Origin: Podarcis filfolensis
Taxonomy: Eukaryota
Assembly (NCBI GenBank): GCA_964270895.1
Contig: OZ185441.1
DNA: 64,000 bases
Reading direction: 5' to 3' (one strand)
How positions within the stretch are numbered: position 1 is the stretch's first letter; each line of letters opens with the position of its first letter. This document shows positions 1 through 64,000 of the stretch, piece after piece. The notes under the pieces were generated by a model, which saw only the letters and a program-made list of their open reading frames with translations, had not been told where the DNA came from and searched no databases. The translations under genes and the position numbers were made by a program.

Positions 1-1678
1 TTATAGTGCATCTGACATTCTGAAAAAAATAGACAATCCATTTTTTTGCTATGTTTGTGCCGTTTTCCTTGTTCAGTTACTGTACTGTTAGTGTCTGTAG
101 AATGATCCTATTAAGGTTAGTGCTGTAAGAACATTTTAAAATCTCTGTATGGCATTTGTTTTATGTCTTGGCTTAAAGCAGTGTCAACAGCGTTCAAAAC
201 TCCCATTGTTCTAGGCACATTTTGCGACTGAGAATTTCATTAGCACAAACAATTTCTGAGCAGTACTGCACCTAAAATTTCTGATTTAAACTGCCGCTGC
301 TGATGCTGAGGGCGTGGGAGGAGAAATTTTGCCTGCTCAACTTCCAAGAAATCACTGCAGCATCAGGCAAGCTGATAGGTTCTGCCTCTCAGCTGGCCTT
401 ACAGAAAGGCTGTGTTTTGAGGGACCCTCGAATATTAAGGGGGCAGGCAGGGGAAGCATGGCTTTGTGTTTTTTTGCAGTCTTCAGATGACGACTAGACC
501 ATGTGAAAAATGAACATAAGATTTTAGCAGCAGTTCATTAATTTTCAGTTTTGTATTGTTATAAAAAAGTGTGCCTAGTCATTCTGTTGTGGCGCACATA
601 ACTTGGTTTAATGTGCCATTTAGCTCCTAGTTTTCATAACTCAGCTTCTACCACTGAGTGTCAAACAGTTTAAATTGCCAACAAGCTATCTGGAGAGGAA
701 AAAGGCTTCACTTCTTTTATCTGGTCCCTTTTCTTTCTCTCTCCTTTGTCCTCTCTTGCCCTTGAAAACTTTCCCATGTTTGTCCCCTTGCTTTGTTGAT
801 ACCTGAGATAATACCAGGAGTTTAGATTCCTGGAGGCAGATCTAAATTAGAAGAGGGAACTGTGGACATGGTGTTGGGCAGTAACCCAAGTGTGTTGTTG
901 ACCTTAAAACCAGTACATTTCTGCTATGGGGGTGGCTTGGTCTGGGTGGACAGGTATGGTTGAATGAGGTGAAGGATCTAATAAGTGATATGCTATGGAT
1001 CTCCCCATAGGAGTCTGGGACTCGCCCACAAATTGCTTTTTTCTTAACTAATTGGAAAGAGTCCCTCATCCTCACAAGACAAGTTGTGACTCTTTATGAT
1101 TAGGAATCTGATCCAGAAAGTAGGTACATGCAACATAAATGCTCTCCTTTGATGTGAGCTCAGAAATGCTTCGCAAAATTCTTAAGTTAAAGGGAAGTGC
1201 CTTTAACTTTAAATCCATGAGATCTGCATTGCGTGTATTGGTCTTTATATTTGTTAGTTACTTTGTACAAAAAAGTCTCAAAGCAATTTAACAACAGGGT
1301 TAAATGCCCAGCTGCACCATGGTCATGCGCAAAGATCAGCCTGTCGTTATTCTGAGCTTTTCAGTACTAGAGGGGAATGTTTTGGAAGAGTGGGACTTAA
1401 AAATGTGCACCCTGCGAGTCCCAAACAGTACTACCAAGTTCCTGTTCTAGACTGGCTGAAGACCTGAACAGCACACACGTTGTAGTGTTTAGGGGTACAC
1501 TGGAGCATTATGTTGTGGCACATGATTCTTTACGCTCACATTTCAGTCTTTAGAGGTTTGCTGTTTTTCTGGCTGAATGTTAAAAATATCCTTCAGCTTG
1601 TCCAATTGTATAACTTTAAAGGTTGCATTTTGAAAACATGTTGAAAACTTCTTGCCCTTGGCTTAGAATGGAAATTAA

Positions 1679-1957
<279 letters not shown>

Positions 1958-3233
1958 TAATGATTGATACACTATAAACTCTTGGGCTTTGAATAATAAG
2001 CAGTTTGAAGTGGATAATAAACCAGATTGTGGAAATTTGAGTATTGTTCTCCCACTACCGATCAGAACATATTCTTGGCAGTAATGTGAGCCAAAATATA
2101 GTGCATGGTAGCTACTGGTTCAGTGTTGTGGTTTGCCATTGTTCCCTTTATTTCTGATGTTCAGGCTGTGAGTACCAGTGCTCACGTAGCTTCCCAAGCG
2201 AGAGCTATCAATAGATGCAGGAGTCCAAGGTGATGGGAAGGGGCACACTGAGGCAGTTAGCCACTGCCCATCCAGCTTATGCCACCCCCTCTCCTCTGAC
2301 TATCTCCCCTCTGTGCACAGCAAAGATTACTTGATATTACATAGATAGGGTTGGCTGTTAGTTGCCCAGTCTGCATCTCCATATCTTGCAACTGGTTTCT
2401 GAAACAATCTGGTCCTAAACTCTTAACACATTAACGGTCAGAACCAGCAGTGTAAATAAAGCCCTGAAACAGATGGGCAACCAGTAGGGATGGTATAACA
2501 CCCAGTCTTCCAGTACCTGATGGGAACTGGTAGAAGTTTCCTGAATGTCTAAAGGGAACCCCACATTGTCACGACCTATTCACTTCGAAATTAGGGCATG
2601 AACAACTGATGCCAGATCTGTCATCTTCAGGAAGTAGAGACAGGCACAGATGACAAATATTATTTACTATCTACTCATGTTTTGCCTTAATTTGAAGCAC
2701 GCTTTGTTAGACTATGGATTTCTGAAGATAAAAAAGCATATTGCTTCAAAGGAAAAACAAAACTATACAGCATTCCTATACAGATGCCTTGTCATGCATC
2801 TCTTTAAGAGAGTTCTTTAGTGCCAAGGCTAAACTTAGTGGTGATGTCATTTGTCTCGGGTTGCTGAAGAAGCTATAAGCCTTAGGATGGAAGAGATTCA
2901 TATTCAAAATGGCAGCTGGCACTCACCGTGAGCAATTTAGACAAGACTTAAAACACGTTTCTGTATCTAAACAGTATATAGCTTCTCAAGGCCTTCTTCA
3001 GACTTTTATGACTATACTTTTATGACTAGGCCTTATGACTAGGCCTTGGGAAATTGGCTTTAGGGTTGGAAAAGCCATCCAGAGGTAAAGGCTGCAACTT
3101 GAACATATTTCCAGAAGTTCATTTTTCTGTGCCATTTGACTCATACAGAATACAAAGCTGGAAAGCTTGACTTAAACTCATGGTGTGTGTACACGTCTGT
3201 GTCCAACATGTTCCTCCCTGGTTCATGCAAATA

Positions 3234-3478
3234 CAGTCATACCTCGGGTTACAGACGCTTCAAGTTGTGTTTTTTCGGGCTATGGATGCGCTGAAACCTG
3301 GAAGTGCCGGAACAGGTTACTTCCGGATTTCGGCGGTCACGCATGTGCAGAAGCGCTAAATCGCGCTTTGCGCATGCGCAGAAGCGCCGAATCACAACCC
3401 GCGCATGCATAGGCGCGGCGCTGCGGGTTGCGAACATGCTTCCCGCACGGATCATATTTGCAACCCGAGCGTCCACTG
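3234..3478. mobile_element. Non-autonomous Tc1/mariner (pogo/Tigger-like) MITE
   Basis: Imperfect TIRs CAGTCATACCTCGGGTT and AACCCGAGCGTCCACTG, each flanked by TA. The interior is CpG-rich. The TIR family is the same as for the element at 37486. Confidence 0.8.
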
Positions 3479-3827
3479 TAAAGGATTTATAACGCTTTAC
3501 ATTATTTGTTTTTTATCGGCAACTTCACAAACTTTTCGTTGCTCCTTTGTTTCTTAACCAATTCTTAGTCAACATAAATTTGCTGCTGCTTTAAACACAT
3601 TTGGCATTTCCTCAAGCATAAACATAAATGAAAATATTTGTGCAATTGCAATAGAACAGTATGTTTTAAAGCTATTATAAACATTTTGGTGTTGGTTGAA
3701 CTATGAGCCAATTCATATATTGTTTCACCTGGCTCTCCTGCATATTTGAATGGCCATGCTGAAGGTTTAGGGGTCAATCCATCCCCCGTTGGGTTTCTTG
3801 TATACTGCTTAAAGGCAATTGTAATAA

Positions 3828-4076
<249 letters not shown>

Positions 4077-4175
4077 TGATTTGATGCATTAACTGGTTCC
4101 GAAGCTAACTGGCAAATCAACAGGCCCTACAGGTGAAGATAGTTGCAAGATCTGAGAATATGTTGTCCAGTGTGA

Positions 4176-4370
<195 letters not shown>

Positions 4371-6274
4371 TGAATTTACTGCTTCAAAAGAGAAGTAGAG
4401 GAAGGTTGCAAGCAATCTGGAATGTACATTTTCTCTTTCTGGCCTTTCCTAGCGGTGTTATTTTTAACACATGCTCCTGTGTTCTGGGGAGTTGTATTTA
4501 TCTTATCCTACCAGTTTACTGATTGACTAACATAATTGCATCAAGTTTACCAGCAATTTATTGATATGACTCTTGCATTTAATCAGTGCAATAAAATCAA
4601 TGGTCCATTTGAAATGTCCATTTATTCAGTAACTGCAGCATTGTTGGTGAAAAATGTTTAAATGTTCTGAAATGATATTGCACTGGTAGTACAGGTGATA
4701 TTCTCAGATGGAGTCAAATGACTTGCATATGGCATTTCAACATATGATCTAGCTCAGGGGTGGAAAACCTTTTCAGCCTGGCGGGCTAGTTCCTGAACTC
4801 CATCATCCCCAGCCACTTGGTTATTGGTCACATGACATCAGCATGGTGTCAGGTGACCCGTTTCCCCCTTTGCAATGAGGCTTGAGTTCAAGTATCACAA
4901 TAAAAGGTTAAAGAATACTGCATGAGAAGATATCTAAATTGTGTTGCTGGTCTGTATACATGTAGCATTAGCAAGTCAGGGACCTGTAGTTGATGCTATG
5001 CCAGTATGGTAGGTAGAGCCTAGTGGTCAAATTTTTAAAATTACATTGGCTACTTTGAACCCTTGTTGGGTAAGGGTTCTCCGCCTCCCCTTTTTTTCCT
5101 TTCTTTTGCATGCTCAGCATTACTCTTAAACCAGGCATTAGCTAGCTACGAATGTGGCTTGGAGTCTCTCTTCCTACCCCTACCTCTCCAGCACATTTAG
5201 GGTGAAGTGGGAGAGCGGTGGTTAGCATCATGGATGAGATTAGGAGGGAAGGGAAGAGCATCGGTACAGGTAAAGAGAGCGAGGAATGGGTGGCTTGCTG
5301 GGTTGCTTAAGCCCTTTTCCAGTAGGGAACACTCTTGAGTAGTCCAAGCATTACTAACATATACTTAATGCCTCCCCACTGTGCGTGGTAAAACTTGTGA
5401 AGCTAGTAAGAGCGTAAAGATCTAGGCATGTAAAAATTAGAGATCTTCGTACTCTTTCTCTTCATGCTTCATACACTCAGCCGCCCACGCTTCTCTTCAT
5501 TGCCATATTTAAAGAGAAGGTCTTAAAATAGCTTTTAATTAATGCTTTTCAGACCTGCCTCTTAATTGCTCTCCAGCAAGACCATGGAAAGGCAGCACGA
5601 GCTTGTTTTGAACATGAAAAACAGAGATCCAGTATTTCATATTTGCCTTTTTATTTGGATCCTTGTATGAAGAGGAGGAGATATTCAAGGGCTATGCCCC
5701 ATTTTTGTATACTTAAAAACACACAATGCATGTGGAAGATGGCCTACGAGGTTTACTGCTCTCTAGAAGGAGATTTGGGGGGGGGAGTCACGTTGCACAA
5801 GCAGAAATCCTTGTGCTAATGGCACTCATTAATCGAATATCGCCCACTGTGTGTGCAAATTTGTTCTTCTTTTTAATATGGAGAGACAGCTGCCAGTTAT
5901 TTTGAGATACCTAAAAACTTATTGAGTGACGTTATTTATTAAAATTACGTTTCTAATTTCCGGTAGTTGGCATTTTGCTAGCCAAACTCATTATTAGAAC
6001 TTGAATTCTCATTAGACCAGTTAAAGAGGGACATTCAGTGGTGACTAACCAGACCATAGAACAAGTTTCCACTGGTGCAACAAGACATCCTCTCCTCTCC
6101 CCTGCCTACCCCCCAATTTTTCACTGTAGGGTTTGGAAAACCTCCAGAGCAGATTTAAGCAGAGAGTGAAGAAATGAAGAAAGTCCTATAATGTGCCATT
6201 GTCTGTCTCCCAAAGTATTATTTTCTTGCATTTGCACACAAATTTCAAAAATGACATTTTGCTTCCTCCTGCAG

Positions 6275-6313
6275 ACAGTACCAAGAGGCAAAGCATTACT
6301 GCTTCAGGCAAAG
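6275..6313 (+). CDS. TTC39C: TTC39C short coding exon (TVPRGKALLLQAK)
   Basis: cctcctgcag acceptor and AAG|gtaaaa donor. Length is 39 nt, phase 0-0. It matches recalled human TVGRGRALLLQAK. Confidence 0.9.
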
Positions 6314-6571
6314 GTAAAAAAAAAGTAAATTAATTGAGCATTGTTATTATTATACAGATGGGGCGTCCTTTCCTTCATGATATAGCCTGGCTGGACTTGG
6401 AGGGTGGCATTGCTAATAGTAATTGTGGGATGTGAATGGAAATCTCTTATCCTTCCCAGCCTGCATTGCCATTGAGGGTATTGAGCTATGTCCTATAAAC
6501 AAATAAATGCCATATTCTGTCCTGTGTAGCAGTTACCATGTTTTTTGGTAAACCTGAGTGAGTTAGGCTAA

Positions 6572-6691
<120 letters not shown>

Positions 6692-9600
6692 TGGGCAGGA
6701 TGCCTCAACTCTTTCTTCTCCCTGTTTCTGCACTCAGAGCAAAACTGTTAGGAGGACCAGCTTCTCTACTGAAAACAACCACCAGTGCCAGAGACACTTT
6801 TTCCACGACATCTAGAGTTGGTGGCAGAAAAACATTACCATCTTCAATGGTTAAGGGCAAAATTAGCCAAAAAATATTAAGTGTCCTAGGGCCTAATCCA
6901 GTAGCAATTTCTCTTGCACAAGTCCTAATTGAGTGAGTGGGAGCTAGAAGTTGCCTAACTCCTGGGATAGATATGTGAAGGCCTGGGGCGATGGGGACTG
7001 GAAAATTGGGTTAGGTCGTGGAGAGGCAGTTGTTACTCAATTATTCCAGCCCCCACCTCCCACTTGTCTTCATATCTCTACTCTGGGATTCTGTGGGATT
7101 TGTGCTAGAGGACTTCTCCAGGTTTGGAAGCCTTTGCTTTTGAGGTGTGTCTTTTTTGTTTGTTCTTAGACAAGTGGAACATATTTAGCTTGTGATTGTA
7201 CAAATGAGCCTATAATAAGCACACTTTGACTTCTATAACAACATTGGCTCAGTTTCTGCAAAAAGCTTTTTTCTCTCATTTTGGATAGGTTTATTTGTTC
7301 TTTTGAAGAGGGATACCAACTGTTTGTTGAAACAGTACTGTGTAATTAATTGTTTGAAACTGTAAATAGGCAGAAATAGATATTATTTTATTCAGAGGCC
7401 AACAAAAACAGAGCGAGCCTGGAAAGAATCAAGCCTGGCTCACTCACAGCACAGCAAACCTGCTCATTTAAGTTATATTGATCATCCAAATGCATGTGTA
7501 ACAGAGCCTACCCCTATATTTATGTTAAATTGTGTGAAGATTTAGAAACTTCTATTTTTCAGCCAAATGTTTATTTTTTAAACCCTTAATAATTGTGTTA
7601 CAGACATTTTTTATCTGTTTTAAATGGTACTGTTGCCTACTAGCTTTGCTGTTAACAAGGTGTTTACAAATTATCACTCATATGTTAAATATAATGGGAC
7701 TTGCCATGTGGCAGTCCAGACCTATGATGTCACTTATCTTTATTCCAGTTTGTTTTAGTGTTTTATTTTTAACAAGTAAGTGTTTTTTTTAAAAATCAAT
7801 CAAAAACAACTCAAACACCAATTTTTGGAATAGCAGTTTTCCTAAATACTTGGGAATTGTGTAACTTTGTAGAACTGAAGTACCATTTTCTTTCAAAGTG
7901 GTTAGAGCCTTACTTTCACTCCTGGTATCTAGCTATAAACTTTTATTCTGGCACACTCTGAAAAATGCTTACATTGTTTGTACTTTACCTGACTGGCTGG
8001 CTCCAACACTTTCTTGGCATATGGAGAGTACAAATTTGTTGGCCCTGATTCAGACCTTGGCAGGCTTCTAGCGAACACGTGGAGATAAATATAAGCAGGG
8101 GACTCCACATTGCACCTCCAGCTCTCGCTGATACTCCGTGTGGTGCAGTACATATAGAGCATTCCCCAACCTGCATAGGCCTGCTCCCCAAACTGCCAAA
8201 TATTGACTGGAGCTGTGGGTCAGATTGCCCTACTCTCCCTTTGGCCAGTAAAAAGCACTTCACGACAGCTGAACCTGCTGCCTTCAAAAAGAGAAGTTGA
8301 ATGTTTAAGAGCTGTAACTACACCTTTACTTTTTAGTAACACTATATGCTGTGAATATTTTTTTATTATTATCATTATTTATTTCTTTGGAGGAGTCCCA
8401 TTTCTCAATGGATTGACAGCTTATCTGCTTTGGTTTCATTTTGTAGACATGGGATGTTTGCTCTTTAGTTTGCTTTAAATGGCAGGATTTGCCATTCTGT
8501 TTCTTGGCTTGGAGATTAAAAAAAAACACAAACCTGTTGGGATCCTTGCAGTAAAGGCAAGGGGATTGGGAAATTAGCAGCGCTCAAGAAAGAGACTGCA
8601 GTTGCCTTACAACAAGATGGTTTCACCCTTGGTGGTCACACAGAGAGTCAATGGGTATCAAACACAGCAGCAGCATCCTCATCCCTGCATGGTCATGGGA
8701 TTGGAGGATAAGCTTTCAATGTTGAGCTCATGAAACAGGAGCAGCCATCCTACAGCTACAAAATTTAACAAAACTTAAAACACGTAGTGGGTTGGGAGCT
8801 ATATGCCTGTGTGAAAGCATTTTTGACCCCTGATTGCTTATGAATCTCACAAACACACACAATTTTTCTGCTAGTTTTTTTTTTAAATTGGTGCAAGCAC
8901 TTTACCTTATCTGCAGTTTTTCTTTAGACACGAATTGGTAAGTTAAACTAGCCCAGCATCTTAGACTCTTGTAGAAGTTGACTATTTTAAGTACACCTGT
9001 GCCAGCTTACATGACTTGAGGATTACACACCAATAAATGCCTGAGCAAGGCTATTAAAGTTAGAAGACTTTTGCACTGGCATGATGGGTTCATAGGAGGG
9101 GCTCCTCACAAGTGTCTAGATGATAAATAAAACAGTAGTGACCTGACCATGGGCCTATTGCTGTCACCAGGTCTGTTTTGAGATGTGCTAATCTTGCAAG
9201 CAAAGTAATCTCGCCTTGTATGTTGACAGCGGCTCAGTGCCATCCATGTATTTCCCCCACTCCCACCCCTCTCGTGCACACATAGAAGAAACCTCTATCT
9301 TGTAAATGTCAAAGGTATTTTTATATTAGATTATGCCAGTGATGAGAATAATCTCAGCTGTATTTTATGTAATTGGAATAAGTTTTTATACTTTATAGCT
9401 CGGAGGCATGGTCTAATAGCAATAACAGAGTAAGCATCTCATTGGTTTAATATATATATATATTATTAAGAATTTACCAGGTCTGGTATATTTTTGTTGT
9501 TGTTGATACCTTATCGCATTATGACGTCCTTCAAGTGAATAACTTGAATTTTTACATGTCACTTTAGATTGTTTACTTTGGTGTGCTATAAATGTCTTTA

Positions 9601-10850
9601 ATTTACAGGACTTGTACTTTAAAAAATATTTCTGCTGAGTAAAATTAAGAACAAGATTTGAGGGTTTTCCCTTCTTTGTAATTACCCTTCAGTTAAGTAG
9701 CCTTCTAGTGATAAATATGCATAGTTTTTCAAGGATACGTGGATGTTTATCAAAGTGAATGGTGTAACTTATGGCCAAATTTGATGTGGTGCAGGAGACA
9801 TGTGGAGGGTTTCCCAATAGTTTTGTTTAATGCAGTTGCAAGGGCATTCATTTGATCAGAGTTGGAAGGAGGGTGGTGCTTAACCACCTACTGAGCAATA
9901 CACACAAGCACTTGAGAGAATAAATACTAGGGCCTGTTACCTTTTTCCATTCTGGGCAGAAGGAATTTTGATGAGAGAAAGGATTAAATTCCCCTTCTGC
10001 TCTATTCAAATTAGGGTCATATCTAGGCTGGGTCTTTAGGCCTAGTTCTCCTCTGAGGTGGTAGGCCTGTGCTTGGCTTCTTTCAAGAAAGTCTGAGGAA
10101 GTGGGCTCACAGGATTAAATGTTCCTCTGTATTTCACAACCACAACACCTCCACATAGAAGACTAGCTTCTCAGGAAAAGAAGTTTCTAACCTAGAATCC
10201 TTCTTCCTAATACCTAGTTTTCCATGTACAGCTCAGATTGGTTTATCACCTCAATGAGAACAAAGGCTGAAATGTTCTGGGCTGCCACCGGAACCTGAAT
10301 GTTTGTTCTTCATGTTTTAGTTTCTCCAGGTTTTGCAGACTGAGTACTTCTACCATATTCAGCTCAGAACTGATTCATACTTGCATAGAAATATCAGCAT
10401 ACAGAATACATGTGCAGATAGATGTTGGTTGAATGGTGAGCATGCACTTAAAATTGCTGGTTTTCCCTAAATATACCTGGTTACAAGGGTGTGTGATTCT
10501 TTCCTTTTAGTTTCCCCTGTGTCTACTGTAGGGAAACCCAGCTGTTTAATAGTACTCATGCCACTCAGTTGATGCACTTGCCCATGTCTTGTGTAAGCAA
10601 AATTCAACCTATGAAATGGGTCTCAGTTGTGGCTTGGACAACAGTATTCTATGTGTGCTGCAAAGACATGTTTCCCATGCAAAATCTGTACTTGTTTACC
10701 GTTTTAAAAAAATGTTTTCCTTAAAAGATGTATTCACTTTCCCCCCCGGAGCCAAACACTTTATGTTCTGCCACTAAACTTTCAATGCTTGTTTCTTATA
10801 TTTACCACATTGGTTCTTAAATAAAATCTGTAGAACATTTTCCTGACTTG
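6692..10850 (+). other. TTC39C: Probable TTC39C 3' UTR, about 4.1 kb to the distal poly(A) signal; more proximal ends are possible
   Basis: Follows the stop codon and is AU-rich. AATAAA lies at 10820-10825, followed by a U-rich tract (ctctgtttttt). Confidence 0.5.
10820..10825 (+). terminator. Candidate distal poly(A) signal of TTC39C
   Basis: Canonical AATAAA with a downstream U/GU-rich element. Confidence 0.5.
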
Positions 10851-12187
10851 ACCTCTGTTTTTTAAATGCCATCCTGTTGTATCCCTCAGCACCTGCATAG
10901 ATTACATCAGCGGCTTAGCCAGGAGGGTTGCTTGATCAAACAAATGGGAAAGGGACAATTGTTGCACAGCAAATAACAGCAGAGTTAATGCAATAGAGGA
11001 GCAATTAATTAAATTGAACAAACTGTGGAAATCAAAAGAAAATTTATAGTGAGTTAATTTTTTTGCTAGCCTAGCTCAGAGGAAATGGAGTGTGCTGGGC
11101 TTATAATATGATACAATAATATTTATCAATGAAATTGTACAATTTCACATCCCTCACTTGTGAACCATTGCATTGAAAACTGGTTCCCTTCTTTTTCTGT
11201 TGGAGTGCCAAGACTGCCACAATTAGACTGGAAGCTTTGTAGCATAAGTCACACTCACAATAATTCATTCAGCATAACTTGGATAATTTTTACATGGTAT
11301 GAACTGGGTATGATTTACATTTGGAAGGGATTTCCCTCTAGATTAAGTTGCTTGGAGGCCTTGGAGTTTGTTTTGTGAGCTGAATTGTGCCACAGGTTGA
11401 TCTGTGTTGTGCAAGTGGGTGAATGGTCTTTGTGTGCTGGGTTACGTTTAGATGGCCTTCAATCTCTTCCAGTGTAATGGTTGCATAAAATCCATTAGAC
11501 TATGCACAATGTTCACTACTTCAGTTTGAGAATTTTTCAAAAATCACTTTGTTTAGGTATTCAAGGTGGTGGTCATACAAGGTTGTATACGGTTTAATCT
11601 GTAGTACAGACCTGCAGATAGTTCAGTGCTTTCAAGCCTTAGCTCAAACATAAGATAGGGAAATGCCTGAATAGATCCCAGCATTTTGAAAACATTAGCA
11701 TTAAAAAAAGGAATCAAAATACACTTGTATTAATTACCTGAGTGTTTGAATAATTCCAGATCTACAAAGTTCTACTTCTGCTTTCCATGCATATGCAGGC
11801 TTTGAAAACCTTTTATCTGCCTATACTCAATTGCTTACTCACTTGACTACTAGCTTTGCCAAGAGTCCACCTGCATTCACTCCCACACTTGTCTTTTACG
11901 TTCTCCTAAAGTCCTGAGTTACAGAGAATTGGTCCACAATGTTCAAAATCAGAAAATACATGACAACAAAAACCAGAATACTGTGAAGCCTCAAAAGCTT
12001 ACATGAACTCCCCAGTGGAGATCTGTGCCTGCTGTGTTTCAGGATCTCTTCACATACTTTATTTTCAGGTGCACACAGAAGTCAATGTAGCAAATAAATG
12101 TTCGGAAAGCACATGCATCATATAGCTATACTCACAGAAGCGGATGCCAACAGTCCCATTGACTTGCATGCAACTTGTTAATTTGTT

Positions 12188-12522
12188 ACCACAGAGCCTA
12201 GGGCTTGCAGATCAGAAGGTCGGCGGTTTGAATCCCCGCAACGGGGTGAGCTCCCGTTGCTCGGTCCCTGCTCCTGCCCCTGCCAACCTAGCAGTTTGAA
12301 AGCACGTCAAAGTGCAAGTAGATAAATAGGTACCGCTCCAGCGGGAAGGTAAACGGTGTTTCCGTGCACTGCTCTGGTTCACCAGAAGCGGCTTAGTCAT
12401 GCTGGCCACATGACCCGGAAGCTGTACGCCGGCTCCCTCAGCCAATAAAGCGGGATGAGCGCCGCAACCCCAGAGTCGGCCACAACTGGACCTAATGGTC
12501 AGGGGTCCCTTTACCTTTACCT
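12188..12522 (+). mobile_element. Sauria SINE (5'-truncated, lacertid-type)
   Basis: tRNA-derived head remnant with a box-B-like GGTTTGAATCC, the characteristic core (gccaacctagcagtttgaaagcac...tagataaataggtacc) and an ACCTTT-repeat tail (ccctttacctttacct). Confidence 0.9.
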
Positions 12523-12959
12523 ATAGCCCTTGGAAGGCGCTCAAGCAGTGAAATTATACGGATTTAATGGAGCTAGGGGAGAACTTAATGCTGAATAGCT
12601 GAGCTTTTCACGTTTATATAGCATTTCTTGACACATTGCAAGTGGATTTGAAAAGTCAAACATTTAGGAAACATGTCTTTTGTACTCATATTCACATGCC
12701 TCCTGTATGTTGTCAATTTGTATGCATGCAGGCATCCATTTTGTTGCTGCTTATTTATAAAGCACCTCCAAAATACTGGAAGGAGAGAGGTATGTGTCTT
12801 CATGAGTGTGCAATCTAACCTTTGACAGCAGTATGAAGGTACATTTTATAGGGGTGGGAGAAGCATGTGTTACAGATTGTAAACAATCTTTTCAGACAAA
12901 ACAATTTTTTAAAAACACATTTATAACCACCTTGCCTTCTGCTCGCTATTTTATCACCA

Positions 12960-13075
12960 GAGGAACCCTGTAAGCTGGGTGAGGCCAAAATGCAGTGCTT
13001 TGCCCTAAGGTCCGCTAGTGAAGTTCATGTCTGAGCGGGGATTTGAACCCTAGGCACTATGCCACACCGTCTCTA
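12960..13075 (-). mobile_element. Degraded tRNA/CORE-type SINE fragment
   Basis: The + strand reads ggggatttgaaccc...cactatgccacac, which is the reverse complement of a box-A/box-B tRNA-like head. The family assignment is from memory. Confidence 0.45.
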
Positions 13076-13259
13076 ATTGCCAATATAACTTGAATTTAAA
13101 TGTGGGGAATTGCCTTTTGCCAGCACGGGGTCGGCCTCTTGTTGAACACCACAGGCTTAATAAGAGCTTCCCCCACTCGCTTCCCTCAGGTAAACGAGCG
13201 TAGCCAAGTCAGTTTCACCTGGGAATGCAAACAGTGAGGGACATATTAATTCTCTGTAC

Positions 13260-13600
13260 TAGATAACTCGTCACGTGTAAAGCCACTGGCGGGTTTTTTA
13301 TTGTAATCATGACGCGTTTATGTAACGGCCGTGTGATAACTGCAGCTGGATCCCCGACGCCCTGACCCGCTTCGCGCCTGTTTCAGTGAGGCGCGCGCTC
13401 ATCTCGAGTTGGCTGCGCTGAGGGGCTTCGCGCGTATATCTAGAGCAGGCCTGGCGAACGTCAGGGCCGGCCTCCCCGCCCTTTCCTTAGCGCTGGTCTA
13501 ACTCGGCCTTTGTGACCTCACAAATGCGTGCGCTCTAGCCCCGCCCACCAGGAGCATCTCGATATAAAAGGTCCGCCGGTCTTCTTCGCCGCTTCAGAGG
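13260..13600 (+). promoter_or_regulatory. CABYR: Probable CABYR promoter
   Basis: E-box GTCACGTG at 13270-13277, TGACG at 13310, MYB-type TAACGG at 13323-13328 and TAACTG at 13337-13342. GC boxes CCCCGCCC at 13474 and 13539, TGACCTCA at 13513 and TATAAAAG at 13563-13570. It sits at the 5' edge of the CpG island, 1.3 kb upstream of the ATG. Confidence 0.65.
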
Positions 13601-13900
13601 AGGCTCCGGCAAGGGGCGAGGCGGGAGCTTCGGCGCAGCCGACTAGCGAAGTATTTTTTAAAGAAAGGTCGGGCGGCTTTCGAGCCAGCGGCGGTTTGGC
13701 GAGCGAGGGAGCCACCTTGTGGCTGATGAGGAGGACGAGCGGGTTGGATGGGGAGCAAACAAGGAGCTGAGCGAGGGGCGGCTTCCTGCGTGCAGGGCCG
13801 CGAAGCTGGGCGAGGGGCGTGCAGGGAAGGGCGTCGGAGCCCGGGCTCGAGGTCTCGGGAGCGGCGCCCCACTACGGCTGGATGGTTTATTTCAGTTGTG
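13300..13900. promoter_or_regulatory. CpG island
   Basis: About 600 bp that is visibly GC-rich and dense in CG dinucleotides, in an otherwise CpG-depleted window. Confidence 0.85.
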
Positions 13901-14003
13901 GTTACCCTCCCCACAGGGAAGACTCTCAGCACATTTCTCAGCTATTTGTGTCTTATTATGGCATAAACTTCGTGGACCACTTTGTCCACTTCATCAGATG
14001 CAT
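13596..14003 (+). other. CABYR: Putative non-coding first exon of CABYR (start approximate)
   Basis: Donor CAT|GTAAGT at 14004. The start is inferred about 30 nt after the TATA box. The next exon's acceptor is at 14886-14887. Confidence 0.45.
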
Positions 14004-14016
14004 GTAAGTGTGTGTA

Positions 14017-14017
<1 letters not shown>

Positions 14018-14059
<42 letters not shown>
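14018..14059. repeat. (AC)21 microsatellite
   Basis: Direct reading of the sequence. Confidence 0.97.
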
Positions 14060-14062
<3 letters not shown>

Positions 14063-14922
14063 TAGGTCTGAGTAGAAATATAGCTGGAAATATAGCTGGA
14101 AATACAATACAGGTGTGGTGATAAGGATGTACTTAACTGTTTTGTGAATGTGCATGATTAATACTTTCTGCATTTTATTTCCCTTGCTGACCTCACTTTT
14201 TACACCCCCATCCCCCCAAAAATTCCCATATGTATTCTGTAACTCAGTATAACACTCCATACACATGATAGAAGCTGATTCAATATTAAATTTGTTAATC
14301 TGTAAGGCATTATAAGAGTCTCTGGACATCTTCCACCTGTTGCTATTTACAGGTGTGATTCAAGTGCATACCTGCAAATTCAGGTGGTGCTTTTTGTGAT
14401 TTGGAGAGTGATGGGGAAATACCTTGGAAAGTGAGGTGTGTAACCCTTCGCACAAACGTGCAAACAAATCAATAGGAATGCTCAGTAAATGGGTTTGGAA
14501 GCAACTTCTGTTGTTTTTGCTGCAGAAGGCTAACACCTCTTGAAATGCTATCTTGTATTGATTTTTGTTAGCTGCCTTGGGAGGGTTTACCCTAATAGGC
14601 AGAATATAAATGCATGAAATGACATCATTCTACAGCTACCCTTGGGGGTGCAAGTAGTTAGCAGTGTGATCTGGGCAAAGAGGGAGGTGCGGGTTGCAGC
14701 CTAACATGGCTTCCCCTCCAAAAATTCCAATAAGAGGTCTACACATGCTAAACTTCCTCATTACTGTCCACTAGAGGCCCTGAAAAATCACTGAGGGTGA
14801 TGCCTTCCATGTGGGTTATGGGTAGAAAGTAGTTGTGTAGATTGTAGAAAACACCAGTTTTTTTCATCCAGTTTCCTTTCCTTACAGTTGTGAAATTGCA
14901 GTATTGTCTTCAAGTGGCAACA

Positions 14923-15070
14923 ATGCATACCACAAAGCCCAGGATGGTGGTTCCTTATGGCCTCAAGACTCTACTTGAGGGAGTGAGCAGAGCAGTTCTG
15001 AAAGCCAGTCCTTCTAACATTACTGAATTTGCTGCTGTGTATTTCAGGGAACTGATACTTTTCCGAGAAG
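14923..15070 (+). CDS. CABYR: CABYR first coding exon, RIIa-type dimerization/docking domain (MHTTKPRMVVPYGLKTLLEGVSRAVLKASPSNITEFAAVYFRELILFRE+G); the exon starts at 14888
   Basis: ATG at 14923 in context gcaacaATG. Acceptor tttccttacag ends at 14887 and donor G|gtttgc follows 15070. VPYGLKTLLEG.SRAVL is the CABYR/SPA17-type D/D domain. Confidence 0.95.
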
Positions 15071-15245
15071 GTTTGCTTTTCTTCTTTTTAAGTTAAATAC
15101 TAGTTTATAGAGCAATTCAGTGACATTATGGACTAACAGTACTGCCGCAGTACTGTAAATTGTCAGCAAACCACCCCCTTAAGCCTTTGTAAAATCTGAT
15201 ATCCTGAATTAAAATTAACTGGCTTTTCCCGCCTTTTTTCCCCAG

Positions 15246-15299
15246 ACCACCCTAATTTAGACATTAAAGACCTGGTGAGAGAGTTTCATATGACTAGAG
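15246..15299 (+). CDS. CABYR: CABYR coding exon ((D)HPNLDIKDLVREFHMTR+G)
   Basis: tttttcccag acceptor and G|gtaaga donor. Length is 54 nt, phase 1-1. It matches recalled human MDIKDLVKQFHQIK. Confidence 0.93.
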
Positions 15300-16071
15300 G
15301 TAAGACATTAGCAGCAAAGCAATAGTTCTTGGGGCAAGAACTAGCACAGGCAGATGCATGCCATACATTTAAAGCACAGGCAACACACAGTTAAAGGACA
15401 TGACTTCCCCCAAAGCATCCTGGGAGTGGTAGTTTGTTAAGGGTCCTGGGAATTGTAGGTGGGGGGACTACAGTTCCTGAAATTCTTTGGGGAAAGCAGT
15501 CTGCTTTAAGTGTGCATTGAATGCACTTTATGGTGTGGATCATTCCTGCCTTCCCTCCCTCTTTTTAAAAGAAATACAGTGCAGCCACTGAGGGTGCTAT
15601 TTGAAGTGGGAACTTGGCATGGGGGGAAAGGGGCTCTCCTCCTCATCCCATTTTCCAACAGAAACTCGCCCCATACAAGAAAATGCAGCTTGGGAACGGT
15701 GCTTTTCACCCTGGAAAATCAAATATCACCAGGAAAATTAAATAAGAAACCCTCCTTTCTTAAGTGTTACTGAATTAAATGCGAAAAGTGCCAAATCAAG
15801 CAAAACATTGATTGTTAACCTTTTAATTGCAGTAAAGATTGTCCTTCCTTGTATTGGGGGGAAATCAGCAATCTTGTGTTTTAGCACATGTGTTTTTAAA
15901 TCACTAGGAATTGTATGTATGAATAAACTTTAGATGGTATATAGAATATATTGACGCACTATGCAAACTGTATTTCTTTCTAAATGATAGCCTGCAGTTT
16001 TTGTATTGGAATCATCATTTTGGGTTAAAAAGACTTGATATCTCTGTTTAGAGAATATTGAACCGTATCAT

Positions 16072-16106
<35 letters not shown>
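16072..16106. repeat. (TAG)n microsatellite, about 11.7 units
   Basis: Direct reading of the sequence. Confidence 0.95.
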
Positions 16107-17887
16107 ACAGTTGTTATCAATTGTAGCAATAGAAACCCCTTTTCTGCCACATCAGTCTTCCACTTATAGCCTGAGTCCTGGAATCTCATGCCTTTTAAAA
16201 TATGCTACACAGCAGAGCCGTTGCTATGGGGGTGGAGGAGACCTAGCCAGACTTTTTGCCCCGGGTGAAGCCTTCAGAGGGGCGCCATTGATGCTTCCAG
16301 CCTCTCTGTGTGTACACAAATGCACATGGTGGGGTGTGTGTGTGTGCCAAACTGGGTCTTTGACCTGGGTGAAATAAAGCCTCGTTTCGCCCCTGTAAAC
16401 AGGATCACAGAACTACTGCAATGTGTTATTCTGTCTCCCTCAAAAAGGGATTATAACTGAGGCAGCTAAATTGGATTTGGAGAGATCCCCTCTTAAATGG
16501 CAATTTGAAGATACACTGTTTGAGTCAGCAGTCAGGGGCAGTGGAACTTGTGGCCTTCCAGAGGTTGTTTTGATACAACCCCCACCAGCCTCAGACAGCA
16601 TGGCCGACAGTCAAGGATGGTGGGAGTTCTAGCCCAGCAACATTGGAAGGCCCCACAGCTTCCTCATCCCTGGTAGAAAGTTGACTTGTATTTTTGTGGA
16701 AAATATGCTGCAGGTTGGGGAAGTTTATTCATGCAGTCACAAAATACCCTGTCCCCAAATATGTCCCTGATCTATGTTGTAAGGCAGAGGTGGCCGGAAG
16801 GTAGATCTCTTGAGTGATTCACAGCAAATCCATGAGGATTCTGATGCCCAGTTGTTTAACAATAGCAACAACAAAAAGGTCTCCCCTGCTTTCTAAATTA
16901 GGCTGCTGAGTGGATGCGAGAGGAAAACAATGAGTGAATAGTGCACATGCAACTTATCAAATGGACATGTGGCCACAGGGGGGCAGCCTCCTCATAGTGG
17001 CTATTTAGGGCTATTCAGCCTTGAGATCAGATCAGGCCCATGACCACTATTTGGTAATAGTCCAGAAGCAGATGAATTGTTTGAAGTAGAAAGGATCCAC
17101 TTACGATTTGTAGGAACCTGGGGTTTATAGAAAGTGGTGCTCAGCAGACACCTTCCATAAAGAACACAGCTGCCTAATACTGAATCAGGCCAGTATCTAC
17201 CTCAGTATTGTTGATACTTGACTAGTAGCAACTTCCCAGGGTTTTGAATAGAGATCTTTCCCAGTCCTGCCTGACAGCAGTGGGGGGCAAACAGCGGACC
17301 TTGTATATGTATTTGTTCATTAAAAAAAACCACTTGCATATGAAAATTAAATAAAAAATAGCAAAGTGGTTTGTAACAGTTACATCTGTACAATTGAAAC
17401 CACATTAAAAATATAAAAATCACAGATCATGAGCTAACTATTACAGGAAGAGGTTTTAAAAAATGCTTTCTCTGTCACTGAGCTGTAACCCCTCTCCAAA
17501 GGAAATAAGTGGTTTCATGGAAAGGGATTAATGTTGTCTAGGTCATTATGACATTTCCTGTTCAGCATTTAAAGTATAAAGCGAAAGTATTTTAAAAAGC
17601 CAGACTTTGGGGAATTGCAGAAAACTGGCTCCTATTTTGCAGCCTTGAAATGACAAGTGGACACTATTTGACAGTTGAATGTATGGAACCACCTCAACGT
17701 TTCACAAGCTCCATGTTAGCTGTTCATTGAGTCTCCCAGCAATTAATAAATAAGTGTTAAGCTTTTCAAACTGGACTTGGAAGTTGGTGGTTTTAAGCAA
17801 CTGCAAGTTGGTGGCTTAGAGAGAAAGAGAGAGAGAAAGCGCTTTGAGGAGAAAGCTGTTTAACCTTGTTTCCTGTTCACCCTGCAG

Positions 17888-19087
17888 TGGAAGGATGGGC
17901 AGAAGGGACAGCAGGAGCGGCGCAGGTGCCCCGCAAAAGGGCTGACGTGGGAGATGCATATAGGCCAGAGGTGGACACGACGGCTCCGATGAGTGACGAA
18001 CCGAAACGGAAGGAGAAATCGACTGACACAGAAGAGGACCAGATAAGTGAAGAACCACGCCGTGAACAGTGCACCAAGACAACCCAGTACCCATCGACCG
18101 TGGACGAGTTTGTAGACAGGGCTGGGGACGAAAAGGGAGCTGGGCTCGCCTACGTCCCGGCCGATCCAGCCCAGCTGGCATCGCAGATGCTAGGTAAAGT
18201 TGAACCTGTTTCTTCCGAAGCTGAACTGAAGGATGTGGCGGTCTCAGTGCAGACGCTCCCTACCTCATCCCAAAGTGTAGAGAATCTTGCTGCTTCAGTC
18301 ACAGAGGCCCCGCCACCCTCACCCGCACCGGAACCTGCCCCTGCCCCATCGGAAGTAGCGCCTGCCCCTGCAGAAGAGGAACCGCCTGCCCCTGCAGAAC
18401 CAGAACCTGCCCCCGCAGAACCGGAACCTGCCCCCGCGGAACCGGAACCTGCCCCTGCGGAACCAGAACCTGCCCCCGCAGAACCAGAGCCTGCCCCCGA
18501 GGAAGCAGAGCCTGCTGCGCCTGCAGAAGCAGAAGCAGAGCCTGCTGCCCCTGCAGAAGCAGAAGCAGAGCCTGCCGCCCCTGCAGCTTCTGTACACTCT
18601 CTCAGGGCTGGGTCCGCCACTCAAAGTCACACCTCTGCTCCTGGGGAGGTAGTTACCTCAGGCAGTCAGGCTGAGCAGCCACCTGCTGACGTAGCAGATC
18701 CAGATTCCTCAGACCCCTTGCTGGAAGAACAGCCGCCCCCGCCACCACCACCACCTCCTCCTCCTGATAAAGACCCATTGCAGGCTGAATCTTGTTCAAG
18801 TGAAATTGAGCTCACATCAGACATACAGCTCACCCCCATGTGTGATGATGATCCCAATGCTGGTGGAGAGCCCCAACCACCACCCTATGTAGAGCAGTTT
18901 CCGCAGCAGATAGTAATTCCTTTCGTAGACACTGTAGCATGTCTCTTTAATCCGCTGATGGCTTCGCAGAATGCAGGTCAGTTTGCTAGTATTCTAGATC
19001 CATCTGCAGATGATGCAGAATGTGACCCTGACAGGATGGATACTGCAGAGGAACTGAGTTCAGCTGATCCAGGTTTTATTATGTCAG
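17888..19087 (+). CDS. CABYR: CABYR large CR-A exon (acidic, Pro/Ala/Glu-rich). It has an internal alternative donor after 18193; if unspliced the frame ends at TAG 19132-19134
   Basis: Acceptor cctgcag ends at 17887; G+TG gives Val. Motifs EKSTDTEED, KTTQYPS, AYVPADPAQLASQMLG and YVEQFPQQIVIPFVDTVACL match recalled mammalian CABYR. Donor CAG|GTAAGA at 19088. Confidence 0.9.
18391..18579 (+). repeat. Coding minisatellite in CABYR: 5 x 21 nt (PAEPEPA), a linker, then 2 x 30 nt (PAEAEAEPAA)
   Basis: 21-nt units start at 18391, 18412, 18433, 18454 and 18475. 30-nt units start at 18520 and 18550. Confidence 0.92.
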
Positions 19088-20621
19088 GTAAGAAAGTCAA
19101 GATATTTCTGAAAGCTGCCTATTCCATGTTGTAGTGATATTATTGCTCCATAATCAACAGATGGCTCCATCTCCTCAAATGCACTTGTGCCCATAGCTCA
19201 GCTGAGACTGAGGTCTCACCCACACTGTACATTAAAAGCACATGGCTCCCCTGACAAAGCATACTGGGAACTGCAGTTTACCTCTCACAGAGCCCCCAGC
19301 ACCCTTAAACTACAATTCCCAGGACTTTGTTGGGGAAACCATGTGCTTTAAATGAATGGTGTGGTTGTGACCCCAAAGGCCTTGTGCTGGTACAGTGCCT
19401 TGGGGACTGGAGCTTTAATTATTTAAATGCAAGTATCTATGGCAGTGCCTTGATGAGATAAGTGATTGGTCACTTTTGCTTTTAGGGAGTTACAGAGCCC
19501 ACAGCACCTAACTGGAATGTGCATGTCTGGAATTTTTGCCTCTGTTTTCTTCCAGGTGCATGGTTGATTGTGAGTAGGCCCCAAAACGTACCTTGCATGA
19601 GTGCCAGCTGCCCCATTTTTCTGCTCAAGTCTTGTATCATTTCTTGCAAGCGGACTGGGCAGGAGCAGGATGACATTCAGCGGGGAGTTAGGCCAATGCC
19701 TTTTGGCCCTTCTTTAAACCATGATTAGCCCCTCTCACAATAGACTATGCATCTTGAATCAAAATTACACACATGCTCACAGTGGTTAACAGAAAGTGAT
19801 GTGGGTGACCGTGGCTTCAGGTTGTGTTTTTTAAAAAACGAACTAGTATTCAGATGCTCAGCCATGGCACTGCTTAGGTTTTTGCATTTAAAAGAAATGG
19901 TGGTGGTTGCCTGGGCTGTCCCTTTAGGTCTGGTCTTCTCCAGATTGTTAACAGAGAGGGGACTAATCGCTTCTTGCTGAGAACTGCAGAACTTGCTGCA
20001 GCTGGAGGATTGGCTTCCCATGGCGACAGTGTTTCCTCTCATTCTCTGCTCTCCCTCCGTGAGAAGTGTGTAGCCCACTCCTGTTCTCGAGCTGGAGAAG
20101 CTCTCCTAGCATCTTTCCCATGGCCTTGGTGTGCCCTGCGATGGCGCACTATTCCCTAGAGTCACTTCCCATTAGAGAGGTATAGGTAGGTAAGGTCTGG
20201 AAGCATCTTACAGAAGAGAGAATGCCGAAGGGGACAGGGGTTAGAGGAACACAAAGGGTTGGCATGGCTGGACAGGACTTGTGGTCGAGGAGACACTTTC
20301 AACCCATCATCTTTGGGTCACCCATACGAAAACAGTATCCTTACAACCAACAGAAGTACCTAATGACAAAAATTTCCCCCAAGTTGTGAATCTGATATTT
20401 TGGATTTATTTCGAAAATTATGAGAACCGGTTCTTCTGCTGTTCTCCATTTCAGCCATGCCAAGGTCCTCCCTTTTGCCTTCAGGGATTCTCTCCTCTCT
20501 GTAACATCCTTTCTTTGTGGCATAAAGTTGTGGGTAAGGCTATGCAATGTGACTGCAGTTCGTACATCCTACTAGATGGTCTTTCATGCCAGCAAATTTT
20601 CTTTAAATTTTTATTTTATAG

Positions 20622-21256
20622 CCATGGCAACAAGCGAACCAGGACAACCACCACCATATTCTAATGTGTGGACTCTCTATTGTCTAACTGATATGCATCA
20701 ACAAGGTCGCAAGTCACCACCACCTCCACCACCCCTTCCACCTGTTGGAACTGGTGCTCCTGTTCCCCAGGCAACCCTATTCATATCTAGTGGTAAGGAC
20801 CAGCCGCAGTATCTACAGCCGCAGATGCTACAACAAGGCCAACCACCACAAGTGTCCTCTCCAACTTATGTGATGATGGAAGATGGGAAGAAGGGAAATG
20901 CACCACCTTTCATTTTAGTGGGCTCTTCTGTTCAGAATAAACAGGACTGGAAACCCATCCCTGGCCATGCTGTCCTTGCACAGCAGGATACTGGCGGGAC
21001 TGTGAGGAGGTTCGCTACGATACCCGTACCAGTTGCCAGGGCAGCAGATCCGAAAATGGCCAATCCCAATTTTAACTCCGCACAGGATAGCGGCAGGCCT
21101 CCAACTCCAGTTTTTCTTTCAGTTGCCATACCACTGGAAGATGTGATGAATGGGAAGAAGGGCTCAGGAGCTGGGGATAAAGCACCCTTTGCAGGCAGCT
21201 ATGGTATAGCAGGAGAGATCACATTTACTACTGCCTCTGTGCGCAGGACAGAATAG
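20622..21256 (+). CDS. CABYR: CABYR CR-B exon ((A)MATSEPGQPPPYSNVWTLYCLTD...GSYGIAGEITFTTASVRRTE*)
   Basis: ttttattttatag acceptor, phase 1 (G+CC gives Ala). WTLYCLTD, APPFILVG, WKPIPGHAV, PVFLSVAIP and GSYGIAGE match recalled mammalian CR-B. TAG at 21254-21256; donor after 21263. Confidence 0.94.
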
Positions 21257-24200
21257 CAAAAGGGTAAGTAGATCAGTTCACTTCGTTTATTTTTTTAATG
21301 GTTGGTTGGTTGATTGTAGAGATGTATTCTGTAGTGGGCTACATTTCTAATATGCTGCAGCCATTCTGGGATCAGAAAGTTTTCTTCCAAGGTTGCAAAC
21401 TGCTGGGGGGGGGGTGTCCCTAACTCCACATTCCTTTTATGCATTTCCCTCTAGAGAAGAAGCTGTACCATTTTCATATTGGGAACAGTGAAAAATAAAT
21501 AGTAGACAAGTAGTTTATTTTTTAAGGGTTGTGAGCTGCTGAAAATGGGACACTAAAATAATGTTGGAATTCTCTGCACAGACCTCAATTGGCAATGACC
21601 ATAAGCTTTCAACTTGGAACTCAAATCCTACTGATTTCAAAGGAATGTATTCCCAGGTGATGGCTCTGATGCAAAAGTTTGTGCTTAGCTTCTGTTTTTT
21701 ATGAAACTTAAATTCTGTTCTTTGACTGTTTGGCAGAAAAGTTTGGAAATTGAATACCCTCCACCTTGCCCCACAGTTCATTGGTAGGACTTTTGTATTC
21801 AGAAAAGGACTTGATGCAGGTGTAAAGAAACCTTTGGCCCTCCAGATGTTGCTGAACTACAACTCCCACCAGCCTCAGCAAGCATGGCCAGGGACGATGG
21901 GACTTGTAGTGCATGCAGAGAGTGGCTTAGTGCGTAGAGAGGGTAATGGCACATGGAGCACTGTGTTGTGCACATCTGTTCCCTGCCCAGTTATGCGCAT
22001 GGGACCCTGTTTCCAAGGACATAGTGGTCTGAGCTGTATGAGGGTGCTGATGCCATTCACATCTTAATTAGTTTGGTGAGTGTGTCCCTTTTTCAGAGAT
22101 GCAGTGGCAAATCAAGTGTTGTTCATAGAACGTTTAAAAAATACTCAACAAATGACTGAAGGGATATTGCTGATTTCCTTTGGAATGTGCATTTGGCCAG
22201 TTTCTGAGAAATGGGTTTGAAGCTTGTGAGCCCCCTTGCTGAATCTGTTGTCATTTGCTTTCTTTTTCCTTCATGTGCATTGTTCATTATTGGAGACTAA
22301 ATTTGGGTTAGAAATTTGATGAAGGTCCACAGAATACTTGCTGCAAGTTTTCTACATTGCAGAATTAATGAAGAGCTATCTTTAAAATAGAGGGTGGCAT
22401 TCAACTAAGTTTTACTGAGAGCAGATCCCTTGAAATTAATGAACATCACTAAATTGGGCCCATTCATTTGAATAAGTCTGAGTAAAACTTAGTTGAACGC
22501 CACTCAGAGTTATTTTCCAGCTGCTATTGCATGTGAAAGATAAAAGTAGTTTTGTCCTGGTTTTTGTTGTTGTTGAACTTGAAAGTATGGAATAGGTTGC
22601 TGGTTTTCTAGAGATTTGCTGAGACATGCAGATCAGTTCCGTTCTTTTTAACAATCCATGAAATTCTGTCTTTGTTACTTCTGAAAATCTTACCCGGTTT
22701 GCCTTTGCTTTGATGCTTTAGAACTGCTGCTCTGTATTAAGGGTGACAACCAACAGTGTCAGCCTGCTTGTGGAACAGATGTCCAGTTCTGACACAGGCC
22801 TTACCCATCCACTCCCACCCCTACTCCTCACATGACGTTGGATGTTGTCTAGTCTATTGTTTAAAAGGACGCATGTCATAGTGTTGAGGGCCAATTACTC
22901 AGTGTATCAGGGTGTATGAGAATAGCCAAACAGGGAGGGGGAGATAGTAGACTTAAATAAATTCGGGGATGATCTGGGGTATGTCAAAGTGCTGGTGTTG
23001 TAAAATTGCAGTGATTAGGAAACAGTAGATCAGTTCCTACAAACATGGTGTAAATGGGTCAAATGCAACTTTGCTGGCAGCAGATGAAGCCAGCTTAAGC
23101 CACAAGGAGCTCAAGAGCTACTGCTGGCTTGGTGGTGTCATTCTAGCCTGGTGAGCCTCATAATGCAGATGCCTTGTTGTACTTAAAACAGTTCTGCAAT
23201 AGTTACAGTTCTCATCTTCATGAGCTGACAAAGCAGTTAAAGATAGCATAGCCTGCAAAGGGTGGGTGGGTGTAATTCGGTCCTATCGAGAAATTAAACC
23301 ATGAATAGATGTGACCTGCAAAGATGGGCATAAACATACTTTTTGGAGTAGTTTCCAATAACATAGGTCACAAACACACTAGACATTTAAAGCACATGAT
23401 CCCCCCCCAAAGAATCTGGAGAAATGTAGACTTACAATTCCCAACACCCTTAACAAACTACAGTTCCCAAAGTTCTCTTGGGGAAGCCATGTGGTTTAAA
23501 TCTGCCTTACATGTACTTTCCATATATAGCGTGGATGTGATGAGAGCTGACAGTTGCATGAGTACAAGGCAGAAAGGCAGGTCACATTAAAAAATATAGC
23601 AGGTAAAATATTTGTAAAAGTGTGCAGTGGTGGCAGTTTTCTGCTAAGGAGAATTTTACATTTGGAAGGGTGAGGCTAGACCACATGACTTGCAGGCAGA
23701 ATGTCCACAGTTCATTCCCTGACATCTCCAGCTTGGGTTGTCTAAGAAATCCTGGCATGCTCCTGACAGTGCAGACCAGGTTGGCAGGGGGCATGCAGAG
23801 AAGGTAGGTTGGGCTCTACTGGTAGAGCTGCAGTTGTTTGACAATGGGAACAACAAAATTTATCTCCCTGATGAAATTAGGAAAAGCCGAGGGGAGGAGG
23901 GGGACAGGGTCTCTAGGAGTGGATTTTTGTATAGGGCAGCAATTCCATGCCTGAGCTAGGAATTTCGTAATTCAATACCTATTTTCTCACGTTATTCACA
24001 TACAGATGTATGTCATGTGCAGGCAGGTCTAAAAGCATGGTTCTGTTCTGCAGCCATCACAATTATATCCCACCTATAAGTAACACGTGAACAGGGTTAA
24101 GGCATCTATTAAAACACCATGTAGCTCCTACAGACTTGATGCATTCCCACCTTCGGTGTAGACAGTATCAGTTTAGCTGCACCAAAATTTTACATAAACA

Positions 24201-26606
24201 CCCATTTCCTTTAATGTAATAGTTTGAGGTGAAGGACAAATTTCAGGCTCATAGCCTGGCTAAAAGCTTGGATGGGGTGGGGGTGGACAACACAAAAGTA
24301 GATAGTGGTACACATTAATGTTTTACTTGTATTCATTAAGGCTCTACAAATGATGGTGATAATGATCATTACTTCTGTTTCTTGCACAGGCTCTACAGTA
24401 ATGATAGGCCAGCTTAGAGGGGAACTATTTCTGGGGTTGCCAGAGCACAGCATCCTCCTCCTGCCTTTTCCTCTGTTCTCCACCTCTTTTTTCCATCCTT
24501 CCTTCCATCTCTCACTCCCCCTTCCCCCCACTGCTTTCCCACTGTGGGAAAGCAGGTCCTCCAGCCAAAAAATTTATTCTCCCTGCCACCTTCCCAATAA
24601 CTACATGTATTTACACGATTTTAAATTTCTCCCTCAAAGTGAGACCTGACTGTCTTTGTAAGCAACTCTAGAAACTTTTTTAGGCTATAGAGATGCTAAA
24701 ATGCATCATTTTCCTGTCAGTTGTATAGTACTACAGAATAAAAAACCTTCATGCGTCAGAACAGTGGGATTTGTTAAGATTCTTGAAGCACTGGGTTGTA
24801 TTCACAGGCTAACAAAAAAGCAAAAACTTGATTCAAGATAGATAGAAAGAGCAATCTTTTCTTTAAAATGGGGTAGGGATCAGATTATATGAAAAGGCTT
24901 TTCATAGAAGAGCAGGCCCATTCCAAAGGCCCATCTAATTCAGCATCCCTGGATTCCCCCCAATGGAAACCAGGTTCAAAATGAAGCCCACAAGCAGAGT
25001 TTGAGGCTAATTGCTTTTCTGTTAGTCTCCATCAGCCTATTCAGAGACAGAACCTGGGGAAAAGAAAGATATCTCAATTGATAGCTGTATGGAACATCCA
25101 GTTAGAGGCAGGCTAGCTCTTGAGTAAGCTGACATTGTGGAAGGGGTTTTTAGTCTCAAATCCTACACCTTCATTGCATGATGAGCTGCGTGAAGAAGTC
25201 ATTTGTAAGAATCACAAAAACTTAAATTATTTTGAAAAGCTATAAAAAAGTTTGATTCTGTGTCTACTCAGAAGTAAGTCCTACTAAATCCAATGGGACT
25301 TACTCCCAGGTATGGCTGTAGCCTTAATTTCCTATTTGCTATGTATAGTTCAGAAGAGGTTAGGAGGTTAGGAAGATGCTCTGCCTTAGCTTCCTGTTCC
25401 CATTTGGTAGGATCATGATTTGGTAGGACCACAGATTTCTGTGGAAATCAGGTCTCTCTCCCTACCTGTGTGCCCCTTCTGGTTGGCACTGGTTGCTATG
25501 TTTCAGCTGGAAACAGAGAGCACCAAACTACTGTAATTGTAATTCTTTCTCCTGACACCCTTCCACTTGTGCACAACAGATTGTACTTTAAAAAACAGAG
25601 TTAATAGAATCCCTGCTGTCTGTCATGGCAGATAGGTTTGTGAATCACTTGCACAAAGGAAATAATTCTGAAGTTGGGGAGACTAACATTAGCAAGGGCT
25701 TACTAAATTTACTCTGCCTCTCTCCAAGCAGCCCTTGCATGTCAACAAAAGCTTCCAGAATTTGCTCTTCTCTGCTCCCCCATAATCTCATTTTTCATCC
25801 CACATGTATTTGCCATACTGGCGGTCTATAGAGTCTGGTCCCAGAATTCATCTCTCTGTATCTACTACCCTTGGAGTTAAAGATCTGAGGAGGAGGTCTT
25901 GCTTCTGATGATCCAAGATTCTCTGCTACTGTGCCCCATTTGTGGAACGTCTGTTGAAATAAGATAGTCCTCTGTTTTACCACTTTTTCATCACCCAGTG
26001 AATATGCTGTTTTGTTTCTGTAGTGGGGTGGAGCTGAGATCCATTATGTTTGTCATGACCATGTTTGATTGTAGATTGCAGGAGAGATTGTTTTTAATGC
26101 ATATGTGATGAAAGCAAACATACAGCTGAGGGTGGTTAGCTACAGGTTAGCTACCCCCTTAAGAGGATCGGAAATGAGTTGCAGAGTCATGGTGCCCTCA
26201 CTCTGCTCTTGCATGCCGCTGCTCTTTCAAGGTTCTTGTTCAGCACCAGTCAGTTTGCTGTTACACCTGAATCAGCAAAACATTGTTTGCACACGGCCTC
26301 AAAGCCGAAATTGGAAACCTACTTCAAACTGTAGTTTCCAATTTCTTGCTGCAAGGCAGGCCACAGAGCACATGCTTTGCTGGTTATAGTTTGGATGCTC
26401 AAACCACAGATTTCTCTAGTTAAAAGAACTTGGTTTGTAGGGCTGGGAATGACCTCTGGCTGAGATTGTTTGAGACTTGCTGTCAGGTTAGAATGCACTG
26501 AGTTAAGAGTCCTTATACCTTTCTGCAAGAGCGTATGCGCCAATGTTTTGCTACTGCCATGAACAAGAAATGCTAAATTCACTGAGTAAACCTTTTTCCC
26601 TCCCAG

Positions 26607-26715
26607 ATTGAGAAGAGGTGCTGTTCAACATTTCACCCCAGAATGGAAACCTGCATCTTTAATTAGAAATTGATTAACTAATACACGCAATAAAGCAATG
26701 CAAGCGCTCTTATCT
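26607..26715 (+). other. CABYR: Candidate non-coding terminal exon of CABYR
   Basis: Strong acceptor cctttttccctcccag ends at 26606, and AATAAA lies at 26689-26694. An upstream donor AGG|GTAAGT at 21264 needs a partner acceptor. Confidence 0.45.
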
Positions 26716-27744
26716 AAAGACTGTTTTTTAAAAAGCATTGGTATTTAGTTTTAAGACTAGTACTCAAGGAGTAGTGAACTAAAATCAGGACACTTTCCTC
26801 ATTTTGACCTTTGATCTATTTGAGAAGTTTAAAATGGACTGCTAGGGAAAGGAAGTCAAAATGAACTTCTATCGTTACACAGTTCCTAAAGTTCAGGACA
26901 ATATTCCCTTCCCAGTAAGTTGTTACGCTACTTGGAAGGCCCTTAGTCAGAAGTCTTATGACCGAGTAATTGACAAAATAGAATGTCATGTCCAGGAAAT
27001 ACAGAACGAGGGCATGGAGAGTCCATGCGACTGCAAAATGAAAACAGGCTCTCATATAAGAATGCTGTTTTGTCTCTTCCATTGGTTTTTCCATCCCAAG
27101 TTGGGAACTAGGAAGCCTCTACCCACAATTTTTGGGTGGCTGTAGTAGCAGGACATTAATTGTGGTCATTCTGGCAATTCCAAGGGCTCGAGAAAGAGAG
27201 GCAGGCCACGCTCTTATTTCAGGTTGGACTTTGGATATGGAGAGAAGCAGCAGTACTGTCTGCTCCTTTGTAGTTCTAAAGCCCATAGTAAAGAAAGAGG
27301 CTAATTATTTCCCTCTCTCCAAGTTCCCTGATATGGCAGAAGACTTTACGAAAGTTTAGGGGCCCCAACACAAAGTGTCCTTTCCCACCTCAAAATTATA
27401 CAATATGTGAAGCAAGCCTTTGCTGTATGCTAGACAACCTGGGGGAGTAAGACAGTTGTGGGTTACCATTGGCCCTCCAAATAGGCCCATGTGGACTAAC
27501 ATGCTCTCACCGCCCCCCCAAGCAGTGTGGCGGGAAGATAAATAGGACTTCCATAAAATTGCTGAAATTAGGATGACTAATCTCATTCATTTTACTGTCT
27601 TAACTATTCAACCACCACTATGCTTTAGGTTGAACAGATTCAATAAACATTTTGCAAACCTTAAAAAACCCACCCTTTCCTGGTTTGATACCCCACCTCC
27701 CTGAATGCAATAAAGAAATTCTGGCCATGAGGCAGTTTAAAGTC

Positions 27745-27750
27745 TTTATT
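27745..27750 (-). terminator. Candidate OSBPL1A poly(A) signal (3' UTR about 1.1 kb)
   Basis: TTTATT on + is AATAAA on the - strand, about 1.08 kb after the stop codon. Confidence 0.6.
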
Positions 27751-28827
27751 AATAGCAATTAAATTATTCAGTTAACACTATACTTCCAAACAGCAATTAA
27801 ATTATACAAGAGCAGCAAGCCCTCTGGAATTTATGTACTCAGTTTTATACAAATATATAATCCCATAAAGTTTAATGTACCCCAAACAAAGGGGTAAATC
27901 TGCTGTGTACAGTAGTTTCAGAGCTGCCTTGCTGGCTTTGAAATGCGCACAACGTCCTTTGAGAGTTTGCTTCTGACAGCAAATACCCAGATACATTTGA
28001 AATATCCATGCTGTTGCTTAGGACCAGTTCCTCCCACCTATGATAGTGCTGAGCACATCTTAAGTGCATTGCAGATTAAAAAAAAAATACTTCATTTTAG
28101 TTAAACTTTTAAAGATTTAAATGGCTCTTAATTCCATAAAGATTTGAGCATGGTAATAAAAGTTGTAAGAGCAAATTCAAAACACTGCACTAAACATGGA
28201 ATAGACATTTCTGAGTATTTTATACCAGTTAATCCTACTTAGTATCTGGAGATGAATGGGAAGAAGGGCAGGCTGGTGCAGAGAGAGTAACATTTTGAGG
28301 CTAATAGTCTATAATCCAGTATTTTATGAAGTAATGGAACGTCACTTTCAGAAAGTTGAGTCATTCTTCTCGAGTGGCATGCCCTTCTCTGCCTCCAAGC
28401 CATGGTAGTATTGCATTTCCCGAGTGTGCTTTTGATATTTGTTTCATAAGAGGCTTCAAATTTCCATTATGTGAGCAGATTATCACTGACCAAAGAGAAA
28501 GACAGAAAACCTAAAGGGTTTCTATTTTCTATTTGACCTGGGTGGGACGGAACATGAGTTGCACTGTTTCTTCAGCAAATATAGTTAGTGCTCTTTCTCC
28601 CTGTAACGGATGTGGTGTATGCATATTATACATGGTTTAATATAGGGGAGTGGACAAAATCTCCTCCCAATAATCTTGTGCTACCATAATTGCTGCAGAA
28701 GCTGCTGAATATAGTACATTCAATTAAAATTCAGAGCTGGTTTTTTTTCTAAGAGTACAGGAACAAAGGAAAACACTGAAAACTGATTAAGACTTGTTTG
28801 TGTTAGTCTCGGACTTCCCGATGCAGC

Positions 28828-28930
28828 TTAATAAATATCAGGCAAGCTGAAATAGTTTCTGTCCCAGTAGTTCCCAGAGTAAAGCCAGTCATGCCCACTG
28901 GTGTATGGATTCAGCCCTTGATGGAACCAC
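28828..28930 (-). CDS. OSBPL1A: OSBPL1A terminal coding exon ((R)WFHQGLNPYTSGHDWLYSGNYWDRNYFSLPDIY*)
   Basis: Minus-strand acceptor ttttcag and TAA at 28828-28830. Length is 103 nt. YWDR...LPDIY is the OSBP/ORP1 C-terminus. Confidence 0.96.
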
Positions 28931-29199
28931 CTGAAAAGGAGGGAGAAAGGTCACATGCTTTTGAACATAGTATCTATATTCCAGTCAATGTATGCTTGAG
29001 CTGCCATATATATTCTAGAAACAATGGAAGTTCAATACAATTATCTTCCTCGCTATCTACTTGAGCCACTGTTTCCCCTGCTTACTACGTTTTGATCCAA
29101 CCGAGAGAAAGGGAAAATTAATTAAATTTATCACTGAGTGAGAAACACAAATTAGGAGGCAACTGTTCTGTGGCCTCATTTCGGGGATGGCTCCAAGTA

Positions 29200-29865
29200 C
29201 CGTATTTTTCGCCCTATAGGATGCACTTTTCCCCCTCCAAAAATGAAGGGGAAATGTGTGTGCGTCCTATGGGGCGAATGCAGGCTTTCGCTGAAGCCTG
29301 GAGAGCGAGAGGGGTCGGTGCACAACGACCCCTCTCGCTCTCCAGGCTTCAGGAAGCTATTCGCAGCCTTGCAAGCCCGGCGGGAGGTCCCGTGGGCTCG
29401 CAAGGCTTGCGGGAAGCAGCCTGCAGCCCACAAGTTCGGGGGACAGCGGGGAGGCGCAGCGCCGCCACCCCGCTATTCCCCGACCTGGTCTGGAGGCTGG
29501 CGGGGGGGGGGGGAGAAGCAAGCTTGCTTCTCCCCCCCCCTCCCCGCCAGCCCTACAAACTCGGGGGATAGCGGGGAGGCGCAGCGCCGCCACCCCGCTA
29601 TTCCCCGGGAGAAGCAAACTTGTTTCTCCCCCCCCCCCGCCAGCCCCACAAGCTCGGGGGATAGCGGGACAAGCCGCTGCCCCACGGAGGCTAGAGAGGC
29701 TGTCCCTGAAGGCAGAAGAGGGAGACAGAGCGCTCTGTCTCCCTCTTCTAGCTTGGGGATGGCTGCACAAACCTGGGGGGGGAATAATTTCCCCCCCTTG
29801 ATTTCCCCCCCCAAAAACTAGGTGTGTCCTATGGGCCGGTGCATCCTATAGGGCGAAAAATACGG
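29200..29865. mobile_element. Tc1/mariner MITE with CCGTA termini (Tc2-like), 666 bp
   Basis: Perfect 27-bp TIRs CCGTATTTTTCGCCCTATAGGATGCAC with TA on both sides (29198-29199 and 29866-29867). The interior is GC-rich with tandem units and hairpins. Confidence 0.92.
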
Positions 29866-32800
29866 TATTTTGTTCGTTCCTTTAGGGGAGAGAGCTCTCA
29901 GCCAGAAGACTATAGTGGGCTGGCTAGCTTTCCTTCCTTCCTTTCCACTCCCATGCACCTGCTCAGAGGCGTGGAGACAACAGGGTCATGTCAGGACACA
30001 TGACAACTGGCTAATTATGTGATCCTGGAAGCTAGTCCTCCTTTTACAGGTTAGTTACATGCATATCAGTCCATCTTTCAAAATTTAACAACTAGCAAAT
30101 TTAATTGAAGCAAGCACCAAAAACAGCCCTGGAAAGAGAGGTGAGCTTCAGTTTCTTACAAACAAAAAACAGACACTGTTGTCCATTATGAAAAAGAAAA
30201 GGTGACAGGAGGTAGGTAGCATTGTCGCTGCAACACTCTAGCCATCTTGCAATGGTCCTTCATCCATGGCTCAGTTTAGCGTAGAAAGATAATATATAAG
30301 CCCCAGTTTATGAAGCCAAGAACAAGTGCTAGGACCAAGTGCTCCTCCCACCTCCTTGTGTGCTAGCCCTGCCATTTATTCCTGGCTTGTACTAAGGCAC
30401 AGTTCTGCAGCTGGAACACAAGGGAGACTGGCATAATACAAGCCAAGAATGAAGCAATGCCCATCAGGGGAGTTGCATGGCAGGACACTTCTTAAAGCTG
30501 GAAAAGACTGTCCAAACTGGTCCAATAAGCATTAGGGTGCTAGGAATAGGCAGAAGTGAGTACATACATACATACATACTTACTGCAAATAATCCAATAT
30601 CAATTGTTGGGTACATTTACTATTCTACCGCACCTTGTGCAAACTGAGTTTATATGATCATTTTAACAGGGAAGAAAAGTTGACCGTGAGTTTTAACACT
30701 ATTATCCCTCCTGTGGTGAAGAATTACTGTATATACAAACCCACATCCATGTTTTGAAGGTTAGGTTTCGATTGTACTTCACAAAATTTGACAAACTGGA
30801 TGTATTAAAAAGAATTGACAGGTAAGGAGAGAATCATCATTCGGAGATTAAAATTCCTTCCATGATGGTATAAACTCACCCTTAAACTACCAAACAATCT
30901 TAAAAATTATGATACTGGAAAAGAATATATGCCTCTGCCTTTCCTTCCCAGGTACATCTTAAGAAACCCTGGACATTAACATTCAAGGTCTATTTAAATA
31001 AGAATAACACTCCCCCCCCCCCAATAAATAAAAACCCAAAATCAGAATAGTCAATTTGGGCAAGCTGGAAAGCCGACAGAATTCTAATAAGAGGACCAAA
31101 TTCATATTTCGAGTATCACTAATTTATAGGAACTGGAAACAATTTTAAGCCTTAAAATGCAAAGCCAAACATGTTAGGAAAGCAAGCAAAAAAAGTATCA
31201 GAAAAGATCAAACCTGGGTCCCTGGGCCACTGGCTGACTTTTAAAAAGAGACAAAACATAATGCAACTTACAGCAACAATAAGACATTTGAATGAGCAAA
31301 CCATGAAAGAAAGTGTAGAGTCTAGTGCCTGTTGGAAGCTAGCTCATGTCCCCTACTTTGCATAAGTATTTTTATGAAGGCAACATTTGGAAGTTTGTGT
31401 AAAAGCTATTATGCACAGACTGCTCAGTAGCTTCTGACCGAAGAATACACAATGACACTCCCAAGTCTGGAGCCGGAGGAAACTTTCAGAAGCTTCTAAA
31501 GTTTTAATTCCTAACGTACAGCTTAGTTTGTTCTCAGTATACAGGTACTTGATTTCTAAATAGAAACCATGTCTGGCAGCAATAGGACAAAAAGTATCTG
31601 GGGAAAAGTTCCTGATGATGAATATTCAAACTGGCAGCTGAGCTTGGAGGAAAGTGTCAGTTTCTCATTCTGTTTCCTTAAACTACGTTCCTGGGACTCA
31701 AAACCAGCATGAGCAAATGTGTATGCTTCCCCTTCCCCCTGAAAAGCTCGTACTGCAAGTACCTTGCAGGAGGGACCAAGAGCATCTGACTTTCTGTGGT
31801 TGCAGCAGAGCCTTTCCCAGTCTGCTGCCCTCCATAGATTGGGCTCCAACTCCAGTGTGGAGTCAGCCCCAACCACGATGGGAATTTTCAAACCACAGCA
31901 AGACACCTCCCAGAAGAATCTGCACTGCACACAACGGTTTTTACCAGAGTACTATGGTACCCAGCATTATGGCAAGTTATCACACGGGGTGCAATTTCTA
32001 GCAATTCTCTGCATAATGTTTGTAACATATGGTAGGCATTTAGGAGCACTGAGCAATTCCATGTAAAAATACAACTTCTGTAGAAATAAATGCATAATTC
32101 AAAGTAAAGCAATAATACAGCATGTTATCCGTCTGTCTCTTTACAAGAAGTTCACTGTGATAATAGTATAATATACAGGAGTCACGGTCCACCATTCACT
32201 CTGTTCACATTCTCTGTTCACAGTTAAAACATAGGACCGGAATTCTAAAAGGGCATTTACTGTTTTTGTTTTTAAAAAACAACCTCACAATCTCCCTGCT
32301 AAAAATGTAGAGTGGGGCAAGGAAAAGGAATAATCCCGGCAACGGGGGAAAACACTTCCACTGGGAATCCATTCTGTCCCTGTTCACACCAACGCACTTG
32401 GCTCTTTGCCAGGGATAATAAAAGTAGCACAGAACACAGTCAAGCATTCATGTCCCATTAAAATCAACAATGTATCATTGTCCTAGCTACCCACTGATTT
32501 TTTAAAAAAGACTTACTTGTCCCAATTCTGATTTTTACTGCACACTGACCAATGCAGTAGAAAGTTTGCATTTCTGAAACAGATATGATTTGATGCACTG
32601 TCCTATTCAGAGGCTGGAAGACCCTGCTGTTGCCTTCTGTGAGAAAGGTAAGGTCTGGGAGGTAGTTTGACTCATTTAGAAAATTAGTACCATGTGGCAG
32701 GCCTCGTTTCCCACACTGACTACTGATGTGCCTTAAAGCAGCTTGTATTGCAAAACCTTGCCCCTTATCTTGCATTAAACATGCAATTTCACAATTTATT

Positions 32801-34838
32801 TTTACAAGCCAGAAACCTTTGTCATTTGTAAATTCAGCTGTTTTGTTTCAGAAGCAATTCATCCCATCACATTCTTGCACAATAGTCTAGGGTTATTTGG
32901 GTTCATTGACCTGTTTGCAAAGCAACTGAAACATCCTGCTGAATTTAATTATACTGAAGAAACATAATTTGGGCTATCAAGCCTCTTAGCCTGCCTGATA
33001 TATACAGTACTTTCTTCTTTTAGGAAAACTTTTTTCATCTCCTGGAGTTTCCAATGCAACTAGATGAACTCCTATTGAAATGTTTTGATTTGTTTTTATC
33101 CCTATTTAGCAGTCTTTAAATCTCCCAATTATGAGATTTCTGGCTGAACTATTAAAAAAAAAAATACAGCCACTAGAGCAACTGAATATTTAATACATGA
33201 TTACTTTGGTGTTCTACCATTATAAAGCACAAAATTGAATCACTTTTTAATATTGACACTATCCTGTCAGTATAACATTTGCGTAAAAGGACCAGAATGT
33301 GAGGTATAAGCTGCCAAAATTTTAAATGCAACCTAATAAAAAGAACAGTTCAAAAAATTTCTTTGGAGTCATTTTTCCAGTTTTAGAAAGTGTTGCTTAC
33401 TGGCAAATAATAATAAAAGGTATTTTAGAGTTCTATTTTGGGGGACTGAAATGGCTTCACAACCATTGTTATTTGTGAACATGCCCACAATAAAGGTATG
33501 TAAATTAATGTGCTCTACACTCAGTATTTTCTACCATTATGAAAGAAACACTCATGGAATATTAAATGTGGCAAAGAAACAGTCTATTTGACATATTACT
33601 GCATTCTGTATTTAGTACCAAAATCACCTTGTTTGGACTGTGTATACAAGAGTGTGTGTCTGCTTCCTTCAAGTTGCTATAATGTTGTGTGTACTTTACA
33701 AGCACAATAATCAAGTTCAATATGTTTTTACAATCAGAAGTTGTGGTGTAAATGCCTTTTTAAGAATGGGAGTGTAGGCTGCATTTCACAAGGTAGCTTT
33801 GCAGCCCTATCATTCAACTTGCCCTGAGACACATTTCAAAACCAACTTAAATTGCAAGGATTATAAAAAAACCTTAACACTAGGCTGTCCATGTATGTAT
33901 GTATGTTCACACAGGTGCATGTATGTTCATAGGCAATGCATGTCTTTTACAATGAGGAATGCAGACCTCATGTTTTCATGGAATATGGGTGGAAGTATTA
34001 CATGTGTACTGTGTTTGCTAGAGGTATGCATCTATTGGAGACTCAAGTGGAAAAGCACACCGATTAGTGCCGAAACTTAAGAATTGCACAAAAAACACAA
34101 ACCCACTCTGAGCTTGAAGCTACTTCACAAGTTCAAAATGCAGACTCGTTGCATTTATTGGATATGAATTCCAAATTTTAAACTTCAAGACAGAATTGTA
34201 CCAAAATTCTATTCCATCAGACTTCTTCGCAATTGTAATCCCACTCCTGTCCCAGAATCATTTAACTTGCTTGGGATACAACAGAGTATTCAACAGGAGA
34301 GTTTCCAAGTCTGCCTACCCTTAATGTTTTCAATCAAACACTGCTAGAGAGACACAGGAGGTCAAAAGTACCCTTCTTTCTAAATTCCCCTGGGACCAGC
34401 TACAAATTACTTCTGAGTCCCCACTGCTGGCCTAAAAATGCTAGGGATTTTCACAGACTCCAGTGTGGCTCTACTGGAAATAATTTGTTTACCTCACTCA
34501 TAAGTCTTAATTCCACTTCTGAAATACAAGGGGCTACTGCTAAACCTAAGTGCTTTAAAAAGCTTTAACATGAGCAAAACATCTAGTGAGTAATGACTGA
34601 AATTAGCAGAAGTAAGTAGTTAAATCACTGTTGTAAAATATAAGACCTCTTTTGAAAATGATGGTGCAGTGAGTTTTCAGACTATGAGCAATTTGAAATG
34701 GCAAAGTACTGCAGCACATAAGCAGTGGACGTGTGTCGTATTGCCAGGCACTCCCAAGTATGCAGACATTTGAAAAGAGAGTTAGAAAAGACATTTGTAA
34801 ACTATTAAATCAAGTGCTTTAGCCCCCAGTTTACTGAC

Positions 34839-34929
34839 CTTGTCTTCCAGTCTTCCTCTGACTTTGACCTGTTTTTACGAGCAGCTCTTTGTTTTTCTTC
34901 AAGCCTTTTCTTTTCTTCACTTGCTACAT
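34839..34929 (-). CDS. OSBPL1A: OSBPL1A exon ((D)VASEEKKRLEEKQRAARKNRSKSEEDWKT(R))
   Basis: Length is 91 nt, phase 1 to 2, with GT-AG boundaries. EEKxRLEEKQR is the ORD C-terminal signature. Confidence 0.96.
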
Positions 34930-35877
34930 CTACCAAGAGACAGACAGAGAAAAGGCTGGATCCAACTGAAACATACGGAAGAATACTCCCAATAGCTGGA
35001 ATACTGCTATGTCAGTGACAGGGGTAGAATTTTAATGCCATTTTGGTTGGCACAACTAGAATCTTGAGATTTTTGTGCAGTGGTGTGAACTGGTAGATCA
35101 TTCAAACACCAGCTTCACTGTAATATTTCCCATGCTCCCAAAAAATGGGAGTAACCAAGGAATGATGTAAGATAACAGACATGTAAGGTACATTAACTAA
35201 GGGCATGAGCAAACAGGACTTCACCTTCCTCTTATCCCCACTTATAGCACCTCTCATGCCTTCTAACTCTGCTTCAGGTGGTGTGTCCCACCCCCACCCC
35301 CCCGAGCAGATTTTGAGGGTGTACAAAAGGCTTCCACAGGGGAGGTGAAGTCATGGGAGCAAAGCGATAGTGTTATGTGCAGTGATAGTGTTGGATGCAA
35401 CCCTGACACTGCAGCATTTTCACATATTCTTTGCTTCTGTAAATTTACATTGGAAATCAACTGAAATTTGTTAATATGAGTTTGCATTTGTGTAAAGGAA
35501 AGTCTGAGTAATTTTGATGGTATTGCTACAAAATCAGAAACCAGCTCCTGATAAAAGTTGACACTGTGAGAAAGGACAAGCTCATATTTATAAGGCATAA
35601 ATTTTCATTTATATAAAATCAATGACAAAACTGAGAACCATTGCACGAGGAGGAGCTGCCTTGCTAGCTGTAGAAGGGGAATGTCAGATGTAAATATTCT
35701 CAAAAAGTTAGCATCCGATTACTATTTATATCACTAACAGGCATTCCTTTGCAAGGGACTATGTAAAATTTGATTGCTAAAACAAATCTATACATGAAAA
35801 GTATGTCCTATAAAATGAAGCATTTGGATATAGATTTTTTTAAAAATAAAAAAAATTCAGCTAGCCCTTTAAATTAC

Positions 35878-36001
35878 CTATGTCACCATTTTCCATAGCT
35901 CTTATATCTGGCCTTAGCCTGCAGTCCGTTTTAGGAATAACACTTTCCATTTCTTCATCCAATTCATTCAAAGCCATAGCAAAAGTAGTGAAGTTGTACA
36001 T
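35878..36001 (-). CDS. OSBPL1A: OSBPL1A exon (MYNFTTFAMALNELDEEMESVIPKTDCRLRPDIRAMENGDI+G)
   Basis: Length is 124 nt with GT-AG boundaries. It contains the TDxRLRPDIRAMENG motif. Confidence 0.96.
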
Positions 36002-36079
36002 CTGAAAAACAACAAAGAGTTTTTTGAATGTTCTTTTATATGAGCAAGTACCAGCTGTTAATAGGCTTATACATTCTCA

Positions 36080-36330
36080 GAGGAAGTATCCAACTGAGTT
36101 TCTCAAGGGGTCAGTCTTGGGGCCTTTTATTCAATGTTTTCATTACAGTGACCTTGGGGAAAGGAGTATGTTCATGAAATGAACAGGTATCATCAAATTA
36201 TCTAAGTGGCCAAGATGGGATTTTGTGCAGGACGAACTAGAAGACTTCAAGAACTGGAATGGGATCAATGGAAAAGGATCAATGTCAACATAACAGAAAG
36301 TGTTAAGCTGCATGATGAAGGACAGGTTTG
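36080..36330 (+). mobile_element. Degraded CR1 LINE reverse-transcriptase fragment
   Basis: tctcaaggggtcagtcttggggccttttattcaatgttttcatt resembles CR1 GVPQGSVLGPxLFNIFI. The downstream sequence resembles LQxDLDRLExW...FNxxKCKVLH. It is frameshifted. Confidence 0.55.
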
Positions 36331-37245
36331 TTTTATTTGCTCATCAACTGGAACAACAGGCAAGGGAATATTTCAGAACTCGGATCACCACAAGATGATT
36401 ATGGGGTGTATAGGCTCCAATGTGATTGCAAACATTTACTAGTATTAAATACTGAGGATTTAATGGTATATAAATAATAGGGGTATGGATTAATTGAAAC
36501 TAATTGATATCCAACTCTCCATGTTAAATAGATAGAATTCTAATTGGGTCTAAAGAGCAAAAAAAGAGGAAGACAAGTTTTTTGACAAGTATGCCACAAA
36601 TCCATGTATACAATATATATATTCTAACATGCGCTGCGGTATATGTGTCGAGGAAGCAAGAGTCTAAAGTTTATATTCTGTCATAAAAGTTCTCAGGGAG
36701 GATCCTAATACTCAAAAAAATATTAAACTGGCAGTAGAAATCCTAAATTTTGTTTCAAGAACAAAACTATAATTCTACTAATACACATCCCTTGTGCTAG
36801 TGATACAGAAGCACTGGATCCTGCCTTGTGTCTAGGTAGGAAGGGGGTAGCCTTGCTCATGTTTGCTATGGAAAGAGAAAAGGCTAACTAAACCTTAAGT
36901 GTTTTATCAAAAAAATTGTACACTGATAAGGATAATCCTGTCTTTTACAAATGTTACACACAGTAACGGAGGTGCTAAGAGGTTGAGGAAGGTACAGCGA
37001 GAGGATCAAATTTAACTGCCAGACACCTAATTGTAACCTGAATTTTGTTTTCCTGAAATGGAGGCACGAGCTGGTGGAAAGTTATCCATATTCTCTCCTC
37101 TCTTCACGTACATACCCTTTAACCCAGGCGACATGAGATAGACCTCACTCTTACATATACAAAGAAATGCAAATTCATGCAGCACATGTGCATGGGACAA
37201 AGCAACACACTGACAAAATGCAGAGTCTTGGTCAAGGTTCCTCAC

Positions 37246-37362
37246 CTGTGTTGAGTTAGAAGGCCTTGGGACTATCCTCCATAACAACACACTTCCAGGT
37301 ATAACACACACACTTTCACAATCTGGCAAGGGCATCTCATCTGGTTCATCAGAACTGCCCAT
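37246..37362 (-). CDS. OSBPL1A: OSBPL1A exon (MGSSDEPDEMPLPDCESVCVIPGSVLLWRIVPRPSNSTQ)
   Basis: Length is 117 nt, phase 0-0, with GT-AG boundaries. It matches recalled human IPGSVLLWRIAPRP. Confidence 0.94.
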
Positions 37363-37485
37363 CTATAAGAAGAAAGTAAAATGAAAAACAAGAACCTGCA
37401 AACTAGCTCTAGTAGTTAAAAGAGGCAGCAGAATTAGGCACAGATGGAATATATATATCATATATCTATATATATCATCTATATA

Positions 37486-37727
37486 CAGTGGTACCTCGGG
37501 TTAGATACGCTTCAGGTTACATATGCTTCAGGTTACAGACTTGGCTAACCCAGAAATAGTACCTCGGGTTAAGAACTTTGCTTCAGGATGAGAACAGAAA
37601 TCGGGCAGCAGCAGCGTGGCTGCAGCAGGAGGTGCCATTAGCTAAAGTGGTGCTTCAGGTTAAGAACAGTTTCAGGTTAAGAACGGACTACTGGAATGAA
37701 TTAAGTACTGAACCCGAGGTACCACTG
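37486..37727. mobile_element. Tc1/mariner (pogo/Tigger-like) MITE, 242 bp
   Basis: Perfect 17-bp TIRs CAGTGGTACCTCGGGTT and AACCCGAGGTACCACTG with TA duplication. It is inserted in a TA-rich tract and has internal repeats of gcttcaggtta. Confidence 0.92.
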
Positions 37728-40315
37728 TATATCTATATATATCTCCAACCTTTCAAAAAACAAATAGAGGTATTTACAGATACATGGTCAAAATGGAGAC
37801 CATTTTGGACAACATGGGAGTTAACATTCAATAATTCCCAAATACTCTGCACAAGGAGAGGGAGGGAGAAATCAATCTCAGACATGTCACTTGTTTGAAC
37901 CACCCTGGAACATTCATAGGCAATAAAGAATTCCATGTCAGCAGGTGAGTAAGATGGCAGGTGAGGGATGGAGCGATCTGTCCCCTACTCTGCTTGCCCA
38001 CTTTCTTTCTGTGCTGGATGGAGAAGAAGGCATGCACTGCCCTCTGCAGCCAGCACTAAACCAAGTTGGCTGGTGAAGGAGGAATGGAGAGAAGGATTTG
38101 TTTCTTACTGATCTGCCTAATAAGGAGCTTAGCAGAATCACATTTCCTCTCCACAGGCTAGTAAGATACCTGGCCTTATATACAAGCCTGCATTAGAAAA
38201 CGTATGCTTCAATGAAAAGGTGTTCTAGAAACACATGCTAGATTCGGAATAACCTAGTTTTTATTTTAGGATCTTAAGAAATGCAGCAAAACCAGCCTGC
38301 ATACAGAATGCTACACTAAGATGAATGTTGTCAAAAGGTTCATGTGGATACTTTTCAGCCCCATTAAGGCACAAGTGAGCCATCTGTTGGCCACCTCCTA
38401 CGGCGCAACACCACAAGCTTGAGGGGAGAGAGAGAACATGTATCCTACCCACTTACTGCTTTGGTCAGTCCATTGCCCCATTATGCAGCCCCTCACTACC
38501 CCCAAGGTAATGTGTCCTTCATCCCAAAACTGATGCCTAGTCCTCCGTTAAATAGTGATGATTTCCCAAAATGCTCCCCAGGTGGTCATACCATCCAGGC
38601 ATCAACAAGACCTGCTTAAATAAGTTAACGCTTCATGTGCTTTCCAACTACACCCATAGTCCCAGTGGTGTAATAACCAACCAATCATGTAAATGACAGG
38701 GGCAAATATTAATGGTATAGGTACTATGGATATACTACTGAATTATCTCTTGACCTGCCCCGCTTGTGAACTTTTTGCTGACAGTTGGCAACAGAAAGCT
38801 GGACAAGAGGGTAACCTCTGACCCTCCAGAAGTTGCTGGACTACAATTCCCATCATCTCGGACCACTGGTCATTCTGGCTCTGACTGATGGGAATCGAAT
38901 CCAACAACGTATGGAGGACAGCAGGCTCCCCACACACACCCTGAGACAAACCTTTGATCTGATCAAGTCAATTCCTTGGTGTGTTTTTTTATTTTAAAAA
39001 ATTCCAGTTCATATGCAATTGGGGGCAGGGGAAATAAATGTGCAGACTGCCTGGGGGAAACAAAATAACTGTCTACATCTTTTATGTTTGAGTGTATGCA
39101 AATTTACAAAACCATAGATTGTTAAAAGGAAGAAATTGCCAGGGGCAAAGCTTTGTTGTGTTGTTTTCTTTTTCTCCCCTTCAACCATGCATGTCTCTTC
39201 CCTTTCCTGTTTCTTAATTGGCTTTTTAAACCTTCTTTACTGTTCTATGTCCTGTGCGCCAGCTTTATTGGATCTTAGTGTGAGATAAAGATTGTGGCCC
39301 AAGCTATTCAATTCTCCTTTTGAGCATGTGAAGCCAGAACTTTCTAGAAGGGACCTGGAAGTATCTCAGCTTCAAATCCTTGCCATTAATAAATCTGCTA
39401 TTATCCAATTATCCAGTTCCATCTTCCTTGTAAACTCCACGTATCTACAAGCCAAAGCAAGGCTCCATATATTTAAGCATTTTGTATTTTGCACCACAGC
39501 AGCAGCCATCTTCTGCATAAACAGAGTTTGCTAGTAACACAAGAGGCATATACGAATGGTATGTTTTTCTTGTTTGCTCTTCCTGTCCTCCTGGGCCCTT
39601 CACAGGGCTGCCTCTCAAAGACTGCAGTAGATCTCTAGAGCCTTTCCATACTCCTGATAATAGGCAAAGTAAGCTGCGTTACAGGTAGCGATTCATGTGA
39701 ATCACTACTGGAGCATTCTGAAATTATAAACATTAAGAGTGTACCAGAATTGGTATCTCACACACACAAGCTAAGGGAAAGATCCAACCAAAATTAAACA
39801 TGTGCTAAAATGTCTCCCAACTTTAGTTGCAACAATCCCTATGTTTTGGTGAGTAAAAATTAGTTTATTTTCACTTTGAATAATTTGAAGGTCTTTAAAA
39901 AGGTATGAGCTCCTTCCATGGGGCTGATCAACCCAAGAGCAGGCGCCACAATTTGCAATTGTGTGTACAAAGCCACACACACACACACACCCCTTACAAA
40001 AAGAGAGAGAATCCCACAAACTTTTCATGGCAGCCTGCCTCTCCCGCACTTTGATGTTGTCTGCAAAAATCAATCCAAGGACAGGATACAACATCACCAA
40101 TGTGATGAAGTTTAAAGAGCTTTTGTCTATTGAAAGCATTTTTTATATACCTCTGTAATTACAGGACTACAAGATGCTGCCATCTCCATAAAAACAAGAA
40201 ATAGGCTTGCTTTGGACCATTAATCAAAGTTTAATCCACCATAGGTTATGATGCCAGGAACATATGTCAGACCTGAAAACACCTCCCCTAAAGGTGTTTA
40301 CTGTAAAGATTCTGA

Positions 40316-40612
40316 TTTAATAAATAATAATAATAATAATAATTATTATTATTATTATTTTATTTATGCCCTGCCCTTCTGGCTGGTTTTCCTCAGCCAT
40401 TCTGGACGGCTCCCAACAGAGGACTAAAAACAGAATAAAACTTCGAACATTAAAAACTTCCCTAAACAGGGCTGCCTTCAGATGTCTTCTAAAAATCAGA
40501 TAGTTGTTTATGTCGTTGACATTGATGGGAGGGTGTTCCACAGGATGGGCGCCACTACCGAGAAGGCCCTCTGCCTGGTTCCCCTGTAACCTCACCTCGA
40601 AGTGAGGGAACC
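40316..40612 (-). mobile_element. L2-clade LINE 3' end with (TAA)n-type tail
   Basis: The minus strand encodes NNYLIFRRHLKAALFREVFNV and contains agggccttctcggtagtggcgccc (RAFSVVAP). A TAA/TTA microsatellite tail lies at 40316-40370. Confidence 0.75.
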
Positions 40613-41110
40613 CGAGTTCTTTGTTGCATATGAAGCAGGGAACTCTAGCTTAATACTGGTAAACTAGAACAGTACATTGGGATGTAACCTAGCTTATTTT
40701 CCTGGCTTGTTAACCAAGGGTAAGCCAGAGTTCCTTCTGCTTTGACATAACAGGAACCCTTAGCTTAATACATGCCAATGTGTGCCAAAGCTGGTGCAAA
40801 TGAGTGAGAGGAGAGGGGAGTGAGAGAAGAGTGTTTTGGGCCCAATGTGCTTTCCTCGTTTTATAAACCATGGTTTATGGAGCTCTGCAAGATTGTCCAA
40901 ACTGGGTCACATTGTGAACTAGGCATGCAAAGTCCAAAGGAGAAGAAAAAAATATTTTCAGGATTTTTAAAGCACTGAGGAAAACAGGATGGCTGCATAA
41001 ATCCTTTCAAATCATGCACAATACCACCAGGTATTTAGATGAGGACATTTTTACTGCTGTTAGTTTTAAACACACATCACTGTTACCAAGTTATGTTTTA
41101 ATATCAATAC

Positions 41111-41237
41111 CTGCTTGTTGTTTTTCTTCTCTTCTGTGTTCTTCTTGTCATTCTTTTTGTAAGCTTCAAATGTTGCAAGATCAACGCTATACAAACACTC
41201 AGTCCATTTTCCATAGAGTGCACAAAGTTTCTTTTTG
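41111..41237 (-). CDS. OSBPL1A: OSBPL1A exon ((S)KKKLCALYGKWTECLYSVDLATFEAYKKNDKKNTEEKKNNKQ)
   Basis: Length is 127 nt with GT-AG boundaries. It is near-identical to the recalled human ORP1 segment. Confidence 0.96.
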
Positions 41238-42024
41238 CTGTCAAAGAGCCCCCCACAAAACAAACAAATTAAGGAACAGCAGAAGTACTGACTAATTATA
41301 ATATTCAGGTTCATACTCTTAACCACTGGCCTTCAATTGGTTGCTTGGGACTCAATACTGGGTCACAGCATGACCAAAGATAGGTTGCAACAGCATCTCT
41401 TACCACCATAGAAACAGATGGTAGAAAATTAAGAAATGGGTTCTCAGTGCATGTTTGAGTTTAAAGGTGGGTCCTTGATCTGAAAAGGCTGAATGAAGAC
41501 TACGGCTCTAAACAGAAGTTAAGACAGTAAATGCTCAACTCACAGAAGCTAATGAACATCTAAGGTGTAGGGGACATTTTTCAGATCCAAAGGAAGCATT
41601 ATTCTCTCACAAAATTGCATGCCACTGGTGAGCAGGGACAGAGACAAAAGAAGGAAACACAAAGAATGTGACTCTTGCCTTTGTACAGTGGGCTGCATTC
41701 TAACTATGCAGAAGTCAGAGGTTCATACACGAGTCTCTCTCCATCCAGGCAGGCAAGGGGCTTTATCACAGTTAAGACCACATTCTAGCCAGCCCAAAGC
41801 ACTCAGGGAAATGGGAGCAGGGCCAGTGAGGGGGGTGACCTGAACAAACGTCTGAGGACAAGAGAGGTAGCCTGGAGGGCCAAATCTGCCCCCTAGGACC
41901 TGAGGCTTCTCATCCCTAGTTATGCAACATAATTTAGGCTAATAGCATTTCAGCATTTTTGTGAAAAATAAAAATGAATGATCTGCCATCTGCTTTAGAA
42001 ATATAAGCAGAGAGGCTTGCTTAC

Positions 42025-42114
42025 CTTTTATCCTGAATGTAACCTTCCACTTTGTGCAACTCCTTCCCAAAAAGGCCACAGGGCTTGAAGTTTAACATGC
42101 ATTTTTCACCAGTT
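42025..42114 (-). CDS. OSBPL1A: OSBPL1A exon ((K)TGEKCMLNFKPCGLFGKELHKVEGYIQDK(S))
   Basis: Length is 90 nt, phase 2-2, with GT-AG boundaries. Confidence 0.96.
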
Positions 42115-42568
42115 CTGTGGGGGCAGAAAATTAAATTTAACTCTCATAATTTACACTTTCACATCAAATACTGGCTAAGCCATTTAAAGTACTTCAAGCA
42201 TGCAAGCTCTAGCTCCTGTAGCGTTCAACATAATATATGTACTATATCTGCCTTGGGTTTATGAGCTTTACTACTAAGGAGATACTCTGAAAGCGTTAAA
42301 GGAAAAAAGAAGCCCTGATCCAATATAAATTAAATACACTGGATCTCTGACCACTGCAAGAGTAACATAATACTCCCTTAAGCACTCTTTCTCCAGGAAC
42401 ATTTTGGATCTGAGTGATGCAGAGCAGTGCTATTCATGTTGACTGACAACACTGATTATGCTTTTAATGTTTTCTTATGCATTGGAATTAAGAGTGCATT
42501 TTATATCTGTTACAGTATGAGCATGCCACACTTTCAAGCTAAGTAGCAAGTTAAGACTTCCAGCTTAC

Positions 42569-42676
42569 TTGTGATTGGTTATTTCCATATTCCCATACTG
42601 CTCAATCCAAAGCTTGCCCACAATAATATTATGCACACAGCATGTAGGATTTGTCCATGTGTATGCTTCATTATGT
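42569..42676 (-). CDS. OSBPL1A: OSBPL1A exon ((E)HNEAYTWTNPTCCVHNIIVGKLWIEQYGNMEITNH(K))
   Basis: Length is 108 nt, phase 2-2. It contains the ORD motif VHNIIVGKLWIEQYG. Confidence 0.97.
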
Positions 42677-43235
42677 CTGAAAGGAAGCAAAGAGAATAGG
42701 CTCTTAGATTCACAAAACAAAAGTCATCAGAACATGCCTTTAGGTCAAAATCTTTCACGGTGCAAGGAAGCGTAAGCTGACGATTACTTTTCGCTCTCAC
42801 AATTTTGTAGGCTTTAGCAAATCTTGGCCAGTCAGTCCTACCTTAACTCTCTCCCCATCTCCTGGCCAGATGAATCTAGGTTTCAGGCATGCACCATGAA
42901 AGTCACCTATCCTAAATTGACTTGGGAATCTCTCAAACACATTTAAGACAATCCCACAATAGCCAGTTCTTCTGCACAGGTTTCAAAGACAGGGACTTCA
43001 GCAGCTGACCTTGCCTAAGCTCAGTCACATACCATACTTACAGATGTAGCTCAGTCCACCTGAACTATGACAAGGAAAGAGCTCTGCCCATATCAGATGA
43101 GCACACCTATCCTCTGGTTCTCAAAGCTCTGACAGCCAGACGTGTGCAGTTTGCCTTCCTTCCTTTTACTTAGATACCATGCCTGCTTGGTTCCATCTAC
43201 AATTGGGGAGGGAGTGTTCAGGTTTAAGGATAGAA

Positions 43236-43584
43236 CAGTGGCTCCCCAAACGTTGTTTTTTTCACAGACCACTTGAAAATTGGTGAGCACCTTGGCTGAG
43301 TACTTAATGCTTTTTCCATCTGTCTTAGCAAATGTAATGCTTTATTAAAGATGCTGTATAATTTTCTAATTGTATTTGCATTGTTTTTTTAAAATTTCCT
43401 GTATATTGTATTTGATTTTAATCCATAGCATTTAAACTGTAATACAATCAAATACAATGTAAGAAATAAGAGAAGCAATTAAAATACAGTTAAAAATCAG
43501 CATTTAACATGATGGGCATGCTGTCTCCCAAGTTCCCCAACACAACACAGACCACCTGAACAACCACATTTTGGGAACCCCCAG
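43236..43584. mobile_element. Probable hAT (Charlie-like) non-autonomous element
   Basis: Left end cagtggctccccaaac and right end ttttgggaacccccag resemble degenerate CAGTGGTTCCCAAAC TIRs. The interior is AT-rich. No clean 8-bp TSD was seen. Confidence 0.45.
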
Positions 43585-43667
43585 TATACATTATACAACA
43601 CTGCGGTTTACATGCCACTTGCTTTTTGCCTAAGGCAGCTAAAAAGGTATCACATAGATCAACTTAC

Positions 43668-43850
43668 TCAAGAAGTTTCAAAGTTATTATCCCTTTGGGT
43701 TCTGCTTCAACACTCTTTCCCCAGAACTTTAGTTTAGGATAAATAGAACCATGAAACACAAAGTCATTGCTCAGTCCTTCAGCATAAAAAGCACTGATTG
43801 GTGGGTGATGACTAACTTGCTCCGAGATGAGTCTGAATCCAAGGTCCTCT
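43668..43850 (-). CDS. OSBPL1A: OSBPL1A exon carrying the OSBP signature EQVSHHPP
   Basis: Length is 183 nt, phase 2-2: (R)EDLGFRLISEQVSHHPPISAFYAEGLSNDFVFHGSIYPKLKFWGKSVEAEPKGIITLKLL(E). Confidence 0.98.
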
Positions 43851-44037
43851 CTAAACATGGAAAGAAAGTGACAGTTGAGTGATATTTGCAGTTTCTCTAC
43901 AAAAGGGGATAAAATGAGGCATTGCCACATCAGCTTTGTACATTAAAAAAGAATCAATGAACAAAATCTTAAATATCTGACATTAACTTTCAATTCTCAA
44001 TGAGCCAGCCAGTTAAACTGCACTGTGAGTTTGTTAC

Positions 44038-44135
44038 CTGACCAGTTCATACGTCTCTCCAAGTAATGGGTTGAATGGCTTTCCTGTACGTTCCCACTGA
44101 GAGGCAACAGCTGAGACAGCAAAGGCAGCTACACA
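44038..44135 (-). CDS. OSBPL1A: OSBPL1A exon ([32 protein letters not shown](R))
   Basis: Length is 98 nt. It contains the ORD motif [12 protein letters not shown]. Confidence 0.98.
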
Positions 44136-44530
44136 CTGTTGAAAAAGCAATTTGCACTCATATTTATGTTTGTTTAAAGCAGAAAATCGTACCAATTATT
44201 TTGTGTGGGTTTTTTTTAAAGCACTAACTCTCATAAAGAGGTAAGCATTCGAGTAGTTAAGTAGAATGAAAACATGTAACGAGGAAAAAGTCAATTACAA
44301 CCACCCACTTTAAAAATAGAAAAACCAAAGAGTTAAGCAGTACTGCTTAATGCCAACCTAACAGCTCTGATATTCAATAGCCGGAGGCAAAATTACTTTT
44401 ATTTCATGCACAACAATGTGCACAACAGTGTTTTAGATGTTGTCATAATAAGCAGCTCTCTTTATCTACCTGCATGAAAGAGTATGCAACATTCAGAGAA
44501 CACCAGATGCATTTATTTTAAGTAGAGTAC

Positions 44531-44665
44531 CTGCATTCTTTCGACCGGGTCCAAAAGCGAACTGGCCTTATGAATTAAGTATGTATGCTCCATATATTCT
44601 GTCAGTCGCTGTAGGAAACTCAGTGGCTCGTTAAAAATTACTGGCATAGTGATCTTCGACAGCTC
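44531..44665 (-). CDS. OSBPL1A: OSBPL1A exon (ELSKITMPVIFNEPLSFLQRLTEYMEHTYLIHKASSLLDPVERMQ)
   Basis: Length is 135 nt, phase 0-0. It contains the motif MPVxFNEPLSFLQR. Confidence 0.97.
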
Positions 44666-45549
44666 CTAGCAGAGTGTTAAAAGCATTTATTAAAAATGTT
44701 TACATATACTATTGCGCATTGCCAACATTATGACTGGTATATGTCTTATCATAAAATACAGCTGGTACATATTGGGGAAGGTAGAGGGTGATATGAAGGG
44801 AAAGTGGGGGGCAGGAACCCTGTCTCCCTTTTAAACAAGAGCCCATACAGCATGCAACGGGTAGAGTACTGAAGTTGTATCAGGGAAACCTGGTTTCAAA
44901 TTTCCACTAAGCCATGAAACTCACAAAACAATTCCTAGTCCCTCACTCACTCTAATCTACATCACAGGGTGGCTGCGATGATAAAATGGGCAAGGGAAAG
45001 GACCACCCTAAGCTTGAGAATATTACTAAACCACAAATCATGAAAAGAGTTGAAAGAAGGCTGATTTACAGTGAGCTGAAATTACACTTAGAAGGCATTA
45101 ATGCAAAAGGGCCGGTATTAATTAAGCTGTAATTATTTCATTGTTAATTATTAATTACAATATTAATTATTAATCACAGCATTAATTTATAAAGTACCTA
45201 ACAGGCACTGTATAAGAAATAAAAAACCTAACAAGCTTTACCTGCAGGCTACAAACCAGAATTGATTCCCCCAACTTAGTTTCTTCCAGATGTTTTGGAC
45301 AAGAACTTGCATCATCCCTGACCATTGCTCATGCTGGCTGCAGCTGATAAAAGCTTGCCACACTTTTGTGACATTTGATTTTATATAAGACACACACCCA
45401 TTTACTTCCGAAATGCATGCATACATCAGTCAGTCCTTAATTCTTTTATTCAAAAGCCAGGTTGGGGGGGAGGGATCAATAATCTATTACTACACATTTA
45501 CTATAAAGACTATGATTAAGCTTTTTATTTGAAGCTATGTTTCACCTAC

Positions 45550-45625
45550 CATTCCAATGCACTTTCTTAAGATGCTCCAAATACTGAAATCATTTCTGGA
45601 AAACATTGGAGAAGGCAAGCTTGTC
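45550..45625 (-). CDS. OSBPL1A: OSBPL1A exon ((R)TSLPSPMFSRNDFSIWSILRKCIGM), start of the ORD
   Basis: Length is 76 nt with GT-AG boundaries. It is identical to the recalled human segment. Confidence 0.96.
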
Positions 45626-48069
45626 CTAGATGGGGTGGGGGTGGGGGTGGGGTGGGGGCAAGAGACCAAGTTCATTAGACCTGAATAATATACTTCTAGT
45701 TTAAGTATTTGCAGAATGAAGAGTGTATGCAATACTGACAGAACAGAAACCTGTCTAACAACAGCCAACTGGTCTCCCAACCCTCAATTTTTCTATTCAA
45801 ACAGGGCTCATGATACATCACTGATCACAAACCAGTTATGTACCTCAATATAAACCACCCAAATGTGCTGTGCTGCATAGTAGCAATAAAGATAATGCAA
45901 CTTTGGTTGGGTAACCAATTCAGACAAACTGTTTTGTCACACAGGTAGTTGAGAAGATCTGTCCTCAATATAAAAGTATGAATAATTATACTAAATTTGG
46001 GTCTATGTAAGGCATTGTCATACATTTAATTAAGAACTACAGTACTTAAGGTTAAACAGCCCAGTATTCTGTATGAGTAACCACAGCTCAATTTGTAAAA
46101 GCAATTTTTAAAAAACAGGACTTTAAGAAAAGATGTGCACCTGTGTAAACATATTTCTGAAGCACGAGAGGTGGGTGGGTGACATCCCACTTAATTCTGG
46201 ACACTTGGTAAAGGCATTAAGTGTGTTAAGGATCCTACCTTTGGGTGGGGGAAGCCTGTTCCATTTCTTTACTATGCAACTGCTTCCCCTAGTATCATAC
46301 AATTCAGTTGAGTGATGAAGTTGACTAGATTAGACTAGAAGCTGTCTGTGATCCAGACAAATTCACACCTAAGGAAGACTGTTCTGAACGGTGGGATATT
46401 ATCTGGATGGCTCTCTCTTACTTTGTCCCTGCCCCAAATATACATTAAGCTGCCTTTTTTTTTTTAAAGCTCAAAAACCAGTTCTAACAATGCCAAGAAA
46501 GAATGACTTTTCATGGTTGTCATCCAATGTGTTCCCGCAACAGTCACGCTAGAATGTAGATGGGTATTGCAGCAGGTGCTAGTCATGCCTCTGTAAGAAT
46601 ACCGTGAGAATTATTGCTTGAAGCAAAAAAGCCTACAAAACCAGTTTGACAAGAGCCCATAATGGAACAGGAAAAATGAACATGCATTATCACTGGAAGT
46701 AACTGTTCTACAATGCCACTGTCCAACTCCCTGAAAGATTATCCTTGTACAAAGCCTGTACTACAGCACCTTTTGGCACCAGATGCGTCTTCATTCCACC
46801 AACAACAGAAAATACAAATGTTTTTACACTTGTATTATATGTATTTTTTAAATCCCACCACCCACCACAACCACCAACTTAATTACAAGTGGTTAGCTTT
46901 TAATCCTACATCTTAATCAAACTCACTAGAAGGGCTATTAACCTATCTCACAGGGTTGTGAGATTAAAGTAAGCAAAAATATCTGGTAACCTGCCAAAAG
47001 CTCTTAAGGCAGGAAAACCTAACTTGTATTTATCCAGTTCTAATGGTGCAAAATACATTATTAATTTCTACACCAGGCCAACATAAACTCAGTGAATTCC
47101 CCCCAACCCCCCCCCCCAATAAAGCACTGTTAGCATGCAAGTCAGCATGAAAAATTGAATATTTTAAGGGAACAATTTTAAGCTAGGTGGCCTTTAATAT
47201 ACTTGTGCACCAAAGAGATGCTGTCTTTCCAAGCATAATTTGCTCTTTTTTTAGTCACCAGACCTGGGGAATCCCAGTCCAAATATGTTCCTTCTTCCAG
47301 TATTAAATAAGTGTGATTTTTGTTTTTTAAAGTAACACAAAACACAACCCTACAGGTGCACTTGCTTCGTGTTATGATTTTCCTCAAAAGAACACCAAAA
47401 TGAATAATCTGTATATCACTAAAAACACTTGACATTTTGTAACCGGGTGTTTTACCCTTATAGTAAGAAACACAATTGGAGAAAATTGTTCTTCACTTTC
47501 CTGAGAACAGTCATCCTGGGAGTAGTGAGTTCAATCCTCATGCTATATGGAGACTGTTCAAAATAAATCTCTGCCTGCCATGAACAAAATCCTGTCCAAG
47601 TCTCTGAAAATAGTCCCTCTGAAAATTTCACAGTGTTGCTTCAACCTCCCTGAGCCCAACAGGAAGTCAGATGGCAGACTCCTGTCGTTGTAAAGTTGTT
47701 TTCCTGGATTTACTACCTATTTTGAATGTACTTCTCTACTCAACAAACTCTTTCCAAGGATCCACTAAACAGATCCAGCCTGGTGCACTGGACCCCCAGA
47801 GTCTTTCCTCTTTTATTTTCCCTCCTTAGAGGAGACATGTTTTTGTGGCATCCTGGGCCACACTTGGTAGGGAGAAGCCAAAAGCTGGGAAATCCACAAG
47901 GTTGCTTTGAACCTCCCCTTCAGATATTTTTCTGACTCGTATGGCACTTGTCAGCAGCAAGTGAGCTTCCCCAGTACCACAGCCTTTAGGAATTCCAAGG
48001 GCATCTCCACTAAGCAGGTCAGTCACTCAGCTCAAAGCCTTATAATTCACTCCCACAAGACTTGGGCCC

Positions 48070-48180
48070 TGCTTGTGGACTTCCCAAAGGCATTTGGTTG
48101 GAGACTGTGAGAACAGCATGCTGGACTAGATGGGTATCTGTGTCCTGATCCAGTGGGTTTTATTTTGTTAAGTCTTTAGC
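48070..48180 (+). mobile_element. CR1-type LINE 3' end fragment
   Basis: gcttgtggacttcccaaaggcatttggttggagactgtgagaacagcatgctggactagatggg...cctgatccag resembles squamate CR1 3' ends as recalled. Confidence 0.5.
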
Positions 48181-48352
48181 TTCCTTTCACAATGCATTCT
48201 TTTCCCCCTCTTCCCTCTAATTACGGTATTGCGAGCTTAGCCTTATTTCTGAGAATGCTGCCCAGTCAAGAAAGAGGTCAGCAACGTCTAACACTGACAG
48301 TTTTCTCCGGTATCATGAATGAGCAACTGTCTGTCCCTGTCTCTATGTTCTC

Positions 48353-48661
48353 TTTTTATATTAAATTATATTTTATTAGTTTTCCATACATTTATACCAC
48401 ATTAACAATTTACATTAAACTTTTCGGTTTTTTGACTTCCTTCGGCTTCTCTGCCAATCATTCAAATTCTAATTTTTTTAAATACACATTTCCAAATTTT
48501 AGTATTGCCTTTATACCTACCCCCTCTTATATTTTGCTTTTTTACAATATTTCTTATTCTGTTACAGAGCTTCTTTAAATGCCACTAACGTTATTCCGTT
48601 ATCACTTATACATTCCCAGTATTCTGCTAATTTTCTCCAGTCCTCGATGAATTTTTGATCT
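48353..48661 (-). mobile_element. 5'-truncated L1-like LINE insertion with a 16-bp target-site duplication
   Basis: Direct repeat CTGTCTCTATGTTCTC at 48337-48352 and 48662-48677. The minus strand reads DQKFIEDWRKLAEYWECISDNGITLVAFKEAL*, then a UTR and an A-rich tail. Confidence 0.75.
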
Positions 48662-50639
48662 CTGTCTCTATGTTCTCAAACTACACAGCTCAGTTCCTGC
48701 CTGTGTACACCACTAAGGATATGCATGTTCAAATATTAGTGTTTCATTATTTTGTAGCACAAGAGAAGGCAAGCCCACAGAAAGAGAAAGCAAATGCAGC
48801 GGAAAGTTGACAGAGAAGTTGGTTTTCTGTAACTTTCCATCAAGATTAATGCTAGATTGCACAAAACTGAAGGGGAAAGGAAACAACTGCACCCCAATAG
48901 TGAAGGTGGCTATTAAGCAAAACTTTGTGGGCGAGGAACACAATTGCATAGAAATAGAATAAAATGCTCTCAGCCACCATTCAAAATTTAATAGTAACAT
49001 TATTTGGGAATACCATTCAATGCTTCCCATGTTACATGCTGCATTAGCCACATCTACACTACATATTTCAAAACCAGTTTACCCATCAGGGCTTTCCCCC
49101 AAAGAACTCTGTGAAGATACCCAAAGCAGTCCATGTCCCTTTATACAGCAATAGTTCAGGGCTCACTGGGTGGAAGCCATGAAGGTTAAAACAAGTTGAC
49201 ATTTAAAGTATAGACATAAATATCACTTGTGAAACAGTAATGTGCTTAAGTTATATTTAGGGGACTTCTCTATCTGCCCACCCCCACCCCCTTTAATAAT
49301 TTTTACACCCCCACCCCCACCCCGGCTAAGCTAAGAGTACTATATCTGGGAAGGAAGTAGTGGTCCCTTCACAGGACAGGCCTGCATCCAGATAACATTT
49401 TGACTCCACTTGATGGGAGACAGGAAGGCCCCGTTATTAAGGCAAGTGCACAGTCCAGGATATCTGAAAAAGAATTCACAAGTGAGACAGAAGTCTTCAA
49501 TTTCAGAAAAGAAAACACTTGCATGACTCTAAAGCTCCTTAACAATATGCCTCCCTATACTTCTTTGCAACTATCATCAGCAACCAGCATTTATTACTTA
49601 CTCCAGTGAAAAAGATCAGTTAAAAAAAAAAAGATTGTCAGAATTGATTTCATCCAAATTAGTGCAAAAGGGCAGGAAAATGTTTTCTAGTTTTAGAACT
49701 GCTTTCTTCAGTTACTCATCAGGATAGAGGGCAAGGTTTATATTGTTTATTTTATACTAATCTTTACCCTGCCCTTCATCCAAAAAATGCCCCAGACCAG
49801 TTTACAGAGCAATACAAAACAATAGAGTCACCGCCCTCAGGGTTATAATTTAAAAAGACAGCACAATGGAGAAATGGTTCAGGAGGAATGAAGAAGTAAG
49901 ACGATTTGGTTCAAGTTCTTAGTGTCAAGTTCTCTTAACAAACAGCTGGGGTAGAAAAATCCGAAGAGAGGCAGTCACTGGCCTCTCAGTTGCAGTGATG
50001 AAGCGAGAGGCCCTTCCCTGCTACCGCTTGATGTAATGGCTGCCACCAGGTTGCAATGGTGAGAAAGAGGAACATGATTTCTCAGCTTAATAGATTTTTA
50101 ATTCTATGAAATATTTTGCTTTATTTCACAGTACTACATTTTGCATTCCTTATGCTATATGCCCTAAACGGCATGGTATTTGTTTACTCACCAAAGCAGC
50201 TAACTATGGGCCTACCAATTTCAATAGAGTTTCAGTGAATAAAGAGGGAAGCGTTATACTAAGGAAGTGTGTGTTCTGTCTCAATAAATGCATTCCTTGC
50301 ACAGGTTATTTGCAGAAGACAAGCTGACACTAGTGTTTAACTTAAACAATGCTTTTTTTATTTAAAAAACATTGTACCACTTTTACTGCTGCAATTCTGA
50401 AGGGGTACATGTGTATGTCTGAGTAACGCTTCTAGCAGTTTTTGTAGCGAATGCTTGGTTTATTTTACAACAGTAAAAAGACCGGCATTTTCATGGCAAT
50501 AAAAATAAAGGCATAACCTTCAAAAACTGGCCGGGTAAATGTTCCAGTAAGTCAAAAAAAGAAAAAAGAAAAGGGAAAAAAAGAACAGTAGATAAGTTGA
50601 AGAAGCCCATGGAACTTGACCAAAATGGATCTGGAGCAC

Positions 50640-50830
50640 ATCCTGGCATAGTGACCTAAAAAACTGATCTACGAGTCCCCAGTAATGGGATTGCCTCAGT
50701 CAGGAACCCAAGAGATGGCTTTAGCCAAGCCACACTCTCAGCCTCCACTTGCCATATGGGTACAATAGTTACCTACCTTACAGTATTGTTTTAGCGATGA
50801 CAGCAGGGTATGCTATGTGAAAGCACTTTT
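50640..50830 (+). mobile_element. Old MIR/CORE-type SINE remnant
   Basis: cacactctcagcctccacttgccatatgggtacaatagttacctaccttacagtattgtt...tgtgaaagcacttt resembles the CORE-SINE core and tail. Confidence 0.45.
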
Positions 50831-53800
50831 CGCTAGCATCATCATCTCATTATTACGGAACTCATGTAGGACCTACAACAAAGTGTTGTTGTGTGGAATG
50901 CTCCTGTTCAGGGTTCCAGCCAGACATGCCCAGGACTTCCCAGGATACGCCAATTTCACCACCATCCTGGTTTTCCATTTCCCTTCCTTCAACTGTCAGC
51001 CAGAGTTCTGTGGTCACTGATATTCTCAGTTTTCACTGGGCAGCTCTTGGCATTTGCCCCTCTTAAGGCTCCCCCCCAAAAAAAACCATTCTGCAAACAT
51101 TGGGGTTTCTTTTCCCTGCCTCCCATCTGCTCCCAGGCATGCTGAAACTTCCCTCTTGCACGCTGATGGTGCTATTTTGGCTAGATAAGGATCAGTACTC
51201 TGAGAATTGAGTTCACTATTAATGTATAGAATGTACAGAAGAGAACATGCCCAAGAGTCAGGAACTTTGAATGAAAATTCCAGTCTGATCTACTAAGTCT
51301 CATAAAAGCCATATTTACAGTTTACATCCAGTTTCACTATGCTATACCAATGGGTTGCATGCCTTAAATAACATGATTAGTACAAGCTGCATATGGTTTG
51401 TATCAAATGGCAAATATTCTTTTCTGCTTCAGATCATGTACTCTTTCAACGTTAGTTATGTATTGTCAACAATGAAAAATTCCAAGAGTTTGAGCATGCC
51501 AATTATCTCAAGCAACTGATAGCAAATGCCTAAGTTTAGGACCAGGGACACAGAAAAACAAGCAACAAAACACATTCTTTGTACATGAAGCTGGCTTTAG
51601 CTCTCCTTTCACCTATTCTAGTTACTTCTCATATTCAAGGCTAAATTTTACAGGACAGTATTCTTTAATGTTTAAATTTGAATGATTCTGTGGTGCGGCT
51701 ATATGGAGCTAGTTAAGCATCTACAAGGTACACCCCATTACATATCATGGAGGTCCCCAAACACATCTTCATAGACTGAACTTGTGGCCAGACTTCCCTC
51801 AAACTGTTTGGACTATTGTATCTCTTCCCCTCGCACCCCAGACCATCCAAGATAATCTTCTGGACTAGGTGGAAGGCATGGTACAACAACTATTTTATCT
51901 TCAGCAATGTTTGGAGCACTGTATGAAGACCAACCATGTATAGTTCCTTACCACCTTCCTCCCCGTTCTCCCCACTTCACAATCCCTTACCCCCAATCCA
52001 ACCAAGAGTCAATAAACCAGCTTCGTGTCATTCAAGAAACTAACAGCATTTGAAGTGCTACAAATGGACTGAACTTCAGCATCTATTTAAGTCCCAAGAC
52101 GAGGGGCAAGTAGCATCTCAATTCTGAAACTCTGAAGTTACTTGACTGTATAGTTTGTGTCGCTAGACACAGCCCTAAAAGCACAAAAATTAAGGCAGAT
52201 GGGAGAGAGAGCAGTATATGGCCTTTATTTTGGCAGAGGCCAACACGTCACCTCCTGGTAGTACCAGCAAAGCACAGAATCTTTAACCAGAAGGGGTCCT
52301 CCTTCCTGTTGCAATCACAAAAAACGAAGTACAGTACAAGACCTCATTGGGAGTGAGAGCTGCAGCCAATTAGTAGCACTTCCTTCGGCATGCCACTTAT
52401 TGCACATAGACACAAACAGCTGAGGAAATCAGTTAACATGCTTTTTTTTTGGTAGAACAGGAGTTGTTTCTACATTTACATACAGGTGGTTCCATTCCTG
52501 ACCTGTGTGTGTAAGTGGAGTTTGCATAAGCCCACCCTGCCCCCATTCCACCCCACTTTGGGACCACTTCTGGGTTGGCAGCAATGAGTGTGTGCGTGAT
52601 CACGTGTCAATCCGATGCACATAAAATGGTCACTGCCTGTACTTGGGCTAATGAACATTATTTACATGTCTGGCTCACTGATAAGCCCCCAGTTAGCCTT
52701 TGTATATTTGGGGCTTTTAAAATATTGTTTTTAAATATCATTATGGAAGTTTAAATCTTTTTGCTATTTGAAATCAGCACCCTAGAGTCATTAGCAACTT
52801 TTCTTACCACTTCTCTTTGCTGACACCAACGCTGAACCGGGATTATGCCAGTGTCAATGTGATTATGACAGAGTAACACGGCCAGAATTGCCCCTTCGAT
52901 CTATTACACTTCAAAATGAACTTCCACTGAGGAAAACTGAGCAGCCAGTTTCTTGTTCCGTTTTAAAAATGAAATGGCACAGTAACAAGTGACAAACACA
53001 CAGACAAAAAGACACTACTAGGCCTGTGCATGTGTTTAGTTATTTTCCCCCCATCCTTGTTTCAGAACTGCGCATAATGTAAGCCTAAGCATGAGAACCG
53101 AAAAGTGAACATGTCAGATGAAATGACAACTCATTCCCAAGACTAACTGGTTTGCTACGTTCTTAGCAGAAAAGTCACATGCCGCATGCAAAACATGTCC
53201 AATTCCAAACTTTGGCAGAATGTCTTTTCTGTATGTAATACAAACATCACTGCGGTTCTAGAATCATGACAGATATTTATTTACAATTTTTACCATAAAA
53301 GTATGTTCACCTTAGTGTTGTATCAAAGCTACATTTAAAATTACACATGCATTTCCTCCCCTTTGTATATATATATATATATATTTAGTTATAAATGCAA
53401 ACATAAAACACTCAGACAAACCATGGTAAAACATTGCCCACATAAATGTATGTTACAACAGTAGTCACGGTATGACAAGAAAAGAAAACAGTACAAGAAT
53501 CCCAAGACAACTGAACAGCTTCATCCCCTGAGGAAGTTTGCTCCAAGGCAAAATTTAGATTGGTTTTCCCACAGAGCTCTGAGAATCTGCATCAATATAC
53601 AGTATTTGCAGACACCAATTCCCTAAATAGTGCCAGATGACAGGTCAGATATTGCAATATAGTTCAGAAAGAGATGTGAGCTGGAAAGTTAAAAAAGAAT
53701 ACACTCTAGCTGCATTTTTAAAACACTACCGAAAAGTCCATTGAAAAAACAGCAAAAGACATCATTATTGCTGAATAAGGGTATGGGGGCAAAATTATAG

Positions 53801-55101
53801 AGATGTGGGGAAAAAAATAGTGACCAAAAAGCCTAATGAGAGACATCTGTAGTGGAAAGAAGAGAAATGCCAGGGGACTGGGGAACAAATAAGAGCTTGG
53901 CGGCTCTTGTCACCTCTTGTTTACCATTTTGGCAATAGAGTTTTACAACAAGCATTGTGGAAAGCTGCCAAATTGCAGATTGTTTCCTATAGTTAGAGCT
54001 GCTTTGAGCTTATCTTTGCTGCCTAGCAAAAAATAATTTGATAAAGGACCTTAATCCTTCCTTTCTCCACGGAATGAACACTGTGCAAACTGCATTAACA
54101 GGACTATCTTATCTAACGTGAGAAGGGGCATGGGAGATGAAGTGGGGAGTGCTGGTTATTATTTATTAAACAGAGTTTAATCTGGGGTGTGTGTGGAATT
54201 TTGACTGCTTATTTGTTTAAATTTCATTGTGCCTAGAAATTCTGAAATATTTCTACAGTCCTACAACAATTGTGAGTGAAGACATGACAGGTTTCATTCT
54301 GCACACAAGCCATGGTGCCATTTTGCGGTGATCAGAATGCATTAAATTGAGCCAAGAGGCAAGCATGGAAATGTTGATACATATGAGAGTGAAACGTATT
54401 TAAACCGAACTCTCTCTCTTGAATTTGTCTTCAGCAAATAAAATAAGGTCACCATCTTTATGCCAAGCAACTAGTGATAGTGAAACAGTGGAAGTAAAAA
54501 ATAAATGTGCACATATTAAATTCTCTCTGCATTGAAACCTGAGAAATAAGGTGCAGTGTTTGTTACATGTCACAGGGGATCTATTGTCCTCCTTTTACAT
54601 GTAAAAAAGTTAAGAACAGATGAAGCAGAAGATGTGTGACATTTGTCTTCAATATGACCTCTTGCTTTTGATGTTTTTTGTTTGCAAAAACATATTGAAA
54701 TATCTGGCCAATACTAGCATTTAATGAATGATAATGCAAAGGCGATCAAGTAACTGGAAACTTTTTTTAAAAAGCAGTAAGAGACCCACATTAAAAAAAC
54801 ATGAAGAAACAAGAGACCAGTATTGATGTCAGTGAGACAAATTTAAATGAGCCAGAAACATGCATTGTTAAGAATTCATGTATTTCATTTGCAGCATGGT
54901 GTAGTCACATCAATGTACCTCACTTTTTTAAAAAAATGTTAACAACAAAAAAGATGGTCTCATATTAATGAACTTCTGTTCCACCACTGTTCAAGGGGAA
55001 AGGCAGAAGTATCCCCAAGTATCTTTTATAGATACCACATTTGGGGGTTTTTTTTCTAGCACAGCAGTAAAGGTTGCAGCCTCTCTAGACAAAAATCCTA
55101 C

Positions 55102-55258
55102 CTGTGTTTTTTGATGCCATTTGACAGAGTCTCTCCAGTTTTACAGGTCTTTTCTCCAGACATGTCAGACGTTATAGTGTCACTAGAATCCACGCTGTCT
55201 TCTAATGAGTAAGTTGTCACAGTTTCAAATCCACTCAATGATTTTTCGGATTCTGAAT
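55102..55258 (-). CDS. OSBPL1A: OSBPL1A exon ((D)SESEKSLSGFETVTTYSLEDSVDSSDTITSDMSGEKTCKTGETLSNGIKKH(R)), containing the ORP1S start Met
   Basis: Length is 157 nt, phase 1 to 2, with GT-AG boundaries. Its ends match recalled human DSESERSLS and LSNGIKKHR. Confidence 0.93.
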
Positions 55259-56148
55259 CTGTAAGACAGATGAACGCCAAATGAGACACACTTCAGGCTA
55301 GCCTTTCGCAGGCTAATGGACACCTCCTTTGCACAGCGTAATGAAACTTAAGTAGCCTATGGTGTACTGATGACAGCATTTGTCCAGTGAAAACTTAGTA
55401 CAAGTAGAGACTGAGTCTCTGAAAGAACATGGGTGAGCAAATTGTTCAGCGCCAAGGATTATACAAAGATGGGAATGTGAGCAGGGACAGACAAGTACAG
55501 GGTACCAGCAAAACATCTTACCAACTCCTAAACTTAGGCCCGCTACAGGTGCAATATTAGCCTATCCTTTAACCATACTTACTGGAATCAGGGTTAAGAT
55601 ACGAGTTCCTACACAACTCTTTGTTTCATAGTTTTAATATGAGAATCCAGCCTTTTCCTCTAGGTGTGTTGTTTAATTCCTGTGCTACTAGTTAAATTTA
55701 ACACCAGGTATTCTCCTGAGTAATTTTTTTAAAAAAATGTACATCAAGATTTTTCAAACTAATATGCCCCAACAATAAAGGATAAAAACATAGTGAAACA
55801 CAGCTGGACACATTAAAGCAAATATACTCACCAGCAAGTCCAACCCAATGAGGAAAGGAAAAAAAAAAATTCTTACCAACTATGGTAAACATGGTAAATG
55901 AGCACAACGGGCATTCATATTGGTTACACACATAACAATCCTTTGAAATACACTCAACAAGGACCGGCATTTCTCTGAATCATACCCATCTGGCAGATGC
56001 CCAGGATTTCTGTTATCAGCTGCATCTACACATTACTACAAGTTCCATGACCTTCCTTCACCCAAATGGGTAGCAAAGCCAACTAGGCAATGCTATTCAG
56101 GGCCAGTGGAACTCTATTTTTAAATGTGGAGTACGAAATCTCACCAAC

Positions 56149-56150
56149 TA

Positions 56151-56198
<48 letters not shown>

Positions 56199-56246
56199 TG
56201 TGTGTGTGTGTGCGCGCACGCGCGCACGCGCGCGTACACACACACA
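56149..56246. repeat. Compound (TG)n-(CG/CA)-(CA)n microsatellite
   Basis: 98 nt of uninterrupted pyrimidine-purine alternation. Confidence 0.95.
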
Positions 56247-59006
56247 TTCAGATTTGCATTTGCTACTTTAAACACATTACTTGTACTTTTACCAGCCATA
56301 AGGGAGAAGGAGGTGGTATCTAAAGAGCTTAGAACCCACCACCAACAATCCTAGGCTTCATAGAACATATTTGTTCTATGAGGGCGTGTTTTTTCTTCCA
56401 GTGTCTGGCAAAACCCAGTTTAGTCACTTACTTTCTATCCCAGCTACAAACACAGAAAAGGAACTAAGGACAGCACATAGACCTTTTGCATAAATGTTTA
56501 CAGTTTGTGCTATAAACAAATCTGATCAAAGCAAACACTATGTTTGCATAGATGGCAATGCAAAATTTCAAGAGCTGGAATATATTGGCTGTTTTTTATG
56601 TATGGATATTAACAGTCCAAGACACTTGGAGACATGGAACTCAGGATGGAAGCAGATTCTTCAGATCATGAAACTGGCTCATAACCTTCCCTTTACAGTC
56701 GGTTATTCCTAGTGTTAGATACCAAAATGTACAGGAGAGTTCTCTTGCTACATTTTAATACTTATGTGGTGCAGATATTAGCTAGCTAGCTGTCTACTAG
56801 GTAAGTCCTATTATACCAAACATGCAGTCTTCTTTTTTTTTTAAGGCAACTAGCTGCTGAGCAAGCTGTTCTGTAAGGCACAAGTGAAGCTTTACAGGTT
56901 AATTATGGTGCACAGGAAACCATTCAGGTAATACAAGAGACCTTAGGGTTGCATAATTCCTGATCTCCTCACAGACATCCCAAGTTGACAGGGAGCTTTA
57001 CTTTTCAAAAGAGTTTGCTATCGTGGATATAAGATTGTAAACAGACTCTTCCTATCCACTTACAGAAGGCCAGCATAACAAGGCAAACGTATTAATTTAG
57101 GTAAGTCTGTAAAACAAGGGATTTGTATGGTTCCAGGTGACCTGCCAATTGTAAAGTCTTACAGCAATTAATTAAAACTGCAGCTTACAAGGCCCATAAT
57201 ACAGTTTCAAGTGAAAACAAATAGCCTACATTTCTCCTCTCTCTTAGAGCCAAGCTTATTTTTTATTTTTGCTTTATCTGCCCAAGATGATTGTTTTCTT
57301 GTGAATTTTCAATCCCTTTCATACAAAGGAACTGTCCTTATTCCCACCCAGTTATTTTCTTTGGTTCAAGCAACTGTAATATTCCTGAATAATTGCATTT
57401 CAGTAACCGACGACTTGGTGCAGTATTCAAATTTGATCATGTTATCAAACTTCACAAACAAATGAGAAATTACATTCCCTTGAAACAGCAGCACTCAGAT
57501 GGAGTCCAACCCCCTCACTCGCCCCCCCCCCCCCGCAAGGGAGGCACAAAGCATATCAGACATGTAGTTCTACCAGAGGAGCTTTAGATGTTCTATTAGG
57601 ATACAAGTGCACCAATTCTGGCTTAGACTTTTATATTAACATCTGTATGTATCCTAACAACCCAGCCAGATGGGCAAGGTATAAATAACAATAATAACCT
57701 ATATCCCAGACAACCCTGTTCTTCCACCAGAATGGTTTCCTTAAGTTCTGACAGATTTTACCTTCTGGCACAGTCACTAAATTTGTCTGTGTTATATTTC
57801 TACATATCAGAAGACACTTATGGTATGCATGCACACATTAGGAGCAGCTGTGTTGTCTTTCAGGTTCCGTGAAAGGCCTTTGATAAATAATTTTCACAAG
57901 ACAATTTAATGCTGAGAAACAATCATCAACAAGACAAATGGCTACTAGGCAGACCATACCCTCTTGCTTAACGACATTTTCTCACTGCCTGTAGAGAAGT
58001 AACACACAGAAGGTTCTTAAGCAAGCTAGCCAAACCACGCATTCTCTCCAGCATTTCTTGACCCTGGTGAGGGGTTTTGCTGGTGGCAAAACCTCTCTCA
58101 AATCCTTTGGTAGCTTAATAAAGTTTACAAAAGGGAAACTGCGTTCAGTTTCATTTATGCCTCCCACTCAATTGATCAGCATGCAGATTCCAACCCACAA
58201 TGCACCCCTCATTCTCAGAGAACAGGCTTTTTCCTTCAGTCATTATCCAAAAATAGGAATCAAACAAAGAGGTCTGGTTCTTATTTTCTGCAGAGGACAC
58301 ATTATACATGGTCAAGACAACTACTTGTCCATTCTAAGATGACCCTGAAATCCTAGCCAGCTGAATGGTTTCAGTAGCAGAAACCTATTTGAACACCTAG
58401 TTTATTACAGCGCATTTCTCCTCACAACAGTGCAATTCAATTTAATCTAATGCATTTTGGTCAGGCAAGCTAGAAATTGTGTGTATTATGTTTTAATCTG
58501 TTTTTAGACACTGAACATGGGTTTTTAAAGTGTTACTTCTCCTGAGTCTGCACCAACCACATTTTTGTTTTTGAATCATGATCTAAATTCCTTTTTCATT
58601 AGCTTGTCCTTGTCTTTTAGATGGAAAGGCAAGACACAGATGGCAAAAAGCAGCCAGGCTAGGAGTGACCGTGGCTCTTATAAAAATTGAGCTCTATTGT
58701 ATATAAACCAAGATTTACATACCTACTACTTATAGAGTAAACAATTCATTACTCCAAATCCAGTTACAGCTGTTCGCACCCAAATCTTGCTACTTTTGCC
58801 CCTTTCAACATATTCTTCCTAGCCAGAGTCAAAATTTATACTGCAAACTACTTGTGACAGGATAGGCCTTTTCTTCTGTTCATTACTCTGAGAAGTCAAG
58901 GTGTGTGTATATGCATATGTTTATACATAAACACACACCCTTGACCCTGGTCTTTTAAAGAAAAAAAAAACCCCTAACATTTTAGTTTTCTATGTCACAC
59001 ACTTAC

Positions 59007-59169
59007 CTGAAACAGCATCATAGAACTGTTCCTCACTAAAGATGCTGAGAGGTGGTGACCCTTTGACCAGTGACTGCTCTAATTCATGGTGTTCAGTAGC
59101 TAGTGTTTCTAGAGCTTCAGATAAGATCTTGTTTTTCTCTTGCTCATGCTCCAGTTTCAGATTCCTCAC
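59007..59169 (-). CDS. OSBPL1A: OSBPL1A FFAT exon (VRNLKLEHEQEKNKILSEALETLATEHHELEQSLVKGSPPLSIFSEEQFYDAVS+G); the gene continues beyond the window
   Basis: Length is 163 nt, phase 0 to 1, with GT-AG boundaries. It matches recalled human EALETLATEHHELEQSLVKGSPP...EFYDALS. Confidence 0.96.
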
Positions 59170-60024
59170 CTATAAGTAGAAACATGTATGAATAAAATCT
59201 CATCTCTCCCAAGAACGTGAAACTCAAGGCTATTTCAAGAATAGGCTCCAGTTTGCTAACTAAACCATGTCAACAAGCTCTGAGAAGTGGATTAAGATGA
59301 CTAGGGAACTCGCCATGAAGTTTTGTCTCACCATTTTAATGTGTCACAGAATAGGAAAGCTTACCAAAAGAATTTGTCTAAGCAAAAATTGGCAACTAAA
59401 ACTGAAGGCGCTATGAAAGACAAAGCAAGTTTCCTATTAATCAGTTAATGCAACTTTTGTATAATTCATGGAACTGCTAGTATGAGCTTGGGGGTAGCAC
59501 AACAGGCTCTTCTAAGTCTATGATTCTATGAAGTTCAGTTAGTCCTGAATGCAGCTCCTTAGCTATTGGCAATTCTAAGTATATTATGTCATTATTACTG
59601 AGCTCCACTGACAGGCAGTTTCTTTCCCGGTTTTATTTAACATATTGGTACTGACTTTTAAACCAAAAAAATGATTGGCCTAGGATCCCTCAGAAAGCCT
59701 TCTGGCATTATCAGTCTTCTAATACATTGTGGTCTATAGTGGTGGCTCTGTTTCAAATTCCTTTACAATGATTTATTTACAATGCTATATTTCTATACTG
59801 CCTTTCATCAGCATTCCAGGGAGGTTTGGATTATTCACATTAAACAAAAATAAATTTTACAACAGTGACAAAACCAATTACCATAAAAGCACTGTTTTTC
59901 TGCAGCAGCACAGTATGTCAACAATATGTCACCCACCAACCTAATTTACCCCAAGGCCCAGGTGAAAAGATGGGTGTTAAATACAACAGTGAAACTCCAC
60001 TAACAAAGGCACTCTATGCACCTC

Positions 60025-60080
60025 CAAGAGGAGGAAGGGAGTTCCATAAACAGAGTGCCACTACAGAGAAGGCCCTGCAG
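60025..60080 (-). mobile_element. Short L2 LINE ORF2 3' fragment
   Basis: The minus strand agggccttctctgtagtggcactctgtttatggaactccc reads RAFSVVALCLWNS. It is similar to 40530-40570. Confidence 0.55.
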
Positions 60081-60205
60081 ATTCAAATTAGAATGTTCAT
60101 AAATCAGGCCATTCTTTGCAGCAGTGTTTTCCTTGAGTGTTCTACAAGACAGGCTCACCATATGAAGTCTATTGTGGAATTAAAGGAAAATTGACGGTAG
60201 GTACA

Positions 60206-60660
60206 TTTTATTTATTTATTTATTTATTTATTTAATGTGTATACCACCCTTCATCTGAAGATCACAGGGCAGTTCACAACAAAAAAATACAAAATGAAAA
60301 CACAAAATACATAGTAAAACAGAAGCAAAATAAACCAATAACACCCTCTTCCACAGACACATTTAAAAGGTCACAGAATGTTAATCAGCAAAACGCCTGG
60401 TTGCAGAGAAAGGCTTTCATCTGGCGCCTAATATATGTAATGAAAGCACCAGGCAAGCATCATTGAGGAGACCATTCCACAAAAGAGGTGTCACCTCAGA
60501 AAAGGCCCGTTTCCATGTCGCCACCCTCCATATCTCTCTTTCTGTCCCTAATATATTGTAAGAACAGCTGTATGAGCAGAATGGCAGGATTGTGCCCACC
60601 ATACAGGCCAAGTCTGATTTATTTGAAGCCCTATATTTCTGTATACGGTACTTCACATGT
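60206..60660 (-). mobile_element. L2-clade LINE 3' end with (TAAA)n tail (5' limit approximate)
   Basis: The minus-strand peptide WKRAFSEVTPLLWNGLLNDACLVLSL is the L2 AFSxxAPxLWNxLP motif. (TTTA)n lies at 60207-60233. Confidence 0.7.
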
Positions 60661-61468
60661 TTCATATCTACAGCAGCGAACCAGAGATATATGTGCAATA
60701 CTGATGAAACTTAGTATGAGAAGTTAAAGAAGAAGCTACAGCTTTGAACACGAGGCTGAAACTGGGGAGGCAATGCGCAATTTAATATTGTCCTCTACCC
60801 AAATAAACTTCCATGACTGAAAGACTGCTCATAGTCATTACAGAGTCATTTAAAGTGAATCAACCCTTAAAATTATAGTTTTCTATTTAACATTGTGTCT
60901 TTAAGGGCAGCTAAAAGTATTATTGTTTATGCTGAAGTAACTTGAACCACCAGTACCAATATGTCTCACAAAATTGGTACTGGTGCACATAAAATATGGG
61001 TTGTACCAAATGACAGCTCCCAGTACCACCTCCTATGGCTGTTCCAAAGAGGTTCCCTAATTCTCTGGAACATATTTTGGAGGGGTGTAGAAGGAAAGTA
61101 AAGTCATCGCAGAGAGAAAGGGGGAAAGTACATCTCCCCCTCTGTCTGGTGTTAATGGAAGCCTCCTCTGGAGCGAAGGGCCTTCTGTAAGGAGAGGAAT
61201 ACTACCCTGCAATTGAATATTTTTTGCCAACTTTAAACAGAGGGCCTTGATCTATCACCAAGTTGTTTCAAGTATCGACATAAACCTATTAGTTGATTAA
61301 TTTGGTGCTGAAAAAAGTGGAGTTTTAGATCCCCAAATATCACTTATTTTCCCACATGGTCATATGCTTGGGTCCACAACTCACTGTGCAGAGAAAGTAT
61401 GTTTTTCCTGTTTGTAGTGCACACTTTGGTCAAAAATGGTAAGGGAAAAGAACTGACCCAGGGAATGA

Positions 61469-61538
61469 ATGTGTGTGTGTGTGTGTGTGTGTGTGGAGAG
61501 GGAGAGAGAGGGAGAGAGAGAGAGAGAGAGAGAGAGAA
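61469..61538. repeat. (TG)n followed by an imperfect (GA)n microsatellite
   Basis: Direct reading of the sequence. Confidence 0.93.
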
Positions 61539-64000
61539 AACAAGATTTAATTAAGAATTACCATGTACCCTGGAAGAGTTACAAAATCTTGGTTCAAATT
61601 TCTATGTCAAATAGTAACAAACTGGAGCAAATTCCACTGCCTTACATTATAATTTCCATTCTGCACTTTATCTTATCACCATCTGGACTGAAGGAGGCAG
61701 GAACAGCAACATTCTGGATCTCATGAATTTGGATGTAAGGATTGTGAGTATGCTCTTGGCAGCAGGTCTTTTTAAAGACCCAGTTAAAAGATCTCTAGTA
61801 GCAGGATTAGAAAACACATTAACTTGAAATACTGGCGATCAGCTGCCAGCACACAGAGCACACAATCACCTGGGCTCCAGGCTATTCACTGAATGATCCT
61901 CTCAACAGCTGAAAACTACATATTCACTTGCAAAGCTGGGGACATTGAGCTGCATGGCCAGGGCTGTACTAACAGATGCTTTTCATTTGTGGGAAGCCTT
62001 TCAACAGTCTCATTCAGTGAACAGTGTGGGCATGACTGCGATAGGATCCATATGCACAAATGCACCATCTTGTCTAACAAGAACAAATCATACACAGTAT
62101 GCAACTTGTGCATCAAAACCATGAAAAGGGCTGCAAACACAATGCACAAAAAGGGTTTCAAAAACCCAGCAAATGGGTGGGAACTGAAATATTCCTCGCC
62201 CTGGGTGCCATTTGGAGTAGGGCCAGCCCTGTAACACATAAGCAAGGCTTATACACTTCCACATCTTTCCAGGGAGTGTGCCAAGTGTCATGAAGAGACA
62301 TCTGCACAACACACAATACTCATACTATTTGGAGCTGGAAATAAATCCCCTAAGGGCCACAATAAATTGGGAAAGATCAACATTCTAGGGATTAATCCAT
62401 CACCCTGTTTTCCTTCGAATTTTTTTTTTTAATGGTCTGCAGCAGTTCTGATGAGGTAAGCTAGATATTTGCAGTTGCACTTGAGATTTCCCTTTATAAG
62501 TGCTTGAAGTCTCTTATGGGACCTTCAAGTAGGCAATAAATAACAGCCTTTCGTTCTAGAAGAATGAGGGATGGGCTAACATAATCGTAGGCGGCATTGT
62601 TGTAATGTTTAAAGTTTGGAGAAAGTTCATCTTTGCATAGAACTTTGCTACCTTGTGTTTTCCAGTGTAACATAAGAAAAAGAAATAAAATATGAGAAAG
62701 AGGAAAAAACGGAAAGAGAGAATGAGTTGTCTCTGTCCACAAGGACCTTACAATTAAAAATTGTAGTTGGGATGGTAGCAAGGGATGAATGGGAACAAAT
62801 ATACCCTAGCTACACCTTCTTAAGCTTGGTTACAGTGGAGGGGAAGGGGTTAATGGGTTTAGTTTAGCTGCCACTCAGATCTAGTAGTACCCAGTGAATG
62901 GCGGGCCAAATACCCATAGTTCCCACAGGGTCCACTGCACATCAGCACTACTTTTCAGCCCCATTCACCCAGGCTGTGCATGTCATAATTTCCTACACCA
63001 AAGCAATACCCGTGTAGGTAACTCAGCATGAGTAAAAGTGGGTGTAAGACAGCAGTCCCCTACAACATAAGAAGAGACATAAAGGTCCATTTAATCAAGC
63101 GAGCATTTTCCCACAGCCTGATTTTGCAACCTGGCACTAGCCTAAAGGTGACATACCTCACCTGCTGTTTACCCAACACCAAGAGATACAAAAAGGTAGA
63201 CTGTCTCAGAACCTGGAGGTTCTATTTAACTATCATGAACACAACCACCACTAGACCAACCTTAAAAAAAAAATGATTCAGTAGGTAGCCCCCCTATTCT
63301 CCTCACAGAGTTACAATGTGCAGAGTAGGTTATCCATCCTCAGGGAACTCAGAACTGTAGTTCTCTGTAGCTCTAAGGGGTGTCCTAACAGCTCTTTGAA
63401 CCCTTAACAAACTACACCTCCCAGAATTCTTTGGGGGAAGCCATGACTGTTTAAAGTGGTACAGTGCTACAGTACTTTAAACGTACCTTGCAGATGGCGC
63501 GATAGTTTCCAGAAAACTGTGGATTAAGTAGAAGCACTGCAGCAAATAATAAAACCAGCCAAGCATCACTCTTTTGAGAAGTAATATGCTTCCCACAAAG
63601 GAATAAACAGAATTAAGTTATGAAAAATTTAACTTCAATTTTAAATACATTTATTTGTAAGAACCCTGAAAACCAATAGGGCTTAACTTCCAAGGGCATA
63701 GCAGTTTGTTAGGTTACTACTGAATTTTACTCACGTCTCAGACTTCAAGTAAATTAGTCAGTTTTAGTTTCAGTGTCCTCATTTCATACCTTCAAATTAA
63801 GATTAAGATCTGTATGTACTGCATTTTAAAGCCAAAGCATATCCTTTGTTCTACAGAACACACACCTGACAGGAAGCTTACCTGTATCTATGTGCTACTA
63901 TAGTGATATGGCTGAAAACGCCTCAATGTCAATATTGAACATCTCTTTGGAGTTTGCAAAGACTGAAATACAACAATACCAACTTCTATGAAACTACAAA

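Follow-up and report, generated by a model that had tools for sequence, protein, structure and literature searches.

Does CABYR carry its two regions, CR-A and CR-B, as separate coding regions, or did a single reading frame once span both and become interrupted only in some mammals? The question is raised by a locus of the lizard Podarcis filfolensis (contig OZ185441.1 of assembly GCA_964270895.1; the window, that is the whole stretch of DNA analysed, comprises 64,000 nucleotides), in which no stop was found between CR-A and CR-B. Taken together, our analysis makes it highly probable that this locus is the lizard CABYR orthologue, that its single frame is ancestral, and that the split is a derived condition which arose through no fewer than two non-homologous lesions close to where the CR-A exon ends.

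The interval from 14923 to 21256 on the plus strand is, to judge by its sequence, the lizard orthologue of CABYR, with a function that we infer. The gene had been named CABYR in the original prediction, and both its RIIa domain, detected in the first exon (Pfam PF02197, E 2.7e-10, 40.2 bits against a cut-off of 22.4), and its CABYR-named homologues bear this name out. A search with the CR-A exon returned as its top 33 matches exclusively squamate, turtle and crocodilian proteins, 29 of which were named CABYR by their source. The best match was isoform X2 of CABYR from Zootoca vivipara (98% identity), which was the only lacertid entry among these matches, a fused full-length lacertid CABYR being absent from them. 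The CR-B exon was 80% identical to alligator and 63-68% identical to mammalian CR-B (phmmer: alligator 3.4e-90, marsupial 1.7e-58, bat 6.3e-54), and when no length filter was applied the search also matched bird and amphibian CABYR proteins. Moreover, the conserved CR-B region, from ...GQPPPYSNxWTLYCLTD... to ...GSYGIAGEITxT..., is present in the lizard, as is the gene structure of CABYR, in which a 54-nt cassette and a large CR-A exon with its internal donor are followed by CR-B on an exon of its own. The CR-A/CR-B donor and acceptor occupy the same positions as in the seven mammals compared. Downstream of the gene, an exon with an OSBP signature (EQVSHHPP), read as a single exon and not as a whole gene, is located on the minus strand near 43822; it resembles the gene with Ank and Oxysterol_BP domains that is found on the opposite strand at the CABYR locus of Dasypus (armadillo). 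A Pfam match of the CR-A/CR-B pieces to VIR_N was dismissed (E 0.19), and these domain searches gave nothing meaningful beyond RIIa. To our knowledge, ROPN1/ropporin, SP17 and ASP have no CR-A or CR-B region. These RIIa sperm proteins, which are named alongside CABYR (PMC3398308), have the N-terminal RIIa dimerisation/AKAP-docking domain in common with lizard CABYR. What is known of calcium binding, capacitation-linked tyrosine phosphorylation and the fibrous-sheath location of CABYR comes from studies of human and mouse alone (PMC3398308).

The features on which the lizard gene model and its comparison with other species rest are the following (splice points are marked by ^).

14923-15070, plus strand: coding part of the first coding exon from the ATG, encoding the RIIa dimerisation/docking domain; 3' end in phase 1, donor AAG^gtttgc.
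15246-15299, plus strand: cassette exon of 54 nt (18 aa), phase 1 on both sides, so that skipping preserves the frame.
17888-19087, plus strand: large CR-A exon of 1200 nt with the consensus donor CAG^gtaaga in phase 1; homologues named CABYR.
18185-18201, plus strand: internal alternative donor CTA G^gtaaag, cut at 18193/18194, phase 1; joined to 20622 it gives 380 aa.
18329-18586, plus strand: in-frame tandem repeats of 21-nt and 30-nt units (Tandem Repeats Finder), encoding PAPAEPE and AEAEPAAPAE.
19069-19071, plus strand: CCA (Pro) codon, homologous to the TAA that closes CR-A in anthropoid primates (DNA alignment and frame translations).
19072-19087, plus strand: GGT TTT ATT ATG TCA, followed by base 1 of the Ala codon that the intron splits; homologous in mammals to GGT TTG ATG GAG/AAG CCA G.
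19088-20621, plus strand: CR-A/CR-B intron of 1534 nt, of which the last ~75 nt can be aligned with mammals.
20622-21256, plus strand: CR-B exon of 635 nt, 211 codons if the split codon is counted; acceptor ttatag^CC ATG, stop TAG 21254-21256.
21103-21134, plus strand: internal alternative acceptor tttctttcag^TT GCC, exon from 21123, phase 1; with 19087 joined to it the product has 511 aa.

When the model was rebuilt from the sequence, the coding exons (148 + 54 + 1200 + 635 = 2037 nt) translated into an ORF of 678 aa that contains no internal stop and ends with TAG 21254-21256. The splice junctions are in phase 1 throughout, with GT donors (AAG^gtttgc, GAG^gtaaga and CAG^gtaaga) and with AG acceptors (..ccccag^, ..ctgcag^ and ..ttatag^) located behind pyrimidine-rich tracts. 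Across the CR-A/CR-B junction the codons are GCT GAT CCA GGT TTT ATT ATG TCA G^CC ATG GCA ACA, corresponding to ...SADPGFIMS^AMATSEPGQPPPY in the protein. The in-frame join of the two regions into a 678-aa ORF, as originally claimed, was thereby recovered with all the exon lengths, phases and junction codons given for it. The CR-A exon is rich in Pro (18%), Ala (17%) and Glu (13%), and the copy number of its repeats varies among relatives, as reflected in length differences relative to Zootoca and Pogona. Phase agreement alone would be expected by chance in one case out of three; we consider the fused junction real because the identical junction peptide is found in predicted proteins of sauropsids. 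Use of the donor at 19087/19088 in the lizard is likewise suggested by its consensus and by the predicted models of relatives.

Public annotation already shows the fused frame, which is present in gene models predicted for many reptiles, birds, amphibians and mammals. The same junction peptide occurs in the predicted CABYR of Rhineura, Pogona, Liasis, Heteronotia, Ophiophagus, four turtles and the alligator, and a pattern count found the fused junction in 62 protein clusters, 10 of them sauropsid and 52 mammalian. Lizard-like exon logic underlies the predicted full-length CABYR of Pogona vitticeps (X1, 684 aa), Rhineura floridana (632 aa), Liasis olivaceus (657 aa), Natator depressus (655 aa) and Alligator mississippiensis (632 aa). 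These full-length reptile proteins have the RIIa start, the PAPE repeats, the junction ...(D/E)(P/Q)GFIMS^AMAT(S/T)E..GQPPPYSNVWTLY and the CR-B end in common with the lizard, from which they differ only in repeat copy number and point changes. In a hummingbird the CABYR model is continuous with a diverged junction, and the models of Pogoniulus and Melanerpes (woodpecker group) are single long ORFs. Caecilian, salamander and frog models are also single long ORFs, with a RIIa start and a CR-B-like end. Among the predicted proteins of all non-mammals examined, none has a stop at the codon equivalent to 19069-19071.

A continuous frame was also found in a large number of mammals. Searches seeded with an opossum isoform and a squirrel-monkey protein retrieved mammalian isoforms of 633-735 aa that read ...EAAPEQGLMEP^AIAASEAGQPPPYSNMWTL, from armadillo, sloth, manatee, tenrec, rhino, camel and whales, and further from cats, dog, seals, mustelids, hyena, moles and several bat families. 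The 52 fused mammalian clusters span at least eight orders, most states having been read from predicted protein ends and not from DNA. Genomic DNA of Myotis is continuous as well (CCA GGT TTG ATG GAG CCA G^gtaagaaa ... ttatag^CA ATA GCA), and the position of the CR-B start codon is occupied by ATA or CTA, not by ATG, in most mammals examined. Since Xenarthra, Afrotheria and most Laurasiatheria retain the continuous frame, the placental ancestor almost certainly possessed it too, and the comparison supports the single frame as the ancestral tetrapod condition, persisting in most mammals. The original prediction had described the uninterrupted frame as ancestral or sauropsid and its interruption as the mammalian layout. 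Ancestral is the term that agrees with the uninterrupted frames of squamates, turtles, a crocodilian, birds, amphibians and most mammalian orders; sauropsid does not fit, given that the 52 mammalian clusters and the amphibian models share this frame, nor can the layout be called mammalian when those clusters read through ...PEQGLMEP^AIAASE and the DNA of Myotis agrees with them.

To locate the interruptions, exon-end and acceptor DNA was compared in eight species, the lizard together with Theropithecus, Myotis, Grammomys, Cricetulus, Lepus, Otolemur and Bubalus. Between the lizard and the mammals, the alignment is free of gaps over the final 19 nt of the exon and the initial 8 nt of the intron. 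DNA of the Old World monkey Theropithecus gelada reads GAA TAA GGT TTG ATG AAG CCA G^, the TAA standing in the column of the lizard CCA at 19069-19071; after it come, in frame, five codons and then the split Ala and ATG. The donor, the acceptor and the five-codon stretch before the split Ala are shared with the lizard, and the internal-donor isoform, which leads from early CR-A to CR-B, is present in both, whereas the TAA in place of CCA means that the full-length anthropoid mRNA gives CR-A only. Nine CR-A-only proteins of anthropoids (apes, Old World and New World monkeys) end in ...TAE, and their stop therefore lies at the codon homologous to 19069-19071. The evidence for this human-type stop thus comes from DNA of an Old World monkey and from the protein ends of apes and monkeys rather than from human sequence. 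Among the platyrrhines, one model (Saimiri, UniRef) is continuous at the site where four others stop. The stop that had been attributed to mammals in general was accordingly placed at the right codon, with five codons after it in Theropithecus, but it was seen only in anthropoid primates; likewise, the alignment of exon ends located the anthropoid stop at the predicted codon, while the stops of rodents, lagomorphs, strepsirrhines and ruminants lie elsewhere and in a shifted frame.

In these latter groups the DNA itself differs in length. In Grammomys, Cricetulus, Lepus, Otolemur and Bubalus, one base is missing (mod 3) between CCTG and AGGTTTGATG, so that CR-A reads (Q/E) V TGA (TGA). Relative to this frame the donor has phase 0, and the frame of CR-B differs from that of CR-A. 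The exon end, donor and acceptor of Glires CABYR match the lizard at the nucleotide level, and the difference consists of one base fewer just 5' of AGGTTTGATG; the TGA TGA of Glires overlaps lizard positions 19076-19081 in the shifted frame. Protein ends of the form ...[QKE]V were found in 29 clusters from rodents, lagomorphs, lemurs, loris, deer, bovids and hedgehog. For mouse CABYR, CR-A has been placed at nt 73-1431 (453 aa), followed by TGA TGA, and CR-B at nt 1443/1449-2039 (PMC3398308). These coordinates put the two regions in different frames, (1443-73) mod 3 being 2, which fits the frameshift in rodent DNA. The ATG at the start of mouse CR-B in a published primer was set aside as evidence, the primer having been designed to create an NcoI site; Grammomys carries CTA at this position. 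The mouse-type lesion is therefore not the stop of the original prediction, and the idea of a single nonsense change does not hold for it, as the interruption is a length change of 1 nt leading into TGA TGA and not a substitution at the codon equivalent to 19069-19071.

These observations suggest a derivation of the split in which one lesion is the in-frame TAA of anthropoid primates at the codon homologous to 19069-19071, and the other the loss of 1 nt just 5' of AGGTTTGATG in Glires, and also in strepsirrhines, ruminants and hedgehog. Since the 1-nt-short form occurs separately, outside Euarchontoglires, in ruminants and hedgehog, this loss can recur. In the split lineages, CR-B would be reachable only through the older internal-donor isoform. 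Predicted protein ends in elephant (...EAAPE), horse (...DIEPE) and pigs (...EAAPGQ), and ends in ...ST or ...CT in colugo, Psammomys and the Logan-derived protein P0250, all of them seen in predicted proteins only, hint at further lesions, and additional stops or frameshifts are possibly present in elephant, horse, pigs, colugo and Psammomys. Whether the split, commonly regarded as a hallmark of CABYR, is a derived state that mammals reached repeatedly and through different lesions, all within the last ~15 codons of CR-A, is a broader proposition, to which we would give an even chance.

The two principal lesions might also be connected historically, if the base was lost once in the ancestor of Euarchontoglires and anthropoids subsequently regained a base and acquired the TAA, in which case the stops of human and mouse would be successive states. 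Such a history would account for the same short form (xAG GTT TGA TGA AGC CAG^) and the AAG (Lys) codon in Glires and strepsirrhines, and it would require three events, the same number as independent losses. However, the 1-nt-short form is also found in ruminants and hedgehog, within the otherwise intact Laurasiatheria, which marks the loss as recurrent, and the regain of a base exactly at this site, behind an already existing stop, would lack an obvious driver. We therefore regard a single origin in Euarchontoglires as unlikely and favor separate, non-homologous lesions.

The significance of the lizard frame further depends on which products are formed from it. Every alternative splice site of lizard CABYR is in phase 1, and because of this the splice options combine freely and the isoforms are all in frame. 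Default splicing from 19087/19088 to 20621/20622 would produce one protein of 678 aa comprising the RIIa domain, the acidic proline-rich CR-A and the conserved CR-B. When the 54-nt cassette is skipped an ORF of 660 aa results, and isoform X2 of Zootoca (P0001) lacks exactly those 18 residues. The 380-aa product of the internal donor has its counterpart in form III of mammalian CABYR, and its junction, ...AQML^AMATSE, was found in predicted proteins of Pogona (X3), Eublepharis and Hemicordylus and in bird and mammal predicted proteins; the junction formed with the internal acceptor, ...GFIMS^VAIPLED, was present in those of Zootoca (X2), Pogona (X2), Varanus and Dermochelys. Lizard CABYR could consequently give rise to a nested set of in-frame isoforms, each type of which is predicted in relatives. 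The occurrence of the internal-donor isoform in reptiles, birds and mammals indicates that it is older than the mammalian stops, and it probably kept CR-B in use after these arose.

If the intron after 19087 is retained, the lizard frame closes at TAG 19132-19134, and the main lizard product could then be a CR-A-only protein of 482 aa, formed by retention of this intron or by transcript termination, the 678-aa protein being minor or absent. Such an outcome would parallel mouse sperm, in which the 80-kDa CR-A-only form predominates (PMC3398308), and many stop-free mammals have CR-A-only models, which involve either read-through into the intron (...GLMEPGKKVRYLQN) or another terminal exon; in addition, the intron opens with the same bases (GTAAGAAA) in the lizard and most mammals compared. 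In contrast, the intron is not conserved beyond its first ~14 nt, the read-through tails differ among lizard, snake, turtle and alligator, and the donor has a near-perfect consensus. Furthermore, sauropsids show strong in-frame conservation of the junction peptide (spanning GFIMSAMATSEPG) and of the whole of CR-B. The fused form is isoform X1 in Pogona, Heteronotia and Pelodiscus, and there are further fused predictions for Rhineura (X2), alligator (X2) and Liasis. A predominantly CR-A-only product in the lizard is for these reasons quite improbable, and we retain the fused protein as the default product. Two Logan-derived proteins, P0010 and P0021, were rejected as transcript evidence, as they are genomic ORFs that run into the intron and not spliced cDNAs.

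That the frame is sauropsid or ancestral and mammals as a group acquired the two-coding-region layout once, through a nonsense change at the codon equivalent to 19069-19071, is highly implausible, for although the TAA of Theropithecus lies exactly there with both flanks in the ancestral frame, nine anthropoid proteins end in ...TAE and no non-mammal has a stop at this codon, 52 mammalian clusters, which represent eight orders or more, read through, in agreement with Myotis DNA, and the DNA of Glires, strepsirrhines and ruminants differs in length by 1 nt and is shifted in frame instead.

No evolutionary treatment of the CABYR stop, including the different lesions of human type and mouse type, was found in the literature searched, and we consider the apparently non-homologous origin of the two stops a comparative point of modest weight. 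The lizard locus itself is ordinary, representing a normal CABYR orthologue in what appears to be the ancestral configuration. What is corrected is the textbook-style picture drawn from two species, in that the human-type and mouse-type stops appear to be different mutations at different positions and most mammals have neither. In mouse sperm, CR-B was detected solely together with CR-A (PMC3398308), and because of this, and because most mammals examined have no ATG for CR-B, it appears to be a C-terminal domain and not a second cistron. For work on the assembly of the fibrous sheath, CR-B may thus be best viewed as the ancestral C-terminal domain of CABYR, and what has been learned about CR-B translation from human and mouse may not hold more widely. 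If the split was indeed reached repeatedly, with upstream CR-A, CR-B and the old internal-donor isoform left intact, this would point to repeated selection for, or tolerance of, the uncoupling of the full-length protein from CR-B, and reptiles and most other mammals would be the natural place to ask what role the full-length protein with both CR-A and CR-B plays.

The CABYR gene of Podarcis filfolensis is accompanied in the window by several repeats and by an exon of a probable neighbouring gene, which are listed below.

Repeats and neighbouring exon in the window.
14030-14075 (upstream) and 16075-16110 (intron 2): simple repeats, one (CA/GT)n and one (AGT)n
18329-18586, plus strand: in-frame 21-nt and 30-nt tandem repeats encoding PAPAEPE / AEAEPAAPAE units
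~43822, minus strand: exon whose encoded peptide carries the oxysterol-binding-protein signature ...LISEQVSHHPPISAFYAEGL...

The number of PAPAEPE / AEAEPAAPAE units within the CR-A exon differs between the lizard and the Zootoca and Pogona proteins, and the segment is therefore length-polymorphic between species. The signature exon at ~43822 probably belongs to an OSBPL1A-like neighbour lying tail to tail with CABYR, similar to the arrangement of CABYR and such a neighbour at the armadillo locus. Directly past the CABYR stop, a good donor-like site is present (TAG CAAAAGG/gtaagtag, 21254-21275), a sequence feature that suggests a 3'-UTR intron or another exon downstream. In many mammals, CR-A is spliced to another terminal exon, resulting in tails such as DAENDAA.

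The predicted CABYR proteins of elephant (P0252), horse (P0265), pig and peccary (P0269/P0262), colugo (P0255) and Psammomys (P0299) stop a few codons short of the usual CR-A exon end, as does a Logan-derived protein (P0250). The positions of these early ends, known from predicted proteins only, vary, a hint that additional stops or frameshifts may have arisen independently within the same ~15-codon stretch. Immediately beyond CR-A, the initial 8-14 nt of the CR-A/CR-B intron are near-identical in the lizard and the mammal loci (GTAAGAAA.T.A, 19088-19101), and the read-through tails therefore all open with GKK(V/I)(K/R); past these nucleotides, the intron lacks conservation.

At the other end of the intron, the lizard and all seven mammals compared (loci L001-L007) could be aligned over the final ~75 nt before CR-B (20540-20621), for example at GCC[T/A]GCAAATTTT and at a block upstream of it. 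This conservation far exceeds what a polypyrimidine tract in front of the CR-B acceptor needs, and the region looks like a conserved stretch for splicing control of an alternatively used acceptor. When the codon at the start of the CR-B exon was compared across the mammal loci, ATG was found in the lizard and Theropithecus, and ATA or CTA at the homologous position in Myotis, Otolemur, Lepus, Bubalus, Grammomys and Cricetulus, so that in most of the mammals examined CR-B is without a start codon of its own at this position.
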